Notes: generated from the sequence alone by a model not told the origin. A stretch of 64,000 bases of DNA from an uncultured bacterium (GCA_902776615.1 CACYQU010000002.1:5419-69418), one strand, 5' to 3'; numbered from the stretch's first letter, positions 1 to 64,000 are shown. Numbers and translations: made by a program.

Positions 1-246
1 GGTTCCATAAACCAGCGTCGCGGTCGTGTCGAGGGTATGGAGGATCGCGCCGGCGTCAAGCTCATCAAGGCGACTGTTCCGCTAGGCGAGATGTTCGGCT
101 ATTCGAACGCCATCCGCACCGTGACCCAGGGTCGCGGAACCTTCACGATGATCTTCAAGCAGTACGAGCCCGTTCCGAAGGCGATCGCCGAGGAAGTCGT
201 GCAGAAGCGCATCAAAGAAGGCAAGGTTCGCGCATCCGCCGAATAA
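1..246 (+). CDS. fusA: Elongation factor G, C-terminal fragment (5' end lies outside the window)
   Basis: Frame 1 is open from base 1 ([18 protein letters not shown]...). [23 protein letters not shown] is the conserved EF-G C-terminal region. Stop TAA at 244-246. Confidence 0.8.
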
Positions 247-284
247 CCGGCAGTTCGAACTGAAACCGAAACAGGGCGACGCTT

Positions 285-1040
285 ATGCTAGAGGTCACCA
301 TATTGGCCATCTTGCAGGGCGTCGCCGAGTTTTTGCCCATTTCCAGTTCGGGCCATCTTGTCATCGGGCAACACCTTCTGGGCGTGAAGGAGCCTGGAAT
401 GCGGCTCGACTTGTTTTTGCACGTCGGCACGCTGCTGAGCATCTTCATTTTCTACTGGGCCACGGTTTGGCGTATCGTACGCAATCGCGAATGGCTATAC
501 GCGCTGAAAATCGCCGCAAGCGCCGTTCCTGCGGTTGTCGTCTACTTCTGCTTCAAGGACTTCATCGACGGCATGTTCGAGAACGCCCAGATGGTCGGGG
601 CGCTTCTTATGTTCACAGGCGCCGTGCTCATAGGTACGCGCTATTTGCCGCGCGGGTCGAAGGATGTGAGCTTGCTGCGCGCGCTCGCCATGGGGCTAGG
701 CCAGGCGATTGCGCTTTTGCCGGGCGTCTCACGAAGCGGAATGACTTTGGCCTGCGCTAGGGCAGGGCGGGTTGACGCCGAAAAGGCCGCGGAGTTTTCC
801 TTTCTCATGTCGGCGCCTCTCATACTCGGAGGCGCGGCGCTTGAATTGCTGAAGTCGCTGAGGGCGACATCCTCCGCTTCCGAAATCGGCTGGGGCCTTA
901 CTCTCTACGGGGCTGCTCTTGCGGCGGTTGTCGGATACGTCTCGCTGAAGATTCTCTTGAAGGCGCTCAAAGGAAAATGGTTCTGGATGTTCGGGCCATA
1001 CTGCCTTTGCGCCGGACTGCTCGTGCTGATTTGCGCTTGA
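285..1040 (+). CDS. uppP: Undecaprenyl-diphosphatase (BacA/UppP)
   Basis: 251 aa polytopic membrane protein. N-terminal ILQGVAEFLPISSSGHLV and later PGVSRSGMT are the two UppP signature motifs. Confidence 0.85.
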   Translation: MLEVTILAILQGVAEFLPISSSGHLVIGQHLLGVKEPGMRLDLFLHVGTLLSIFIFYWATVWRIVRNREWLYALKIAASAVPAVVVYFCFKDFIDGMFENAQMVGALLMFTGAVLIGTRYLPRGSKDVSLLRALAMGLGQAIALLPGVSRSGMTLACARAGRVDAEKAAEFSFLMSAPLILGGAALELLKSLRATSSASEIGWGLTLYGAALAAVVGYVSLKILLKALKGKWFWMFGPYCLCAGLLVLICA

Positions 1041-1088
1041 CGGACTTGCTCTCTGCGCGCTTTGCGGAGTTTTGGTATAATACTCCGC

Positions 1089-2366
1089 ATGAAAATAGAC
1101 ACTCTTTGCATTCAGGGCGGCTGGTCGCCTAAGTGCGGCGAACCGCGGCAGGTTCCGATCTACTCGTCGACTACTTTCAAGTACGACACGACGCAACACA
1201 TGGCCGATCTTTTCGACCTGAAGGCGTCGGGGTATTTCTACACGCGTCTGGCCAACCCGACGAACGATCAGGTCGCGAAGAAGATTGCCGCGCTGGAGGG
1301 TGGTGTCGCGGCGATACTCACGAGCTCCGGGCAGGCCGCTTCGACGTTCTCGATTCTCAACCTGTGCAACGCCGGCGACCATGTGGTGTCGTCCGCGCAG
1401 ATATACGGCGGCACGTTCAACCTGTTCGCGGTGTCTCTCAAGAAGCTTGGCATCGAATTCACGTTCGTCGATCCGGACGCAAGCGAGAAGGAGATACAGA
1501 AGGCGTTCCGTCCAAATACGAAGTGCGTCTTCGGCGAGACTGTCGCGAATCCGTCCGGCTGCGTGCTGGATATCGCGAAGTTCGCGAAGATCGCGCACCG
1601 AAACGGCGTGCCTCTGATAATCGACAACACCTTCCCTACGCCGATTCTCTGCCGTCCGTTCGAGTTCGGGTGCGACATCGTGACGCATGCGACGACCAAG
1701 TACATTGACGGGCATTCTTCGCAGGTCGGCGGTTGCATTGTCGATTCGGGCAACTTCGATTGGACGAAACATGCCGACAAGTTCCCCGGCCTCGTCGAGC
1801 CGGATCCATCCTACCACGGTCTCAGCTACACCAAGGCTTTCGGGAAGCTCGCCTATATAACGAAGTGCACCGCCCATCTGATGCGCGATTTCGGGTCTAT
1901 ACCCTCCCCGTTCAACGCTTTCCTCGTAAATCTCGGGCTTGAGAGCCTGCATCTCAGAATCCGTCGCCATGCCGAGAGTGCGCTCAAGATCGCCAAGTGG
2001 CTCAAGACGCAGAAGAAGGTGGCGTGGGTGAACTTCGCCGGGCTTCCCGGTTCGAAGTACTATAAGCTCGTCAAGAAGCAGTTCGACGGGCCGGCGCCGT
2101 GCGGTGTGATGACGTTCGGCATAAAGGGCGGGCGCGAGGCGTCCATCAAGTTCATGGACTCCCTCAAGCTCATAGGAATCGTCACCCACGTTGCGGATGC
2201 CTGGAGCTGCGTCCTCCACCCGGCTTCGCACACTCACAGGCAGCTTACCGACGAGCAGCTTCGCGCGGCAGGCATTCCTCCGGATCTCATAAGGTTTTCC
2301 GTCGGTCTGGAGGATCCGGACGATCTTATCGCCGACATCAAGCAGGCTCTTGCGAAGGTGAAATAG
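1089..2366 (+). CDS. metY: O-acetylhomoserine sulfhydrylase (PLP-dependent Cys/Met metabolism family)
   Basis: MKIDTLCIQGG... N-terminus and the PLP-lysine motif HATTKYIDGHS. ATG at 1089 is preferred over 1062 because a TGgTATAAT box ends 7 nt upstream of it. Confidence 0.8.
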   Translation: MKIDTLCIQGGWSPKCGEPRQVPIYSSTTFKYDTTQHMADLFDLKASGYFYTRLANPTNDQVAKKIAALEGGVAAILTSSGQAASTFSILNLCNAGDHVVSSAQIYGGTFNLFAVSLKKLGIEFTFVDPDASEKEIQKAFRPNTKCVFGETVANPSGCVLDIAKFAKIAHRNGVPLIIDNTFPTPILCRPFEFGCDIVTHATTKYIDGHSSQVGGCIVDSGNFDWTKHADKFPGLVEPDPSYHGLSYTKAFGKLAYITKCTAHLMRDFGSIPSPFNAFLVNLGLESLHLRIRRHAESALKIAKWLKTQKKVAWVNFAGLPGSKYYKLVKKQFDGPAPCGVMTFGIKGGREASIKFMDSLKLIGIVTHVADAWSCVLHPASHTHRQLTDEQLRAAGIPPDLIRFSVGLEDPDDLIADIKQALAKVK

Positions 2367-2402
2367 TCTAAATCTTATTGCGACCAACAGGGAACGAAGG
2401 CA

Positions 2403-5400
2403 ATGGAAAGAAAGTCAAGTTCGATGCTCGACAAGTTTGATTGGCTTGTCGCGGGAGTGTTTGCGCTGGCGTCGGCCGCGTTGTATTTTGCGACAAAGGC
2501 CGACTTTGTCTATCCGGGCGAAAGCGCGCATTTGATTGCGCTCTGGCGCGGACTTGACGCTGCCAACGTGTCGCCGTATCCGTTGACGGCCTGCATTGCC
2601 AAACTGCTTGGTTGCGGTAATGCGATTGCGCCTGTCTGCGGCGTAATCGCCACGGCGTCGGTGTATGTGCTCTCCGTGTTTTTCGTGCGCTTGCGAATCA
2701 ACGGAGAGCATATGCAGCGCTTTGCCGTTCCGGCCAGTCGGCTGGCTGGCGGAGTGGCGGCCACCATGTTCATGCTTACGCCGGCGGTGCGGTCGGCGGC
2801 GACCCATCTTGAGCCGCGCATGGTTTCTGTCGCATGGGCGCTTGTCGCGTTGCTTGTCGCACTGCCATGGTCGCGCGCGTCAAAGTGGACGGGTCGGTTC
2901 TATGCCATCGTTGTTGGCTTGATGTGGGGGCTTGGGGCCGCCGACACTCCGCTTTTCATTGTGCTTCTGCCGCTGGTGCTTGTGGCCGCCGTTGTGTTGC
3001 CTGTCCGCAGAGGCCGCAAGCCGTTTTCGGAAGTGTCCCTGTTCGTTTTGGCGGGGCTTGTCGCATTCTTCATCGCAGCTTCCGCCGGAACCGGAGACCT
3101 CGGTGAGACGCTGAAGACCCTGTGGAATGCCTTCAAGGCCTACACCGATCCCGACGGATGGATGATGGTGCTCTTCTTCACGACGATTCCTTTCGTCGTG
3201 TCGCTCTTCTCCAGCAACAAGGCGTTCAACGAGGAAAGCGGCTGGGTGCAGTGGACATTCCACATATCCATGGGCATCGCGTCGATCATCGCCGTAGCGA
3301 CTCCTCTTTCGGCGTCTTCGCTTATGGAATCCGCCGGCGTCGCGCCCGTTGCGGCAAGCCTGTTTGCGGCGTTTGTCGCCGGATATCTGGCGGCATACTG
3401 GCTGCTGGTGGCGTTCTCGTCGGTGCGAGTCAATGAATCGCAGGACAAGGCCCCCGTCGCAACCAAAGGCCGCGTTTTTGCGTATGTTGCAGGCGGTGTG
3501 CTGGCGGTCGTCTATCTCTTCACGGCCTTGTTCGGGCTGTTTGCGTTTGATTCATCCAGCGGTGCATTCGCCGACAGGATCGCCGCGCGGATGCTGGACG
3601 ACCTCGGCGATCGCACGTGGATCGTGACAGACGGAACATTCGATGACAATCTTCGCATCATGGCCGCCGATCGCGGCAGGGAGCTGAACATCGTATCCTT
3701 GAGCCGCGACCTCGACAAAGACTACCTCGACCATCTTGCGGCGATTGTGAAGGAGAAGAATGTAGGCGGTGTCCACAACGCCGACCTTTCTCTTTCGCTG
3801 ACGCTCGGAATACTTCCTTTCGTGCAGGATTGGTTTGCGTGCGATCCGACGGTGCCTGCGTCGCTTGTCGTATTCGGGGCGCCGGACCTGTGGCATTCTG
3901 CAGGAATGCAGTCCGTTCCCGAATTCGCGTTCTTCGGCGCCGACCCGGCCCGCAAGACCGACTGGGCGTCGGCTTGGAAGGAGATCGAGCCTTTCCTTTC
4001 CGCTCCTGCCGGATGGGGAAGCTACAGCCTCCGCAAGGTCAAGAACCCCATAGAACGCATGCGCCTTGAGCTGAGGCGGCACCTCGGCTTCGTGGCCAAC
4101 AATCTAGGCGTGTGGCTTCAGGATAACGGTCGCGACGATGAGGCTTTCGAGATGTACGAGCTAGTGCTCGAGACGATCGATCCGGATAATATCTGTGCGC
4201 TTTTCAATGCTTTCGAGATGGCGCAGGCCAAGCATCCCAAGGCTTCGGCCAGAAAGTTTTCGTACGAAAAGCGCCTCAAGGCCATTGTTGACGATCCAAA
4301 TCGCCGCTACAGGCTCTGGTCTCTTTCCACCTACTACGGGTACATCCGCAAGCCGGAGGTTTTGATCAGGCTTGGCTTCGCGTGGGCGCGCTCTGGACGT
4401 CCGGGCGAGGCGCTTGCGCAGATTCGCCGTGCGATCGACTTTATTCCCACCGATCGCCGCAGTTCGATTCTCAACATGATGGCGGCGCTTTACGCCAGCG
4501 AAGACGATCGTGCGAAATCCCGCGAGATGTACGAGCAGGTGCTTGCCAAGAACGCCGCCGACCATGACGCTCTCATAGGCATGATGCGGCTGTCGTTCAT
4601 GGAAGGCGACAACGAAAAGGCTCTTGAATATCTCGACCGGGCCGTGGCCGCAGGCGGAGACGATCCTCGCATTCGCATAGAGCTGGCGATGTCCGCTCTG
4701 ATGCGTCAGGATCTGCCGAAGGCCAAGTCGCTGCTGAAGCAGGTCACCGACGCCGACGCCTCCGACCTCAGAGCGTGGTCGCTCCTTGCCGCTGTGACGA
4801 TGCAGCAGAGCGACGCGGCCGCAACTCCTGCCGAGAAGGCCGTCTTCGACAAAGAGCTCGAGACCATGATTCTCCCTGCGATGGAAGCTCAGTCCAGAAG
4901 CCCGGAAGATTATTATGTGCAGACGACGAAGGCGTTTCTGCTGATGCGCAAAGGTGTCGAGAAGCGCCGCGAAGCCCGTGATGCTTTCGCAGTCGCCGCA
5001 AAGGCGCGCCCCGACATATCCGCCACGCAGGATCTCGTGATGGGGCTCGACATTTCCCTTGACGACCCTGAATCGGCGGAGCGCCATGCAAGGGATGTGC
5101 TCAAGCGCAATCGCAACAGCCCGCTTGCAAACTACATCATGGGTTCGCTTTCTCTCAGGCGCGACGACTATGATTCCGCCGAACGCTACCTGAGGAAGTC
5201 CGCCGACGCCAAAAACCCGGTTGTCCTTGCAATGAACGATCTGGCCGAAGTGCTCCGCCGGAAGAAGAGCTTTACCGAAGCCGAGCGGTATGCGCGAATG
5301 GCCGTAAAGACCAATCCCAAGCTGTATGTCGCCTGGGAAACGGTTGGATCCATCATCATGGATGCGAATGGCGATCTCGACGAGGCTCAGAGGTGCGTTG

Positions 5401-5597
5401 AAAAGGCGGTCGAGCTTTCGAAGGTGGACGGACGCGCTGAAGATGTCCGCATGCTGATATCGCTTGCACGCGTACTCACGATGAAGGGCGACAAGAAGAT
5501 GGCTCGCGTCACGCTCAGGAAGGTGCAGAGCCGTGTCGGGGAGCTGTCTGAATTCGAGAAGGGCGAATACGACGAACTGATGAAGAATGTTCGCTGA
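2403..5597 (+). CDS. Large polytopic membrane protein (about 10 TM helices, possible GT-C/DUF2723-like glycosyltransferase) with a long C-terminal TPR array
   Basis: 1064 aa. The first ~400 aa are hydrophobic helices, with a YPGESAHLIALW segment after TM1. The C-terminal ~600 aa show repeated TPR-like A/L/Y/E patterns (ALEYLDRAVAAGGDDP, AERYLRKSADAKNP, AERYARMAVKTNPK). The coding call is strong. The GT-C assignment is inference. Confidence 0.6.
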   Translation: MERKSSSMLDKFDWLVAGVFALASAALYFATKADFVYPGESAHLIALWRGLDAANVSPYPLTACIAKLLGCGNAIAPVCGVIATASVYVLSVFFVRLRINGEHMQRFAVPASRLAGGVAATMFMLTPAVRSAATHLEPRMVSVAWALVALLVALPWSRASKWTGRFYAIVVGLMWGLGAADTPLFIVLLPLVLVAAVVLPVRRGRKPFSEVSLFVLAGLVAFFIAASAGTGDLGETLKTLWNAFKAYTDPDGWMMVLFFTTIPFVVSLFSSNKAFNEESGWVQWTFHISMGIASIIAVATPLSASSLMESAGVAPVAASLFAAFVAGYLAAYWLLVAFSSVRVNESQDKAPVATKGRVFAYVAGGVLAVVYLFTALFGLFAFDSSSGAFADRIAARMLDDLGDRTWIVTDGTFDDNLRIMAADRGRELNIVSLSRDLDKDYLDHLAAIVKEKNVGGVHNADLSLSLTLGILPFVQDWFACDPTVPASLVVFGAPDLWHSAGMQSVPEFAFFGADPARKTDWASAWKEIEPFLSAPAGWGSYSLRKVKNPIERMRLELRRHLGFVANNLGVWLQDNGRDDEAFEMYELVLETIDPDNICALFNAFEMAQAKHPKASARKFSYEKRLKAIVDDPNRRYRLWSLSTYYGYIRKPEVLIRLGFAWARSGRPGEALAQIRRAIDFIPTDRRSSILNMMAALYASEDDRAKSREMYEQVLAKNAADHDALIGMMRLSFMEGDNEKALEYLDRAVAAGGDDPRIRIELAMSALMRQDLPKAKSLLKQVTDADASDLRAWSLLAAVTMQQSDAAATPAEKAVFDKELETMILPAMEAQSRSPEDYYVQTTKAFLLMRKGVEKRREARDAFAVAAKARPDISATQDLVMGLDISLDDPESAERHARDVLKRNRNSPLANYIMGSLSLRRDDYDSAERYLRKSADAKNPVVLAMNDLAEVLRRKKSFTEAERYARMAVKTNPKLYVAWETVGSIIMDANGDLDEAQRCVEKAVELSKVDGRAEDVRMLISLARVLTMKGDKKMARVTLRKVQSRVGELSEFEKGEYDELMKNVR

Positions 5598-6723
5598 AGC
5601 CATATTAGCTTCAACCCTTCAGATAGGACCGTTCTGGCAGCAGTGGATCGGGCACAAGGCATTGTGCCCGATCTGGTCGCGCGAGCAGACGGCAGAAACG
5701 GCGAAGTATCCGGCGGTCGACACCACCGATGTCCTGTGGCCGCTCTTTACTTCGCACAGAGACTGGTGGCGGTTCCTCTTTGTAATGCACTGCCAGACGC
5801 AGAAGGATGGCGGATACCAGTTCATGCTGTTCCCGGTCTGGTTCAACGGCAACGATCCCGAAAGCGGGGACTATTGGGGGCTGTTCCCGCTGTGGGGCCG
5901 CCATCCTCACTTTCTTATGATGAACGACTGGCGGTTTTGTCTGTGGCCGATTTGGATGCAGTACAAAACGCCGCGTCCTTCCGAGAATCGCTTGATGACG
6001 TCAAACGTCGTGCTGTTCCCGTTCTTCCATTGGCGCGACGATGGCTCGTGGGGCGTTTGGCCGCTGTGCGGAACGGGCCATCAGCGGGAAAGCGACCATC
6101 ATTACGCGCTGTGGCCTTTCTTTACATGGGCGCGATACCGCAAAGACCGCGACACGGCAGGCGAGGGTTCGTCATGGATGGCATGGCCGCTTTGGGCGGA
6201 CGTTTCACGCGAGCGCGAAAGCCAATGGATGTTCATTCCGCCTTTTTTCGGCCATTCGAAGACCCCCTCCGGCAGCCGGCTGCGCTGTCCGTGGCCTTTC
6301 TTCGAAAAAGAGTCCACCACGGCCAAGGAGCGACTTTCGGTGTTTCCTTTCTACGAAAAAGTATCACTAAAGGACTATCGCAAAGGAAAGTCGGAATCCG
6401 GCGTAACCCGCTTTGGATGGAGGCTTGTCGAAATCTACCGCAACGCTTCCGGTGAAGTGGAAGAGACTCGCGTGTTCCCGTTCTGGGCCAAAGGCCGTGG
6501 CTTTTTCAGGTTGTGGCCATTCTGGGCGACTGAGACGCTTGATGCAAAGAACGGCGTGACTTACAGCAGATGCCTTAATCTGATCCCTATCCGCTGGATA
6601 GACGCCATCGATCGCAATTGGTCGCCATACTGGACATTTTACGAGTCGGTTTCAAGACCGACACATACTGACCATTCTCTTCTTTGGGGGTTGATAAAAT
6701 GGCGGACGGAAGAAAGCTTGTGA
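5587..6723 (+). CDS. Hypothetical Trp/Phe-Pro repeat protein (about 16 copies of h-[WF]-P-h-[WF])
   Basis: 378 aa with LWPLF, LFPVWF, LFPLWG, LWPIWM, LFPFFHW, VWPLCG, LWPFFTW, AWPLWA, PWPFFE, VFPFYE, VFPFWA, LWPFWA at roughly 15-30 aa spacing. It overlaps the upstream gene by 11 nt. I recognise no family. Confidence 0.6.
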   Translation: MFAEAILASTLQIGPFWQQWIGHKALCPIWSREQTAETAKYPAVDTTDVLWPLFTSHRDWWRFLFVMHCQTQKDGGYQFMLFPVWFNGNDPESGDYWGLFPLWGRHPHFLMMNDWRFCLWPIWMQYKTPRPSENRLMTSNVVLFPFFHWRDDGSWGVWPLCGTGHQRESDHHYALWPFFTWARYRKDRDTAGEGSSWMAWPLWADVSRERESQWMFIPPFFGHSKTPSGSRLRCPWPFFEKESTTAKERLSVFPFYEKVSLKDYRKGKSESGVTRFGWRLVEIYRNASGEVEETRVFPFWAKGRGFFRLWPFWATETLDAKNGVTYSRCLNLIPIRWIDAIDRNWSPYWTFYESVSRPTHTDHSLLWGLIKWRTEESL

Positions 6724-7622
6724 AAATAGCCAGACTGTGGTCGCGGACTCTGCGCGTTGACCAGTGGACGAAAAACGGCATTGTAATGATGGCGTGGTTC
6801 TTTTCCGTTGCGGATTCGAGCCAGCGCGACATCGTGCGCGGATGGGAATCGTTTCTCATGGCGTTTGCCATGGCTGTGGCATTTTGCCTTGTTTCGTCCG
6901 CCTTCTATCTTCTGAACGACGTTTCGGATTACGATGCCGATCGCATGCATCCTGTGAAGCGCCATCGCCCTGTTGCGTCCGGGCTTGTCTCGCGAATGAC
7001 GGCCGTGCGGGTCGGCCTTACGCTTTTTGCGATAGGTTTCGCGTATCCGGCTCTTGTCGTAATGATACTTCCTTCCCGAACGCTTGCTTTCGGCACGGTG
7101 CTTGCCTACACGGTCATGCAATGCCTTTACACAGGCTTCATGAAGCGCATTCCGTATCTTGACGTGGTCACGCTTTCTGCCGGCTTCGTGCTTCGTGCAG
7201 TCGCCGGTGCGGCGATAATAACCGCGTACATTTCAATCTGGCTTCTCGTCTGCACTCTCACGCTTTCGATGTTTCTCGCATTCTGCAAGCGCAAGAACGA
7301 AATGGAGACCGCTGCCGAATCGCGCGAGGTTCTGCGCCGCTACCATCCAAACACGCTCAAGCTTTGCATTGTCATTTCGGGCGGGCTTTCGTTTGCAGAA
7401 TATCTCGTCTACACTCTTACTTCGAAGATGGGGGATCGCTTCCCCGGTCTTTGGGTCACTTCGCTTTTCGTGCTTGCCGGAATACTGCGGTATATGTATC
7501 TTGCCTGGGGAGCGGGCGATACAGGCCGCCCGGAGAAGGTTTTGCTTTCCGACAAGTTTCTATGGTGCATTTTGGCTGGATATGCCGCCTGCTCGGTCGC
7601 AGCCGTGGCGGTTTCACTGTGA
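6699..7622 (+). CDS. UbiA-family prenyltransferase, decaprenyl-phosphate phosphoribosyltransferase (DPPR synthase)-like
   Basis: RVDQWTKNGIV N-terminal motif and NDVSDYDADRMHPVKRHRPVASG (NDxxDxxxD followed by HPxKRxRP), as in the Rv3806c-type subfamily. ATG 6699 is preferred over TTG 6684. Confidence 0.7.
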   Translation: MADGRKLVKIARLWSRTLRVDQWTKNGIVMMAWFFSVADSSQRDIVRGWESFLMAFAMAVAFCLVSSAFYLLNDVSDYDADRMHPVKRHRPVASGLVSRMTAVRVGLTLFAIGFAYPALVVMILPSRTLAFGTVLAYTVMQCLYTGFMKRIPYLDVVTLSAGFVLRAVAGAAIITAYISIWLLVCTLTLSMFLAFCKRKNEMETAAESREVLRRYHPNTLKLCIVISGGLSFAEYLVYTLTSKMGDRFPGLWVTSLFVLAGILRYMYLAWGAGDTGRPEKVLLSDKFLWCILAGYAACSVAAVAVSL

Positions 7623-8890
7623 AATTCATTGAGGAACTTGCCGCAAAGCGGCGTTTCGGAATGCGTCCTGGATTGGACGCTATTCGTGATGTATGCGCCA
7701 GCCTTGGCAATCCTCAGAACGCAGTGAGGGCGATTCATGTCGCTGGCACGAACGGGAAGGGCGCTGTGTGCGCCATTTTGGACTCTTGCCTTCGCGCGGC
7801 TGGCTTCAAAACAGGTCGCTATACTTCGCCGCACCTTGTCCGTCTGAACGAGCGCTTCTTTCTTAATGGATCGCCGGCGGATGACGAAACTCTCGAAAAA
7901 CACGCCATTTTGGTCCAAAATGCAATTTCCAACCGGGGGCAGTCCCCATCCAACCGGGGACTGTCCCCAGTTGACCTTACCTTTTTCGAGGCTCTCACCG
8001 CTGTCGCTTTCAGTCTTTATGCCGAGCGCAAGCCTGATTTCACTATACTTGAAACCGGTCTTGGCGGACGTTTGGATGCGACAAATATCTGCAAACCCGT
8101 CCTCACTGTAATCACTCGCATAGGGCTTGACCATTGCGATTGGCTTGGGGACAGTCCCTCGAAAATTGCCTTAGAGAAGGCGGGTATCATAAAAACGGGA
8201 GTCCCCGTTGTCGTCGGTGCAAACGATGCCGAGGTGTTGGATGTAATACGGCGCCGTGCGGACGAAGTTGGCGCCCCTTTTGTATATGCACCCGAAAAGG
8301 CCTCGCTAAATGATATTCCTTGCGAATTTGCCCTGCAGGGGCCATTTAACAGAGAGAATGCCACAACTGCGATTGCTGCACTTAAGACACTTGGAACGAG
8401 GAACTATGAGGACGGATTCAAGTCAGTCGTCTGGCCGGGAAGATTCCAGGTTATCGGCAATTTCATAGTCGATGGCGCGCACAATCCCCCGGCGGCACAT
8501 GCTTTGGCCGAGGCTCTTGTGCATATGCCTCGCCAAGAGTATCTGATAGCAGGCTTTTGCGGCGACAAGGATGTGGACGAGGTGCTTCGCACCCTGGCCC
8601 CATTTGTTCGCATGGGCATTGCCGTAAAGACCGGCAACCCCCGCTCGCTTTCGGCGGAGGCTGTTGCCTGTAAAATGAAAAGTGCAGGAATATGCGCTGT
8701 GTCAGCTGATTCTCTCAAAAATGCCATTTCAAAAGTGGGGACTGTCCCCACTTTGATTTGCGGTTCTCTCTTTCTTGCAGGCGAGGCGCTTGTTGAACTT
8801 GGCGCATATCCGTGGGGACAGTCCCCGAAAAATGGCGGGGGACAGTCCCCTCGGTTCGATCCGTCGGAACTGCTCAAGCCTGAAGGGTAG
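7619..8890 (+). CDS. folC: Folylpolyglutamate synthase / dihydrofolate synthase
   Basis: GTG start overlaps the ubiA-like stop (GTGA). HVAGTNGKGAV P-loop, TSPHLVRLNERF, ETGLGGRLDATN and DGAHNP motifs. It carries in-frame copies of a 13-nt palindrome and a C-terminal tail. Confidence 0.8.
   Translation: MKFIEELAAKRRFGMRPGLDAIRDVCASLGNPQNAVRAIHVAGTNGKGAVCAILDSCLRAAGFKTGRYTSPHLVRLNERFFLNGSPADDETLEKHAILVQNAISNRGQSPSNRGLSPVDLTFFEALTAVAFSLYAERKPDFTILETGLGGRLDATNICKPVLTVITRIGLDHCDWLGDSPSKIALEKAGIIKTGVPVVVGANDAEVLDVIRRRADEVGAPFVYAPEKASLNDIPCEFALQGPFNRENATTAIAALKTLGTRNYEDGFKSVVWPGRFQVIGNFIVDGAHNPPAAHALAEALVHMPRQEYLIAGFCGDKDVDEVLRTLAPFVRMGIAVKTGNPRSLSAEAVACKMKSAGICAVSADSLKNAISKVGTVPTLICGSLFLAGEALVELGAYPWGQSPKNGGGQSPRFDPSELLKPEG
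7929..7969. repeat. Tandem pair of about 21-nt units, each holding the palindrome GGGGACWGTCCCC (first copy GGGGGCAGTCCCC at 7935-7947, second GGGGACTGTCCCC at 7956-7968)
   Basis: CCAACCGGGGGCAGTCCCCAT / CCAACCGGGGACTGTCCCCAG read directly. Translated NRGQSPSNRGLSP inside folC. Confidence 0.9.
8147..8159. repeat. Copy of the GGGGACAGTCCC(t) palindrome (12/13 match). A weaker GGGAGTCCCC lies at 8197-8206.
   Basis: Read directly. Translated LGDSPS, a different reading frame relative to the motif than at 7935. Confidence 0.8.
8737..8749. repeat. Copy of the GGGGACTGTCCCC palindrome, flanked to give GTGGGGACTGTCCCCAC
   Basis: Read directly. Translated VGTVPT. Confidence 0.9.
8814..8850. repeat. 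Two copies of GGGGACAGTCCCC (8814-8826 and 8838-8850), 11 nt apart, in the folC 3' tail
   Basis: Read directly. Translated WGQSPKNGGGQSPR. Confidence 0.9.
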
Positions 8891-11800
8891 GTGCAGGTGT
8901 CACTGCATGATATCGCCATAGAATATCCACAGGATTTGCCTGTTGTTGCCCATCGTGCCGAGATTGCCGATGCGATGCGTCGAAATCAGGTGGTCATCGT
9001 ATGTGGTGATACTGGTAGCGGAAAGACGACCCAGCTGCCGAAGATGGCTCTTGAACTGGGGCGTGCGGCCGATGGACGCCGCATAGCCGTAACTCAACCG
9101 CGCCGCATGGCGACTGTTGCGATGGCGGAACGTGTCGCCGAGGAGTTGAAAACCCCTGTCGGCGGAACAGTCGGCTATCAGCACCGTTTTCAGAAGAAGG
9201 TGTCGGACGACACACGCATAAAGTTCATGACGGATGGCGTGCTTTTGGCCGAAACGCGCCACGATCCGTTTCTCAGGGCATATGACACGATAATCATCGA
9301 CGAGGCTCACGAGCGTTCGCTCAACATAGATTTCCTGCTTGGAGTCGTGAAACGGCTCATCGCGCGCCGACGCGATTTAAAGGTGGTCGTCTCTTCGGCC
9401 ACACTGGATGTCGCCGGCTTTTCGCGGTTTTTCGGCAATGCGCCGGTGATTGAGGTTCCCGGCCGCCTTTACCCGGTCGATGTCGTCTACAATCCTTCGC
9501 CAGAGGGCGAGGAGAGCGACGTGGCCGGCGATGTCCTGCGCGCCGTGGCGTCGCTGCCTGTCGATGGCGATGTGCTGGTGTTCCTTTCGGGCGAAAGGGA
9601 TATACGCGAAAGCGCCGAGAGGCTGAAGGGACGTTTCGGAGAAGCAAACGACATCATACCCCTTTATTCCTCTCTGCCGTCTGGCGAGCAGCGCCGCGCG
9701 TTCACCATGTCCGCCAGGCGCCGCATAATCCTTTCCACAAATGTCGCGGAGACATCCGTCACTCTGCCGGGCATTCGCTATGTTGTGGACTCCGGCCTCG
9801 CCCGCATATCACGCTACATACATCGCACGCAGATTCAGCGGCTTCAGATCGAGCGCGTGTCCCAAGCCTCCGCGCGTCAGCGGACAGGTCGGTGCGGACG
9901 CCTTGGCCCGGGCGTTTGCATACGGCTTTATTCCGAGGAGGATTTTGCCTCGCGCGAGCCATACACTCCGCCGGAGATTCTGCGCTCGTCGCTGGCAGGT
10001 GTCATACTGACGATGCTCGACCTGGGTCTTGGAGATATTGCGGAATTTCCTTTTATGGATCCGCCACGCCCCGCAGGGGTGCGCGAGGGCATGAACGAAC
10101 TTGTCGAGCTGGGCGCGGTCGCTGTGGGAACGGACGGCGTTCCCTCGCTGACTGCCATCGGCCGCAAGCTCGCGCGCATCCCGGTCGAGCCGCGCCTTTC
10201 CCGGATAATGCTCGCCGCGTCCGATTTGGCCGTGCTGCCTTCTGCCCTGCCCATTGTGGCCGGGCTCGCATGTGACGATCCGCGGCGGCGTCCCGCCGAA
10301 GAGCGCGACAAGGCGAAGGCGGCCCACGCCAAATGGCGTGTCGCCGGCTCGGACTTTCTGTCCACCTTGAGACTTTGGCGCTGGTTCTCCGAAGAGACGC
10401 GTGACATGTCTCAAAACCAGACGCGCAAGCTTTGCAAAACCAACTATCTTTCCTACCCGAAGATGCGCGAGTGGCGCGACCTCGTGCAGCAACTAGGCGA
10501 CATGGCGTCAAGGCTCGGGTTGGACACGAAAAACGATAATGGCGGACCGGACGCAGTCCATCGTGCGCTGCTGGCAGGCTTTCTTTCGCGAATCGGAAAG
10601 TTCGATCCGGAAGAGCGCAACTACAGGGGTGCGCACGGAGTGCGCTTCGCTCTGCACCCGGGCTCCGTTCTTGCCAAGAAACCGCCGGAATGGGTGGTCG
10701 CCGGCGAATTGGTGGACACCTCGCGTCTCTTTGCGTGCGACGCGGCGGCCATAGATGTCGGTTGGATAGAGGCTGCGGCCGGCCCTCTTTGCCGCCGCAG
10801 TTATCGCGAACCTTCATGGGAGGCGTCTACTGGCTTCGTGCGTGCCATTGAGCAGGTGACGGTCTACGGACTTGTCGTCGTGCCGTCGCGCAGATGCGAC
10901 TATTCGAGAATCGACCCCAAGGGAGCGCGCGAGATTTTCATACGCTTCGGCCTTGTGGAAGGAGAGTTTCCCCATCCGCCCCGCGAAGTGCGCGAGAACG
11001 CGTCCGTGATAGGCGAGTTGCGCCGCCGCGCCGAGAAGTTGCGCCGTCCAGACCTCTTCGACCAAGTCGGCCTGGAACGTTTCTTCGACCGAACCGTCCC
11101 GTCTGCGGTATGTTCGGCCGATGCGCTCAGAAAGTGGCTCGCGCGGGCGAGCGCGGCCGAGCGGGCGGCGTTTCGTCTCAAGCGCGCAGACTGGATTCCG
11201 TCCGATGGCGGCGGAAGCGCGGACTTCCCGGACTCGATTCATGTCGGCGGTGCGAAGATGCGCCTTTCGTACCGCCATTCGCCCGACGATTCCGAGTCCG
11301 ACGGCATAACATGCACTGTGAAGAAACGCGATGCTGCGGCGCTCTTGCTTTGGCGATCGGACTGGCTCGTGCCCGGCGCGCTCCCGTCAAAACTCGCATG
11401 GATGCTGTCGGTGCTTCCGTCTTCGCTCCGACGCGTGCTTACTCCGCTTGACGAGAAGCTGAGTATTCTGTCATCCATGCTCAGGCCTGGCTCCGAAACG
11501 CTGGAAGAGGCCGTGCGCCGCGCGGTATACTCTGAATGGGGGTTCAGGATTCCTGCCGATGCATGGCGCGGACTGGAGCCGCCGCCGCATCTGAAAGTGC
11601 GATACACCGTCATCGACGATGATGACGGCAAGATTCTGGCGTCGTCGCGCGATGTCCGCGAGGTTCTTGCGAAGGTATGTGGCGGTTCCGGCGGGACGGA
11701 GGCGGAAGCCTCGCCAAAGGTGCATGTCGCGTGGGATTTCCCGTCGCTGGACGAAATGTCGGTAGAGGGTAGCGCAGGCTGGAAGGTCGAAAGCCATGCC

Positions 11801-12565
11801 GCGCTGCACGACGAGGGAACAGGCGTCAGCGTGAGGCTCTATCCAGGCAGGGAAGAGGCCGAGGCCGAGCATGCCGCAGGGCTTGTCAGACTTTTCTCGA
11901 TTGCGCTGAAGAACAAGGTGAAATGCACCTTCAAGGCGAAAACCCTCCCGTTCGGCGCGGCGATGTTTCTGAAAGAGATGAACTATCCCGAAGACCGGAT
12001 CGCGTCAGACATAGTGGAAGGGGCTGTGCGCGATGCGCTTGTACGAGGACGCGACCCCGTGAGAGATGCATCCGCATTCAAAGCGCGTATTGCGCAGGAT
12101 GTCGCGCAGGTCGTGCGGACGGAGGCTGAGATTTCGCGCATTTTCAGTGATTCGCTGGTTCTTGCGGCGGAGCTGGACGGCAGGCTTTCGGCGGGCGGCT
12201 TTTGCGACGAGACTGTCGAATCGGTGACGACCCAACTGGCGTGGCTCTTGTACCGCGGGGTTCCGCGGCTTGTTCCGCTGGCGCGGCTCAAGCATTACTC
12301 GCGCTATTTCAAAGGAATCGCCGTGCGGCTCGACCGCGCCCGCACAAATCCGTCTGGCGACCGTTCGAAGGAAGCGCGTTTTGCGCCGTATTGGGCTCGC
12401 TATCGTGCTGCGCTGGCAGAGAAAAACGCGGGGAAGCGCCCTGCGGCGGCGGTGCTTGCGGAGTTCAGATGGATGCTCGAGGAATATCGCATATCGCTTT
12501 TTGCGCCGGAACTGAAAACACCGGTTCCCGTCAGTCCTCAGCGTCTCGACAAGCTTCTGCCATAG
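8891..12565 (+). CDS. hrpA: ATP-dependent RNA helicase HrpA (DEAH-box)
   Basis: 1224 aa. CGDTGSGKTTQLPK Walker A, IIIDEAHERSLNIDFLLG (DEAH), TNVAETSVT, QRTGRCGR, plus the long HA2/OB and C-terminal HrpA extension. Confidence 0.85.
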   Translation: MQVSLHDIAIEYPQDLPVVAHRAEIADAMRRNQVVIVCGDTGSGKTTQLPKMALELGRAADGRRIAVTQPRRMATVAMAERVAEELKTPVGGTVGYQHRFQKKVSDDTRIKFMTDGVLLAETRHDPFLRAYDTIIIDEAHERSLNIDFLLGVVKRLIARRRDLKVVVSSATLDVAGFSRFFGNAPVIEVPGRLYPVDVVYNPSPEGEESDVAGDVLRAVASLPVDGDVLVFLSGERDIRESAERLKGRFGEANDIIPLYSSLPSGEQRRAFTMSARRRIILSTNVAETSVTLPGIRYVVDSGLARISRYIHRTQIQRLQIERVSQASARQRTGRCGRLGPGVCIRLYSEEDFASREPYTPPEILRSSLAGVILTMLDLGLGDIAEFPFMDPPRPAGVREGMNELVELGAVAVGTDGVPSLTAIGRKLARIPVEPRLSRIMLAASDLAVLPSALPIVAGLACDDPRRRPAEERDKAKAAHAKWRVAGSDFLSTLRLWRWFSEETRDMSQNQTRKLCKTNYLSYPKMREWRDLVQQLGDMASRLGLDTKNDNGGPDAVHRALLAGFLSRIGKFDPEERNYRGAHGVRFALHPGSVLAKKPPEWVVAGELVDTSRLFACDAAAIDVGWIEAAAGPLCRRSYREPSWEASTGFVRAIEQVTVYGLVVVPSRRCDYSRIDPKGAREIFIRFGLVEGEFPHPPREVRENASVIGELRRRAEKLRRPDLFDQVGLERFFDRTVPSAVCSADALRKWLARASAAERAAFRLKRADWIPSDGGGSADFPDSIHVGGAKMRLSYRHSPDDSESDGITCTVKKRDAAALLLWRSDWLVPGALPSKLAWMLSVLPSSLRRVLTPLDEKLSILSSMLRPGSETLEEAVRRAVYSEWGFRIPADAWRGLEPPPHLKVRYTVIDDDDGKILASSRDVREVLAKVCGGSGGTEAEASPKVHVAWDFPSLDEMSVEGSAGWKVESHAALHDEGTGVSVRLYPGREEAEAEHAAGLVRLFSIALKNKVKCTFKAKTLPFGAAMFLKEMNYPEDRIASDIVEGAVRDALVRGRDPVRDASAFKARIAQDVAQVVRTEAEISRIFSDSLVLAAELDGRLSAGGFCDETVESVTTQLAWLLYRGVPRLVPLARLKHYSRYFKGIAVRLDRARTNPSGDRSKEARFAPYWARYRAALAEKNAGKRPAAAVLAEFRWMLEEYRISLFAPELKTPVPVSPQRLDKLLP

Positions 12566-12597
12566 GGCACCCCCTATTTGCAGGCCAATCCAATATT

Positions 12598-12606
12598 TGG
12601 TATACT
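12598..12606 (+). promoter_or_regulatory. Extended -10 box TGGTATACT upstream of the response-regulator/PP2C gene
   Basis: Lies in the 71-nt hrpA-downstream gap. Followed by the SD-like AAGAGGGA and ATG 12637. Confidence 0.5.
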
Positions 12607-12636
12607 ATCTTCCCTAGGTTAAGAGGGAAAAGACAT

Positions 12637-14295
12637 ATGGCCAACATACATGACATCACATCGAAGATCTTGATCGTCGATGATGAAAAGTTGATTCGCC
12701 TCACAATAAGCGCCAAGCTTAAAAGTGTGGGGTATGTGCCTGTCGCCGTAGATTCTGTCGAGAAAGCCGTTGCCGTGCTCAAGGAGGAGGATGTCGAGCT
12801 GAGGGCCGTCATCACCGACATCATGATGGGCGACATGGATGGCTTCATGTTCCGCGACATCATTCGCGGCTACGACCCTACGCTGCCTATCTTCTTCATT
12901 ACGGCGCTCGATCCCGAGGAGGGGAGCGGATTCCTCAAGAAAATCCTGCTGGACGCCAACAGCTACTACCTGCCGAAGTCGGCGAAGCCCCAGGTGATGC
13001 TGCGCAGAATACAGAGTGTCGTCGCCTCGCGGCGCATCGAGCAGTTCATCGAGCGCCAGATAGAGGAGCAGCATGCCTCGCAGTCTCTCGCGGCGAACGT
13101 CCAGCACAGCATGCTGCCGACAAGAGTCGTGATGACCGACCGCGGCTTCTACTCGACCGTCTGGAAGCCGAAGGAGGTGGTCAGCGGCGACCTTTACGAG
13201 GCGATGCAGTTCGGCGAAGGCGTGTACCTCTATGTTCTCGGCGACATACAGGGCCACGGTACGAGCGCGGCGCTGGCCATGACGGCCATCCAGGCCTTCC
13301 TGAAACAGTTTACGCGGCGCGACGGCGTGGTTTCGATGTCGCCGAGCGATATCGCGAACCTGCTGCAGCAGTTCTTCCGCCGCCATCTTGCGGACGTTAC
13401 GTACATGACGGCGATCATCGGCATACACAGGCCCCTCAAGAACGAGGTGGAGTGGATAAGCTGCGGCGCGCCCGACCTTGTAGTGATCGAACCGGGCGCA
13501 GGCGACATCATCGACGTGAATCCCGAAAAGAAGGGCGGCATGCCTATCGGCCTCATGCCGGATACCGTCTATTCCCACGCGGATGTGGTGAAGACCGAAC
13601 TCTCGCCGACCGCTACCTGCGTAGTGTTCTCCGACGGCATCTACGACGTCGCGCGCGATCCGAAAAACCTGCAGCCCGTGCCGGTCGAGCTTTTGAGGAA
13701 GATCGCGTACGAGCTTATGTCCACGGCCCGTCTCGACGGTTCGATCGTCGCCACGCCGCAGAAGTTCGTGCATGCCGTGGAGGCATACGGCTACACCAAC
13801 TACGCCGACGACGTGACGATGCTCATTTTCGGCAAAAGGCTCAAGCTGGACGGCATCTACGAATCGACGGTATCGCTCAAGCCCGACGACATCGCCGATG
13901 CTGCGGTGGCGGTGGGCGAATGGTGCCACGCCAGCGGATGGGGCGACGATCTCGTCAACCGCGTGCAGCTCGTTTTCGAAGAGGTTCTCATGAACGTGCA
14001 CGACCACGGCGTCGATACGCGCGAGCGCCTGAGCGCCGTGGCGAGCATTCGCCTCAGGCGCGTGCGCGATTTCGCCGAGCTTACCGTCTGGGACTGCGGC
14101 ACTCCGCCGCCGAGCGTCGAGGTCGCCGCGGGCGACAGCGCAGTCGCCTTCGAGCTGAAGAACAAGGAGTACAGCGGGCGCGGCCGCGGCCGGCTGATTA
14201 CGCGCGAACTGTGCAACGGCATCTCGCGCAGCCGCTACGAAAACCTCAACGAGACCATATATTTCATTCCGATCGAATTCCACGTCGAAGCATAA
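12637..14295 (+). CDS. Response regulator receiver + PP2C (SpoIIE/RsbU-type) phosphatase + RsbW-like HATPase kinase domain (HsbR-like architecture)
   Basis: ILIVDDEKLIRL...ITDIMMGDMDG receiver, a central SGDLY...LGDIQGHG...DDVTM PP2C region, and a C-terminal EEVLMNVHDHG N-box with DCGTP. ATG 12637 has an SD. The longer ORF 12202 overlaps hrpA. Confidence 0.8.
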   Translation: MANIHDITSKILIVDDEKLIRLTISAKLKSVGYVPVAVDSVEKAVAVLKEEDVELRAVITDIMMGDMDGFMFRDIIRGYDPTLPIFFITALDPEEGSGFLKKILLDANSYYLPKSAKPQVMLRRIQSVVASRRIEQFIERQIEEQHASQSLAANVQHSMLPTRVVMTDRGFYSTVWKPKEVVSGDLYEAMQFGEGVYLYVLGDIQGHGTSAALAMTAIQAFLKQFTRRDGVVSMSPSDIANLLQQFFRRHLADVTYMTAIIGIHRPLKNEVEWISCGAPDLVVIEPGAGDIIDVNPEKKGGMPIGLMPDTVYSHADVVKTELSPTATCVVFSDGIYDVARDPKNLQPVPVELLRKIAYELMSTARLDGSIVATPQKFVHAVEAYGYTNYADDVTMLIFGKRLKLDGIYESTVSLKPDDIADAAVAVGEWCHASGWGDDLVNRVQLVFEEVLMNVHDHGVDTRERLSAVASIRLRRVRDFAELTVWDCGTPPPSVEVAAGDSAVAFELKNKEYSGRGRGRLITRELCNGISRSRYENLNETIYFIPIEFHVEA

Positions 14296-14303
14296 CCCGG
14301 AGG

Positions 14304-14615
14304 ATGACAATGAAAGACTGCTGCAAAGAGTATCTGATGAGCCAGTTCGGCGACGAGGATGTCGTCGGCGAGATCTACAACGAATACGTCGAGTCGCTCG
14401 GCCAGAAGCTGTCCGAGAGCGAGGCGGCCATCGCCTCGCAGGACTGGATCGCGCTCGACCGCGCCGCCCATGCGCTCAAGGGCAACGCCCTCGCCGCGGG
14501 CGACGAGGCCGTGGCAAACGTCGCGATAGAGCTCAGGAACGCCGCCAAGCTGCAGAAGCTTGACGAGTCGAAGAGCCTCGTCGCGAAGATAAAGGAGCTT
14601 CAAGCCCTGCTCTGA
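14304..14615 (+). CDS. Hpt (histidine phosphotransfer) domain protein
   Basis: About 100 aa helical protein with AAHALKGNALAAG (the HxxKG phospho-His motif). GGAGG sits just upstream. ATG 14310 is an alternative start. Confidence 0.75.
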   Translation: MTMKDCCKEYLMSQFGDEDVVGEIYNEYVESLGQKLSESEAAIASQDWIALDRAAHALKGNALAAGDEAVANVAIELRNAAKLQKLDESKSLVAKIKELQALL

Positions 14616-14633
14616 CGCAAGCGGGCGTTTCGC

Positions 14634-15362
14634 ATGGAAAGTCTTCTCGAAAGAACCAAGGATGCAGACCTCGACCAGCTCATACGCGAGCTGGCGGCGA
14701 GGCGTCACGGCAACACTCGCCGCAGCATAAGGCTGAGGGCGTGGAAGTTCACCGTAGGGCTGTCGTATGCGCTGAAGCGGTTGATGGATATCGTGGGCAG
14801 CGGGCTTGGAATGGTCATCCTCGCGCCTGTGTTCCTCGGCATCGCCGCGGCAGTCAAGTTCACGAGTCCCGGTCCTGTGTTCTTCTCCCAGGTTCGCGTA
14901 GGCCGCTACGGGCGGCATTTCAAGTTCTACAAGTTCCGCAGCATGTACATCGACGCCGAAGCCCGAAAGGCCGAGCTGATGTCCCGGAACGAGTCCAAGG
15001 ACGGCGTCATATTCAAGATGAAGAACGATCCGCGCATAACGAAGGTAGGCAAGATTCTGCGGCGTACGAGTCTTGACGAGCTGCCGCAGCTGTGGAATGT
15101 CTTCATTGGCGACATGAGCCTCGTCGGGCCGCGTCCGCCGGTGCCCAAAGAGGTGCAGGAATACACGCTTGAAGACCGCAAGCGTCTGGATGTGATTCCG
15201 GGCATAACCTGCCTGTGGCAGATAATGGGCAGAAGCGAGATTCCGTTCCACGAGCAGGTGCGGCTCGACAAGGAATACATTCTCGCGCCCAGCCTGTGGA
15301 AGGATATCGTCATACTTTTGAAGACCGTGCCGGCGATTCTCGGCGGAAAGGGTGCGTATTGA
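14634..15362 (+). CDS. Polyprenyl-phosphate sugar-1-phosphate transferase (bacterial sugar transferase family, WbaP/EpsL-like)
   Basis: [71 protein letters not shown]. Confidence 0.85.
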
Positions 15363-16303
15363 CAGATTCCCTTGAGAGCATCCTTTTCGTGCCATCCGTC
15401 CGCGAGACGGAGTGGGTTTCCGAGTTGTTCCCCGGGCGCAGTCCGTCCGAGCTGCCGATAGCCGGCCGCCGGATAATCGACTACGGTATCGAGCACGCCA
15501 TGAAATTCGACGTGGTGCTTACGGGCGTTCTCGACTGGCACTATTCGAAAAGCCTCGCCGAGGAGTATTTGCCGTCCGAAGAGAAGGGCTACGCAGTCTT
15601 CTACGAGAAATTCCCCGGCGACAAGCCGCCTCGCGGGCTGGACGACCTTGTCGGCGTATCCTCGACGCTCACGCAGAATCTTTCCGACGGGCTTGTCGTC
15701 GTGTGGGGGCTGTGCCTTTCGGACACAGTCTCGAGGGACGTGATATTCGAGCCGGTTTCCCCCGAAGAGTGCGCCAGAACGCCCCTCGGCGTCTACCGGA
15801 GAGTCGGCGGCAAGTGGATGCGCATAAAGGACAATGGCATAAGAATCAACGGGCTGAAGGCGTGGCACGAGACGAATTTCATGGTGCTGCACGATCCCGG
15901 GCAGTTCACTCTGCCGGGCTATTCGGCGGAGAAGAACGTGCATCTCGGGCGCAATGTCGTCATCGAGCACGGCAGCAGCGTCAAGGCGCCGGTTCTTCTG
16001 TGCGACAACACCTGGTTCGCGCGCAACGTTACGCTGGATGGCGACGTGATCGTGTCGAGCGGTTCGTTCGTCGGCGAAGGCACGCGTCTCAAGCGGACTG
16101 TCGTGGGGCTCGACACGTATATCGGAACCGGTCTCGATTTCGAGAACAAGATCGTAATCGGCAACCGCGTGATAGATCCTGACACCGGCGCGTGGATGGA
16201 TATGGAAGAGCCGGGCCTTGCGCGCCGCATAGGAACCGGCTTCGCGTGGCTGAGAAAGCTGTGGCATTTCCTTCGCGGCAAATCGTATGGGAGGCTTGGC
16301 TGA
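15359..16303 (+). CDS. Nucleotidyltransferase-like N-domain + left-handed beta-helix (hexapeptide) C-domain protein, possibly degenerate
   Basis: [16 protein letters not shown] resembles the NTP-transferase N-terminus but lacks a clear GxGxR. The C-terminal half has hexapeptide-like periodicity ([49 protein letters not shown]). The TTG 15359 start overlapping the upstream stop is uncertain. Confidence 0.5.
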
Positions 16304-17261
16304 CATGGGCCGCCACGTCGCAGGAGACATGCCCGAGATCGACCGCATCGTCGACGAGACGATTGGCGCGGTCGGCGCCGAGGTCGACGCCATGCGCATC
16401 CCCCGCCTCTGGGGGATCGTGCTCGGCGGCGGCTACGGGCGCGGCGAAGGCGGCGCGATCGGCGGCGGCCTCTCGAACGACCTTGATTTCTACGTGGTCG
16501 CCGAGGAGGGCGCCGGCTCTGCGGATCTCGCGGCGATCGATGCGGCGCTCAAGCCCGTGTCGGAGAAGTGGACGGCGAAGCTCGGCGTGGACGTCGATTT
16601 CTGCACGGCCAAGACCCCGTGGCGAATCCGCCACGACGAAAACCGCCTCATGATACAGGAGCTTCTCCATGGCTACTTCGACGTCGCGGGAGAGCGCGGC
16701 GAGACGATGTTCGCTTCGGTGAAGCGGCTGGATCCCGGCGAACTGCCGTGGATCGAGGCGGCGCGGCTTCTCATGAACAGAGGGGCGGGGCTGCTTCTGG
16801 CGGGCGACAGGCTGCGCGCGGGCGAAGGCGTGAAGGGATTTGTCGCGAGGAACATCAACAAGGCGGTGCTCGGTGCGGGCGACGCGCGGCTCATCGCGCG
16901 CGGCGCATACAGGTGGCGGGCGGTCGATCGCGCGGAAGCGCTCGGCGACGCGCTCTATTCGAAGGCGGTGGAGTGGAAGTTCCGCCCGGCGGACGTGCCG
17001 GTGTGCGACATCGCTGCGGCGCGTGTCGCGTGGACTGCCGCTCTCGACGAGGTGCTCGGCGCGGACGGCGCCGAGGGCGCGTTCTCGCGGCGCACGGTCT
17101 ACAATGCGGCGCGGTGGATCGTCCGGCGCGGAACCATCGGCGACTTGCGCACGTTCGGGCGCGATCCCGTGGCGAGGGTGCTCGCCGCCATGCGCGGCGC
17201 GGTTGCGGAGGGCGCCCCGTTCGCCGCAAGTCTGAAGAAAGACTGGATTCAATTCAACTGA
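16287..17261 (+). CDS. Hypothetical protein with a Pol-beta-superfamily nucleotidyltransferase-like N-terminus and a helical C-domain
   Basis: [11 protein letters not shown]...NDLDFYVV fits the G[GS]-x(9-13)-DxD minimal nucleotidyltransferase pattern. ATG 16305 is an alternative start. Confidence 0.4.
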
Positions 17262-17290
17262 AAGCTTCAACGAAGGAAAGGATTGGTGCT

Positions 17291-17614
17291 ATGGCACATG
17301 ACATAAAGAAAGAGGGTCGTCTACTTACGGTTGCGATCGACGGGCGTTTCGTCGCCAGCGTCGCCCCCGGGGTTCGCGACGACATAATGGCGCAGATGGC
17401 CGACGGGGACAATGTTCTTTTCGATTTGAGCCGCATGGTGCATATCGATTCCAGCGGGCTGGGCGTTCTCGTTCAGGTTCTGCAGAAGGCGAAGGCCGGC
17501 GGAGGAAAGGTGATTCTCGCGGCGCTTCAGCCCGCGCCGAAGATCGTGTTCGACATAACTAAGGTGAGCCGCGTGTTCGAAATCGTACCCACGGTTGCCG
17601 ATGCGAAATTCTGA
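17291..17614 (+). CDS. STAS-domain anti-sigma-factor antagonist (RsbV/SpoIIAA/HsbA-like)
   Basis: 107 aa. LFDLSRMVHIDSSGLGVLV contains the conserved phosphorylatable DSSG motif. SD GAAGGAAAGGA lies upstream. Confidence 0.8.
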   Translation: MAHDIKKEGRLLTVAIDGRFVASVAPGVRDDIMAQMADGDNVLFDLSRMVHIDSSGLGVLVQVLQKAKAGGGKVILAALQPAPKIVFDITKVSRVFEIVPTVADAKF

Positions 17615-17639
17615 GATGATGCATGTTTCTCCAGCGTCG

Positions 17640-20600
17640 ATGAAGGTGCGCATGGCGGCGGCGTTCGCTGCATGCCTCTGCTGCGCCGCGGCTTTCGCAG
17701 AAACGGTCAAGGTCGCAGAGTGCGTGAGAGATCCCGATCTGGATTTCTGGGCGGCGTCCGACAGCAGGTTTGCCGTCGCCGTGATGTGCGAAGTCTTCCG
17801 CGCAGCCGGCGTGGAGCCGGTGAAGGTTCCATACGGCGCGGACGGAATGGTCGACGAGACCAACGCCGAGGTCATATGCTCCGTATTCCGTACCCCAAAG
17901 ACGAAGGAAAACTACAATTTCCCCCTCCAGCCTCTGGGGCGCATGCACTACGGTCTCTACGCGACGCCTTCGCGCGCGATGTCGATGATGTCGACGAAGA
18001 TAACCGAATGGCCGAGAATGATAGTCGGCTATTCGCCCGTCTCGCAGGGCCAGAGCGAAGACCGCGAAGACTTCTTCCGCCATGCGCGGCTGACGCCAAA
18101 ATACGTGGAGTATCCTACGAGCGCAGGCGCCGTCGAGGCGCTTACGGCGGGCGAGATCGACGTTCTCTTCCTCTACACCCCTTTCGGCCGCAGGCCCGAG
18201 GGAGTCGTGGAAGTGGTGCCGATCGGCGACAAGAACGTCTATTTCGGCGTCCGGAAAGACAAGCCGCAGCTTCTTGAGAGGCTGGGCAGGGCATATCGCG
18301 ATTTCTACATCGACAACATCGACCTTATCGACGTGTGGCGCGAGCAGCTGCTTGGCGTGCCCAAGCCGCAGAAGCGCGTGAGGGTTGCGGCCTACCGCCG
18401 CGGCGACATGTTCGACGTCGACGACAACGGCGACATGTCAGGTTCGCTCAAGAACTGGCTCAAGACGATATGCGGCTACACCCACTGGACGCTCGACTAC
18501 GTCTACGGTGGCTACGACGAGAGCCTTGAGGCCGTAAGGGACGGCCGGCTAGACCTCATCGGCGGGATAGGCTTTTCGCCGCAGAGGCGCAAGGAATATC
18601 TCTTCACGCATACGCCGATCGGGATGCTGCGCGTATATCTGTGGGTGCATCCCGGCAGCAACTACAAGCCGGGCGAGCCATCGACATGGCGCGGCATGAG
18701 GGTAGGCCTTCTTGCCGGAACCGTCAGCGGCGCACGCGCGAAGCGCCAGTTCGACGAAGAGGACTCCGGCGTTACGTACAGGGAGTTCTCGACCGACAAG
18801 GCCATGCTCGCCGCCTACTTCAGCGGTGAAATCGATGCCTGCATCGATGTGGAGAGCCATGAACTGATGAACGAAGTCGCGCTTCACGTCTACACGGCCC
18901 ATCCGATGTACATCTGCACTTCCACCGCAAGCGAAGAGGTCTTCGACGAACTCGAGTCGGCGATGGAGGCCGTCTGCGACGACTTCCCGAAGTACCAGCG
19001 CATGATAAGCGAGCGCCATTACGGAAAACGCAGCAACATGGCGTCGCTTTCGCTCGACGAGAGCGAGTGGCTCTCGAAGAGGCTGAAGAATCCCGCGCCG
19101 ATTACGATAGACTTCTCGCCGTGGCCTTTCCAGATATTCGACGACAGCGGCAAGCCGACGGGGTTCGCCGCCAGACTTCTCGCCGAGCTCTCGCGCCGCA
19201 CGGGGCTGAACTTCACGCCGCAGGCGCAGACCGACAAGGAGACCGCCGAGGCCAAATTCCTTCGCGGCGAGACGGATTTCTGGGTTCCGTATCCTGCGGA
19301 AGTCGAGAAAATCGCCCAGTCGCACACGTCGGTAATCGCTCTGCCGGTTCCCGAGAATTCGGCCGCCATGCTGGGCGCGGAGGATCCGCAGGTGGAGTTC
19401 GAGATGTTTGCCAACCGCCTTGTGCCGGATGAGTTGAAGTCGATCATCCGCAAGGTCGCCAACGACATAGGGTCGGCCGCCGTGCAGGACATGTTTATGG
19501 AGGCGATGGCCGAGCGCTCCCTCGAGCACAGGCTCTTCGGCTACACCGCAGAAGAGCTGAAGCGCGTTCTTTTCGTCACCGCGTTCTACATAATATTCGC
19601 CGGGATGGTGTTCGCGGTTCTGATGGGGCTTCTGCTGTGGCGCCAGACGAAGCTTGCCAACAAGGCCGCCAAGATGGCCGAAGACCACGCCCAGGCGAAG
19701 ACGCGCTTCCTCGCGATGATGTCGCACGAACTTCGCACGCCGCTGAACGCCGTAATCGGTTTCGCCGAATTCCTTGCGCGTCCGAATATCGACGAAAAGC
19801 AGCGCAACGAATACATCGAGGGTATCCTGCTCAGTTCCAATGCTCTGCTGGAGCTCATCAACGACATTCTCGACCTCTCGAAACTCGAGGCGGGCGCGAT
19901 GAACATGAGAAGCGGCGTGTGCCGCGTGGACCAGCTGCTGATGGAGATGCCTGCGATATTCGGCTATCGCGTACGCAAGCACGGCGTCGCGCTTGTCATC
20001 GACGCGCCGCCAGAAGGCACGATACCGGTCGTGGAGATGTCGCAGCAGGGCTTCAGGCAGATTCTCATCAACCTGGTCGGCAACGCGGCGAAGTTCACCG
20101 ACTCCGGCGAGATAAAGATATCCGTCAGCTGGAGCGCCATCAGCAATACGCTTCACATGGAGATTTCCGACACCGGGCGCGGCATGACGCGTGAAAAGCT
20201 GTCCAAGCTGTTCGATCCGTTCGTGCAGGATATCGCGAGCCGCATGAAGGCGGGCGCGGGCGAAGTGAAGGGCACGGGCCTCGGATTGCCGATCGTGAAG
20301 CGCATGGTAGACGCGATTGGCGGCACCATATACGCCGAAAGCGAACTTGGAAAGGGTACGACGTTCGTGATCGACATTCCGAACCTGCGCGTGCTGGACA
20401 ATCTGCCGTCCGCGCCGGTGTCTGCCGAGAAGTCGCTCAGAATGGCCAAAGTGCCCGATCGCGTGCTCGTCGTGGACGACATGGTGATGAACCGCAAGAT
20501 TCTCGGCATACATCTCACCAACATGAAAGTGAAGGACATCCGCTTTGCCGAGAACGGCAAAAAGGCGCTCGAGATCATGGGCGAGTGGAAGCCGGACGTC

Positions 20601-20807
20601 GTACTTACCGATATGTGGATGCCCGAAATGGACGGCACTCAGCTTGCCGAGGCCATGCACCGCGAACGTGCGCTGGCCGAGATACCGGTCGTGGCGGTAA
20701 CAGCCGATGTTGATGTAGGCTCGACCTACGACATGACGCTCTTTGCGAAGATCATAGCGAAACCGGTTACCGGCGACAAGCTGAAAGTCCTCTTTGGCGA
20801 GTTGTAG
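17640..20807 (+). CDS. Hybrid sensor histidine kinase with two periplasmic solute-binding (Venus-flytrap, SBP_bac_3-like) domains, HisKA, HATPase and a C-terminal receiver (BvgS-like, without its own Hpt)
   Basis: Signal-like MKVRMAAAFAACLCCAAAFA, a TM at FVTAFYIIFAGMVFAVLMGLLLW, the H-box FLAMMSHELRTPLNAV, GTGLGLPIVK, and a receiver VLVVDDM...LTDMWMPEMDG...IAKP. The ORF is open from 17595, so the start is uncertain. Confidence 0.8.
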   Translation: MKVRMAAAFAACLCCAAAFAETVKVAECVRDPDLDFWAASDSRFAVAVMCEVFRAAGVEPVKVPYGADGMVDETNAEVICSVFRTPKTKENYNFPLQPLGRMHYGLYATPSRAMSMMSTKITEWPRMIVGYSPVSQGQSEDREDFFRHARLTPKYVEYPTSAGAVEALTAGEIDVLFLYTPFGRRPEGVVEVVPIGDKNVYFGVRKDKPQLLERLGRAYRDFYIDNIDLIDVWREQLLGVPKPQKRVRVAAYRRGDMFDVDDNGDMSGSLKNWLKTICGYTHWTLDYVYGGYDESLEAVRDGRLDLIGGIGFSPQRRKEYLFTHTPIGMLRVYLWVHPGSNYKPGEPSTWRGMRVGLLAGTVSGARAKRQFDEEDSGVTYREFSTDKAMLAAYFSGEIDACIDVESHELMNEVALHVYTAHPMYICTSTASEEVFDELESAMEAVCDDFPKYQRMISERHYGKRSNMASLSLDESEWLSKRLKNPAPITIDFSPWPFQIFDDSGKPTGFAARLLAELSRRTGLNFTPQAQTDKETAEAKFLRGETDFWVPYPAEVEKIAQSHTSVIALPVPENSAAMLGAEDPQVEFEMFANRLVPDELKSIIRKVANDIGSAAVQDMFMEAMAERSLEHRLFGYTAEELKRVLFVTAFYIIFAGMVFAVLMGLLLWRQTKLANKAAKMAEDHAQAKTRFLAMMSHELRTPLNAVIGFAEFLARPNIDEKQRNEYIEGILLSSNALLELINDILDLSKLEAGAMNMRSGVCRVDQLLMEMPAIFGYRVRKHGVALVIDAPPEGTIPVVEMSQQGFRQILINLVGNAAKFTDSGEIKISVSWSAISNTLHMEISDTGRGMTREKLSKLFDPFVQDIASRMKAGAGEVKGTGLGLPIVKRMVDAIGGTIYAESELGKGTTFVIDIPNLRVLDNLPSAPVSAEKSLRMAKVPDRVLVVDDMVMNRKILGIHLTNMKVKDIRFAENGKKALEIMGEWKPDVVLTDMWMPEMDGTQLAEAMHRERALAEIPVVAVTADVDVGSTYDMTLFAKIIAKPVTGDKLKVLFGEL

Positions 20808-20809
20808 TC

Positions 20810-21628
20810 ATGAACGCGAAAAGTTTCGACAGCACGGCAGGTTATTTCCCGGACGTCTGCTTTGAGCGTCCGCCGGATATCGGCATACTTCTCGGAAGCG
20901 GGTGGGGCGAGGCCCTGCAGATGGACGATGTGATATTGCGGTTGACCTATTCCGAGATACCGGGTCTCGGCGCTTCGACGGTCGTCGGGCATTCCGGCGA
21001 ATTCGTGCTCTACACGCGCCGGGGCCGTCGCGTTGCGGCGTGGTGCGGCCGGCGCCATTACTACGAGGGCGCAGGCTGGGAGCCTGTCGTGCTGCCGGTC
21101 GAGATTCTCCGCAGAATGGGTTGTTCCACCGTCTTGCTGACGAATGCTTCCGGCGGAATAAACCCCGCCTTGAGGCCGGGGGACTTCGTGATCATACGCG
21201 ACCACATAAACACCACCGGGCTTTCGCCTTTCATCGGCGAGCATGTGCCCGAGTGGGGCGCGCGCTTTCCCGACATGACCGAGGTCTACGCGCGGCGGCT
21301 GGCCGAGCTTATGCACGCGAGCGCGAACCGCCTGGGCGTAAGGGCGATGGATGGCGTTTACGCCTATGCGTCCGGGCCGTGCTACGAGACGCCTGCCGAG
21401 ATTCGCGCATACAAGGCGCAAGGCGCCGACGTCGTCGGAATGTCCACCGTCCCCGAAGCGGTGTTCGCAAAAGCGTGCGGGATAAAGGTTGCGGGGCTTT
21501 CCCTGGTGACGAATCTTGCGGCCGGCATTTCGCTGAGGCCTCTTTCGCATGATGAGGTCGTCGCGGCGGGTGATGCGGCCAAGGCGGTGATGCGTGACTT
21601 CATCGACGACTTTCTTGCAAGGCTGTGA
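20810..21628 (+). CDS. punA: Purine nucleoside phosphorylase (PNP/MTAP family 2)
   Basis: GHSGEFV, LLTNASGGIN, GADVVGMSTVPEA motifs. Confidence 0.8.
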   Translation: MNAKSFDSTAGYFPDVCFERPPDIGILLGSGWGEALQMDDVILRLTYSEIPGLGASTVVGHSGEFVLYTRRGRRVAAWCGRRHYYEGAGWEPVVLPVEILRRMGCSTVLLTNASGGINPALRPGDFVIIRDHINTTGLSPFIGEHVPEWGARFPDMTEVYARRLAELMHASANRLGVRAMDGVYAYASGPCYETPAEIRAYKAQGADVVGMSTVPEAVFAKACGIKVAGLSLVTNLAAGISLRPLSHDEVVAAGDAAKAVMRDFIDDFLARL

Positions 21629-22521
21629 CGCTGTCTGACGCGATCTCTGCGTTTTCGCTCGCGTTGCGATTCGAGCGCGGCATGTCCGCGAACACATGCG
21701 AGGCGTACGACCGCGATCTCATGTTCTTCGGCGAGTGGCTTCGCGGCCGCGGAAAGACGTCCGCCGCAGATGTCACGCGCGACGACATAGCCCGGTTCCT
21801 GCGTGGCGAGCGGGAGGCCGGTCTCAAGGATTCCACTCGCGCGCGGAGGGCCGCAGCCATTCGCATGTGGCTGAAATATCTGAAAGAGTGCCGCATAATA
21901 TCCTCAAACCCCGCCGAGCTGATGGATACGCAAAAGAAGGCGATTCCCTTGCCGCGCGTGCTGTCGGAGGATGAGGTCGCCTCCATGCTGGACGCGATCG
22001 ACGGCTTGGAGCCGCGCGAACTGCGCGACAGGGCGATGCTGGAGACGTTGTACGGCTGTGGTCTGCGCGTATCGGAGCTGTGCGATCTCAAGATGGACGA
22101 CATAGTGGCCGAAGGCGAACTTCTGAGGGTGATGGGCAAAGGGTCCAAAGAGAGAATCGTGCCTCTTGGATCCGCCGCGGGGCGGGCGCTTGAAGCCTAC
22201 TTCGCGTCGGGGCGGGGTGTGTTTTCCAAGGGCGATCTCGCCGAGACGCACATGTTCCTCACCCGTCTGGGACGGCCTTTTACGCGTCAGGGCGTGTTCA
22301 AGATAATCCGCGAAAGGGCGGCTGCCGCCGGAATCGCCGCAGAGCGCATCTCTCCGCATGTTTTGCGGCACTGCTTCGCGTCGCACATGCTGTCTCATGG
22401 CGCCGACATACGCGTAATCCAGGAGCTTCTCGGCCACGCCGACATCGGCACGACCCAGATATACACGCATGTCGATGCCGCGCGTTTCGCGGAGATCCAC
22501 AAGCTTCATCCTCGCCACTAG
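21625..22521 (+). CDS. xerD: Tyrosine site-specific recombinase XerD-type
   Basis: GMSANTCEAYDRDLMFFGEWL N-domain. C-terminal HVLRHCFASHML...LLGHADIGTTQIYTHV carries the RHRY catalytic residues. The GTG start overlaps the punA stop. Confidence 0.7.
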   Translation: MTLSDAISAFSLALRFERGMSANTCEAYDRDLMFFGEWLRGRGKTSAADVTRDDIARFLRGEREAGLKDSTRARRAAAIRMWLKYLKECRIISSNPAELMDTQKKAIPLPRVLSEDEVASMLDAIDGLEPRELRDRAMLETLYGCGLRVSELCDLKMDDIVAEGELLRVMGKGSKERIVPLGSAAGRALEAYFASGRGVFSKGDLAETHMFLTRLGRPFTRQGVFKIIRERAAAAGIAAERISPHVLRHCFASHMLSHGADIRVIQELLGHADIGTTQIYTHVDAARFAEIHKLHPRH

Positions 22522-22545
22522 CCGTCTGCGCCGCAGCACGCAAAA

Positions 22546-22554
22546 TGGTATAAT
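22546..22554 (+). promoter_or_regulatory. Extended -10 box TGGTATAAT upstream of murC-murB
   Basis: Lies in the xerD-murC gap, about 58 nt before ATG 22613. Confidence 0.5.
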
Positions 22555-22612
22555 GACGCGACAATGCATCCCGGAAAAGACAGAATCGGCAAAATGGAGT
22601 TTGCGTAACACG

Positions 22613-24469
22613 ATGAAAGTGCATCTCATAGGCATAGGCGGGGTTGGCATGGCCGGTCTGGCGGTGCTGCTGAAGGCGCGCGGACATGACGTGTCCGGAT
22701 GCGACCTTGCGCCTTCGCTTCGCACGGCATGGCTCGAATCGCAGGGCATCGCCGTTTATTGCGGACACGACCCTGCGCACGTGAGAGGCGTCGATCTTGT
22801 CGTCGTCACGCCGGCGGTTCCTGCGAATCATCCGGAAATCGTCGCGGCGGAACGTGTCGTTTCGCGCGGTGAGACTCTGGCGCGGATTGTCGGCGACTGC
22901 GATTCCGTGGCGGTTTGCGGTTCGCACGGCAAGACCACCACCGCTACATTCACCGCCAGACTGCTGATTGCGCTTGGCGAAAGCGTGGAGTGGGCGATAG
23001 GAGGCGAGACAGGCGATTTCCCGGTCGCCGGGTGCGTCGACGGGAAGACGTCTCGCGCGCGGGTGCTCGTGGTCGAGGCTGACGAATCCGACGGCACTCT
23101 CGCCCTCTATCACGCGAAAACGCTTGTCGTCACAAACTGCGAATACGACCACCCCGACCATTTCAGGACGTTTGCCGATTATCTCGCCTGTTACGAGGCG
23201 GCGAAGCGTCAGGCTGCGGATGTCGTGGAGTCCGAAAGTCTGGCCCCTGTCGCCGAACTTGACGCCGTGCTTTCGGCGCTTGCGCCGCATAATCGCGCGA
23301 ACGCTCGCGCCGCCGCAGAAGTGGCCTTGAGACGCGGCCATTCCATATCTGCGATAACCGCCGCACTGCGCGGCGTAGTGTCGAAGCTTCCAGACAGGCG
23401 TTTCCAGATATTGCGCAGCGAGGACGGAATGACGGTCGTCACCGATTATGCGCACCATCCCACCGAGATGGCGTGCGCTGTCGGTATGGCGCGCGAAATA
23501 TGCCGTGGAAGATTGAGGGTTCTTTTCCAGCCTCACCGCTATTCGCGCACGAAGGCTCTGCTGAAAGACTTTCCGGCGGCGTTTGACGGCGCGGACGAAG
23601 TTGTTCTCTGTCCTACATATGCCGCGTTCGAACCGCCTGTCGAGGGCGGTGATGCGGCAGACCTGTACGCCGCCTGCCGGCGGTTGTCCGGCAACCGTGC
23701 GCCGGAATGCGTCACCCCAAGGTTTTATCTCGCCCGATCCTGCGAAGAGGCCTGGTGGCATGCGCGGCGCACGATGCGCGAAGGAGATGTGACGCTCATA
23801 TTGGGGGCGGGCGACATAATCGCGCTGTCAAAGCCGGTCGCTTCGTGGGAGCTCCCGCCCGAGCGCAGAATCTGGATCGGGGCCGGCACCAATACATGGC
23901 GGAGCGACCTTGAGACGGGGGAAGAGTATGTAACCGTCAAGGGGCGCGCAGGCATGAAAGGCTCGTTGCTGGGCATACCCTGGATGGCCGGCATACCGGG
24001 GACTGTCGGCGGGTGGATAAAGATGAACGCCGGCGCTTTCGGGCACTCTTTTTCCGAAGTGCTCAAGCGCGTCAAGGTCGATGGCCGATGGCTTGATGCC
24101 TCGGAATGCGGTTTCGGCTACAGGCGTTCGTCGATCGAAGGCGAGATACAGGATTTCGAGCTTGTCGACGACCTTCCGCGCGGAGATGCCGCCGAATATC
24201 TCGCCCGGCGCGCCAAGTTCCCTTCAGGCACGAAAGGCAGCGTGTTCAAGAATCCGCCGGGCGATCATGCCGGACGTCTCCTCGAGGCGGCTGGCTGCAA
24301 AGGGATGCGCGTCGGCGGGGCTCGCGTGTGGGAGAGTCATGCGAATGTCATCGTATGCGACAGCTCCGCGACGGCGTCTGACTTCCTTGCGCTTGTCGAG
24401 ATCATGAAAAGGCGAGTCCGTCTCCGGTTTGGAATCGCTCTTGAGCCAGAGGTCTGCGGACTGCCTTGA
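22613..24469 (+). CDS. murC: Fusion protein: UDP-N-acetylmuramate--L-alanine ligase (MurC) + C-terminal UDP-N-acetylenolpyruvoylglucosamine reductase (MurB)-like portion
   Basis: MurC part: MKVHLIGIGGVGMAGLA, GSHGKTTT, DYAHHPTE, ILGAGDI. From about 23860 the MurB part: IWIGAGTN, GIPGTVGGWIKMNAGAFG, FGYRRS, GSVFKNPPGDHAGRLLEAAGCKG, HANVIV. Confidence 0.75.
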   Translation: MKVHLIGIGGVGMAGLAVLLKARGHDVSGCDLAPSLRTAWLESQGIAVYCGHDPAHVRGVDLVVVTPAVPANHPEIVAAERVVSRGETLARIVGDCDSVAVCGSHGKTTTATFTARLLIALGESVEWAIGGETGDFPVAGCVDGKTSRARVLVVEADESDGTLALYHAKTLVVTNCEYDHPDHFRTFADYLACYEAAKRQAADVVESESLAPVAELDAVLSALAPHNRANARAAAEVALRRGHSISAITAALRGVVSKLPDRRFQILRSEDGMTVVTDYAHHPTEMACAVGMAREICRGRLRVLFQPHRYSRTKALLKDFPAAFDGADEVVLCPTYAAFEPPVEGGDAADLYAACRRLSGNRAPECVTPRFYLARSCEEAWWHARRTMREGDVTLILGAGDIIALSKPVASWELPPERRIWIGAGTNTWRSDLETGEEYVTVKGRAGMKGSLLGIPWMAGIPGTVGGWIKMNAGAFGHSFSEVLKRVKVDGRWLDASECGFGYRRSSIEGEIQDFELVDDLPRGDAAEYLARRAKFPSGTKGSVFKNPPGDHAGRLLEAAGCKGMRVGGARVWESHANVIVCDSSATASDFLALVEIMKRRVRLRFGIALEPEVCGLP

Positions 24470-24516
24470 CGCTGCCTCGCATTGAATCCAAAATCCTCAG
24501 ATGGAAGTTTCACGCC

Positions 24517-24539
24517 AACTTCGCGAAGTACGCGAAGTT
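24517..24539. terminator. Perfect 9-bp hairpin (AACTTCGCG-aagta-CGCGAAGTT) between convergent genes; candidate bidirectional terminator
   Basis: Read directly. Followed by TCGTTTC on the plus strand. It lies in the 94-nt gap between the murCB stop (24469) and the lactonase stop (24564). Confidence 0.55.
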
Positions 24540-24563
24540 TCGTTTCAAGGTTGTTTCGCGAAC

Positions 24564-25610
24564 TTAGCGTGCTTTGCGTGAGATATGCAGCAGCGATACG
24601 GGACGGTTCAGCCCCCTTAGCGCGGAGAGCCGGGTGAACGCTCCTGTCATACTGTTGTATCGCAGGGAAAGGATTTCGCCCGAACGTTCCATCGCCACGA
24701 GAACAAGCGTTTCGTCTACGAATATGAAGTCGCGCGGCCAGCTGCCTTCGAGCTTGGTTCTCTCCTTGAACTTGATCTGACCGGTGGTTTCGTCGAAGTC
24801 GTATGCAGCAAGTGAGTTTTCGCCTCGGTTGGAGACTATGACGCGCTTCATGTCCGGCGACAGGCGAATCGCTGCGGCGAGGTTTGTGCTGTCTGATGCA
24901 GTGATGTCCGACGGATCGGGATGCTCGCGTGTGGGCAGGGACGCGATCAAACGGAAACCATCCTTGTCGCTCCACGACAGCGACGACACGAGATTTCCCA
25001 GTTCGCTGGCGAGGAAAGCGAGCCGTCCGTTCGGGTGGAATGCAAGGTGCCGCGGTCCGGCGCCGACGGGACTCGTTTTGAATACGCGGCCTTCAGGATA
25101 CATGACGACTTCGTCCAGTCCGAGATCGACGACGCAATAGCTTTTGCCGTCTGGCATGGGCAGCGCCTGGTGGCAGTGTGCATGGCTTTGGCGCGGCAGG
25201 TTCGGTCCGCATCCTTCGTGCCGGTGCAGAACCGGGTTTGCGAAACGTCCGCCCGAAACCTCCACGGAGCCCGCGAAGCCGCCTGTGTAGTCGGCGAATA
25301 CGACGTGCTTGCCGTCCTGCATCGCGGCGACATGGCAGACGCATTTGCCGAGTGCGATTTCGTCTGTCCGTTCCGCAATCGATCCGTCCGCTGCCAGTTG
25401 AAACGATGCAAGCCCGTCGCCAGTGCATGAATACAGCGTCTTCCCGTCTGGCGAAACGGCCTGGTAGATTGCGTTCGACACGCGATGTTCGGATGTGATT
25501 CTCATTTCGCCGGTTGCGGTGTCGAGTTCGACAGTCTTAAGGCCAAGCGGATTCTGCGCATCGGCGTAGCATCCCAGATAGATGAGTGCTGCAAGTCCTT
25601 CCATTGTCAT
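24564..25610 (-). CDS. Beta-propeller lactonase family protein (6-phosphogluconolactonase / YbhE-like)
   Basis: 348 aa from MTMEGLAALIYLGCYAD. Repeated blade-like segments and GAGPRHLAFHPNGRLAFLASELG are typical of the lactonase 7-blade propeller family. Confidence 0.65.
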   Translation of the reverse strand: MTMEGLAALIYLGCYADAQNPLGLKTVELDTATGEMRITSEHRVSNAIYQAVSPDGKTLYSCTGDGLASFQLAADGSIAERTDEIALGKCVCHVAAMQDGKHVVFADYTGGFAGSVEVSGGRFANPVLHRHEGCGPNLPRQSHAHCHQALPMPDGKSYCVVDLGLDEVVMYPEGRVFKTSPVGAGPRHLAFHPNGRLAFLASELGNLVSSLSWSDKDGFRLIASLPTREHPDPSDITASDSTNLAAAIRLSPDMKRVIVSNRGENSLAAYDFDETTGQIKFKERTKLEGSWPRDFIFVDETLVLVAMERSGEILSLRYNSMTGAFTRLSALRGLNRPVSLLHISRKAR

Positions 25611-25648
25611 TTTGCTCCTTTTGCCATCGGTTTGTTTGTCTGGACAAT

Positions 25649-25657
25649 ATGATACCA
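25649..25657 (-). promoter_or_regulatory. Extended -10 box TGGTATCAT (minus strand) upstream of the lactonase gene
   Basis: The reverse complement of ATGATACCA, about 39 nt upstream of ATG 25610. Confidence 0.4.
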
Positions 25658-25692
25658 AAATCTTCCCCGTTGTGCCGGCGCTTGGTGGAATA

Positions 25693-25701
25693 TGGTATAC
25701 T
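25693..25701 (+). promoter_or_regulatory. Extended -10 box TGGTATACT, 7 nt upstream of the fcl ATG (implies a leaderless transcript)
   Basis: tatGGTATACTatatcgcATG read directly. Confidence 0.5.
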
Positions 25702-25708
25702 ATATCGC

Positions 25709-26674
25709 ATGAATATCGACGCAAAGAATCTAGCAGGCAGAAAAGTGTATGTCGCCGGCCATCGCGGAATGGTCGGCTCGGCGGTATGCCGCGCTCTTGC
25801 GGCGGCGGGCTGTTCTGACGTGGTTACGAGAACTCACGCCGAATTGGATCTTCTCGATCCGCGTGCGGTGAGGTCGTTTTACGAGGCCGAGCGTCCCGAC
25901 GTGGCGGTGATCGCGGCGGCGCGTGTCGGAGGCATTGGCGCAAACTCCGCCGCGAACGCTCTCTTTCTTTACGAGAATGAGATGATTGCGCTCAATACGG
26001 TTTGGGCTGCTGCGGAGACGGGAGTCAAGCGGCTGCTCTTCCTTGGCTCTACATGCATCTATCCGAGAATGGCGCCACAGCCCATTCCCGAGAGCGCGCT
26101 GCTTACGAGCGAACTGGAAAAGACCAACGAAGGCTACGCCCTTGCGAAGATATCGGGGCTCAAGCTGTGCGAGTTTCTGCGCAGGGACAGGGGACTTCTC
26201 TACCATTCGCTCATGCCGACCAATCTGTACGGTCCGGGCGACAACTACGATATTGTCCACGGCCATGTTCTGCCGACGATGATACGCAAGTTCGAGACTG
26301 CGCGCGAGAACGGCGACGCAAAGGTTCCGCTTTGGGGCAGCGGCTCGCCGCTAAGAGAGTTCTTGCATGTGGATGACCTTGCATCGGCATGCCTCTTCGC
26401 GCTTGCGCTCGACAATCCGCCGGATCTCATGAACGTCGGTTCCGGCGAGGAGGTATCGATAAAACGCCTCGCCGAGACGATCAAGGCGGCGACCGGATGC
26501 CCCGCAGAGATATCGTGGGATTCCTCCAAGCCCGACGGAACCCCCCGCAAGCTCTGCGACACTTCGCTTATCCGTTCGCTCGGTTGGAAGAGCGAGATAT
26601 CGCTTGAAGAAGGGGTGCGCCGCACCGTTGGGGATTATCGCCGCGAACTTGCCGCCGGAACGATCAGGCTTTGA
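25709..26674 (+). CDS. fcl: GDP-L-fucose synthase (GDP-4-keto-6-deoxy-D-mannose 3,5-epimerase/4-reductase)
   Basis: KVYVAGHRGMVGSAV Rossmann motif, LGSTCIYP, YALAKI (YxxxK), PTNLYGPGDN. Confidence 0.85.
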   Translation: MNIDAKNLAGRKVYVAGHRGMVGSAVCRALAAAGCSDVVTRTHAELDLLDPRAVRSFYEAERPDVAVIAAARVGGIGANSAANALFLYENEMIALNTVWAAAETGVKRLLFLGSTCIYPRMAPQPIPESALLTSELEKTNEGYALAKISGLKLCEFLRRDRGLLYHSLMPTNLYGPGDNYDIVHGHVLPTMIRKFETARENGDAKVPLWGSGSPLREFLHVDDLASACLFALALDNPPDLMNVGSGEEVSIKRLAETIKAATGCPAEISWDSSKPDGTPRKLCDTSLIRSLGWKSEISLEEGVRRTVGDYRRELAAGTIRL

Positions 26675-27893
26675 GGCCGTCCGCCGGATGGCGGCGCTCC
26701 AGGCTCGCTTTCGTTTCTGAAAGCGACATGCCGGTTCTGCCGGCCAATGCGGTCAAATCGTCGGCCTCCCACTTCGATTTGCGAACGCCGTATCCTTGGG
26801 CGATTTTGCGGCGGATGGTTGAGCCATCCTTCAGTGTGATGGTTTCCGTCTTGCGGTCGAGCGTGTATCGGCGACAGGCTTTTTCGCGCATTCCAAGCGT
26901 GGAGGTGTGCGTGAAGATTGCTGAAACGACGGCCGGCCTGTCGTCTGGCGCACATATGACGGTTGCCAGTGTTCCGGGGCGGCCTTTCTTCATGAGCACA
27001 GGCGTGAACGACACATCCTTTGCGCCTGCGGCGAAGATGCGGTTTGATGCGTATGACAGTTCTTCGCCGGTCATATCGTCCACATTGAACTCCAGTTCGC
27101 ATACGGTCCCGTCAGAGGCGGCGCAGTGCATGCGTTCGCCAAGAAGGGCGCGCACCACATTCGCACGCTCGAAGTCTTTCGCGCCGGCTCCATAGCCAAT
27201 CGCTTCCACGCGCATGAGAGGCTGCGGTCCGAATGACGTGGCGAAGCATTTGAGCAATGCCGCGCCTGTCGGCGTGCACAGTTCGCCAACGGGCGCGCCG
27301 TCGGAATATGACGGAATCCCCTCCAGAAGGAACGCCGTCGCAGGGGCGGGGACGGGCAGCGCGCCGTGGGCGCAGACGACAGAGCCGCAGCCGACATGTA
27401 CCGGCGAAACCACAACTTCGTCAGGGGCGATCTTTTGCAGAAGATGGCAGAATGCTGCTATGTCGGCGATGGCGTCCATCGCGCCAACTTCGTGAAAATG
27501 AATCTCGCCTGCCGGTTGCCCGTGAGCCCGCGATTCCGCTGCGGCCACGGCTTCGTACACCCTTGCGACATTGTCCCTTGTTCTCCGGTCGAGCGAAAGC
27601 CCGTCGATGATGTGGAGAACGTCCGCGAGCGACCTGTGCGCGTGATGGTGGTGGTGCCCGTGGTGATGCGTGTGGTGGCCGGCGCCTTCTTCCTCGCCAT
27701 TTACCAATACGGCGATACGGGTTGACGCTATGCCGCATTTCGAGACGGTTTCGCGCTTGTAGACCACGCGGGGTACGCCGATTCCGTTCAGTTCGGCGAG
27801 TGCCTCGTCAGGGGATGGCGCGAGTCCAAGCAATGCGGATGACAGCATGTCGCCAGCGGCCCCCATCTGGCAGTCGAGGTAGAGCGTCTTCAT
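26664..27893 (-). CDS. larC: LarC, nickel-pincer cofactor nickel insertion protein (DUF111)
   Basis: MKTLYLDCQMGAAGDMLSSALLGL N-terminus and the His-rich HHTHHHGHHHHHAH tract typical of LarC. The ATG overlaps the larB stop. Confidence 0.85.
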   Translation of the reverse strand: MKTLYLDCQMGAAGDMLSSALLGLAPSPDEALAELNGIGVPRVVYKRETVSKCGIASTRIAVLVNGEEEGAGHHTHHHGHHHHHAHRSLADVLHIIDGLSLDRRTRDNVARVYEAVAAAESRAHGQPAGEIHFHEVGAMDAIADIAAFCHLLQKIAPDEVVVSPVHVGCGSVVCAHGALPVPAPATAFLLEGIPSYSDGAPVGELCTPTGAALLKCFATSFGPQPLMRVEAIGYGAGAKDFERANVVRALLGERMHCAASDGTVCELEFNVDDMTGEELSYASNRIFAAGAKDVSFTPVLMKKGRPGTLATVICAPDDRPAVVSAIFTHTSTLGMREKACRRYTLDRKTETITLKDGSTIRRKIAQGYGVRKSKWEADDLTALAGRTGMSLSETKASLERRHPADGLKA

Positions 27894-28576
27894 GCATTTC
27901 CTTTCATGTGGTTTATGCGGCTTGCGAGAAAGCCCGCGCCAAAACCATTGTCGATATTGACCACGCTCACGCCTGCGGCGCACGAATTGAGCATGGCCAA
28001 GAGCGCGGTTATGCCGCCGAAAGATGTTCCGTAGCCCACGCTGGTGGGCACTGCAATTACAGGCGCGTCCACGAGACCGCCTATGACGCTTGGCAGGGCG
28101 CCCTCCATTCCGGCGACAGCCACTACAACGCGGGCAGACTTGAGGTCGTCGGCGCAGGCAAGAAGCCTGTGCAGCCCCGCAACGCCAACATCATACAGCC
28201 TGCACACCTTGTTGCCCAGCGCCTCTGCGACGAGCGCCGCTTCTTCCGCCACATATATGTCGCTCGTGCCCGCGCAGGCGACCGCTATTGTGCCGATTCC
28301 GTCGCACGGCCTGTTTGCTCCCATGCGTCCCATCCGGGCTTCGGCGAAGTATGTAAAATCGTCGCCCAGCGCCGCCGCCACGGCCTTCGCCTTTTCTTCG
28401 TCAATCCGCGTAACAAGGGCCGGCGTCTGGCCGTGTCGCGCCAGCGACGACAGTATCTCCGCTATCTGGCCGGATGTCTTGCCTTCGCCATAGACGACCT
28501 CTCCGACGCCTTGGCGCGCCTTGCGCTGCAAATCCAGTCGCGCAAAGCCGATGTTGTCCACATCACAGTGTTTCAT
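27890..28576 (-). CDS. larB: LarB, pyridinium-3,5-biscarboxylic acid mononucleotide synthase (AIR-carboxylase-like)
   Basis: ARLDLQRKARQGVGEVVYGEGKT plus the PurE-like VACAGTSD...VAGMEGALPSV core. Confidence 0.85.
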   Translation of the reverse strand: MKHCDVDNIGFARLDLQRKARQGVGEVVYGEGKTSGQIAEILSSLARHGQTPALVTRIDEEKAKAVAAALGDDFTYFAEARMGRMGANRPCDGIGTIAVACAGTSDIYVAEEAALVAEALGNKVCRLYDVGVAGLHRLLACADDLKSARVVVAVAGMEGALPSVIGGLVDAPVIAVPTSVGYGTSFGGITALLAMLNSCAAGVSVVNIDNGFGAGFLASRINHMKGNA

Positions 28577-29369
28577 TCAAGCTCCCTGTTCTGTATCCTG
28601 AAAGATCAAGTGCGGCGTAAGCGAAGCCAAGCCGTTTCATTTCTGCGGCGATTTTCACTCGCTGCGACATGGCGGCATCCATCGCATGCGGCGAAACCTC
28701 TATCCGCGCAAGCGTGCCATGAGACCGCACGCGCAGTTGCGAATGTGGCGGAATCAGTGCGCGAATGAACCGCTCTGCGTTTTCGACCCGTTCGAGCGCG
28801 TCCGCGGAAATGCGCTCTCCGTACGGAAATCGCGAAGCGAGGCACGCCGACGCCGGTTTTGCCGCCGCAGTAACGCCCATTGCGCAAAGCAGTTCGCGCA
28901 CATCTCTCTTTGTGAAGCCTGCGTTGCGGAGCGGACTTTCCACGCCAAGTTCGGCGATGGCGCGCTTTCCCGGACGATAGTCTGCGTCGTCGTCCGTTAT
29001 TGAGCCCTCGGCGACGTGCAAGAATCCGCGCTCCGCCGCGACGCGGCATATTTCGGCGAATATCGCCTTTTTGCAGTGGTAGCAGCGGTCCGGATGGTTC
29101 TCCGCGAATTGCGGAACGGAAAGAAGGTCGAGCGCCACCACTTCATGGCGCACGCCTCGTGCGAGGCAGAATTGGCGCGCGTCATCCAATTCGCCGGACG
29201 GGAACGCCTTCGATGATGCTGTCACCGACAGCACCCTGTCGCCAAGCGCATCCTGCGCCGCGCAGAGCAGCAGGGTCGAATCGGCGCCGCCAGAGAAGGC
29301 GACTGCCGCCGAACCCATTTGCGCAAGATTGCGTTTAAGGGTCTCGAACCTGTCATGCAGACCTGGCAT
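28563..29369 (-). CDS. larE: LarE, ATP-dependent sacrificial sulfur transferase (PP-loop ATPase)
   Basis: AVAFSGGADSTLLL PP-loop, the CLASRFPYGE cysteine motif and the GYRTGSLNE C-terminus. Start taken at MPGLHD (29369). Confidence 0.8.
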   Translation of the reverse strand: MPGLHDRFETLKRNLAQMGSAAVAFSGGADSTLLLCAAQDALGDRVLSVTASSKAFPSGELDDARQFCLARGVRHEVVALDLLSVPQFAENHPDRCYHCKKAIFAEICRVAAERGFLHVAEGSITDDDADYRPGKRAIAELGVESPLRNAGFTKRDVRELLCAMGVTAAAKPASACLASRFPYGERISADALERVENAERFIRALIPPHSQLRVRSHGTLARIEVSPHAMDAAMSQRVKIAAEMKRLGFAYAALDLSGYRTGSLNETL

Positions 29370-29628
29370 TTCTCCGTTGCAGCGCGGAAAGAATCGCGAA
29401 TACGGAAAGACCGGCCGCAAGTATTATCGCGCCGAGCATGAAATCGTGCCGCGAGAGATCCAGAAGGGGCTCGCCCTCGATGGCCCCGGCGACACAGTCC
29501 ACCGACCACATCAGCGCCGCACCCCAGAACATGAGCATTGTCGTGAATACGGCGTTGTTGCGTCTGCCTGCGGCGAAGTGCCAGACGGTGAACGCGACTG
29601 CGGCCGCAATCGTCATAAGTTCACACAT
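29353..29628 (-). CDS. Small 3-TM membrane protein (paralog of the upstream gene)
   Basis: MCELMTIAAAVAFTVWHF...VDCVAGAIEGEP...; 91 aa. Overlaps the neighbours on both sides, so it appears translationally coupled. Confidence 0.5.
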   Translation of the reverse strand: MCELMTIAAAVAFTVWHFAAGRRNNAVFTTMLMFWGAALMWSVDCVAGAIEGEPLLDLSRHDFMLGAIILAAGLSVFAILSALQRRNARSA

Positions 29629-29965
29629 ATTGCCTCTTGCGTTCGGCGAATGTGGAAAAGACCACCATTGCGGCCCACACGGCAATGACGAGAACCGTCA
29701 TGGCGACCCCGCGCGTTGCCATCTCGTGAAGCATTTCGCTGACGGCTTCAGGACCTTCCGCGATCGCAGTGAGGAACGGCGGCGTGAGAGTCACTTCGCC
29801 ATGATACACATGCTCTATCGCGAGAAGCAGGCTTCCGCCGAACATCATCTTCCCCAGCCAGCCGAGCTTGGTGGCGAACGTGGTTCGCCTGGCGTTGGCC
29901 GGAAGTGTGTTTTTTATGATAGATGCCGCCGCTGCTGTCGCAAGCGGAACCGTGAAACATGCCAT
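29621..29965 (-). CDS. Small 3-TM membrane protein with an EHVYHGE loop
   Basis: 114 aa. Strong SD (GAAGGAGC) 7 nt upstream of the ATG. MACFTVPLATAAAAS..., LLLAIEHVYHGEV. Confidence 0.6.
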   Translation of the reverse strand: MACFTVPLATAAAASIIKNTLPANARRTTFATKLGWLGKMMFGGSLLLAIEHVYHGEVTLTPPFLTAIAEGPEAVSEMLHEMATRGVAMTVLVIAVWAAMVVFSTFAERKRQYV

Positions 29966-30022
29966 AGTCTGCTCCTTCTGATAATAGTGGACACTCCAGT
30001 GCGGTCGTTTTGACGCAAGAAG

Positions 30023-30031
30023 ATTATATCA
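30023..30031 (-). promoter_or_regulatory. Extended -10 box TGATATAAT (minus strand) for the membrane-protein/larEBC operon
   Basis: The reverse complement of ATTATATCA, about 57 nt upstream of ATG 29965. Confidence 0.5.
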
Positions 30032-30078
30032 AATATCGGCTTCCCCTGCTTGCGCACCCAACATCAAGCGTGACTGGA

Positions 30079-30099
30079 ATCAATCTGCAACAGATTGAT
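30079..30099. promoter_or_regulatory. Perfect inverted repeat ATCAATCTG-caa-CAGATTGAT; candidate operator/activator site upstream of the lar promoter
   Basis: Read directly. It lies about 50-70 nt upstream of the putative -10 at 30023-30028. Confidence 0.4.
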
Positions 30100-30245
30100 G
30101 GTTGAGGCAATTGCAAAACTACGCGAATTCGGCAGGATCCCGGCTCATCTGTGCGCGTGCTGGGCGAGCTTGATATAATCAACGCCTACGAGCGAATACG
30201 CGCCTACTATCTCAACATGGCCGAGACGCTCGCCGGCGGCAAGCG

Positions 30246-31337
30246 CTAGGCCTCCTTCGCCGCAGTCGAGCGCCGTACGATCAGCGGCGCGTCAAGGAGG
30301 ATTTCCCTCGGTTCGCTCTCGGGGTTGCGGATTCGCGCGAGGAGCGTCTTGAAGGCGGTTGCCGCAAGTTTTCTCACGGGCTGCGAAATCGTCGTGAGAG
30401 GAGGGTTCGCCAGTCGTGCAGCCGCGATGTCATCGAATCCTACAACGGCGATGTCGTCGGGAACGCGCTTTCCGAGACGTGCGAGTGTTTCGGCCAGCCG
30501 GACAGCCTGCTCGTCATTGCCGCAAACGACGGCCTCAGGGCGCGAGCGGCTTCTTAGAAGTCTGCCGAGTTCGCGCGCGTCATCCGGAGAGAAGTTGAGC
30601 TTGCGCACTCCTTCCTCGCATTCGAGAAGAGCCAGCTCGCCCGCCAGCCCGAAGAGGCGGTTGCTCCAGTTGGCGTTCGCGAACGGCTTTCCTCTCTCCA
30701 TAAGGAAGGCGATGCGTCTGTAGCCGCAGTCGTGCAGATGATCCGCTATGAGCCTTCCCGCATTCACGTTGTTTACGGCGACAAGATCGCAGCTGCTGCG
30801 GTTCGGCGGCATGATGATGTCGGAATCGATCAGCACCACTGGAATCTCCGCATGCTTGAAGATGCTGGCGATCTCCTTGTTCGTCGCGCTCATCTTCTCG
30901 CTTACGAATGGCCTGAAGATCGCCCCTTCCGCGCGGCCGACCGCAAGCTCGCGAACTTTGCGCCTTATGTCGCGCACAAGCGATTCGTGCTTTTGCTCGT
31001 TCGAGAAGACGAGCGCGACGCGGTAGCCGAGGCGCGCGGCGAGCCGCTCTGTCTCCTTCTTTATCTCCGAGAAGAACTCGTACGATTCGTAGTCGGGGAT
31101 GACGAGACCTATGAGCCCGCTTCGCCTGCAGCCCCGTTTCGTGAGGAAGGAGCCGCTGCCGTTGCGCTTCTCTATGAGGCCCTGTCGGCGAAGTTCGTCC
31201 AGCGCACCGCGCAGCGTCATGCGCGAGACTCCGAACGCATCCGAAAGCGCCGCCTCGCTCGGGAGCTTTCCGGTTTCGGAGTATGCGCCGGCCATTATGT
31301 CCTTGACCAGCCGTCTTACGATTTCCCTTGCTTTCAT
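30246..31337 (-). CDS. Transcriptional regulator: GntR-type winged HTH fused to a LacI/PBP1-type sugar-binding domain
   Basis: KLPSEAALSDAFGVSRMTLRGALDELRRQGLIEKRNGSGSF (GntR HTH), followed by GLVIPD...VVGFDD periplasmic-binding-protein-like motifs. Start at MKAREIV. Confidence 0.75.
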   Translation of the reverse strand: MKAREIVRRLVKDIMAGAYSETGKLPSEAALSDAFGVSRMTLRGALDELRRQGLIEKRNGSGSFLTKRGCRRSGLIGLVIPDYESYEFFSEIKKETERLAARLGYRVALVFSNEQKHESLVRDIRRKVRELAVGRAEGAIFRPFVSEKMSATNKEIASIFKHAEIPVVLIDSDIIMPPNRSSCDLVAVNNVNAGRLIADHLHDCGYRRIAFLMERGKPFANANWSNRLFGLAGELALLECEEGVRKLNFSPDDARELGRLLRSRSRPEAVVCGNDEQAVRLAETLARLGKRVPDDIAVVGFDDIAAARLANPPLTTISQPVRKLAATAFKTLLARIRNPESEPREILLDAPLIVRRSTAAKEA

Positions 31338-31404
31338 GCGAATGAGTATACCACATCCCACCGCATCCTGTCTATACAGGTATTGCGGGAGATTGCCGGA
31401 ATGA

Positions 31405-31412
31405 TGTATAAT
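31405..31412 (+). promoter_or_regulatory. -10 box TG-TATAAT upstream of the RpiB-like gene, divergent from the regulator
   Basis: gaTGTATAATgc read directly, followed by SD AAGGAG and ATG 31447. Confidence 0.45.
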
Positions 31413-31446
31413 GCAGCTGTCAATCAAGCAAAGGAGCACAACAGCG

Positions 31447-32052
31447 ATGAAGACGGTAAAGGACAAGCAGATTCTGATGGCGGCCGACTTCGCGGGCTAT
31501 CCGCTGAAGGAGGCCATAAAGGAGTACCTTGAAAAGAAGGGCTGGACGGTCACGGACATAGGCGTCAAGGCCGATTCGGATCCCGGCGACACCGAGCTCA
31601 TGTTCCACCGCATCGGGCTGCGCGTCGGCGCGATGATAACCGAGAAGGAGTTCGAGCGAGCGCTCATTTTCTGCGGGACGGGTATGGGTATTCATATCGC
31701 CGCGTCGAAGTGTCCCGGGGTGCATGCCGGCGTTGTGGAATCGGTTCCTGCCGCATTCCGCGCGATAACGGGCAATGGTGTCAATGTTCTTGCGATGGGC
31801 GCGTTCTATGTCACGCCCGAGCTCGGCAAGCAGTGTGCGGACGCGTTTCTCTACAACGACTTCGGAAGCGGTTGGGAGTGGTGGCCCGACTTCGACAGGT
31901 TCCACCAGATCGCCATAGACGAGCTCAATGCATTCAACTACGAGGAATACAAGGCGAACGGCTTCAAGGTGAAGCACCTCGGCGACTGCCACTGTGAACT
32001 CTACGACCGGCCGGAAGGCTTCTCGTCCGTCCCGCTGATGTGCAAGCGCTGA
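31447..32052 (+). CDS. RpiB/LacA/LacB-family sugar-phosphate isomerase with a ~50-aa C-terminal extension
   Basis: ILMAADFAGYPLKEAIKEYLEKKGWTVTDIG and LIFCGTGMGIHIAASK match the RpiB/LacAB fold. The tail is WEWWPDFDRFHQ...GDCHCELY. Confidence 0.7.
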   Translation: MKTVKDKQILMAADFAGYPLKEAIKEYLEKKGWTVTDIGVKADSDPGDTELMFHRIGLRVGAMITEKEFERALIFCGTGMGIHIAASKCPGVHAGVVESVPAAFRAITGNGVNVLAMGAFYVTPELGKQCADAFLYNDFGSGWEWWPDFDRFHQIAIDELNAFNYEEYKANGFKVKHLGDCHCELYDRPEGFSSVPLMCKR

Positions 32053-32183
32053 ACGCATGAAAAGCAACGCACCATGCAGCATAGCCACAGACGCACGCGG
32101 AATGCGCGTGGTGCGTCCGTGTGCGGCTTCGCAAAAGTGCCTGTCTATTCTGCGGAATCGTACCGTTGTGCGGAAGTGAAATA

Positions 32184-32192
32184 TGCTATAAT
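32184..32192 (+). promoter_or_regulatory. Extended -10 box TGCTATAAT upstream of the secreted repeat protein
   Basis: Read directly, about 32 nt before ATG 32225. Confidence 0.45.
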
Positions 32193-32224
32193 ACACTTAC
32201 CCTTTACAGAAAGGAAACACGAAT

Positions 32225-34912
32225 ATGAAGAAACTACTGACAATCTGTGCGACGGCGGTTGCGATTGGCGTCATTGCGCCGAATGCTTCGGCGGCTGAGG
32301 AAACAGTCGCGTCGCTTGACAATCCAAACGGCACGACAACTGTTGCCGCCGGAGACACGAAGACCGTGACCGGCAACGTGACGCAGACAACCGACTCCGC
32401 TGCAGGACGCTTCAACAAGGCGGGCGATGGGACGCTCGTCCTTAAGGGCGCGAACAACACCTTCAAGCGCCTCAAGCACAGTGTCGGCAAGCTTGTCTTT
32501 GACGGCGGTGCTTCCACCGTAAGCGGCGGCACTGGCGCGGGCGTCGTTGGCGATGGGGGGAATTTCTTCCTTGACGGCGACGAGGTAGTCATCACGGGCG
32601 GCGCGAATGTGAAAGTCGGAGCCGCCGGCAACTCCGGGACGCAATACCCGATTCTACGCTCGGTGTCGATGGTCATAACCAACGGTACGTTTGACATGTC
32701 AGTTAACACTGCACATGCGCTGTGCAACTTCAAGAATAGCGCGCTTCCGCTCAAGACTGCGGGTCAAACCATCACGGTTGGCGAAGGTGGACTTTTCCGC
32801 GCGTGGCAGTTGCGCCCGTTCCAGCCTGGAACAGACGCAAGCTCCTACAAGGACAAATACGGATTCAACATCGTCGATGGCGGCGTCCTTGAACTTGTCT
32901 GCAAGGACGCGATGCGAATCGACGGACAGCAATACGGGTTCGTCCATTTCGACGGCGGCGTTCTGGCCAACGTCGCATCAGGCACCTCTGTCGTTCCGTG
33001 CTACCTCTACTCAGGTTCTCCTACCTTGGCTACGATGCTTTCCACGACTGCTACGACATGGACAAACGCCCGCCTCAGCGTAGGCGAAGGCGGCGCAGTC
33101 ATTTCCAATGCCGTTTCGCAAAAGCTGTATCTGCCTGTTCCGTTCCGCAATGCAGAGTCCGGCGGAGCGTCCGACGGCGGCCTCCACTTCAGCGGCAAAG
33201 GGACGACCTACCTCTACGCGACGGGTGCCACATACAACGGTGGAACGCACCTTGAATCGACCGATGGCGGCATTCTTGTTTTGAACGCCACATACGGCGA
33301 CACGTCGCTCGGTGCCGTCCCCGACGACCCGGAGGCCAATATCTGGATCAAGGGTTCAAACCATACGCTCTTCAACCAAGAGGGCTCCTTCGCCATCCAT
33401 TCCAACCGTACTGTATTCGTGAAAAACGGCACAACTTTCTACACTGGTGCCAACGCGAACGCACGACTCGTCTTCGGCGGCCTTGTTAAGGGCGAGACCG
33501 TCGGCGGGTTGTCGTACCCGACGAATACGATATTCCGGGTGAAAGACACTTGGGCAGGAACGACTGTACTCAGCCCCGGAGCAAGTCGCACGAACGATAT
33601 CGGGCGCTTGGTTGTCTTAGGCGCGCTTGAAATCACCAATGGCGTCACGATGATCGCGTCGGCGACTGGCGGGACGACCGTGAACGACGGCATGCTTTAT
33701 GTTACCGCCGGCTCTGCTACCGGCAGTGGAATCAAGGGACGACTCTTTGTCAAGGAAGGCGGAGTTCTTTCCACCCCGCAGACAGACACGCGCTTTGTCA
33801 CGATGGCGAACTACGCTCAGGCAGACATCTGCGGCGGCACCGTTGACTTCCCGAAAGTCGAATGGCTCAATGCGTTGAATGCGCCGGCGCTGACCACCGT
33901 CCGCGATGGCGGATTCCTCAATGTCGAGACTTTTCGCATTACTCAAGGCGTGACGTCTGGCAATCCCACTGTCGTGCGTCTCGGGACGAACGGCACAATG
34001 CGCGTGAACCAGCTGGCGTTGGACCTCACCAAGGACCAGCCGGACGTGACGTTCCTTTTCGACGGCGGCGCAATCCAGAGCGCTTCCGGCTATAGCAAGG
34101 CGGACGAAGACCAAGTCGATGACAAGGTCGTCAGGGCGTCGTTCATCCGCAATTCGTCAGATTCCAAATGGGACGGCGTTAAATTCGCGATCGGCTCCGG
34201 CGGCGCGGTGTTCGACACCTCCAACAACAAGAACCTCTTCTGGTACCGTCCGCTCGTCAAGGCGACGTCGGGCGCTCCGGACGGCGGCATCGAGGCGCGC
34301 GGAATTCTTGCCCAGGAAAAGGCCGTCTGCCTGATGGTGGCGGCTGACTACAACGGTCCCACGATCGTTGACGGCACGACCTTCCAGCAGCGCGGTGGCG
34401 ACAACCTGATTCCGTCCGGTACGAAGCTTGTCCTGAAGAACGGCGGCATTGCGTCGTTCTGCACCTACGCCTCGGGCTACCAGAGCGACACCAGCAAGCA
34501 TACGGCGGCGACACTCGGCGGCATCGAGGGCGATGGCGAAGTCCGCTACTGCACACATGTCACCGTAAATGGCACGATTGCGCCGAGCATCGGCGGAACA
34601 ATCAGTTTCCACAAGACGCTTCAATCCCTCTCCGGCACGCTGGAAATCGCAGGCGACGCGACGGGATGCGGTAAGGTGCGGTTCGACCAGAAGCAGGACA
34701 TCTCTGGGCTGACGCTGAAGATCGCCGACATTTCGGCGTTTGACAAAGAGGCGGACAGCAAGTTCTACAAGATTATTGACGCCCAGAATGGAATCACCGG
34801 CAAGTTCACAAAGTCTGCCGATTTCCCGTCTGACTGGGAAATCAAATATTCTGCCGATGGAAAGAGCGTATATGTCTATCGTCCCAGCGGCTTGCTTATC
34901 ATAATCAAGTAG
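32225..34912 (+). CDS. Secreted protein with autotransporter-associated beta-strand repeats (predicted beta-helix)
   Basis: Signal peptide MKKLLTICATAVAIGVIAPNASA. Repeated G-(D/T)-G-T-L-x-L-x-G-x-N-T-(F/Y)-x-G-G-T-like units (GDGTLVLKGANNTF, GKGTTYLYATGATYNGGT). 895 aa, Gly/Thr/Asn-rich. Confidence 0.65.
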   Translation: MKKLLTICATAVAIGVIAPNASAAEETVASLDNPNGTTTVAAGDTKTVTGNVTQTTDSAAGRFNKAGDGTLVLKGANNTFKRLKHSVGKLVFDGGASTVSGGTGAGVVGDGGNFFLDGDEVVITGGANVKVGAAGNSGTQYPILRSVSMVITNGTFDMSVNTAHALCNFKNSALPLKTAGQTITVGEGGLFRAWQLRPFQPGTDASSYKDKYGFNIVDGGVLELVCKDAMRIDGQQYGFVHFDGGVLANVASGTSVVPCYLYSGSPTLATMLSTTATTWTNARLSVGEGGAVISNAVSQKLYLPVPFRNAESGGASDGGLHFSGKGTTYLYATGATYNGGTHLESTDGGILVLNATYGDTSLGAVPDDPEANIWIKGSNHTLFNQEGSFAIHSNRTVFVKNGTTFYTGANANARLVFGGLVKGETVGGLSYPTNTIFRVKDTWAGTTVLSPGASRTNDIGRLVVLGALEITNGVTMIASATGGTTVNDGMLYVTAGSATGSGIKGRLFVKEGGVLSTPQTDTRFVTMANYAQADICGGTVDFPKVEWLNALNAPALTTVRDGGFLNVETFRITQGVTSGNPTVVRLGTNGTMRVNQLALDLTKDQPDVTFLFDGGAIQSASGYSKADEDQVDDKVVRASFIRNSSDSKWDGVKFAIGSGGAVFDTSNNKNLFWYRPLVKATSGAPDGGIEARGILAQEKAVCLMVAADYNGPTIVDGTTFQQRGGDNLIPSGTKLVLKNGGIASFCTYASGYQSDTSKHTAATLGGIEGDGEVRYCTHVTVNGTIAPSIGGTISFHKTLQSLSGTLEIAGDATGCGKVRFDQKQDISGLTLKIADISAFDKEADSKFYKIIDAQNGITGKFTKSADFPSDWEIKYSADGKSVYVYRPSGLLIIIK

Positions 34913-34915
34913 GTT

Positions 34916-37900
34916 TTGTCTGCAAGTCGCATAGCCTTGGCGGCAGTCGCAGGCCTTGCCGCTGCCGCAACGGACATCCGCGCCGCCGTCGTCCTTGATG
35001 CGCCGGGCCATGTGTGCGAGGAGGGGTGCGCACCTCTTGCGCGAGGCGCGTCCCCGGGTTCGGTGTGGACGCTTTGCGACTGGCGCGGGCGCACGCTTGC
35101 GGCGGAGATCGCAGTTGGCGCCGACGGCGTGATTGCGCTTGACCCTCTCACGACAGGCTACTACCATCTTCGCTGCGGTGAGGAGGATGTGACGTTCGCC
35201 GTCGTGCCAAGACAGACGGATGGACCGCTTGATTGCGGCTCTTTCTACGGCGTCGACTCTGCACAGAGCGGCATATCGGGAAAGGGTGTGTTCCTGTGTC
35301 CGTGGAACGGCGGCGACACGTTCCGGACGGTAAGCGACCTCATCCGGCTTGCGGGCGTTCCGCACGTCCGCGAGCGCCTGAGCTGGCGCAAAGTCGATCG
35401 CGGCCCGGGCCGTCCGCCCGTGCTCGGACATTACCTGCACAATGCAAGGCTTCTAAACGAGCGGGGCATCCTTGTCTCGGGAATGTTCCATGATGCGCCG
35501 GACTGGGCCGGGAGGAGCGTAAAGCTGCCGCTGGATCTCAATGCCGTCCACCGCTTCTGCTCGCAGGTCGCCATCGGCTTTGGAGAGCGCATGGGCGACT
35601 GGGAGTTCTGGAACGAGCCGGACATAGGATTCGCGCCGGAGCCGGTTTGGGACTATGCGGCCGCGCTCAAGGCCGCCTATCTCGGCTTCAAGTCGGCGCG
35701 TCCCGACATGCCGGTGCTTCCGGGGGCGCTCTGCCGCAAGCCAGGGAGCAGGTATGCCGCCGTGCTGTCGGCAAACGACGCGGACAAGTTCGGCGACGTG
35801 TTCAACTACCACGTCTACGAGCCGATTGCGCAGTATCCAGAGACTTTTGCGGCCATTCGCGAGAACCTGACGAGGGTCGGCGCCGAAGGGCGCGCGATAT
35901 GGGTGACGGAGTGCAGCACTCACCTCGAAGGCCATTCGAAAAGGCAGAGCGTGATGCCGGGGATGATGATGCATTCGCCCGAGCAGGAGCTTGTCCTCGC
36001 CGAGTTCTACCCGAAAGCCCAAGTGGCCCTGCAAATGGCCGGCGTGTCGCGCAACTACCATTTCGTGTTCGGTGCGTACAACGAGGCGAACGGCGCGAAG
36101 GACTGGGGCGTGATGCGGCGCGACGGGACGGTGAAGCCGGTGTATGCCGCCATCGGTACGATGGTCCGCGAACTGGTCTCGGCCAGGCTTGCCGGCGAAA
36201 TCAAGGCAGGAGAGGGCTTGCGGGCGTATCTCTTCGTGCAGCCCGATGGTTCGCAGACGGTCGCATACTGGTCCGTCTCGACGATCGACACGGCGACCAT
36301 CCGCCCTAACATTGCGGCGCGAAACCCGATCTCGGCGCAATGCGACCTTCGGCGTGCAATGACCATCGCCGCGCCGGACGGAGAGTATCGGCTTGCCGAC
36401 CTCTGCGGCATGCGCTCGACCGTGGCGGCGAAAGGCGGGACGCTGGAACTGGAGGCGACGCGCTATCCGGCATACGTGTCTGGGCTGCACGGGCTCACGG
36501 CGGACGTCCAGCCTCGGCCGTGCGGGAAGGTTAGGCCGTATGTCGCTCGCGACGACGAAGACCTTTCGGTGATCGTTCGCGCCGAATTCGACAAGAGGGA
36601 CTTCGAGATATCCGACCAGAAGACGCGTGCGGTGCTCAAGGAGGAGACGGGGCGTGTGCGAGTGTTCGTCTGGAATCTCGGCGACACGGCCAAGACGGGA
36701 ACGGTCGAGGTAGCCGGTGCGAGGCTTCGCGGGCTGCCGACCGTGCCTTTTGGTCTGGGGCCGCGAGGTTCAGGTCCTGCGGTGTTCGACTGCGTCCTCG
36801 CGCCGGAAGACGGCGGCGGCGGCGAAACCACGCTTGAGCTTGCGGGTGTTTTCGGAGGCAGGCGTTCAAGCCGGTTCTGCGCGCCGCTCCTTCTTGAAAG
36901 GCGATTCCTGGCGGAGCTTGAACGCGTCCCGGTCGAATGGCGCTCTGCCGGGGCGTGGAAGCGCAACACGTCGGCGCAGACGTACGGCGCGGCATTCGAC
37001 GAGGCCGAGCAGGCGATGCGCTTCGACTTCGGCTGGACCGATCCGTCCGTCGACAGGTGGTTCTATCCTGTGCACGAACTTTCCTTGCCGCGGGAAGGAC
37101 TGGAGGGCGCCCGCATGATGGAGTTCGAGGTGAAGTCTGCGCAGGACAAGGTCGAGAACGATTTCGCCGGGCAGTATCTCATGCTTGTCCATGCGGACGG
37201 GTCGAAGGAGGCGAAGATGCTTCCGTACAATGCGCCGGTCGGCAAGTGGGAACGCCGGTATGTGACGCTGGACGGCGAAATGGACCTTGCGGACGTCAAG
37301 GCGATACGGCTTGGCGCGAATCCGAGAGGCATGAAGTGTACGTTCTGGATTCGCAATCTTGCGATCCTCAGGAAGAAGGGGAATGCCGCCGCATCCCTTG
37401 CGGATGCAGGCGGGGCCGTCCTGTTCGGCGAGAAAGGTCTTGTGGCGGATCGTTCCGCCGCGCTTGCGGAACTGGTGCCGTGGAAGGCGCCGGCCCCGTC
37501 GCTTCGCCTTGCCGACCAGAAGGTAGAATGTCTGGGCGGCGACGCGTATGCCATTACGCGCACTGTGAAGAACGTTGGCGACGCGCCGGTCAGGTTCAAG
37601 GACGAACTGCGCGTGCGCGACATGTTTGCCGCGGACCGCTACCTGATACCGTGCGTCAACTACAACGGCAACGAGTTCGGTGCGCTCAAGACGCCGAAGG
37701 GACTTTCGTGCGAGGGTGAGCCGTGGGTGTTTTCGTACGAGCGCACGGGCGTGCCGAGCTGCACGCTTACCGAGAACGGATCGACAGGCCTCGCCGTATT
37801 CGCCGCGAACGACACGAAGTCGTCGCTGGTGAGCGCGTGTTCGCTGGAGCTTGCGGACGGGCGATACGAACACGTAATCTACCGCCCCGTCACGGAAGCT

Positions 37901-39406
37901 CCTGTCACATACGAGTCGAAGGGAGTGTTCGGCCCGCGCTACGACACGTACATAACGCTCGGCGCAGGCGAGACTTTCACTTCGAAGAGCCATGTGTGCG
38001 TATGCCGGCCGAAGTGGACGGGCTATGCCTACGCCGCGCTCATCGACCATGCGCTCAACCTGCTCGATCCGCAGCTGGAGCCGTGCCTGACGGACGACGA
38101 GGTGTTCGACCTCGGCATACGCTACATCCATTCCCTGCTCTATCCCTACAGGGGCAAATGGCTCGTGAACGAGCACTACATAAACCGCATGGGGCACGAC
38201 TGCGCGGCGATGCGCATCACGCGCGAAGAGATGGCCGAGCGCATGAAGTGGGAATACTGGACCACTCTCGGCACATACTGCCAGACGTTCGAGGTCGGCT
38301 GGGCCGGGCAGAACTTCCTCAATGCGCGGATGCTCGCCGTCAAGGCGTTTGCGACGGACGACGACGCGCTCCTCAAGAAGGCCGTCGGAGTGTTCGACGC
38401 CTTCGTCGCCACGCAGCAGCCGAGCGGGCTTCTCCACACATGCTACCAGTTCAACTTCGAGGCCGATCGCGTCGAGCGGCGTCCGGCGGATGCCTGCAAC
38501 ATGGGTTGGGCTGCGGCGGAGGCGGTGAGAATGAAGCGGCTTCTTGCGGCGCACGGCGTGGACAAGCCGGAATACGTCAGGTTCGCGCGCGGCATCTGCG
38601 ACTTCTTCGTCGGGCACTGGTCGGACGAATGGGGCTTCGGCAAGAGCTGGCGCGTCGACGGCCGCCCGGCGGCGCAGGCCGGGACGATCGGCGGATTTCT
38701 CATTCCTGCGCTTGTCGAGCTTTACGGCGAGACGAAGGAGCGCAAATACCTCGACGCCGCGCTCAGGGCAAGCGACTTCTACTTCAAGCGCGACCTCGAC
38801 CGTTTCGAATGCACGGCAGGCGCCATCGACTGCTGCTGCATCGACAAGGAGACGGCCTGGCCGTTCCTCAACGGATCGCTTTCGCTATATCGCATAACGG
38901 GCGACGCGAAGCATCTGGAGCGGGCCGAGAAGGCGGCGGCGTACTTCACGAGCTGGATGTTCTTCTGCGACGGCGTGTACGGGCCTGAGACGGACATAGC
39001 GAAGCACGGCTGGCACACGATCGGCGGAACGGCGGTGAGCGCGGAGCATCAGGGGATCGATTCGTGGGGGTCGATAGCAGTGCCCGACCTTGAGGAGCTT
39101 TCGGAACTGACGGGCGACGGGAAGTGGCGGCGCGTCGCGCGGCTCATGTGGGCAAACGCCATGCAGTGCATCACGACGCGCCTCGGCGAGTTCTACCACG
39201 GCCAGCAGCGGCCGATAGGCTCGCAGAGCGAGGCATGCTTCCAGGCGCGGTTCACCAAGTACCGCCCTGTTATCGAGGCGGGATACTTCAGTGACATCCT
39301 CGCGCCCTGGCCGAGCGCGTTCCGCATGTGGTCGGTGGAGCGCATGAAGGCTAAAGCGGGGCACGCCAATCAAGGCGATTTATCCAAAGGACAGAAAATA
39401 AGATGA
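34916..39406 (+). CDS. Very large (1496 aa) secreted multidomain glycoside hydrolase; N-terminal clan GH-A (beta/alpha)8-like catalytic module, large C-terminal part unassigned
   Basis: Signal-like AAVAGLAAAATDIRA. GDWEFWNEPD (acid/base NEP) and AIWVTECS (nucleophile TE) motifs about 110 aa apart. The remaining ~1000 aa have no motif I recognise. TTG start lies 4 nt after the upstream stop. Confidence 0.6.
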   Translation: MSASRIALAAVAGLAAAATDIRAAVVLDAPGHVCEEGCAPLARGASPGSVWTLCDWRGRTLAAEIAVGADGVIALDPLTTGYYHLRCGEEDVTFAVVPRQTDGPLDCGSFYGVDSAQSGISGKGVFLCPWNGGDTFRTVSDLIRLAGVPHVRERLSWRKVDRGPGRPPVLGHYLHNARLLNERGILVSGMFHDAPDWAGRSVKLPLDLNAVHRFCSQVAIGFGERMGDWEFWNEPDIGFAPEPVWDYAAALKAAYLGFKSARPDMPVLPGALCRKPGSRYAAVLSANDADKFGDVFNYHVYEPIAQYPETFAAIRENLTRVGAEGRAIWVTECSTHLEGHSKRQSVMPGMMMHSPEQELVLAEFYPKAQVALQMAGVSRNYHFVFGAYNEANGAKDWGVMRRDGTVKPVYAAIGTMVRELVSARLAGEIKAGEGLRAYLFVQPDGSQTVAYWSVSTIDTATIRPNIAARNPISAQCDLRRAMTIAAPDGEYRLADLCGMRSTVAAKGGTLELEATRYPAYVSGLHGLTADVQPRPCGKVRPYVARDDEDLSVIVRAEFDKRDFEISDQKTRAVLKEETGRVRVFVWNLGDTAKTGTVEVAGARLRGLPTVPFGLGPRGSGPAVFDCVLAPEDGGGGETTLELAGVFGGRRSSRFCAPLLLERRFLAELERVPVEWRSAGAWKRNTSAQTYGAAFDEAEQAMRFDFGWTDPSVDRWFYPVHELSLPREGLEGARMMEFEVKSAQDKVENDFAGQYLMLVHADGSKEAKMLPYNAPVGKWERRYVTLDGEMDLADVKAIRLGANPRGMKCTFWIRNLAILRKKGNAAASLADAGGAVLFGEKGLVADRSAALAELVPWKAPAPSLRLADQKVECLGGDAYAITRTVKNVGDAPVRFKDELRVRDMFAADRYLIPCVNYNGNEFGALKTPKGLSCEGEPWVFSYERTGVPSCTLTENGSTGLAVFAANDTKSSLVSACSLELADGRYEHVIYRPVTEAPVTYESKGVFGPRYDTYITLGAGETFTSKSHVCVCRPKWTGYAYAALIDHALNLLDPQLEPCLTDDEVFDLGIRYIHSLLYPYRGKWLVNEHYINRMGHDCAAMRITREEMAERMKWEYWTTLGTYCQTFEVGWAGQNFLNARMLAVKAFATDDDALLKKAVGVFDAFVATQQPSGLLHTCYQFNFEADRVERRPADACNMGWAAAEAVRMKRLLAAHGVDKPEYVRFARGICDFFVGHWSDEWGFGKSWRVDGRPAAQAGTIGGFLIPALVELYGETKERKYLDAALRASDFYFKRDLDRFECTAGAIDCCCIDKETAWPFLNGSLSLYRITGDAKHLERAEKAAAYFTSWMFFCDGVYGPETDIAKHGWHTIGGTAVSAEHQGIDSWGSIAVPDLEELSELTGDGKWRRVARLMWANAMQCITTRLGEFYHGQQRPIGSQSEACFQARFTKYRPVIEAGYFSDILAPWPSAFRMWSVERMKAKAGHANQGDLSKGQKIR

Positions 39407-40362
39407 AGGCGATGACTATCGGCGCCAACGGCGCCTTTGAGTGGAAAGAGGTCGGCGAGCCGCAGCTCGGCGGCGATTTCAATGTGCTCCTGGAGGTTAA
39501 GGCGTGCGCGCTGAACCGTGCGGACGTGATGCAGCGCGCAGGCACCTACGCGCCGCCGCCCGAGTGGCCGGAATGGCCGGGGCTCGAGTGCTCGGGCGTG
39601 GTGCTTGAAGCTCCTGCGGGCGGCCGCTTCAAGCCTGGCGATGCGGTGTGCGCGCTTCTCGGCGGCGGTGGCTACGCAGAGCGCGTGGCCGTCCCGGAGG
39701 GGATGTGCATGCCTCTGCCGAAGGGCTTTTCGTTCGAGCAGGCCGCCGGCGTCCCGGAGGTGTACGCGACTGCCTATCTGAACCTGAAGATCGTCGGCGA
39801 AATCCAGAAAGGAGAGACATTCTTCATCAACGGCGGCGAGGGCGGGCTTGGCATCGCCACGATCCAGCTCGCAAAGCATGTCTTCGGCGCGAAGGTTGTC
39901 GCGCAGGTGGCGAGCGACGAAAACGGCGAGTTCTGCAAGGGCGTCGGAGCGGATGTCGTGAGCAACAGGTTCAAGGACGATCTCGTGGCGACGCTTGCGG
40001 CGAATCCGCCGAATGTCGCGATCGATCCCGTCGGCGGGCCGCTTATGGGAAAGTGCATCGCGACCATGCCTTACCGCGGACGCTGGATTTCGCTCGCGTC
40101 GATGGCGGGTAACGAGACGACGCTCGACGTAAATCTCCTGTGGCGCAAGAACCTGCGCGTCATCGGCTCGACGCTCAGGTCGCGCACGAGCGCGGAGAAG
40201 GCGCAGATACTCGCCGGGCTTGTCCGCGACGTGTGGCCTGCGTTCGAGAGCGGCCGGTTCGCGCCGTTCATCCACAAGGTCCTGCCGGTAACCGAGGCCG
40301 CCGAGGCCCATCGCATGATGGTCGCGGGCGAGAACCGGGGCAAGATCGTCATGACGATATGA
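39403..40362 (+). CDS. NAD(P)H:quinone oxidoreductase (MDR superfamily, PIG3/Qor-like)
   Basis: LEVKACALNRADVMQRAGTYAPPP, GLECSGVV, INGGEGGLGIATIQLAK. ATGA overlaps with both neighbours. Confidence 0.75.
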   Translation: MKAMTIGANGAFEWKEVGEPQLGGDFNVLLEVKACALNRADVMQRAGTYAPPPEWPEWPGLECSGVVLEAPAGGRFKPGDAVCALLGGGGYAERVAVPEGMCMPLPKGFSFEQAAGVPEVYATAYLNLKIVGEIQKGETFFINGGEGGLGIATIQLAKHVFGAKVVAQVASDENGEFCKGVGADVVSNRFKDDLVATLAANPPNVAIDPVGGPLMGKCIATMPYRGRWISLASMAGNETTLDVNLLWRKNLRVIGSTLRSRTSAEKAQILAGLVRDVWPAFESGRFAPFIHKVLPVTEAAEAHRMMVAGENRGKIVMTI

Positions 40363-42806
40363 GGAGTCTGCTTGCGATGACGACGGATGCTTGGAAGGTC
40401 AAATGGGTCTGTGCGGCGGTATGCGCGGCGGTCATGTCGCTGCATGCGGCGACGGTCGAGAGGGTGTTTCGCGCAGAGCGGCATTCGCGGGGCGACACGA
40501 ACGTTCGCGTGCAGCAGCCGATAGACGAGGCGTCGTGGATATGGGCGAAGGGCAGCGACGTGTGGGGAAGGGCGGTGTTCTCCGAGACGCGCACCACGCC
40601 GGAGACGCTGGCGAAGATGCCGCAGTCGTTCTTTCGCTTCCGCAACGACTTCACGGCGACGGAAGAACCGCTGGAAATCGACGTGTCGGCGGACGAGCGG
40701 TTCATCCTACTTCTCGACGGAAGGGAGATTGCGCGCGGTCCGATGCGCGGGCTCCCGAACCGCTGGAACTACGAGAGCTACCGCGTCTGGGGTCTTGCGC
40801 CCGGCGAGCACCGTCTCGAGGCGGTCTGCTGGCAGGTCGGCGAACATGCGCCGCTCTCGCAGGTGTCGATACGCGGCGGTTTCATAGTCAAGGCCGGCGG
40901 TGCATACGACAGGCAGCTTTCGACCGGCAGGGCGAAGTGGAAGGTCGCGCCTCTCGTCGGCACACGAATGACGCACAAGGGGAAGTCCGGCGCGTTCGGC
41001 GTCGGTTCGCAGTGCGAGGTTCGCGGGACGGGCCTTCTTGACGAGGAGCCGGACGCCGGGGCATGGTCCGACGCGGTTGTCGTGCGCGGTCCCGTGAAGA
41101 CGTGGGCAGGCCTGGTCGTGCAGGGATGGAAGCTCTTCCCGTCTCCGCTCAGGGACATGATGCACGAGCGCAAGGCGCCTGGCGCGGTCAGGCGCGGGTT
41201 CGACGTGCTGGCGGCCGGCACCGTCGTTCCCGCCAATGCGAAAGTCACGGCATGGTGGGATCTCGGCGACTACTACTGTGCGTATCCGTGCCTTTCTGTT
41301 TCTGGCGGCAAGGGCGCGCGCGTAAGCTGGGACTGGGCGGAGTGTCTTACGGGACCGGACGGGAAGAAGGGCGACCGCGCCGCGTTCGAGGGTCTGGACA
41401 TGGCGCGTCCGTTCGGCGACGTGTTCATCTGTGACGGGCGCCCAGGCGCGCGCTTCACAACGCCGTGGTGGCGCTGCGGACGCTGGTGCAGGATTGCGAT
41501 CGAGACGGCGGACGAGCCTTTGGCCCTGGACGGGGTTGAAATAGCCGAGACTCGCTATCCGGTGGAGATGGCAGCCTCGTTCGAATGCGACGACGGGTTC
41601 GTCATGAAGATGCAGCCCGTATGCGCACGTTCGCTTCAGATGTGCATGCACGAGATGTTCTTCGACTGCCCGTACTACGAGCAGCAGATGTACCCGGGCG
41701 ACAGCCGTCTCCAGTATCTTGTCTCGGGGCTGTTCGACACCGAGGATCGAATCGTACGCAACGCCATAAACCTCTACGACGCCGACAGGCGCGAGAACGG
41801 GCAGATATCGATGAACTGCCCTACGCGAGGTACGCAGGAGGCTCTCGGCTTCACGTGCTGCGAGGCGATGATGTTCGGCGACTACGCATGGAACCATGCG
41901 AACCGCGCATGGCTCAAGGCGAAGCTTCCCGGCCTCAACCATACGCTGATGGGCATGGACGAATTCGCACGGGACGACGGGCTCCTCCGCAAGACGCCCG
42001 GGTGGAACTTCGTCGACTGGGTGGTCGCCCCGCAGTGGAACTACGGCGTGCCGCCGGACGGCGACTCGGGAAATCCCAATGCGGAGATGAATCTGCAGTA
42101 CCTGCATGCAATGCTGTCGGCCGTGATAGCCGAGGATGCAGTCGGCGACGCGGCTCTGTCGGCATACTGGCGCGACAGGGCCGAGCGGCTCAAGTCGGCC
42201 ATCAAGGCCGCGTTCTGGTGCGAGGAGAAGTCGCTTTTCGCATCGAACGTCGGCAAGACTGAGTTCAGCGAGCATTCGCAGTGCCTTGCGCTTCTGGCAG
42301 ACGTGGTCACGGGGGACGAGGCGGCACGGTGTTTCAAGGCTCTTGTGGAGACGCCGGATCTTGCGCGCGGCACAATCTACTACAAGCACTATCTCTTCTC
42401 GACGTATTTCAAGTTCCGTCGCGCCGACCTGTTCTTCGGCAACCTCGGCTTCTGGCGCGACTGCCTCGACTGGAACCTGTCGACAATCCTCGAGACGCCC
42501 GAGAGGAACTCCAGAAGCGATTGCCACGGCTGGGGTTCGCATCCGCTCTGGCACCTGCACACGGGCGTCGCAGGCGTGCAGAGCGCCGCGCCGTTCTACG
42601 GGAAGGTCCTGGTCGATCCGCAGCCAGGGCACCTGAAGCGCATCCGCAGCTCCACGCCCACGCCCAAGGGCGACGTTAAGCTTGACCTTTCGTTCGGCGG
42701 CGGCAATGCGACCGGTACCGTTGTCCTGCCGGAAGGGCTTTCCGGCACGTTCCGCTGGAACGGCAGGGACGCTGCCCTCCATCCAGGCTCCAATGTGTTG
42801 AGGTGA
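40359..42806 (+). CDS. Six-hairpin glycosidase, alpha-L-rhamnosidase (GH78)-like
   Basis: 815 aa, signal-like N-terminus. An N-terminal beta-sandwich-like region is followed by a FFDCPYYEQQMYPGDS segment and a W/H-rich C-terminal part (DCHGWGSHPLWH) reminiscent of GH78-type (alpha/alpha)6 enzymes. Family assignment is tentative. Confidence 0.5.
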   Translation: MRSLLAMTTDAWKVKWVCAAVCAAVMSLHAATVERVFRAERHSRGDTNVRVQQPIDEASWIWAKGSDVWGRAVFSETRTTPETLAKMPQSFFRFRNDFTATEEPLEIDVSADERFILLLDGREIARGPMRGLPNRWNYESYRVWGLAPGEHRLEAVCWQVGEHAPLSQVSIRGGFIVKAGGAYDRQLSTGRAKWKVAPLVGTRMTHKGKSGAFGVGSQCEVRGTGLLDEEPDAGAWSDAVVVRGPVKTWAGLVVQGWKLFPSPLRDMMHERKAPGAVRRGFDVLAAGTVVPANAKVTAWWDLGDYYCAYPCLSVSGGKGARVSWDWAECLTGPDGKKGDRAAFEGLDMARPFGDVFICDGRPGARFTTPWWRCGRWCRIAIETADEPLALDGVEIAETRYPVEMAASFECDDGFVMKMQPVCARSLQMCMHEMFFDCPYYEQQMYPGDSRLQYLVSGLFDTEDRIVRNAINLYDADRRENGQISMNCPTRGTQEALGFTCCEAMMFGDYAWNHANRAWLKAKLPGLNHTLMGMDEFARDDGLLRKTPGWNFVDWVVAPQWNYGVPPDGDSGNPNAEMNLQYLHAMLSAVIAEDAVGDAALSAYWRDRAERLKSAIKAAFWCEEKSLFASNVGKTEFSEHSQCLALLADVVTGDEAARCFKALVETPDLARGTIYYKHYLFSTYFKFRRADLFFGNLGFWRDCLDWNLSTILETPERNSRSDCHGWGSHPLWHLHTGVAGVQSAAPFYGKVLVDPQPGHLKRIRSSTPTPKGDVKLDLSFGGGNATGTVVLPEGLSGTFRWNGRDAALHPGSNVLR

Positions 42807-42816
42807 CCGCGACGAC

Positions 42817-44058
42817 ATGAGATGCCTTGACTACAAGTGGCGGCTTCTGGCGTTCCTGTTCGTGGCGTTCTTCATCGAACTCGGCTCGCGCCAGCTCTAC
42901 AGCGCTGCGTTGCCGCAGATCCGGCTTGAGTTCCTCAAATACGGCGTCACCGATGCGCAGCTTGGCGCGGTTGGCACTGTGTTCGGAGCGGTGTTCGGAC
43001 TCGCGCTTGTGGTATCCGGGCTTGCCGCCGACCTGCTTGGACGCAAGCGCGTGCTTGTCGCCGGTACGATTCTCTTCTCCGTCGGCATACTGGGCAGTGG
43101 CTTTGCGAAGGGCGTCGGCGGCATGATTCTTTTCTACGGCGTTCTGAACGCGCTTGGACAGTGCTGCATTGCGCCGGCGAGCTATGCTCTCATATCAAAG
43201 TACCACGTCGAGACGCGTTCGACGGCGATGGCGTTGTTTCAGGGCGCGGTGTATTCGGGCATCGTCCTCTCAAGCCTCTTCGGCGGCATCCTGGCCGAGC
43301 AGGGAGAAGGCGCGTGGCGCTGGGCGTTCTGGATCATGGGCGCAGGCGGCGTCGCATGGGCGGTTGCGATGCAGGCGGGGATGCGTCCCGAGCCAGTCGC
43401 GGAAGAGTCTGGAAGCGGTAAGGACGAAGCCTCGATAAAGGAAGCGTTCTTTGCGCTTCTCAAGAAGCCGACGGCCGTTCTTATTGCCGTCGCGTTCGGG
43501 TTCTTCATGTACGGCAATCTAGGTCTGCGGCTCTGGATGCCGATGTTCATGACGCGCAGTTTCGAAGGCGTTGGGACGGCGAAGGCCGCTCTGCACGGCG
43601 TTCTTTGGCTGAACGTGTTCGCGCTCGTAAGTTGCGTCCTGACGGCGAAGGCGATAGACAGGTTCGGCGCAAAGAGGCCGCAAATCAGGCTTGAGGTGTC
43701 CGCGCTGGGATTCCTTCTCTGCATCGCGCCAGTCGTATGGGTAGCAAAGGCGGGTGATTTCGGAACATGCTGCGCGGCGCTTTCCGTCCTCGGCTTCACC
43801 ATGGGCGTCTACGACGCAGCGCATTATCCTGCAATGTTCGATTGCATCGAGCCGCGCTACAGAAGCGCCGCCACAGGTATTACGGGATGCATGGCGTTCC
43901 TGATGGGCTCGCTCGCGCCCGCCGTTCTCGGCTGGATGAGCGACCGCTTGTCGATGCGGGCGGGCATCGCCTCTCTTGGCGCGTTTTACTTCTTTGGCGC
44001 CATTCTGCTGCTGCCCGCGATGATCTGGTTTTTCGGAAAGGATTATGTAGGCAAATGA
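42817..44058 (+). CDS. MFS transporter
   Basis: 413 aa with about 12 TM helices. GLAADLLGRKRVL is the MFS loop 2-3 motif. Confidence 0.8.
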   Translation: MRCLDYKWRLLAFLFVAFFIELGSRQLYSAALPQIRLEFLKYGVTDAQLGAVGTVFGAVFGLALVVSGLAADLLGRKRVLVAGTILFSVGILGSGFAKGVGGMILFYGVLNALGQCCIAPASYALISKYHVETRSTAMALFQGAVYSGIVLSSLFGGILAEQGEGAWRWAFWIMGAGGVAWAVAMQAGMRPEPVAEESGSGKDEASIKEAFFALLKKPTAVLIAVAFGFFMYGNLGLRLWMPMFMTRSFEGVGTAKAALHGVLWLNVFALVSCVLTAKAIDRFGAKRPQIRLEVSALGFLLCIAPVVWVAKAGDFGTCCAALSVLGFTMGVYDAAHYPAMFDCIEPRYRSAATGITGCMAFLMGSLAPAVLGWMSDRLSMRAGIASLGAFYFFGAILLLPAMIWFFGKDYVGK

Positions 44059-45074
44059 AACGACCTTTGCGCACATTGTTCTACGGTCTCAAGCATGAGC
44101 ATTCGGCAGGCAAGTTGCTGACGCTCTCCAAAATGAAGGACGACTTCGAGATCGTCGCTGTAGCGGATGACCGCGCGCGGACGACGCCGTCCTACCGCGC
44201 AGATCCCCTGCCGCTCGACGGACTGAAGATTGTCGGCGAGGCGGAGGCGCTGACCATAAGGGACATTGATGTCGTATTCATCGAAGTCGCCAACAACGAT
44301 CTTATGGACATCGCCCGTATCTACGCGAAGCGCGGCGTTCCGATGCACTGCGACAAGCCGTGCGGCGAGACGATGGGTCCGTACCGCGAAGTGGTGGAGA
44401 TGTGCCGCAGAAAGAACCTGCCGATGCAGATGGGCTACATGTTCCGGGCGAACCCTGGCGTGAGGTTCTGCCACAGGGCCGTGCGAGAAGGCTGGCTCGG
44501 CGACATAGTGCACATCGAGGCGGATATGAACCATGATTATGGCGACGACTCGTACCAGAAATACGTCGGTACGTTCAAGGGTGGAATCCTCTACAATCTC
44601 GGTTGCCACCTGATCGATATGATCCTGCCGATGATGGAAGGCGAGCTTGTGCGGGCGACGAACGTGACGGGAACGGCGAATGGCGACGGACCGGACTGCC
44701 TCAACCGTTGCGCCTCGCTTCTCGAATGGCCGGGAGCGACTGCGCTCATACGTTCCTGCAGCCGCGTGCCGGGCGGTCTGCCGCACCGGCGTCTCAGGAT
44801 CGACGGCACGAAGGGCACGATCGACCTCTGCCCGATCGAGCGCTTTGACGGCGAACATCTTGCGCTCGACCTTACGCTATCAGAGGCGGCGGGCGGATAT
44901 GCGGCAGGACGACAGACCGTCGACCTCGGCGTGCAGACCGACCGCTATATGGACCAGCTTCGCGAACTGGCAGAAACCGTGCGCGGCGAGAAGTCCAACC
45001 CCAATGACATGTACGACCACGATTTGAGAGTTCATGAAATCACACTGGAGGCATGCGGTTATGACAAGCGTTAA
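44055..45074 (+). CDS. Gfo/Idh/MocA-family oxidoreductase
   Basis: N-terminal Rossmann (LFYGLKHEHS...IVAVAD) and the HCDKP (EKP-type) motif. ATGA overlap with the MFS gene. Confidence 0.75.
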   Translation: MKRPLRTLFYGLKHEHSAGKLLTLSKMKDDFEIVAVADDRARTTPSYRADPLPLDGLKIVGEAEALTIRDIDVVFIEVANNDLMDIARIYAKRGVPMHCDKPCGETMGPYREVVEMCRRKNLPMQMGYMFRANPGVRFCHRAVREGWLGDIVHIEADMNHDYGDDSYQKYVGTFKGGILYNLGCHLIDMILPMMEGELVRATNVTGTANGDGPDCLNRCASLLEWPGATALIRSCSRVPGGLPHRRLRIDGTKGTIDLCPIERFDGEHLALDLTLSEAAGGYAAGRQTVDLGVQTDRYMDQLRELAETVRGEKSNPNDMYDHDLRVHEITLEACGYDKR

Positions 45075-46101
45075 CATCATCATTCCCGAAGCGCGCAAAG
45101 TAGAGCTGGTGGAGCGGGCTGTTCCGGAGCCGAAGGCAGGCGAGGTTCTTGTAAGACTCGTGCGCTCGACGGTTTCGAGCGGAACGGAAAGGGCGAACTA
45201 CATTGGCGAAGTAAACGTAAACATCCTTACGAACGACGGTGTGGCGCGCTGGCCGCGTCAGGGCGGGTACAGTTCGTCGGGTGTGGTGGAGACCGTAGGC
45301 GAAGGCGTCAAGTCGCTCAGGCCAGGCGACCGCGTCGCGATGAGCTGGACCGTCCACTCGCAGTATGTCGTCGTGCCGGAGGAGAACGCCTATCTTCTGC
45401 CTGAGGGCGTCTCGTTCGAGGCGGCGGCGCTTGCGCACATCGCGACATTTCCGATGGCGGCAATCCGCAAGTGCGGCGTCGAAATGGGCGAGAGTGCGAT
45501 TGTGATGGGGCAGGGTGTTCTGGGACAGCTCGCCGTGATGCTTCTGAGGTGCGCAGGCGCCGCGCCCGTGTTCGCGGCGGATCCGGTCGCCGAAAAGCGC
45601 GAGCGGGCTTTGAAACTTGGCGCGGACTTTGCGCTTGATCCAACGGCGGAGGATTTCAGCGAGACCTTGAAGTCGATGACGCCGAACCCCGAAAGCGCAA
45701 TATTCAAGGGGGAACAGGCGAGAGGTGTTAAGGTTGCGATAGAGGTCACTGGAAGGGGCGAAGCACTTGACTCGGTGTTGAACGCGATGGCGTTTATGGG
45801 GCGTGTCGCTCTTCTCGGTTGCACGCGCAGTTCGAACTTCACGATCGACTACTACCACAAGGTGCATGGACGCGGCGTGACGCTCATCGGCGCGCACACG
45901 TGGGCAAGGCCGGGGCACGAGTCGTATCCAGGGCATTTCACGCACCGTGACGATGCGATGGCGTTTCTGAGGCTTCTGGAGCTTGGAAGGCTGTCGCTCG
46001 ACGGGTTTGTGGACGAGGTGCATCCGATAGCCGACGCGCCTGAGGTCTACGCACGCCTTGGAGCAGGCGGTGCGTTCCCGGTCGTGCAGTTCGCCTGGTG
46101 A
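45061..46101 (+). CDS. Zinc-type alcohol/polyol dehydrogenase (MDR family)
   Basis: GEVLVRLVRSTVSSGTE, GYSSSGVV and VMGQGVLGQLAVMLLR (the GxGxxG region). Overlaps the upstream gene by 14 nt. Confidence 0.75.
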   Translation: MTSVNIIIPEARKVELVERAVPEPKAGEVLVRLVRSTVSSGTERANYIGEVNVNILTNDGVARWPRQGGYSSSGVVETVGEGVKSLRPGDRVAMSWTVHSQYVVVPEENAYLLPEGVSFEAAALAHIATFPMAAIRKCGVEMGESAIVMGQGVLGQLAVMLLRCAGAAPVFAADPVAEKRERALKLGADFALDPTAEDFSETLKSMTPNPESAIFKGEQARGVKVAIEVTGRGEALDSVLNAMAFMGRVALLGCTRSSNFTIDYYHKVHGRGVTLIGAHTWARPGHESYPGHFTHRDDAMAFLRLLELGRLSLDGFVDEVHPIADAPEVYARLGAGGAFPVVQFAW

Positions 46102-46128
46102 CAGCCGGGGCGTGCGGTGTCGAACTGG

Positions 46129-46158
46129 TTGACGCATTAACGGTCAATATGATATAAT
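46129..46158 (+). promoter_or_regulatory. Sigma-70-type promoter: -35 TTGACG, 18-nt spacer, extended -10 TGATATAAT
   Basis: Read directly, at the left edge of the lower-GC island and about 84 nt before ATG 46242. Confidence 0.55.
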
Positions 46159-46241
46159 TGCTCAAATTTGTTGATTATGAGCGAGCGGTTCAACGTCTGC
46201 CGACAAGAATCCAGCAGGCATGTTTAAAAAGGTAACTACAT

Positions 46242-47189
46242 ATGGCGAACGAAAAACCAATCGGAGGCAAGAACCCGGCCACAACGGTCGTGACGGCAGG
46301 CGACGGGGCGTTCGCCTGGGGCGCTCTCATCCTTGTCGCCAGCATGCGGCGCAACGGCATGAATCATCCTGTCATCGTTGGAATGACGGGCTGGACTGAC
46401 GAGCAAAAGAAAAGGGTGCTTGCGCTTGGCAATGTTGTTCTCAAGGAGTTGCCTCCGTCACGCCAGTGCGTAACATGTCAGAAGCCGATGCTTATGAATC
46501 TTGACGAGATTGAAACTGAATGGGTGTGCTGGGCGGATTCTGATGGTGCATTCGTCGGCGACTGCTCGGAATGGCTGGAGGGCGACATTCCGGACGAAAT
46601 CGTGATCCGCAAATACAATCCTCCGCCGGACGATTTTACTCCCGCGAACTTGGAGATTTGGCGTCGCGACGTTGAAAAATTCTGTGGAAAGTCACTCGCT
46701 GAGAGTCGTTACCAGACACGAATGAACGCCCCGTTTATCGTCATACACCGCAAGTGGCGTCCGTTCCTCGAACGCTGGCAGAGCCAGATCGGCAATGTCC
46801 TTCCCGCGGACGTGGCGATCATCATGAAGCACGGCTCGCCGTATTTCCAGACGGACGAGAGCGTGCTGGGCAGTCTTCTCTGCTTTGACCCGGACGCGCC
46901 CAAGGTCGTGGAGAACTACAAAGCAAACGGAAGCGTCGACAAGAGCCGCTACTTCGCGCACTTCGCATACAACCCGAAGCCGTGGCAGATGTGGAATTCG
47001 TATTCTCTCAAATGGTACGACATCGTCATACCCGTCGCGGACTGGCTGGTTGAGAAGGGAATAGTGAAGCCTGGCGAACTGCCGATACCGCTCCGCAGGT
47101 CAATGCGTCCGCTCTGCCGTGCCGCCGCGCCGCTCGCGCCGTGGGTCTGGCGCGGAATCAAGCTGAAGCGCAAGTTGTTCAAGAAATGA
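46242..47189 (+). CDS. Putative GT-A-fold (GT8-like) glycosyltransferase
   Basis: VVTAGDGAFAWGALILVASMRRNG N-terminus and WADSDGAFVGD (a DxD-like motif). Weak assignment. Confidence 0.4.
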   Translation: MANEKPIGGKNPATTVVTAGDGAFAWGALILVASMRRNGMNHPVIVGMTGWTDEQKKRVLALGNVVLKELPPSRQCVTCQKPMLMNLDEIETEWVCWADSDGAFVGDCSEWLEGDIPDEIVIRKYNPPPDDFTPANLEIWRRDVEKFCGKSLAESRYQTRMNAPFIVIHRKWRPFLERWQSQIGNVLPADVAIIMKHGSPYFQTDESVLGSLLCFDPDAPKVVENYKANGSVDKSRYFAHFAYNPKPWQMWNSYSLKWYDIVIPVADWLVEKGIVKPGELPIPLRRSMRPLCRAAAPLAPWVWRGIKLKRKLFKK

Positions 47190-47190
47190 C

Positions 47191-48612
47191 ATGAAACTCG
47201 ACTTCAAGAAGAACGTAAAGCGCAACATGGTCGCGAATGCCGTTTCGAGCGGGATTCGCCTGTTGTTCCCGTTCCTTAATCGCACGCTGTTTCTCTGGCT
47301 TCTCGGGCCGGCGTATCTTGGCCTCAACGGTCTGTTCAGCTCGATACTCGGTGTGCTAATATTAGCGGAACTTGGCTTTGGCACGGCTGTAGTCTGTTCT
47401 ATGTACAAGCCGGTTGCGGATGACGACAGGGAGCTCCTTTGCGCGTATCTCAAGTTCTACCGCACAGTCTACCGGTGCGTAGGTGCGGCGATTTTCGCGA
47501 TCGGGCTTGCTCTGCTTCCATTCCTCGACAGTCTCGTCCACGGCACGGTGCCGCCAGATATCGACCTGCACGTCCTGTATATGATTCACCTCGTGAACAC
47601 GGCGGCGAGCTACTTCCTTTTTGCCTACAGAGGGGTTGTGCTTGGCGCACACCACCGCAACGATGTCATCACCAACATAAGGACGGCCGTTTCAGTTGCA
47701 CAGTACGTGGCTGTTTTCCTGATACTTCTCATCACGCGCAACTACTACCACTACATAATTGCAACTGTTTTCTTCACAGTGCTTCAGAATGTCCTGCTTG
47801 TTAAGGCGTCGCGCAAGTATTTCCCGGATATTGAGCCGCGCGGCGAGCTTCCGCCGGAACTTCGCCGTCACGTCGTCTCTGATGTAAAGTCCATCTTCAT
47901 GCATAAGGTCGGAGGAATGATTACCCATTCATCGGACAACCTTGTCATATCGGCTTTTCTCGGCCTTGTTGCAGTCGCTGCATATGGCAACTACTATTAT
48001 GTGGTCACTACAGTCGCCGGGCTTGTGGCCATCGTCTATTCTTCGATGACCGGTGGCTTTGGCAACAAGATATACACCGAGTCGAAGGCCGACAACTTCC
48101 GCCTGCTCATGAAGATGAACCGGCTGTCGATGGCTGTGGTACTTGTCTGCGCGACGCTTATGATTGCGCTGTACCAGCCGTTTATCCGCATCTGGACCAA
48201 AAACGATCCCGCACTTGTGCGCCATTCCCTCACACCTGTCCTAATGGTCCTGTACTTCTACGTCATGCAGTCGCGCCAGGTGCTCATAACCTTTAAGTCT
48301 GCTGCCGCCATATGGAGCCAGGATCGGTGGAAGCCCATCGTGGCAGGGGCGGTGAACCTGACGACAAACATCCTCTTCGTCGCCTTCTTGCCGGATGCCT
48401 ACAAGCTCGACGGCGTAGTGCTGTCGACAATTATAGCGTTTATGTTCATCCAAATACCTTGGGAGTCGTATATCGTGTTCACCGTGTTCTTCGGCAGGGC
48501 GGAGGCGCTGCGCTACTGGCGCGACCAGGCGGCATTTGCAGCCGTCGCCGTTGTGCTCTGCACGGTCGCATGGTTCGCTTCTCAGTTCATTCAGTCGCTG
48601 ATTGTGGTATAA
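47191..48612 (+). CDS. wzx: Oligosaccharide/polysaccharide flippase (Wzx, MOP superfamily)
   Basis: 473 aa with about 12-14 TM helices and an N-terminus typical of polysaccharide biosynthesis proteins (NAVSSGIRLLFPFLNRTLFLWLLGPAYLGLNGLF). Confidence 0.75.
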   Translation: MKLDFKKNVKRNMVANAVSSGIRLLFPFLNRTLFLWLLGPAYLGLNGLFSSILGVLILAELGFGTAVVCSMYKPVADDDRELLCAYLKFYRTVYRCVGAAIFAIGLALLPFLDSLVHGTVPPDIDLHVLYMIHLVNTAASYFLFAYRGVVLGAHHRNDVITNIRTAVSVAQYVAVFLILLITRNYYHYIIATVFFTVLQNVLLVKASRKYFPDIEPRGELPPELRRHVVSDVKSIFMHKVGGMITHSSDNLVISAFLGLVAVAAYGNYYYVVTTVAGLVAIVYSSMTGGFGNKIYTESKADNFRLLMKMNRLSMAVVLVCATLMIALYQPFIRIWTKNDPALVRHSLTPVLMVLYFYVMQSRQVLITFKSAAAIWSQDRWKPIVAGAVNLTTNILFVAFLPDAYKLDGVVLSTIIAFMFIQIPWESYIVFTVFFGRAEALRYWRDQAAFAAVAVVLCTVAWFASQFIQSLIVV

Positions 48613-48613
48613 T
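48605..48613 (+). promoter_or_regulatory. Extended -10 box TGGTATAAT overlapping the wzx stop, 8 nt upstream of the Stealth ATG
   Basis: gTGGTATAATaataggcaATG read directly. Confidence 0.4.
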
Positions 48614-48621
48614 AATAGGCA

Positions 48622-49656
48622 ATGGGAGAATCTGGGAAAATAGATTTCGTGCTTACGTGGGTTGACGGATCTGATCCGGCTTGGCTTGCGGAGAAGCACA
48701 AGTACGATAGCGGCGGCTCCGTCGAGCCGCGCGCGGGCGGGGAGGCGAACGCAGACTGCCGCTACAGGGACTGCGGGCTGCTCCGCTACTGGTTCCGCGC
48801 CGTCGAGAAGTTCGCGCCGTGGGCGAACCGCGTTTTCTTCGTCACGTGCGGACAGAAGCCCGCCTGGCTCGACGAGTCGAACCCTAGGCTAAGGCTTGTG
48901 AACCACACCGAATACATACCGGCCGAACACCTGCCGACGTTCCACTCAGACACTATCGAGCTCAATCTCCACCGCATACCAGATCTCTCGGAGCAGTTTG
49001 TCCTTTTTAACGACGACATGTTTCTTCTGCTTCCGACGAAGCCCGAGGATTTTTTCAAAAGGGGGGTGCCTGTCCTGCCGTGTGATCTGGGGTTGCCGCG
49101 CTGGATAGGATGCTCGCCGGCGAGTCGTGTCGTCGTAAACAACGCCGGCGTGCTAAAGCTAGGACTGGACGTTGAGAAGCTTGTCTGGAAGAACCTGCGT
49201 AAGTTCGCCGACGTGCGTGCGCTTGGCCTCGGCCGGGCCGCCAAGAATGTTGTCTCCTTTGCGGTTAACAGAATGTGGATTCCGGGGACTTTTGGACATC
49301 TTCCGCTTTCGCACCTCAAGTCGACCTTTGACGAGATATGGCTGTCCCAGCCTAAGGTCATGGACAGAACATCACGGAGCAGATTCCGCATCGACGACGG
49401 GGTAAGTCACTGGCTTGCGTGTGCATGGAACATGGTGTCGGGCCGTTTCTGCCCGGCCAACGAGCAGCGCATCGGAGATACTTTCCTGCTTGAAGACCGC
49501 AACCTTGAGCAGGTGTGCGCTGCGGTAAGACACCAGACTTATCGCCAGATATGCATCAACGACTCGGAGCGCATCACAGACCCCCGCCGTGCCTTCGCCG
49601 AGCTTGCTGGCGCATTCGAGTCTGTTCTCCCCGACAGGTCGTCGTTCGAAAAGTGA
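48622..49656 (+). CDS. Stealth-family hexose-1-phosphate (capsular phosphoglycan) transferase
   Basis: All Stealth conserved regions are visible: IDFVLTWVDGSDPAW (CR1), LRYWFRAVEKFAPWANRVFFVTCGQKPAWL (CR2), LPTFHSDTIELNLHRIPDLSEQFVLFNDDMF (CR3). Confidence 0.8.
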   Translation: MGESGKIDFVLTWVDGSDPAWLAEKHKYDSGGSVEPRAGGEANADCRYRDCGLLRYWFRAVEKFAPWANRVFFVTCGQKPAWLDESNPRLRLVNHTEYIPAEHLPTFHSDTIELNLHRIPDLSEQFVLFNDDMFLLLPTKPEDFFKRGVPVLPCDLGLPRWIGCSPASRVVVNNAGVLKLGLDVEKLVWKNLRKFADVRALGLGRAAKNVVSFAVNRMWIPGTFGHLPLSHLKSTFDEIWLSQPKVMDRTSRSRFRIDDGVSHWLACAWNMVSGRFCPANEQRIGDTFLLEDRNLEQVCAAVRHQTYRQICINDSERITDPRRAFAELAGAFESVLPDRSSFEK

Positions 49657-49659
49657 CAA

Positions 49660-50721
49660 TCACGGTTTCCTAAGCCATGTGAGCGGGTTGTAGACGAAGC
49701 GAAAGAAAACGTCGGCGAGCCATGCGAGCGACGGATGACGCACGAACAGTTCCACAAAATATGCGGCAACGCGGCGTGGAAGGGTCGTCGCCTTGACCAA
49801 TGCGTCGAAGTCGGCAAAGCCCTTGGCGAAAGCCTGGCGAAGCATCTCTAACCTGTATTTGCGCGAGGTCCCGACCATGGCGCGCGTCGAAAACCAGCGG
49901 TAGAATATCCACATAAGCCAGTGACGTGCCCAATATGCGGATATGCGCTTGTCGAATCCAGGTTCGGTCGATATCTTGGCGTGGAACGCGAACAGCGACT
50001 TGAGGATAGCGGCATAGTCCTTCAGGAAGAAGTCTGTCTTCTTCGCTGACATCGATATCGAACCGGAGCGTAGCCGATAGCGGTAGAATGGCTCGTGAAT
50101 CGGGATGACACGCTTCGCGAGATAAAGCGCGCGAGGTGCGAACTCGCTGTCCTGTCGTTTCATGCCATGAAGGCACTTGAGGTCGTTTTCGACAAGATGC
50201 CTGCGCCGGAAGACAGACAGTTGGAGCATCGGACACGGGTCGCGGCGGAGAGAGTAGATCATAAGCGTTGCCTTAGGGCCAGTCAGCTCGTCCGAGAATC
50301 CGGCTGGATAGTTGTCCCTCAGCGGGTGGCTTCTGTTGTGGACTTCGTCTATGACCTGCATGGCGCATGGATAGAGATCTGCGCCAGGATGCGCGGCGAT
50401 TTTGTCATGCAGGCGCTGGAGGGAGCCTTCGACGATCGTATCGTCGCCGTCGAGGAAGATTATATACTCGCCTGTGGCCATATCGATGCCTGTGTTGCGC
50501 GATGCCGAGCACGATCCCGAACGAGGCCCCGTGAAGACCTTGAAGCGCGGATCCTTCGTCTCGTATTCGCGCGCGATTTCAAGCGTCTTGTCCTTGGACT
50601 CTTCCACGCCCAAAAGACACTCCCAGTCTTTGAACGGCTGGTTCGCGACCGAGTCGAGACATTCGCGCAGATAAGGCTCTACGTCGCAACAGGGAACGAT
50701 TATGGAAAAGAATGGTTTCAT
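49660..50721 (-). CDS. Family 2 glycosyltransferase
   Basis: FSIIVPCCDVEPYLRECLDSVANQ and IIFLDGDD (DxD) motifs. Confidence 0.8.
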   Translation of the reverse strand: MKPFFSIIVPCCDVEPYLRECLDSVANQPFKDWECLLGVEESKDKTLEIAREYETKDPRFKVFTGPRSGSCSASRNTGIDMATGEYIIFLDGDDTIVEGSLQRLHDKIAAHPGADLYPCAMQVIDEVHNRSHPLRDNYPAGFSDELTGPKATLMIYSLRRDPCPMLQLSVFRRRHLVENDLKCLHGMKRQDSEFAPRALYLAKRVIPIHEPFYRYRLRSGSISMSAKKTDFFLKDYAAILKSLFAFHAKISTEPGFDKRISAYWARHWLMWIFYRWFSTRAMVGTSRKYRLEMLRQAFAKGFADFDALVKATTLPRRVAAYFVELFVRHPSLAWLADVFFRFVYNPLTWLRKP

Positions 50722-50753
50722 GTGTCGGGGTGTCTCTCTTTCAAAATGCTTTT

Positions 50754-51596
50754 TCAGACGCGAAGTCGACCAGACGACGCGTCTTGGAGTCGAACGAGAG
50801 ACTTATGAGCGACAGCGCCTGTCATGAGCGTGCAGAGATCTCGACGGATCTCTTCGTCGGGAACGCCGAGCGTGTACGCTTCGGCAAGCGGATCGTAGTC
50901 TTTGATCGTCAGATATCCAGACTGGAACAACATCGCTACAGGCCGCAGGCGGCGAAGCTCCGCGACATCGAACTCCGATGCAGGTATGCCCGTCATGCGC
51001 TCCGGATCGACCCTAAGCACGTCCTCTCGCTTTAGATAGTTCATCAGCATCGACGGACGCCCCGTCGTCGCCCATGTCGCCTTGAAAGACTTGTCCTTTG
51101 CCGAAAGCGTGTATGCGACGGATATCGGGTTGTAGACCGTAGTCTCCACCTCGGGCGCGACACCTTTGCCGCCGTTCGCTGCCGAAAGGCTTTCAATGGC
51201 CTTGGCGAAGTTTTCATGGGCCGAGCGAGATGTGTCGTACCGGTAGCCCGCGTCGCCGAGGCGGTCTTCGACATGGTGCGCCAAATCGGAGACGAACTCT
51301 GCCTCGCTGGTCGTCGTCAGGTCATTGAACTCGAAGTGTATTACCGGATACTTCTCCCACGTCCAGTCCGTCTTGTCGATCGCGAGCCCCTCGAACAGTT
51401 CTCGCCTGCCTTGGAAGATCGCCTTGAGGGCCGATATCGTAAGCGACTTCCCGAAGCGGCGCGGACGTGAGATGAAAAACAGCTTCGTGCCGACGGTCGT
51501 GATAAGGCGATGTATAAACATCGTCTTGTCCACATATATGCAGCCGTCCCTTCTCAAGGAAGGGAAGTCGTGCGTGTCTGTCGCCAAAGGTCTCAT
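50754..51596 (-). pseudogene. Truncated / internally deleted AAA-ATPase-like (PF09820-type) gene lacking the Walker B region and the C-terminal PD-(D/E)XK domain
   Basis: The N-terminus FPSLRRDGCIYVDKTMFIHRL...FFISRPRRFGKSLTISAL is the family hallmark. After ANGGKGV the sequence jumps to the YNPISV...TTGRPSMLMNYL segment. It is 280 aa, versus about 500+ aa as I recall for intact members. Confidence 0.5.
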
Positions 51597-51604
51597 CGGC
51601 GGAT

Positions 51605-51613
51605 ATTATATCA
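51605..51613 (-). promoter_or_regulatory. Extended -10 box TGATATAAT (minus strand), 8 nt upstream of the AAA-ATPase-like ATG
   Basis: The reverse complement of ATTATATCA. The spacer is atccgccg. Confidence 0.4.
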
Positions 51614-51716
51614 TTTTTATCCGGCGGAGGACGAGGATTGCCGCCGCGAATGTGATGGGTGAGAAGACAGAGCGAGCCGCTGTTGTGGTGCCGTTGCGCA
51701 CAAAAGCGGCAGAATG

Positions 51717-51725
51717 TGGTATAAT
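51717..51725 (+). promoter_or_regulatory. Extended -10 box TGGTATAAT upstream of glgB
   Basis: Followed by SD AAGGAGG (51740-51746) and ATG 51749. Confidence 0.5.
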
Positions 51726-51748
51726 ATGAGCGTACTGTCAAGGAGGCT

Positions 51749-53761
51749 ATGATTATGACACATCTACTGGATGACGACTACCTCAAGCCGTTCGAAGGCG
51801 CTGTTCGCGGACGCGCCGAGCACGCTTTCGCCCGTGCGCGCGAACTTACACAAGGCAAGAGTCCGCTTGCCGACTGGGCGAGTGCGCACGAATACTACGG
51901 TCTTCATCGAAAGCCCCGCGGCGGATGGGTGTTTCGCGAATGGGCGCCAAACGCCACGAGCATGTGGCTGGTTGGCGACTTCTCCAATTGGCAGATCGAT
52001 CCGCGCTTCGAGTGTTTCCGCATTCCCAACACCGATGTATGGGAGTGCAAGATTGCGGCGGGTCTGATACACCACGGCGACAACTTCAGGCTTGAGATGC
52101 GATGGGAAGGTGGCCATGGCGAACGAATCCCGGCTTATGCGCGGCAGGTCGTGCAAGACCCCAAGACCAATCTCTTCTGCGCAAAGGTGTGGGATCCGCC
52201 CAAGGCGTACAAGTGGCGAAACAAATCGCCCGGCAAGCCGGCCAGAGGGTTCACTCCTTTCATCTACGAAGCCCATGTCGGCATGGCGAGCGAGGAAGAG
52301 AAGGTCGCAAGCTACGCCGAGTTTCGCGACAATATTCTGCCGCGCATAAAGAAGGCCGGCTACAACACCGTTCAGTTGATGGCCGTGATGGAGCATCCGT
52401 ACTACGGCAGCTTCGGCTATCACGTCAGCAGCTTCTTCGCAGCGTCCAGCCGCTTCGGCTCGCCGGACGATTTGAAGTCTCTCGTGGACGCCGCGCACGG
52501 GATGGGCCTAAGAGTGATAATGGATCTCGTCCATTCTCACGCGGTCAAGAACGAGCGTGACGGGCTGTCGCGTTTCGACGGAACGGATTACCAGTATTTC
52601 CATTCGGGGCCGAAGGGTTGGCACGCCGCATGGGACAGCCGTTGCTTCGACTACGGAAAGACGGATGTGCTGCATTTCCTTCTGTCCAACTGCCGCTTCT
52701 GGCTCGACGAGTATCGCTTCGACGGCTATCGCTTCGACGGAGTTACTTCGATGCTCTACTGGGATCACGGCCTCGGCAGGGACTTTAACGGATACGGCTC
52801 GTATTTCGACGGGTCGATGGACGATGACGCATGGGCCTATCTGCAGATGGCCAACCGCGTTATCCACGAGTCGCATCCCGGCGCGATAACGATTGCCGAG
52901 GACGTCAGCGGAATGCCCGGCTGCGCTGCGCCTGTGGAGGACTGCGGCCTTGGCTTTGACTATCGCATGGCTATGGGCGAACCGGACTTCTGGTTCAAGC
53001 TCGCCGAAAAAGTCAGCGACGACAACTGGCCCATGGGCGGCATATACTACGAACTTACCAACCGCCGCGCGGAGGAGAAGGTGGTCAGCTACGTGGAAAG
53101 CCACGACCAGGCGCTCGTCGGCGGCAAGACGTTCTTCTTCCAGCTTGCGGATGCGGCGATATACTATGGCATGGCCCAGGGTCAGGACGGTCTGGAGGTC
53201 AACCGTGCGATCGCCCTGCACAAGATGGCCCGCCTTGCGACCGCCGCGCTGAACGGAGGCGCCTATCTGAATTTCATGGGCAACGAATTCGGCCATCCCG
53301 AATGGATCGACTTCCCGCGCGAAGGCAACGGCAATTCCTACGCGCACGCGCGTCGCCAGTGGTCGCTGCGGGACGATCCCAACCTGCGCTTCAAGGGCCT
53401 TGGCGATTTCGACGAAACCATGCTTCACGCGCTGGCAAAGTCGAAGGCGCTCAAGTCGTCGCCGATGCGACTTGCCGCGAACGAGCCAGACAAGGTTCTT
53501 GCGTTCGTTCGGGGGGATCTGCTCTTTGCGTTCAACTTCAATCCGACGCGGTCGTTTTCCGACTACGGGATTCTCGTGCCGCCCGCTTCCACTTGGGATC
53601 ATTTGTTCGACTCCGACGAGACGCGTTTCGGCGGTCAGGGCCGCATAACCGCGGGCGGAGAGTACATTCCGTCGCTCGTGCGCCACGGCGACGAGCTTGT
53701 GCAGATGATCCAACTTTATCTGCCGGCGCGAACCGCAGTTGTGCTAAAGCGGCGGATATGA
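51749..53761 (+). CDS. glgB: 1,4-alpha-glucan branching enzyme (GH13, eukaryote-like/GH13_8-type architecture)
   Basis: 670 aa. YEAHVGM, GYNTVQLMAVMEH, DLVHSHA, FRFDGVTSM, ITIAEDVSG and YVESHDQALVG match GH13 conserved regions I-IV of branching enzymes. Confidence 0.8.
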   Translation: MIMTHLLDDDYLKPFEGAVRGRAEHAFARARELTQGKSPLADWASAHEYYGLHRKPRGGWVFREWAPNATSMWLVGDFSNWQIDPRFECFRIPNTDVWECKIAAGLIHHGDNFRLEMRWEGGHGERIPAYARQVVQDPKTNLFCAKVWDPPKAYKWRNKSPGKPARGFTPFIYEAHVGMASEEEKVASYAEFRDNILPRIKKAGYNTVQLMAVMEHPYYGSFGYHVSSFFAASSRFGSPDDLKSLVDAAHGMGLRVIMDLVHSHAVKNERDGLSRFDGTDYQYFHSGPKGWHAAWDSRCFDYGKTDVLHFLLSNCRFWLDEYRFDGYRFDGVTSMLYWDHGLGRDFNGYGSYFDGSMDDDAWAYLQMANRVIHESHPGAITIAEDVSGMPGCAAPVEDCGLGFDYRMAMGEPDFWFKLAEKVSDDNWPMGGIYYELTNRRAEEKVVSYVESHDQALVGGKTFFFQLADAAIYYGMAQGQDGLEVNRAIALHKMARLATAALNGGAYLNFMGNEFGHPEWIDFPREGNGNSYAHARRQWSLRDDPNLRFKGLGDFDETMLHALAKSKALKSSPMRLAANEPDKVLAFVRGDLLFAFNFNPTRSFSDYGILVPPASTWDHLFDSDETRFGGQGRITAGGEYIPSLVRHGDELVQMIQLYLPARTAVVLKRRI

Positions 53762-53767
53762 TATAAT
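53759..53767 (+). promoter_or_regulatory. Extended -10 box TGATATAAT overlapping the glgB stop, about 20 nt upstream of tRNA-Lys
   Basis: Read directly. Confidence 0.45.
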
Positions 53768-53786
53768 ACGCTTCACATTTTGACCC

Positions 53787-53862
53787 CGGACTGTAGCTCA
53801 GTTGGTAGAGCACGACACTTTTAATGTTGGGGTCGCGGGTCCGATCCCCGCCAGTCCGACCA
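53787..53862 (+). tRNA. tRNA-Lys (anticodon UUU), CCA encoded
   Basis: Folded by hand: acceptor CGGACTG/CAGTCCG, D-arm GCTC-AGTTGGT-AGAGC, anticodon loop CT-TTT-AA, T-arm GCGGG-TCCGATC-CCCGC, discriminator A plus CCA. 76 nt. Confidence 0.9.
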
Positions 53863-53883
53863 CTATCCCAAAGAGTTGATTCC

Positions 53884-55848
53884 GTGGAAAACGCCTTCAG
53901 GCTAAAGTCCAAGTTCAAACCGACAGGCGACCAGCCGGAGGCTGTCGCCGCGCTTCTGGACGGTTTGAAGCGAGGCGAGAACAGGCTGATCCTCCAGGGC
54001 GTGACCGGAAGCGGCAAGACGTTCACCATGGCCAACCTTATCGCGAAGTGGGGGCGGCCTACGCTGATCCTTTCGCACAACAAAACACTCGCCGCGCAGC
54101 TCTTCGCCGAGATGAAGGAGTTCTTCCCGGAGAACGCCGTGGAATACTTCATTTCCTACTACGACTACTACCAGCCCGAGGCGTACATCCCGCAGACGGA
54201 TACGTACATCGAGAAGGACGCCTCCATCAACGATGAGATCGAACGCTATCGGTTGGCGGCGACAAACGCGCTGATCGCGAGACGGGATGTTATCGTCGTG
54301 GCGTCTGTTTCCTGCATCTACGGCCTCGGGGAGAGCGACGAATACCGCGACCTCGCCGTCGGCTTCAAGGCCGGCGAAGCGATATCCCGCTCAAACCTGA
54401 TTGCACGGCTTGTCGAGGCGCAGTACGTTCGCAACGACTACGATTTCGCGCCGGGAACCTTTCGCGTGCGCGGCGATGTGGTCGACATATTCCCGGCATA
54501 CGAGACGACGGCTCTGAGGGTGGAGTTCTTCGGCGACGAGATCGACTCCATCTGCGCAATCGATCCGCTGACGTCCAAGCGTGGAGTTTCCATGCCGAGC
54601 GTCGTCGTGACGCCGGCCAAGCAGTTTGTCATGGGCAAGGACAAGTTCGAGGCCGCCTTCGGGCGCATCGAAGCCGAACTTGCCGACAGGCTCAAGTTCT
54701 TCGAGTCGAAGGGAAAACTTCTTGAGGCACAGCGTCTGCGCGAGCGTACGGAATACGATATAGAGATGATGCGCGAGCTTGGCTATTGCAACGGAATCGA
54801 GAACTATTCGCGCCCGCTTTCGGGGCGTGCGCCGGGATCCGCTCCAGAGTGCCTCATCGACTATTTTCCGGACGATTTCCTTACGATCATAGACGAGAGC
54901 CATGCATCCGTGCCGCAGATACGTGCAATGTACAACGGCGACCAGGCACGAAAGTCGAAGCTTGTAGACTACGGTTTCCGCCTGCCTAGCGCGAAGGACA
55001 ACCGTCCGCTCAAGTTCGACGAGTTCAATCGCAAAGTGAAGCAGATCGTCTACTGCTCGGCAACGCCAGGAGACTACGAGTATGGGGAGTCCAAGACCGT
55101 CGCAGAACAGGTGATACGCCCTACGGGCCTGCTCGACCCGGTGATAGAGCTGCGTCCGCTCAAGAACCAGATCGATGACCTGATCGCAGAAATCGGAAAG
55201 GTGACTAAAGCGGGCGACCGTACATTCGTCACCACGCTTACCAAGAGATCGGCCGAAGACTTGACGCACTATCTGCACGAGGCCGGGATGCGCGTCGAAT
55301 ACCTGCATTCCGACATCGACGCGATAGAGCGTGTTGCGATTCTGCAACGCCTGCGCAAAGGCGAGTTCGACGTGCTCGTCGGCATCAACCTTCTGCGTGA
55401 AGGGCTGGATGTTCCGGAGGTTGCGCTCGTTGCGATACTCGACGCCGACAAAGAGGGTTTTCTGCGGTCGACAACATCTCTCGTGCAGACCGCAGGACGC
55501 GCCGCGCGCCATGTGAAGGGGCGCGTCATACTCTACTGCGACCATAAGACCGACGCGATACGCGACCTTGTGAGGATAACGAAGTCGCACCGCGACAGGC
55601 AGATAGCCTACAACAAGGAACACGGAATAACGCCGAAGTCAGTGAAGCGCTCTGTGAACGAATCGACATACGTGTTCAAGTCGTCCAAGGGCGATGCGCC
55701 GCAGAAGGGCGTGCCGGCGGCCGAGGCTTCGCGCGATCAGGTTCTCGGGGAACTTGCGCGTGAGATGCTTGAGGCTGCCGACAATCTGGAGTTTGAACGC
55801 GCGGCGTATCTGCGAGACCAGATAAAGCTTCTCAAGAAGCAGAAGTGA
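53884..55848 (+). CDS. uvrB: Excinuclease ABC subunit B
   Basis: VENAFRLKSKFKPTGDQPEAV...LQGVTGSGKTF aligns from residue 1 with the UvrB N-terminus. Also contains the beta-hairpin YYDYYQPEAY, DESH and a C-terminal UVR domain (FERAAYLRDQIKLL). The upstream part of the ORF (53824-) overlaps the tRNA and is rejected. Confidence 0.9.
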   Translation: MENAFRLKSKFKPTGDQPEAVAALLDGLKRGENRLILQGVTGSGKTFTMANLIAKWGRPTLILSHNKTLAAQLFAEMKEFFPENAVEYFISYYDYYQPEAYIPQTDTYIEKDASINDEIERYRLAATNALIARRDVIVVASVSCIYGLGESDEYRDLAVGFKAGEAISRSNLIARLVEAQYVRNDYDFAPGTFRVRGDVVDIFPAYETTALRVEFFGDEIDSICAIDPLTSKRGVSMPSVVVTPAKQFVMGKDKFEAAFGRIEAELADRLKFFESKGKLLEAQRLRERTEYDIEMMRELGYCNGIENYSRPLSGRAPGSAPECLIDYFPDDFLTIIDESHASVPQIRAMYNGDQARKSKLVDYGFRLPSAKDNRPLKFDEFNRKVKQIVYCSATPGDYEYGESKTVAEQVIRPTGLLDPVIELRPLKNQIDDLIAEIGKVTKAGDRTFVTTLTKRSAEDLTHYLHEAGMRVEYLHSDIDAIERVAILQRLRKGEFDVLVGINLLREGLDVPEVALVAILDADKEGFLRSTTSLVQTAGRAARHVKGRVILYCDHKTDAIRDLVRITKSHRDRQIAYNKEHGITPKSVKRSVNESTYVFKSSKGDAPQKGVPAAEASRDQVLGELAREMLEAADNLEFERAAYLRDQIKLLKKQK

Positions 55849-56404
55849 ATTCGCTCATCGTCTCCGTCGCGGAATTGTTGATTCCGTCCCGGCGAAACAC
55901 CTTTGCGACAGTCATAAGGAGAATCTTCGCGTCTAGAGCCAGCGAACGGTGGTCCACGTACCAAACGTCCAGATTGAACTTGTCGTTCCACGAAAGCGAG
56001 TTGCGTCCGTTGACCTGCGCCCACCCGGTTATGCCCGGACGCACTTCGTGACGACGGGCCTGTTCGGGCGAGTAGCGCGGCAGATACCTGACCGGAAGCG
56101 GTCTCGGGCCGACAAGCGACATCTTGCCGGAAAGTACATGCAACAGCTGCGGCAGTTCGTCCAGGGACGTCGCCCTGAGAATCCTGCCGAGCCGCGTGAT
56201 GCGCTCCGCGTCGGGCGCATCGCCGTCGCGCATGGTGCGGAATTTCAAGAACCGGAAGGGACGCCCGTAAAGTCCGGCGCGGTCCTGCGCGAAGATTACG
56301 GGCCGCCCCATCGAAATCGCCACGGCGACGGCCGTTGCAACTGCAAGCGGAATCCATAAAGGACATGTCGCCATTACAAGAACCGTGTCGAGGAAGCGCT
56401 TCAT
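55832..56404 (-). CDS. Polyprenyl-phosphate sugar-phosphate transferase (small bacterial sugar transferase, WecA-unrelated PglC/WbaP C-domain type)
   Basis: 191 aa from MKRFLDTVLV. GRPVIFAQDRAGLYGRPFRFLKFRTM and [21 protein letters not shown]. Its 3' end overlaps the convergent uvrB by 17 nt. Confidence 0.8.
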   Translation of the reverse strand: MKRFLDTVLVMATCPLWIPLAVATAVAVAISMGRPVIFAQDRAGLYGRPFRFLKFRTMRDGDAPDAERITRLGRILRATSLDELPQLLHVLSGKMSLVGPRPLPVRYLPRYSPEQARRHEVRPGITGWAQVNGRNSLSWNDKFNLDVWYVDHRSLALDAKILLMTVAKVFRRDGINNSATETMSEFTSAS

Positions 56405-56796
56405 CCAAACTTTACCGTAGCGTCGCCGCTTTGGCTTTCCTGGCACTGCGCGACGAAGAGCTGTTTGAGATTTTCGAAGGTGACGGGTTTGAGCACCAGA
56501 CCTGTGAAGCCGAGGTCGGCGTATGTATGGCGCATTTCGACATCGGCGGTAAGCACGAACACTTTCAGATCTGCAATCTTCGGGTTGTTGCGCACTTCCT
56601 TGACGAGCGCTTCGCCGTCCATTTCTGGCATCCACATGTCTGTAAGCAGCATGTCGAACTTCGGCGCGTCACCCAGCGTGTAGCGGATGGGCGGCATGAC
56701 GAACGAACCCCAGCCTACGGCGTAGCCGAACGACAGCGCAAGCACTGCAAGTGGCGACAAATAAGGCACAAGAGCGTTCTTGTGGTCTTTTTTCAT
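56401..56796 (-). CDS. Membrane-anchored partial receiver domain (beta3-beta5 only)
   Basis: N-terminal hydrophobic ALVPYLSPLAVLALSFGYAVGWGSFV, then DMLLTDMWMPEMDGEALV...VFVLTADVE...LVLKPV. LTDMWMPEMDG is identical to the receiver of the hybrid HK at 17640-20807. SD AAAGAGGAAG lies upstream. Confidence 0.55.
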   Translation of the reverse strand: MKKDHKNALVPYLSPLAVLALSFGYAVGWGSFVMPPIRYTLGDAPKFDMLLTDMWMPEMDGEALVKEVRNNPKIADLKVFVLTADVEMRHTYADLGFTGLVLKPVTFENLKQLFVAQCQESQSGDATVKFG

Positions 56797-56830
56797 AAAG
56801 CTTCCTCTTTGCAATAAAGAAGTTAAAGGT

Positions 56831-56839
56831 ATTATATCA
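56831..56839 (-). promoter_or_regulatory. Extended -10 box TGATATAAT (minus strand) upstream of the TM-receiver gene
   Basis: The reverse complement of ATTATATCA, about 35 nt upstream of ATG 56796. Confidence 0.45.
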
Positions 56840-56894
56840 TATATTCACCCTCTTGTGGAAGGTGGTCAGGCCTCTTCCGGCGTGGAGACTGCGA

Positions 56895-57833
56895 TCATAT
56901 CTTGTCTAGCGCGGCGGCAAGTGCGTCGATATTCCCGGCTTCAACCAGTGTTGCACGACCGGCACACGCTTCGGGAATGCCTCCGATGGCAAAGGCTACT
57001 ACCTTGCGTCCGAGGGAAGCCGCCTCCGCAGCGACGAGTCCGTAAGGCTCCTGCCAGAAGCTTGGCACGACGACGCACTCGGCCTTGGCCATCCATTCCT
57101 GCGGATTCCGCCTGAAGCCTCTGAAGAAGACCCTGTCGCCCAGGCCGAGTTTATGCGCGAGCGTCTTCAGCTTCGCTTCCATATTGCCCGTCCCGACGAT
57201 ATCAAGCGTTCTGTGGCGCTCCATCTTGGCCATCGCCTTGAGCAGAAGGTGCACACCCTTGCCGCGTATGAGCTGCCCGACGTAGAGAAGGTCGATCGCT
57301 CCCGACGGGCCTTCGCAGTCGTCCAGCGCCGGCGGATCTGGAATTTCGACGCTTCTTACTTCTATTCGCGCGGGGTCTAGCCCGTTTGCGACAAGGCGCG
57401 ACTTCATGAAGTTGGAGATGACCACGATCTTTGCGAAGCGCCCCATGGCCCGCCTGCGCCTCGACTGGTCCGCGACCCGGCGGATGGCGCGCTTCCATCC
57501 GCGGCAGAGCGGCGCGCACAGTATGCACGGCCAAAGCCCGCCAGGGCGCGTGCAGTTGCGGCCCAGCGGCGTGTAGGCATAGCCCCTCGGACACATCGGT
57601 TCGTGGTCGTGCACGAAGAAGGTCGTCTTTTCGGGCGGGAATTTCTCCAGCGTCGCCACGTCGTTGCACTTGTGGACGACAATCGCGTCGTAGCGGTTGA
57701 AGTCCACCCCGTTCAGATCGCTTGCGATGACGACGGTGTGCCCGGTCTCGCGCAGCCGGGCCACGTGCCTTTCGGCGAATATCTCTATTCCGCCGCGGAC
57801 AGGCGCCGCCTCAAGATATACGAGTATGGTCAT
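56895..57833 (-). CDS. GT-B-fold glycosyltransferase (GT4/GT1-like) with a Cys-rich insertion
   Basis: 312 aa from MTILVYLE. C-terminal VVPSFWQEPYGLVAAEAASLGRKVVAFAIGGIPE is the EX7E-type motif region. The ATG overlaps the kinase stop (ATGA). Confidence 0.75.
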   Translation of the reverse strand: MTILVYLEAAPVRGGIEIFAERHVARLRETGHTVVIASDLNGVDFNRYDAIVVHKCNDVATLEKFPPEKTTFFVHDHEPMCPRGYAYTPLGRNCTRPGGLWPCILCAPLCRGWKRAIRRVADQSRRRRAMGRFAKIVVISNFMKSRLVANGLDPARIEVRSVEIPDPPALDDCEGPSGAIDLLYVGQLIRGKGVHLLLKAMAKMERHRTLDIVGTGNMEAKLKTLAHKLGLGDRVFFRGFRRNPQEWMAKAECVVVPSFWQEPYGLVAAEAASLGRKVVAFAIGGIPEACAGRATLVEAGNIDALAAALDKI

Positions 57834-58774
57834 CGGCGACTCCCGTATGCGAGGCTCATGGACGACGCACCCTCGGTTTCGCGCGGCTTGAAGGATGCGC
57901 CTGCCTCTATGAGCTTGCACATTTCGAAGACGTCCTTCCACGACTGTATGCGGTCGTCGCGGTTCTTGACAAGCATCGCTTCCAGAAGCTGTACGAAGCC
58001 CTCGCTCAACTCGGGCCTTGTCAGGCGGGGATCGGGCGCTTTGAACCTGTCGTCGCAGTGGGCTTGCATGGATGCGTCGGCGTCGAGCGACTGAAAGATC
58101 ACGCAGCCCGTGGCGAGGTGGTAGAGCGTCGCGCCAAGAGAATAGATGTCGGTACGGCAATCGAGCTCGACATCGCCGTAGATCTGCTCTGGCGAGATGT
58201 ATGCGGGAGTTCCCGTGACATGGTCGGGTATGGCCTGCCTGCCGCCCTCGCGGAACTCGAAGCGGTGGCTTATTCCGAGATCCATGAGCTTTACGACGCC
58301 CTGCGAGTTTATCATTATGTTCTCTGGCTTGATGTCGCAGTGCACTATTCCGTGGTCGTTCCACGCATAGTCGAGCGCCGCCGCCACTGATTCGCATATG
58401 AGAAGGCAGTCTTGCTCGCTTACGTAGCCGTGCCGCTTCAGATGATCCGCGAAAGTGTAGCCGTCGACATACTCCATCATGAAAAACCAGTAGCCGTTTA
58501 CATTGTCGAAGTCATACGCCTCGACGATGTTCGGATGGCGAATCTCCTCCATGAGACGCTCTTCCGCACGGAACGCCCGTATGTCCGCGCCGGTTGCCGC
58601 GAACTGCGGGTTGAGGATTTTTACGGCGACGACGCGCTTGTTCGCGAATTCCCACGCCTTCCAGATCGTGGACATTCCGCCTTCGCCGATCTTTTTGTCG
58701 AACCTCAGACCGGGTATGTTCGGTGTGAGGTAGTTCACAATGGAGGAGGTTTCGCCAGGATACCAACGCCTCAT
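57830..58774 (-). CDS. Hanks-type Ser/Thr protein kinase (soluble, no sensor domain)
   Basis: IGEGGMSTIWKA...VAVKIL (G-loop and VAIK), HCDIKPENIM (HRD-type), LMDLGIS (DFG-type), GTPAYISPEQ (APE). The ATG overlaps the NtrC stop (ATGA). Confidence 0.85.
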   Translation of the reverse strand: MRRWYPGETSSIVNYLTPNIPGLRFDKKIGEGGMSTIWKAWEFANKRVVAVKILNPQFAATGADIRAFRAEERLMEEIRHPNIVEAYDFDNVNGYWFFMMEYVDGYTFADHLKRHGYVSEQDCLLICESVAAALDYAWNDHGIVHCDIKPENIMINSQGVVKLMDLGISHRFEFREGGRQAIPDHVTGTPAYISPEQIYGDVELDCRTDIYSLGATLYHLATGCVIFQSLDADASMQAHCDDRFKAPDPRLTRPELSEGFVQLLEAMLVKNRDDRIQSWKDVFEMCKLIEAGASFKPRETEGASSMSLAYGSRR

Positions 58775-60174
58775 GACACCCCCCATTCGACCATCTTGCG
58801 ATGGATCGTGCGGCGCGAGATGCCGAGAATCTCCGCCGCCTTTGTTTTGTTTCCGCCGACAGACGCCAGCACCGCGAGTATCTTGTCGCGCTCGGCGTCT
58901 GCGAGGGACTGCGCAGGAGGGGTCGCCGGCGAGCCGGCGCCCTTTGGCGGAGTCGCCGCCTGGCTCTGCACGGTCTGCGGCGGCGGCTCGCCGGCTGGAG
59001 CGCAGAGAATCTCCATGGGAACGTCGTCGACCGTAAGCTTTCCGCCGGACGAAAGAACGACCATCTTCTCCACCGCATTCCTCAGCTGGCGAACGTTCCC
59101 CGGCCATGAATAATCCTCAAGCGCCTTCAGGGCGCGCTGGTCTATTCCTGTTACGGCTCCGCCGTTCTGCGCGGAGAACTCCTTCAAAAACCGCGACACG
59201 AGAAGGGCGATGTCTTCTTTGTGGTCCTTCAGCGCTGGCGTCTTGAGGTCGATCACGTTTAGACGGTAGTAGAGGTCTTCGCGGAATGTACCTTCCTTCA
59301 CCATCTTCGCGAGGTCGCGGTTCGTGGCCGCGACGAGGCGAAAGTCCACCGGCCGCTCGATAGCGTCGCCGAGCCTGCGCACTTTGCGCGATTCGAGCGT
59401 TCTCAGAAGGGCGATCTGCGTTGCCATGTCGATCTCGCCGATTTCGTCCAGAAACAGCGTTCCGCCGTCGGCTGCTTCGAAGCAGCCCGCCTTGCCCTCT
59501 TTCAATGCGCCGGTGAATGTTCCGGCGACATAGCCGAAAAGCTCCGACTTCAGCAGTTCGCCCTCGAACGCCGAGCACTCCAGCGCGACGAACGGACCCT
59601 TCGCGCGTCGCGAAAGATTGTGTATGGCCCGCGCCGCAAGCTCTTTGCCCGACCCGCTCGGCCCCTCGATGAGCACCGTCGCGTTGGTCGGCGCGACTTT
59701 GCGTATCGTCTGGTAGACGCGCTCCATCGCGGGCGACTTGCCGGTGAAATTCTCCAGCTCGCCCGTGAGCTTCTCCTTCAACGAGGCGACCTCCTGCTCA
59801 AGACCTGCTGTCTTTATCGCGTTCGCGACCCTCAGTTCAAGCTGGTCAAGGTCGGTGATCGGTTTGGTGAGGAAATCGTCCGCGCCGTCCTTCATCGCCT
59901 CCACCGCAAGATCGACCGTTCCATACGCAGTGAGCAGTATGCACGCGAGAGAAGGCCTTGCGTTTTTGGCGCGCTTCACGAGCGACACGCCGTCCTCGCC
60001 GGGCATGCGCACGTCGGAAATCATCAGCGCGAGATCCGGCGTCGATTCGAGCGTCTTCATGGCCTGCTCGGCGTCGGCCGCCTGCATGCATTCGTATTTG
60101 TCGGACAGCACCCTGGCCATCGCTTCGCGCGTTGGCCTTTCATCGTCCACTATTAGTATCTTGCGCTTTGCCAT
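58771..60174 (-). CDS. Sigma-54-dependent response regulator (NtrC/AtoC family: receiver + AAA+ + Fis-type HTH)
   Basis: ILIVDDERPTR...ISDVRMPGEDG, GPSGSGKELAARAIH, the GAFTGA-like GTFTGALKEGKAG, ESELFGY-like KSELFGY, LFLDEIGE, and a C-terminal KTKAAEILGISRRTIHRKM. Confidence 0.9.
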   Translation of the reverse strand: MAKRKILIVDDERPTREAMARVLSDKYECMQAADAEQAMKTLESTPDLALMISDVRMPGEDGVSLVKRAKNARPSLACILLTAYGTVDLAVEAMKDGADDFLTKPITDLDQLELRVANAIKTAGLEQEVASLKEKLTGELENFTGKSPAMERVYQTIRKVAPTNATVLIEGPSGSGKELAARAIHNLSRRAKGPFVALECSAFEGELLKSELFGYVAGTFTGALKEGKAGCFEAADGGTLFLDEIGEIDMATQIALLRTLESRKVRRLGDAIERPVDFRLVAATNRDLAKMVKEGTFREDLYYRLNVIDLKTPALKDHKEDIALLVSRFLKEFSAQNGGAVTGIDQRALKALEDYSWPGNVRQLRNAVEKMVVLSSGGKLTVDDVPMEILCAPAGEPPPQTVQSQAATPPKGAGSPATPPAQSLADAERDKILAVLASVGGNKTKAAEILGISRRTIHRKMVEWGVS

Positions 60175-60181
60175 GCCGCCT

Positions 60182-61237
60182 CTATTTCAGTTCGCGTATG
60201 CGTTTCTCTATCCTCGGCAGCTTTACCGTGAATGTCGTCCCTTCGCCCTGCGCCGACTCTGCCGCAATCGTGCCGCCGTGGTCGCGAACGATGCGCGATG
60301 TCACCATGAGCCCGAGGCCAGTACCGCCGGATTTCGTCGTCCGGTATGGTTCGAAGAGGTGGGCGAGCTGTTCCTTGGTCATCCCGTCGCCGGAATCTCT
60401 CACCGTCACCGCCACGTCGCTGTCGTCGGAATCGACTGTGATTTCGATCTTGCCGCCGTCCTTCATCGCTTCAAGCGAATTCTTCAGAAGGTTGAAGAAC
60501 ACCTGCTCCATCTGGGCTTTGTCGATCGCCACGCCCGGCAGAACGCCGGGAACGTCGAGCGTCACGGAAATGCGCCTGTCCTCGAACTGCTGCTTGAGCG
60601 TTTTGAGGCATGCCGCGAGAGGCTCGGCCACCGACCCTGCGACGAGATTCGGCTTGGAAGGGCGAAGCGCCGAAAGAAAGCCGCGTATTATGCCGTCGAG
60701 CCGCGAGACCTGGTGAAGGCACTCCGCCACGGTTTCGTCGCCTTTGAGCTGACGCTGGAGAATCTGCAGGTTGAGCGCGATTGCGTTCAGCGGATTCCCG
60801 ATTTCGTGCGCAACGCCTGCGGCGAGGTCTCTCACCGCCTGCGTCGCGCCTACGCGCATTTCCTCTTCGGACCGCTGCCTTTCGGCCGTGGTGTCGCGAA
60901 TCTGCACGAGCGTGCCATCCTTCATCGGGAACGTCTGCACTTCGAGAAACTTGGTTTCGGGATATGTCACCGACATCTCCCGCCGCGAAGCCTTGCCCAG
61001 CGGAAGGGCGAGCGCTTCGACCGCTTGGGCGCCGTCCATGCCGGTCAGCGCCTTGACTGCTGCATTCTCGAACTTGACTCCTCCCCGGTCGTCGAGCACG
61101 AGTATGCCGCGGTCGATGGTGGAGAGGATGAGGTCGAAGAACTCCGCCTCGTCGGCCATGCGGTTGTATTGCTCGCGCAGCTGGCCCGCGTCAAGCCTGC
61201 CGATATGGCGCCGCACCCCTTTGAAGAAGTTCTTCAT
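60182..61237 (-). CDS. Cytoplasmic PAS-domain sensor histidine kinase (NtrB-like)
   Basis: PAS-like N-terminus (ILSTIDRGILVLDDRGGVKFENAAVKALTG), H-box LAAGVAHEIGNPLNAI, N-box FFNLLKNSLEAM, DSGDGM, GGTGLGL. Confidence 0.85.
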   Translation of the reverse strand: MKNFFKGVRRHIGRLDAGQLREQYNRMADEAEFFDLILSTIDRGILVLDDRGGVKFENAAVKALTGMDGAQAVEALALPLGKASRREMSVTYPETKFLEVQTFPMKDGTLVQIRDTTAERQRSEEEMRVGATQAVRDLAAGVAHEIGNPLNAIALNLQILQRQLKGDETVAECLHQVSRLDGIIRGFLSALRPSKPNLVAGSVAEPLAACLKTLKQQFEDRRISVTLDVPGVLPGVAIDKAQMEQVFFNLLKNSLEAMKDGGKIEITVDSDDSDVAVTVRDSGDGMTKEQLAHLFEPYRTTKSGGTGLGLMVTSRIVRDHGGTIAAESAQGEGTTFTVKLPRIEKRIRELK

Positions 61238-62610
61238 CCTTTACGGCCCGTCTCCTGTTTTCTGCGGTTGTCGATCACCCGCTTGATCTTGCCTTCGCTG
61301 CGCGGCAGCGAGCCCGGCTCGACCAGGATGATCTTCGCCGAGAGGCCGATGATCGACTTCACGGCGTCGAAGACGCGCTTGCGGAGGTCTTCCATCTTCC
61401 TTACGGAATCCGAGAAGGCCTCGGCGTTGACCTCGACCTTGATCTCGAAGAGGTCGAGCGTGTCGGTCGGCGAAAGGATTATCTGGTAGTGCGGCGCTAC
61501 TTCCGGCACGCGCAGGAGCCCTGCCTCGATCTGGCCGGGGAATACGTTCACGCCGTGGATGATCAGCATGTCGTCGCTTCGCGCCGAGATGCGGTCCATC
61601 ACGCGCATCGTCCGCCCGCAGGCGCACTTTTCGGTGTGAAGGCGCGTGAGGTCGCGCGTGCGGTAGCGTATCATCGGCGTGCCTGTGCGCGAGATCGTCG
61701 TGAACACGAGTTCGCCGACTTCGCCGTCGGGGAGCGGTTCAAGCGTTTCGGGGTCGATGATTTCCGGATAGAAGTGGTCTTCCCAAATGTGCAGCCCCGT
61801 CCTGAACTGGCAGTCGCCGGCGACGCCCGGCCCCGCGATCTCGGTGAGACCGTAGATGTCGTGCGCTACGATTCCCGTTTCGCGCTCGATGGTATCGCGC
61901 ATCTCGGTCGTCCACGGCTCTGCGCCGAAGAAGCCGTGCTTGAGCTTCGTGTCGCGCCGGAAGTCCACGCCCTGGCGCTTGGCTTCGTCCATAATGCGCA
62001 GGAAGTAGCTCGGCGTGCATGCGATCACGGTCACGCCGAGGTCGCGCATGAGCATCACCTGACGCTCGGTGTTTCCGCCCGAGGTGGGCAGCACTGCGCA
62101 GCCCATCCCCTCGCCGCCGTAGTGCAGGCCGAGACCGCCCGTGAAGAGCCCGTAGCCGTAGCTCACCTGCAGCACGTCGCCCGCCCGGACGCCGCCCATC
62201 GCGAGGCAGCGCATTGCGCCGTTCTGCCATACCGCGATGTCGCCTAGCGTGTTCGGTATGCAGATGGGCTTGCCGGTCGTGCCGCTGGAGCAGTGGAAGC
62301 GCACGATTTCATCCATGTCGGCCGCCCTCAGCCCCATCGGATACTCGTCGCGGAGGTCTACCTTCTTCGAGAAGGGCAGCAGTCTGATGTCGGCCAGCGT
62401 CTTTATGTGCTCCGGCCTTACGCCGCGCTCGTCGCAGCGCTTTCTGAAAAGCGGCACGCGGTTGTAGGCGTATTCGACCGTCCATTTGAGACGGTGCAGC
62501 TGCAAGGCGCGCAGTTGCTCGACAGGCATGTAGTCCATCGCCGAGACGGGGTGTGTGGGAGAGTTCACGTCCTGCGGGAGGACCGGATAGAGAGAATTCA
62601 GAAGTTGCAT
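61234..62610 (-). CDS. paaK: Phenylacetate--CoA ligase family adenylate-forming enzyme
   Basis: EQLRALQLHRLKWTVEYAYNRVPLFRKRCDERGV, SSGTTGKP, YGLTE, and C-terminal GKIKRVIDNR. ATG 62538 is an alternative start. The stop overlaps the HK start by 4 nt. Confidence 0.8.
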   Translation of the reverse strand: MQLLNSLYPVLPQDVNSPTHPVSAMDYMPVEQLRALQLHRLKWTVEYAYNRVPLFRKRCDERGVRPEHIKTLADIRLLPFSKKVDLRDEYPMGLRAADMDEIVRFHCSSGTTGKPICIPNTLGDIAVWQNGAMRCLAMGGVRAGDVLQVSYGYGLFTGGLGLHYGGEGMGCAVLPTSGGNTERQVMLMRDLGVTVIACTPSYFLRIMDEAKRQGVDFRRDTKLKHGFFGAEPWTTEMRDTIERETGIVAHDIYGLTEIAGPGVAGDCQFRTGLHIWEDHFYPEIIDPETLEPLPDGEVGELVFTTISRTGTPMIRYRTRDLTRLHTEKCACGRTMRVMDRISARSDDMLIIHGVNVFPGQIEAGLLRVPEVAPHYQIILSPTDTLDLFEIKVEVNAEAFSDSVRKMEDLRKRVFDAVKSIIGLSAKIILVEPGSLPRSEGKIKRVIDNRRKQETGRKG

Positions 62611-62641
62611 GTTGTTTTGTGGAAAGTGTTTGGGGCGAGGC

Positions 62642-63676
62642 TTATTTGTCCAGTTCGGCCAGAGCGTCGAGAAGCCTCTTCATCTGCGCGTCGGTGCCGA
62701 TTGTAACCCGAAGACGGTCCGCCGTCTTCGGGCCCGTAAAGTACCTTACGTATATGTGCCGACCCCTGAGACGTTCGAATATTTCCGCAGCTCTGGCGTG
62801 CGCCGGGCGCGCGAAGACGAAGTTGGCTTCGCTTGGGATCACATCCCAGCCGCGCCGCTCAAGCTCGGCGACGAAGCGTTTGCGCGTGGCGACGACCTTG
62901 CGGACGTTCGCGCGCATCCATTTCGCGTCTTTCACGGCCGCAAGCGCGACGGCCTGCGCAACTGCGTCGACGTTGTACGAATCCTTCACCTTGTAAAGCG
63001 CCTCGATGAGGTTTTCCGGCCCGACGCACCATCCGACGCGCAGCCCCGCGAGCGAGAAGCTTTTCGAGAAGGTGCGCATCACGATCACGTTCCTGTTGCG
63101 CGGCGAGGTGGCTAGCGACATGCAGTCGCCGCGCGCGAAGTCGGCGTAGGCTTCGTCCACGATCACCACGCCCTTGAAGCGCCGCGCGAACGCCGCGACA
63201 GTCTTCGGTTCGGCGAATTCGCCGGTCGGGGCGTTCGGGTTGGTCCAAAGGAACAGCGCCACGTCGCCCGGCACTTGGGCGGCGGACGGCTTGAGGCCGA
63301 AGCCTTTCCACTCCACGTCGCGTATGGCCGCGAGCGTCTTGTAGAGCGAATAGCTGGGGTCGAGCGAGCCGATTGATTCGTCGTCTTCAACGAAGGCCCT
63401 TGCCGCGAGAGACAGTATTTCGTCCGAGCCGTTGCCGACAAACACGTTCTCGGCCTTCGCGCCGCACATCTTCGCGAGCGCCTCGCGGAGTTCGCCGAAT
63501 TCCGGATCCGGATAGCGGCGCAGCCGGTCTGGGTCGAAGTTTTCCAGCACCTTGGCGCAGGCGGGTGAAGGGGGGTATGGGTTCTCGTTGGTGTTGAGTT
63601 TGACGACATCCTTCGCCTTCGGCTGTTCGCCGGGCGTGTAGGGTTCGAGTTTCTGTACGCTCTTCTTTACTGGCAT
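62642..63676 (-). CDS. hisC: Histidinol-phosphate aminotransferase
   Basis: LEPYTPGEQP...VKLNTNENPYPPSP, NPNAPTG, and RTFSKSFSLAGLRVG (PLP lysine). Confidence 0.85.
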   Translation of the reverse strand: MPVKKSVQKLEPYTPGEQPKAKDVVKLNTNENPYPPSPACAKVLENFDPDRLRRYPDPEFGELREALAKMCGAKAENVFVGNGSDEILSLAARAFVEDDESIGSLDPSYSLYKTLAAIRDVEWKGFGLKPSAAQVPGDVALFLWTNPNAPTGEFAEPKTVAAFARRFKGVVIVDEAYADFARGDCMSLATSPRNRNVIVMRTFSKSFSLAGLRVGWCVGPENLIEALYKVKDSYNVDAVAQAVALAAVKDAKWMRANVRKVVATRKRFVAELERRGWDVIPSEANFVFARPAHARAAEIFERLRGRHIYVRYFTGPKTADRLRVTIGTDAQMKRLLDALAELDK

Positions 63677-63696
63677 GGCTGTTGAAATCGAGGCGT

Positions 63697-63702
63697 ATTA
63701 TA
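63697..63702 (-). promoter_or_regulatory. -10 box TATAAT (minus strand), 20 nt upstream of the hisC ATG
   Basis: The reverse complement of ATTATA. There is no SD in the short leader. Confidence 0.35.
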
Positions 63703-63738
63703 CTATTTTTGCTCCAGCGAGCGCAAGTGCGCGGCTTT

Positions 63739-63747
63739 TGGTATAAT
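63739..63747 (+). promoter_or_regulatory. Extended -10 box TGGTATAAT, 8 nt upstream of the glnN ATG
   Basis: ttTGGTATAATacagcctcATG read directly. Confidence 0.5.
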
Positions 63748-63755
63748 ACAGCCTC

Positions 63756-64000
63756 ATGAAGAACTACGGTGACGACGTTTTTTCCGAAAAGGCGATACTG
63801 AAGCACATGCCGAAGACCGTCGCCGCGAAGCTGATCGCGACGATGCGCGAAGGCAAGCCGCTCGATCCATCGATTGCCGACGAGGTTGCGCATGGCATGA
63901 AAGACTGGGCCGTCGAGAACGGGGCGACCCACTTCACGCACTGGTTTCAGCCGATGACAGGCGGCACTGCCGAGAAGCACGATGCGTTTCTCGAGCCGAG
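63756..64000 (+). CDS. glnN: Glutamine synthetase type III, N-terminal fragment (3' end outside the window)
   Basis: MKNYGDDVFSEKAILKHMPKTV...GMKDWAVENGATHFTHWFQPMTGGTAEKHDAFLEP matches the GSIII N-terminal domain (THYTHWFQPLTxxTAEKHD). It is absent from the ORF track because it has no stop within the window. Confidence 0.85.
   Translation, partial: MKNYGDDVFSEKAILKHMPKTVAAKLIATMREGKPLDPSIADEVAHGMKDWAVENGATHFTHWFQPMTGGTAEKHDAFLEP

Follow-up and report, generated by a model that had tools for sequence, protein, structure and literature searches.

A 13-nt palindromic repeat found beside Y1 transposase genes forms in-frame arrays in folC of Kiritimatiellae

Introduction

Y1 transposases of the IS200/IS605 family recognize hairpins at the ends of their elements, and short non-autonomous elements, the miniature derivatives known as palindrome-associated transposable elements, are mobilized in trans. 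In the REP/REPIN-RAYT systems of Escherichia coli and Pseudomonas, short GC-rich stem-loop palindromes are found alone, in tandem arrays or as inverted doublets, the last of which fold into long hairpins. They fall into subfamilies within genomes and flank the gene of a Y1 HUH transposase (RAYT) that has no tnpB partner. Such repeats carry a GTAG (or CGTC) tag at one end and are usually extragenic, abundant and distributed genome-wide.

Intragenic REPs have been documented as well, in housekeeping genes and mainly in those of replication and repair (Di Nocera et al. 2013, PMC3733652). The largest number of GTAG-type intragenic repeats was found in Opitutus terrae, a bacterium of the PVC superphylum, and there are species in which just one gene is decorated by them; folC is absent from the supplementary lists of published hosts (PMC3733652). 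Rickettsia palindromic elements (RPEs) are also in-frame palindromes in conserved housekeeping proteins; RPE-1 is about 100-150 bp long and usually single. A different kind of change is seen at quasi-palindromes, where template switching between short inverted repeats homogenizes the arms and inverts the spacer (PMC8604942, PMC7202029).

Here, we analyze an array of short palindromes noted in a first-pass annotation of a 64-kb stretch of DNA from an uncultured bacterium (the window; positions are counted from its first letter). The window organism is a member of Kiritimatiellae; the FolC proteins closest to the one it encodes come from Kiritimatiellae metagenome assemblies. When the literature was searched for the repeat as a 13-mer or 11-mer string, only unrelated eukaryotic and viral primers were retrieved.

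Results

All copies of the palindrome in the window lie in folC, the gene of folylpolyglutamate/dihydrofolate synthase (positions 7619..8890, plus strand), which was recognized by its translation, the Pfam domains Mur_ligase_M and Mur_ligase_C and orthologues named FolC in Kiritimatiellae. The gene starts with a GTG codon at 7619 that shares bases with the stop codon of the ubiA-family gene preceding it (GTGA), and its open reading frame is intact despite the copies. An exact look-up of the FolC product returned no match; gene callers chose another start codon. Scans of the repeat region with Rfam and for simple promoters and terminators found nothing.

We rescanned the window for the 13-mer GGGGACWGTCCCC and recovered every copy at the coordinates reported in the first-pass annotation. 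Exact matches start at 7956, 8737, 8814 and 8838, and one-mismatch copies at 7935 (GGGGGCAGTCCCC) and 8147 (GGGGACAGTCCCT). In the rest of the 64 kb, no further copy was found at one mismatch or fewer, also when the wider pattern describing the general form of the repeat family, GGGGWCWGWCCCC, was used. Sites with two mismatches were present outside folC at 5876 and 23998 only. Dinucleotide shuffles gave 0.00 expected exact copies versus 4 present, and 0.91 expected sites with two or fewer mismatches versus 8 present. The palindrome array in folC is confirmed as real and non-random.

Copy 1 (7935..7947, GGGGGCAGTCCCC, 12 of 13 positions) and copy 2 (7956..7968, GGGGACTGTCCCC, exact) are both read in phase 2, as GQSP and GLSP, respectively. 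With their flanks they make up a REPIN-like doublet at 7930..7973, an 18-nt inverted repeat with 89% complementarity that is built from two 21-nt tandem units; the tandem duplication recognized in the first-pass annotation corresponds to positions 7928-7948 and 7949-7969, which are 90% identical. Copy 3 (8147..8159, GGGGACAGTCCCT, 12 of 13 positions) is read in phase 1 as GDSP and, by comparison with an orthologue, occupies a native LGD(T) site. Copy 4 (8737-8749, GGGGACTGTCCCC, phase 3, GTVP) was found by an inverted-repeat search to lie within a perfect 23-nt palindrome (8732..8754), AAAGTGGGGAC-T-GTCCCCACTTT, which encodes the turn preceding the conserved TLICGSLF strand. Copy 5 (8814..8826) and copy 6 (8838..8850) are both exact (GGGGACAGTCCCC), are read in phase 2 as GQSP in the C-terminal tail, and together form a second long hairpin at about 8810-8854. 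At least two codon phases had been noted; in fact, all three are used in the window folC. A degenerate site reported at 8197-8206 is present as GGGAGTCCCC. It is contained in AACGGGAGTCCCCGTT (8194..8209), which in the FolC alignment encodes a family-wide G-V-P-V, and is probably native sequence outside the repeat family. A further perfect palindrome with a single central base, unrelated to the motif, lies at 7906-7922 in folC.

The folding energy calculated for a single 13-mer was -6.4 kcal/mol. RNA folds of the doublets were considerably more stable: -34.8 kcal/mol for 7926-7976 (z -6.2) and -30.4 kcal/mol for 8805-8860 (z -4.0). Copy 4 with its 23-nt perfect palindrome folded at -15.6 kcal/mol.

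An alignment of 34 FolC sequences placed the motif-encoded peptides in five indel-variable segments between conserved blocks. In an AlphaFold model of the window FolC (mean pLDDT 84.9), residues 105-120 encoded by the doublet of copies 1 and 2 form a disordered loop, with pLDDT below 50 at 107-109 and 112-115. Residues 177-180 (copy 3) also lie in a loop, residues 374-377 (copy 4) form a helix-strand turn, and residues 400-423 (copies 5 and 6) belong to a tail with pLDDT mostly below 50. At the protein level, the copies are loop decoration. The loops are insertion-prone, and the N-terminal doublet, taken for an insertion in the first-pass annotation, is a net insertion relative to Lactobacillus casei FPGS. 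The copy at 8147 is no insertion; it is a native LGD(T) site converted towards the motif.

Related FolC proteins range from 385 to 506 aa in length, and many contain GQSP, GLSP, GTVP or GDSP, often as 7-8-residue tandem repeats. The DNA behind these tetrapeptides, inspected at eight loci, is the same 13-mer or a subfamily, GGGGACAGACCCC or its complement GGGGTCTGTCCCC. Motif copies had been suggested to be worth seeking in related genomes, and they are indeed found in related folC genes, from 0 to 13 in each. Allowing one mismatch or fewer, there are 13 copies in L001 folC, 9 in L211, 6 in the window, 5 in L208, 4 each in L125 and L209, 3 in L003 and 1 in L214. In six of the 14 related loci, folC is free of copies, and no alternative repeat family was found in these motif-less genes. 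Over the 14 loci, 45 copies are present in 18.4 kb of folC versus 1 in 187 kb of flanking DNA, a ~450-fold difference. The only flank copy is in frame in tmk, a neighbor of folC in L211. Since the genes next to folC differ between loci (ubiA upstream and hrpA downstream in the window; elsewhere secG, rsfS and tmk, or an SSF transporter gene and a metallophosphatase gene), the repeat is tied to folC and not to a chromosomal position. No exact copy was detected in 60 distant FolC loci of other phyla (701 kb).

Outside folC, the repeat is found in the clade as single copies in tmk of L211 and in an ABC ATPase gene of L205, within and beside the transposase gene described below, and as intergenic doublets; no further host gene was seen. 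The statement that the motif occurs inside folC only is therefore correct for the window and does not hold for the clade. A synthetic peptide of G-x-x-P repeats, used as a protein query for other decorated families, gave a single weak and uninformative match.

Of the 45 folC copies, phase 2 accounts for 25, phase 3 for 19 and phase 1 for a single one; 24 have A as the central base and 21 have T. GGGG....CCCC is translated as Gly-x-x-Pro in all frames and with either center state, and nearly all folC copies read G-x-x-P. The frame that yields GDSP or GDCP is hardly used in folC, which points to filtering at the protein level.

The reading that the DNA and not a peptide is conserved is upheld by two observations: one 13-mer gives several peptides, and its codons are kept although third positions of four-fold degenerate codons are only 35-44% identical between the window and L209, L001, L003 or L211. 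The copy before TLICGSLF ('GGG [A/T]CT GTC CCC') is kept in L208, L209, L001 and L003 and is absent from L211; L208 and L209 have exactly the codons of copy 4, and L001 and L003 have closely similar ones. The N-terminal doublet ('TGG GGA CAG.CC CC. ... GG[A/G] CTG TCC CCA') is preserved in L001, L003 and L211, degenerate in L208, and reduced to a single fused copy in L209.

Comparison of close relatives gives a view of how copies come and go. At the site of copy 3, L208, an 88% identical orthologue, has GGT GAC ACT CTC versus GGG GAC AGT CCC in the window. By this comparison, copy 3 arose from the native site by 3-4 substitutions, all of them towards the consensus and one synonymous (GGT to GGG). 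A contig from the same species, L212 (98.6% identical), differs from the window at 63 of 4387 positions, 6 of which fall in the 34-nt doublet versus 0.5 expected; arm complementarity is up from 13/18 to 16/18, and one center is flipped. These doublet differences may reflect template switching or, given a second cluster of differences at 8290-8335, may stem from a recombination import. In L211, the spacer AAAAATCG of the N-terminal array, read on the opposite strand, gives CGATTTTT, a spacer of the middle array, which is a sign of copying within the gene. L001 contains tandem units of 24 and 36 nt, and decayed copies, GGGTACAGACCCC and GGGGACAGTCCTC, are found in L208 and L212. Template switching between short inverted repeats would yield exactly the arm, center and spacer patterns seen here.

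We searched species-representative genomes for two copies of the palindrome within 35 nt. At least 120 stretches, drawn from many phyla, were matched, and no match listed lies in folC. Among them were arrays outside folC in three Kiritimatiellia assemblies, one of which, L047, has about 8 copies immediately upstream of a gene whose product matches the Pfam Y1_Tnp (IS200-like) domain. In the other phyla, the same or similar G4-N5-C4 palindromes among the matches listed are ordinary intergenic hairpin repeats, with no Y1 gene detectable near them, and the occurrence of the word in those phyla is therefore not counted as evidence of common descent.

The exact 13-mer was present beside a Y1_Tnp gene in five of five related loci from several assemblies (L047 and L204-L207). 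In L204, where both flanks of the transposase gene are covered, copies are located upstream at 9850 and 9961 and downstream at 10844, and no copy is found elsewhere in 20 kb. In the other four loci, copies were scored on whichever transposase flank was assembled. There are 9 copies upstream of the gene in L206; L207 has 3 upstream and 1 within the gene; L205 has 1 downstream and another in frame in the ABC ATPase gene. No Y1 transposase gene is present in the 64-kb window.

Full-length members of the transposase family are ~360-415 aa long and contain the HUH motif, an insert of ~130 aa and then a tyrosine half with 'YI..NPVKAG'. Nearly all of them carry an in-frame GDSP, GDCP or GTVP at one fixed spot, directly after 'MRPPECR.PLW'. 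The best NCBIfam match is REP_Tyr_transpos, with scores of 41-45 bits that are below the cut-off of 80; the IS200 profile scores ~21 bits. Among PDB structures, only IS200/IS605 TnpA proteins were matched by the transposase profile. We therefore assign the repeat to a REP/REPIN-like family linked to a Y1 transposase.

The flanks of 31 folC copies and 19 transposase-side copies contained no GTAG or CGTC tag and no other conserved flank beyond the 13-mer. Position counts over the same copies revealed a weak T at -1 and a weak A at +1 only. Flanks of copies in one gene were only slightly more alike than those of copies from different genomes, and the flank comparison defined no extent of a mobile or duplicated unit beyond the 13-mer.

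Discussion

The repeat resembles REP/REPIN-RAYT systems in several ways. It is a short GC-rich stem-loop palindrome that occurs singly, in tandem arrays and in inverted doublets forming long hairpins, it has subfamilies within genomes, and in relatives it flanks a Y1 HUH transposase gene without a tnpB partner. Unlike REPs, it has a 13-nt core that is perfectly palindromic around a single central base. Two features of classical REPs, the tag and extragenic abundance, are absent from the DNA sampled: there is no GTAG, and we counted 0 extragenic copies in 62.7 kb of the window and a single copy, that in tmk, in the 187 kb of folC flanks, most copies being inside one open reading frame. The transposase also departs from RAYTs in its length, in the insert between its HUH and Tyr halves and in scoring below the curated cut-off.

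Intragenic REPs have already been described, and the 13-mer array in folC is a variant of that kind. As with those repeats and RPEs, in-frame palindromes sit in a conserved housekeeping protein, with several per gene, and their insertion in surface loops leaves the fold intact, as judged by the alignment and the AlphaFold model. Here, however, a single gene recurrently carries, across a clade, arrays of 13-nt cores repeated every 18-36 nt, mostly every 21-24, and hosts beyond folC are few, whereas intragenic REPs and RPEs would be expected in many unrelated genes of one genome; RPE-1 is moreover far longer and usually not repeated within a gene. Compared with miniature derivatives of IS200/IS605, the copies are far shorter, and no target-site rule was found. 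Copy 3 and the N-terminal doublet show the clustered arm-matching substitutions and inverted spacer base that are typical of quasi-palindrome template-switch hot spots (PMC7202029, PMC8604942). The latter are a mutation mechanism and not a repeat family, and sharing of the 13-mer with transposase genes is not covered by them.

On balance, it is probable that transposase-associated palindromic repeats spread in frame into the loops encoded by folC, where local multiplication and correction now continue. A single-stranded copy would fold as a G4/C4 hairpin, and two neighbors would form one long hairpin. Such hairpins would be substrates of the Y1 transposase, which presumably mobilized the copies, and they may also provoke replication slippage and template switching. 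Copies would have entered folC in an ancestor of the clade. Later multiplication and turnover inside folC may have followed several routes: units of 18-36 nt, in most cases 21-24, would be duplicated in tandem, one site would be copied to another in inverted orientation, quasi-palindromes would be corrected until perfect, and the central base would be flipped, with template switching as a presumed mechanism. Only in-frame copies in FolC surface loops or tails would persist, and copies may survive in a coding region because GGGG....CCCC gives Gly-x-x-Pro in every frame and center state. Of the suggestions made in the first-pass annotation (a protein-binding site array, a recombination or uptake-type signal, or a miniature invasive palindrome), the last fits best, given that the identical 13-mer adjoins a Y1 transposase gene in relatives.

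Selfish spread combined with loop tolerance leaves the ~450-fold preference for folC unaccounted for, and the same is true of identical codons across lineages near synonymous saturation. Both leave room for host-selected hairpins or a recognizer protein, or for concerted evolution by hairpin-templated correction. The array may thus be a host-selected cis-element that tunes expression of FolC or a coupled process through a putative recognizing factor, a reading that we regard as rather unlikely and that is compatible with a transposase-linked origin. Candidate actors are the Y1 (HUH) protein or another DNA factor, and an RNA-binding factor or the ribosome acting on mRNA hairpins, which are very stable. 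Selection by the host is favored by the persistence of the folC enrichment through at least four different neighborhoods, by the codons of the N-terminal doublet and of the GTVP/GSVP copy, which are identical or nearly so at 35-44% four-fold identity, and by conversion of a native site towards the motif through changes that include the synonymous GGT to GGG. The sequence itself is kept, without compensatory stem variants, which fits sequence-specific recognition. The symmetry and strict conservation of the repeat would likewise be compatible with an operator array of a dimeric DNA-binding regulator. However, 6 of 14 folC loci lack a copy and the others have from 1 to 13, a pattern not expected of an essential regulatory site; some lineages, such as L208 and L212, have decaying copies; and template switching among copies could, through concerted evolution, give the appearance of conservation. 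A more specific form of host use, in which an array kept by the clade since its common ancestor, inside folC and also inside the transposase gene, serves as a gene-specific control or maintenance element whose hairpins are recognized by a domesticated Y1 (HUH) protein or another factor, is tentative and, in our view, unlikely. If true, a REP and its transposase would here be paired with one host gene as their dedicated target.

Hairpin-driven local mutation could also have acted alone, perfecting and duplicating native quasi-palindromes with no part for a transposase, in which case the match to the transposase-flank repeats would be secondary. Native sites do resemble half-motifs (LGD is encoded by TTGGGGAC and YPWG.SP by TGGGGN...CCN), copy 3 arose in place, tandem units occur, and folC contains several perfect single-center palindromes, including the one at 7906-7922 that is unrelated to the motif. 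We nevertheless find this quite unlikely, since an exact 13-mer common to arrays at Y1 genes in five loci is beyond chance, and the variants GGGGACAGACCCC and GGGGTCTGTCCCC recur in several copies and lineages, as in a replicating family.

It is very improbable that G-x-x-P is selected as a flexible FolC linker with DNA identity as a by-product: G-x-x-P is indeed encoded by nearly all copies, in loops, and the avoidance of phase 1 indicates that the peptide matters for tolerance, but one DNA word yields GQSP, GLSP, GTVP and GDSP, the codons GGA for Gly and CCA for Pro recur in the copies of diverged orthologues while adjacent native Gly and Pro codons vary, and the same word is abundant in non-coding arrays. 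Two other candidates were rejected. A DNA uptake sequence or HIP1-like word would be scattered, and there are zero copies outside folC in the window; the earlier idea of an uptake-type signal fails with it, genome-wide scatter being absent. A centromere-like or parS-type positional cluster does not agree with copies that follow folC through different neighborhoods.

Transposase-associated colonization of folC, our preferred reading, bears on both the repeat family and its host. REP/REPIN sequences are usually extragenic and genome-wide; here, a short perfect palindrome resides mostly in a gene of an essential pathway and within its own transposase gene. Its translation as Gly-x-x-Pro in every frame is a simple rule by which a DNA palindrome can live in coding sequence. 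For annotation, the length variation and low-complexity G-x-x-P loops of Kiritimatiellae FolC should be read as repeat insertions and not as domain features. The combination of a one-gene bias with conservation at the nucleotide level makes folC of Kiritimatiellae a tractable case for distinguishing selfish, hairpin-corrected and host-serving repeats.

Motif Copies in Genes Other than folC

Copies of the 13-nt palindrome were also found in coding sequences other than folC. The thymidylate kinase gene adjoining folC in L211, a related folC locus, carries one exact copy (960–972), and so does the ABC-transporter ATPase gene of L205, a Y1 transposase locus (5874–5886); both copies are in frame and read GTVP. 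In-frame copies are likewise present inside the Y1 transposase genes themselves (proteins P0144, P0147, P0151, P0143 and P0157; positions 966–978 of the transposase locus L207), mostly in phase 1, where they read GDSP or GDCP. These transposase-internal copies occupy one fixed spot, following the residues “PLW”, within an insert of ~130 amino acids that separates the HUH half of the protein from its Tyr half. Many database copies of this transposase family end at the in-frame motif spot or come from very short contigs.

Intergenic Palindromes in Unrelated Phyla

Among the matches listed from the scan of species-representative genomes, unrelated phyla have intergenic tandem arrays or hairpin pairs made up of the identical palindrome GGGGACAGTCCCC or a sister palindrome, GGGGTCAGACCCC (loci L042, L049, L073, L037, L046; L004, L017, L038, L043, L112). 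The hosts among these matches include Acidobacteriota, Kuenenia, Omnitrophota, Conexibacter, Lachnospiraceae and Rectinema. Runs of A and T often border the arrays, and no Y1 gene was detected nearby among the matches listed.

Sequence Context of the folC Copies

The folC gene of the window is tightly packed between its neighbors: its GTG start codon overlaps the stop codon of the upstream ubiA-family gene (GTGA, 7619–7622), and the hrpA-like helicase ORF starts with a GTG directly after the folC stop codon (8888–8893). A second, perfect 17-nt palindrome with one central base, CATTTTGG-T-CCAAAATG, is located within folC at 7906–7922, 13 nt upstream of the first copy of the 13-mer, to which its sequence is unrelated. 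Perfect palindromes of this kind are expected ~0.02 times per gene; the related folC locus L208 also has this one, with one mismatch.

Other repeats were observed at the indel-variable hot spots of FolC. A run of five 8-nt units in tandem (ATTCCAAC, the first being ATCCCAAC) spans positions 1974–2013 of L157, a distant folC locus of soil-metagenome origin. The run, at approximately residue 115, falls in the same N-terminal loop as the doublet of the window folC. The FolC orthologue P0037 has an insertion of ~40 residues at the second hot spot (alignment A1, columns ~312–353), whose periodicity of 7 residues, roughly D/N-x-K-x-T-L-x, is not of the G-x-x-P type.

With both strands counted, the half-site GGGGAC occurs 22 times in the window, 11 times in folC and 11 times outside it; dinucleotide shuffles give an expectation of ~27 for the window as a whole. 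The low count outside folC may reflect avoidance or merely codon usage.

The window and the same-species contig L212 differ at 27 positions in folC, 9 of which cluster within 46 nt (8290–8335); this clustering suggests a recombination tract.
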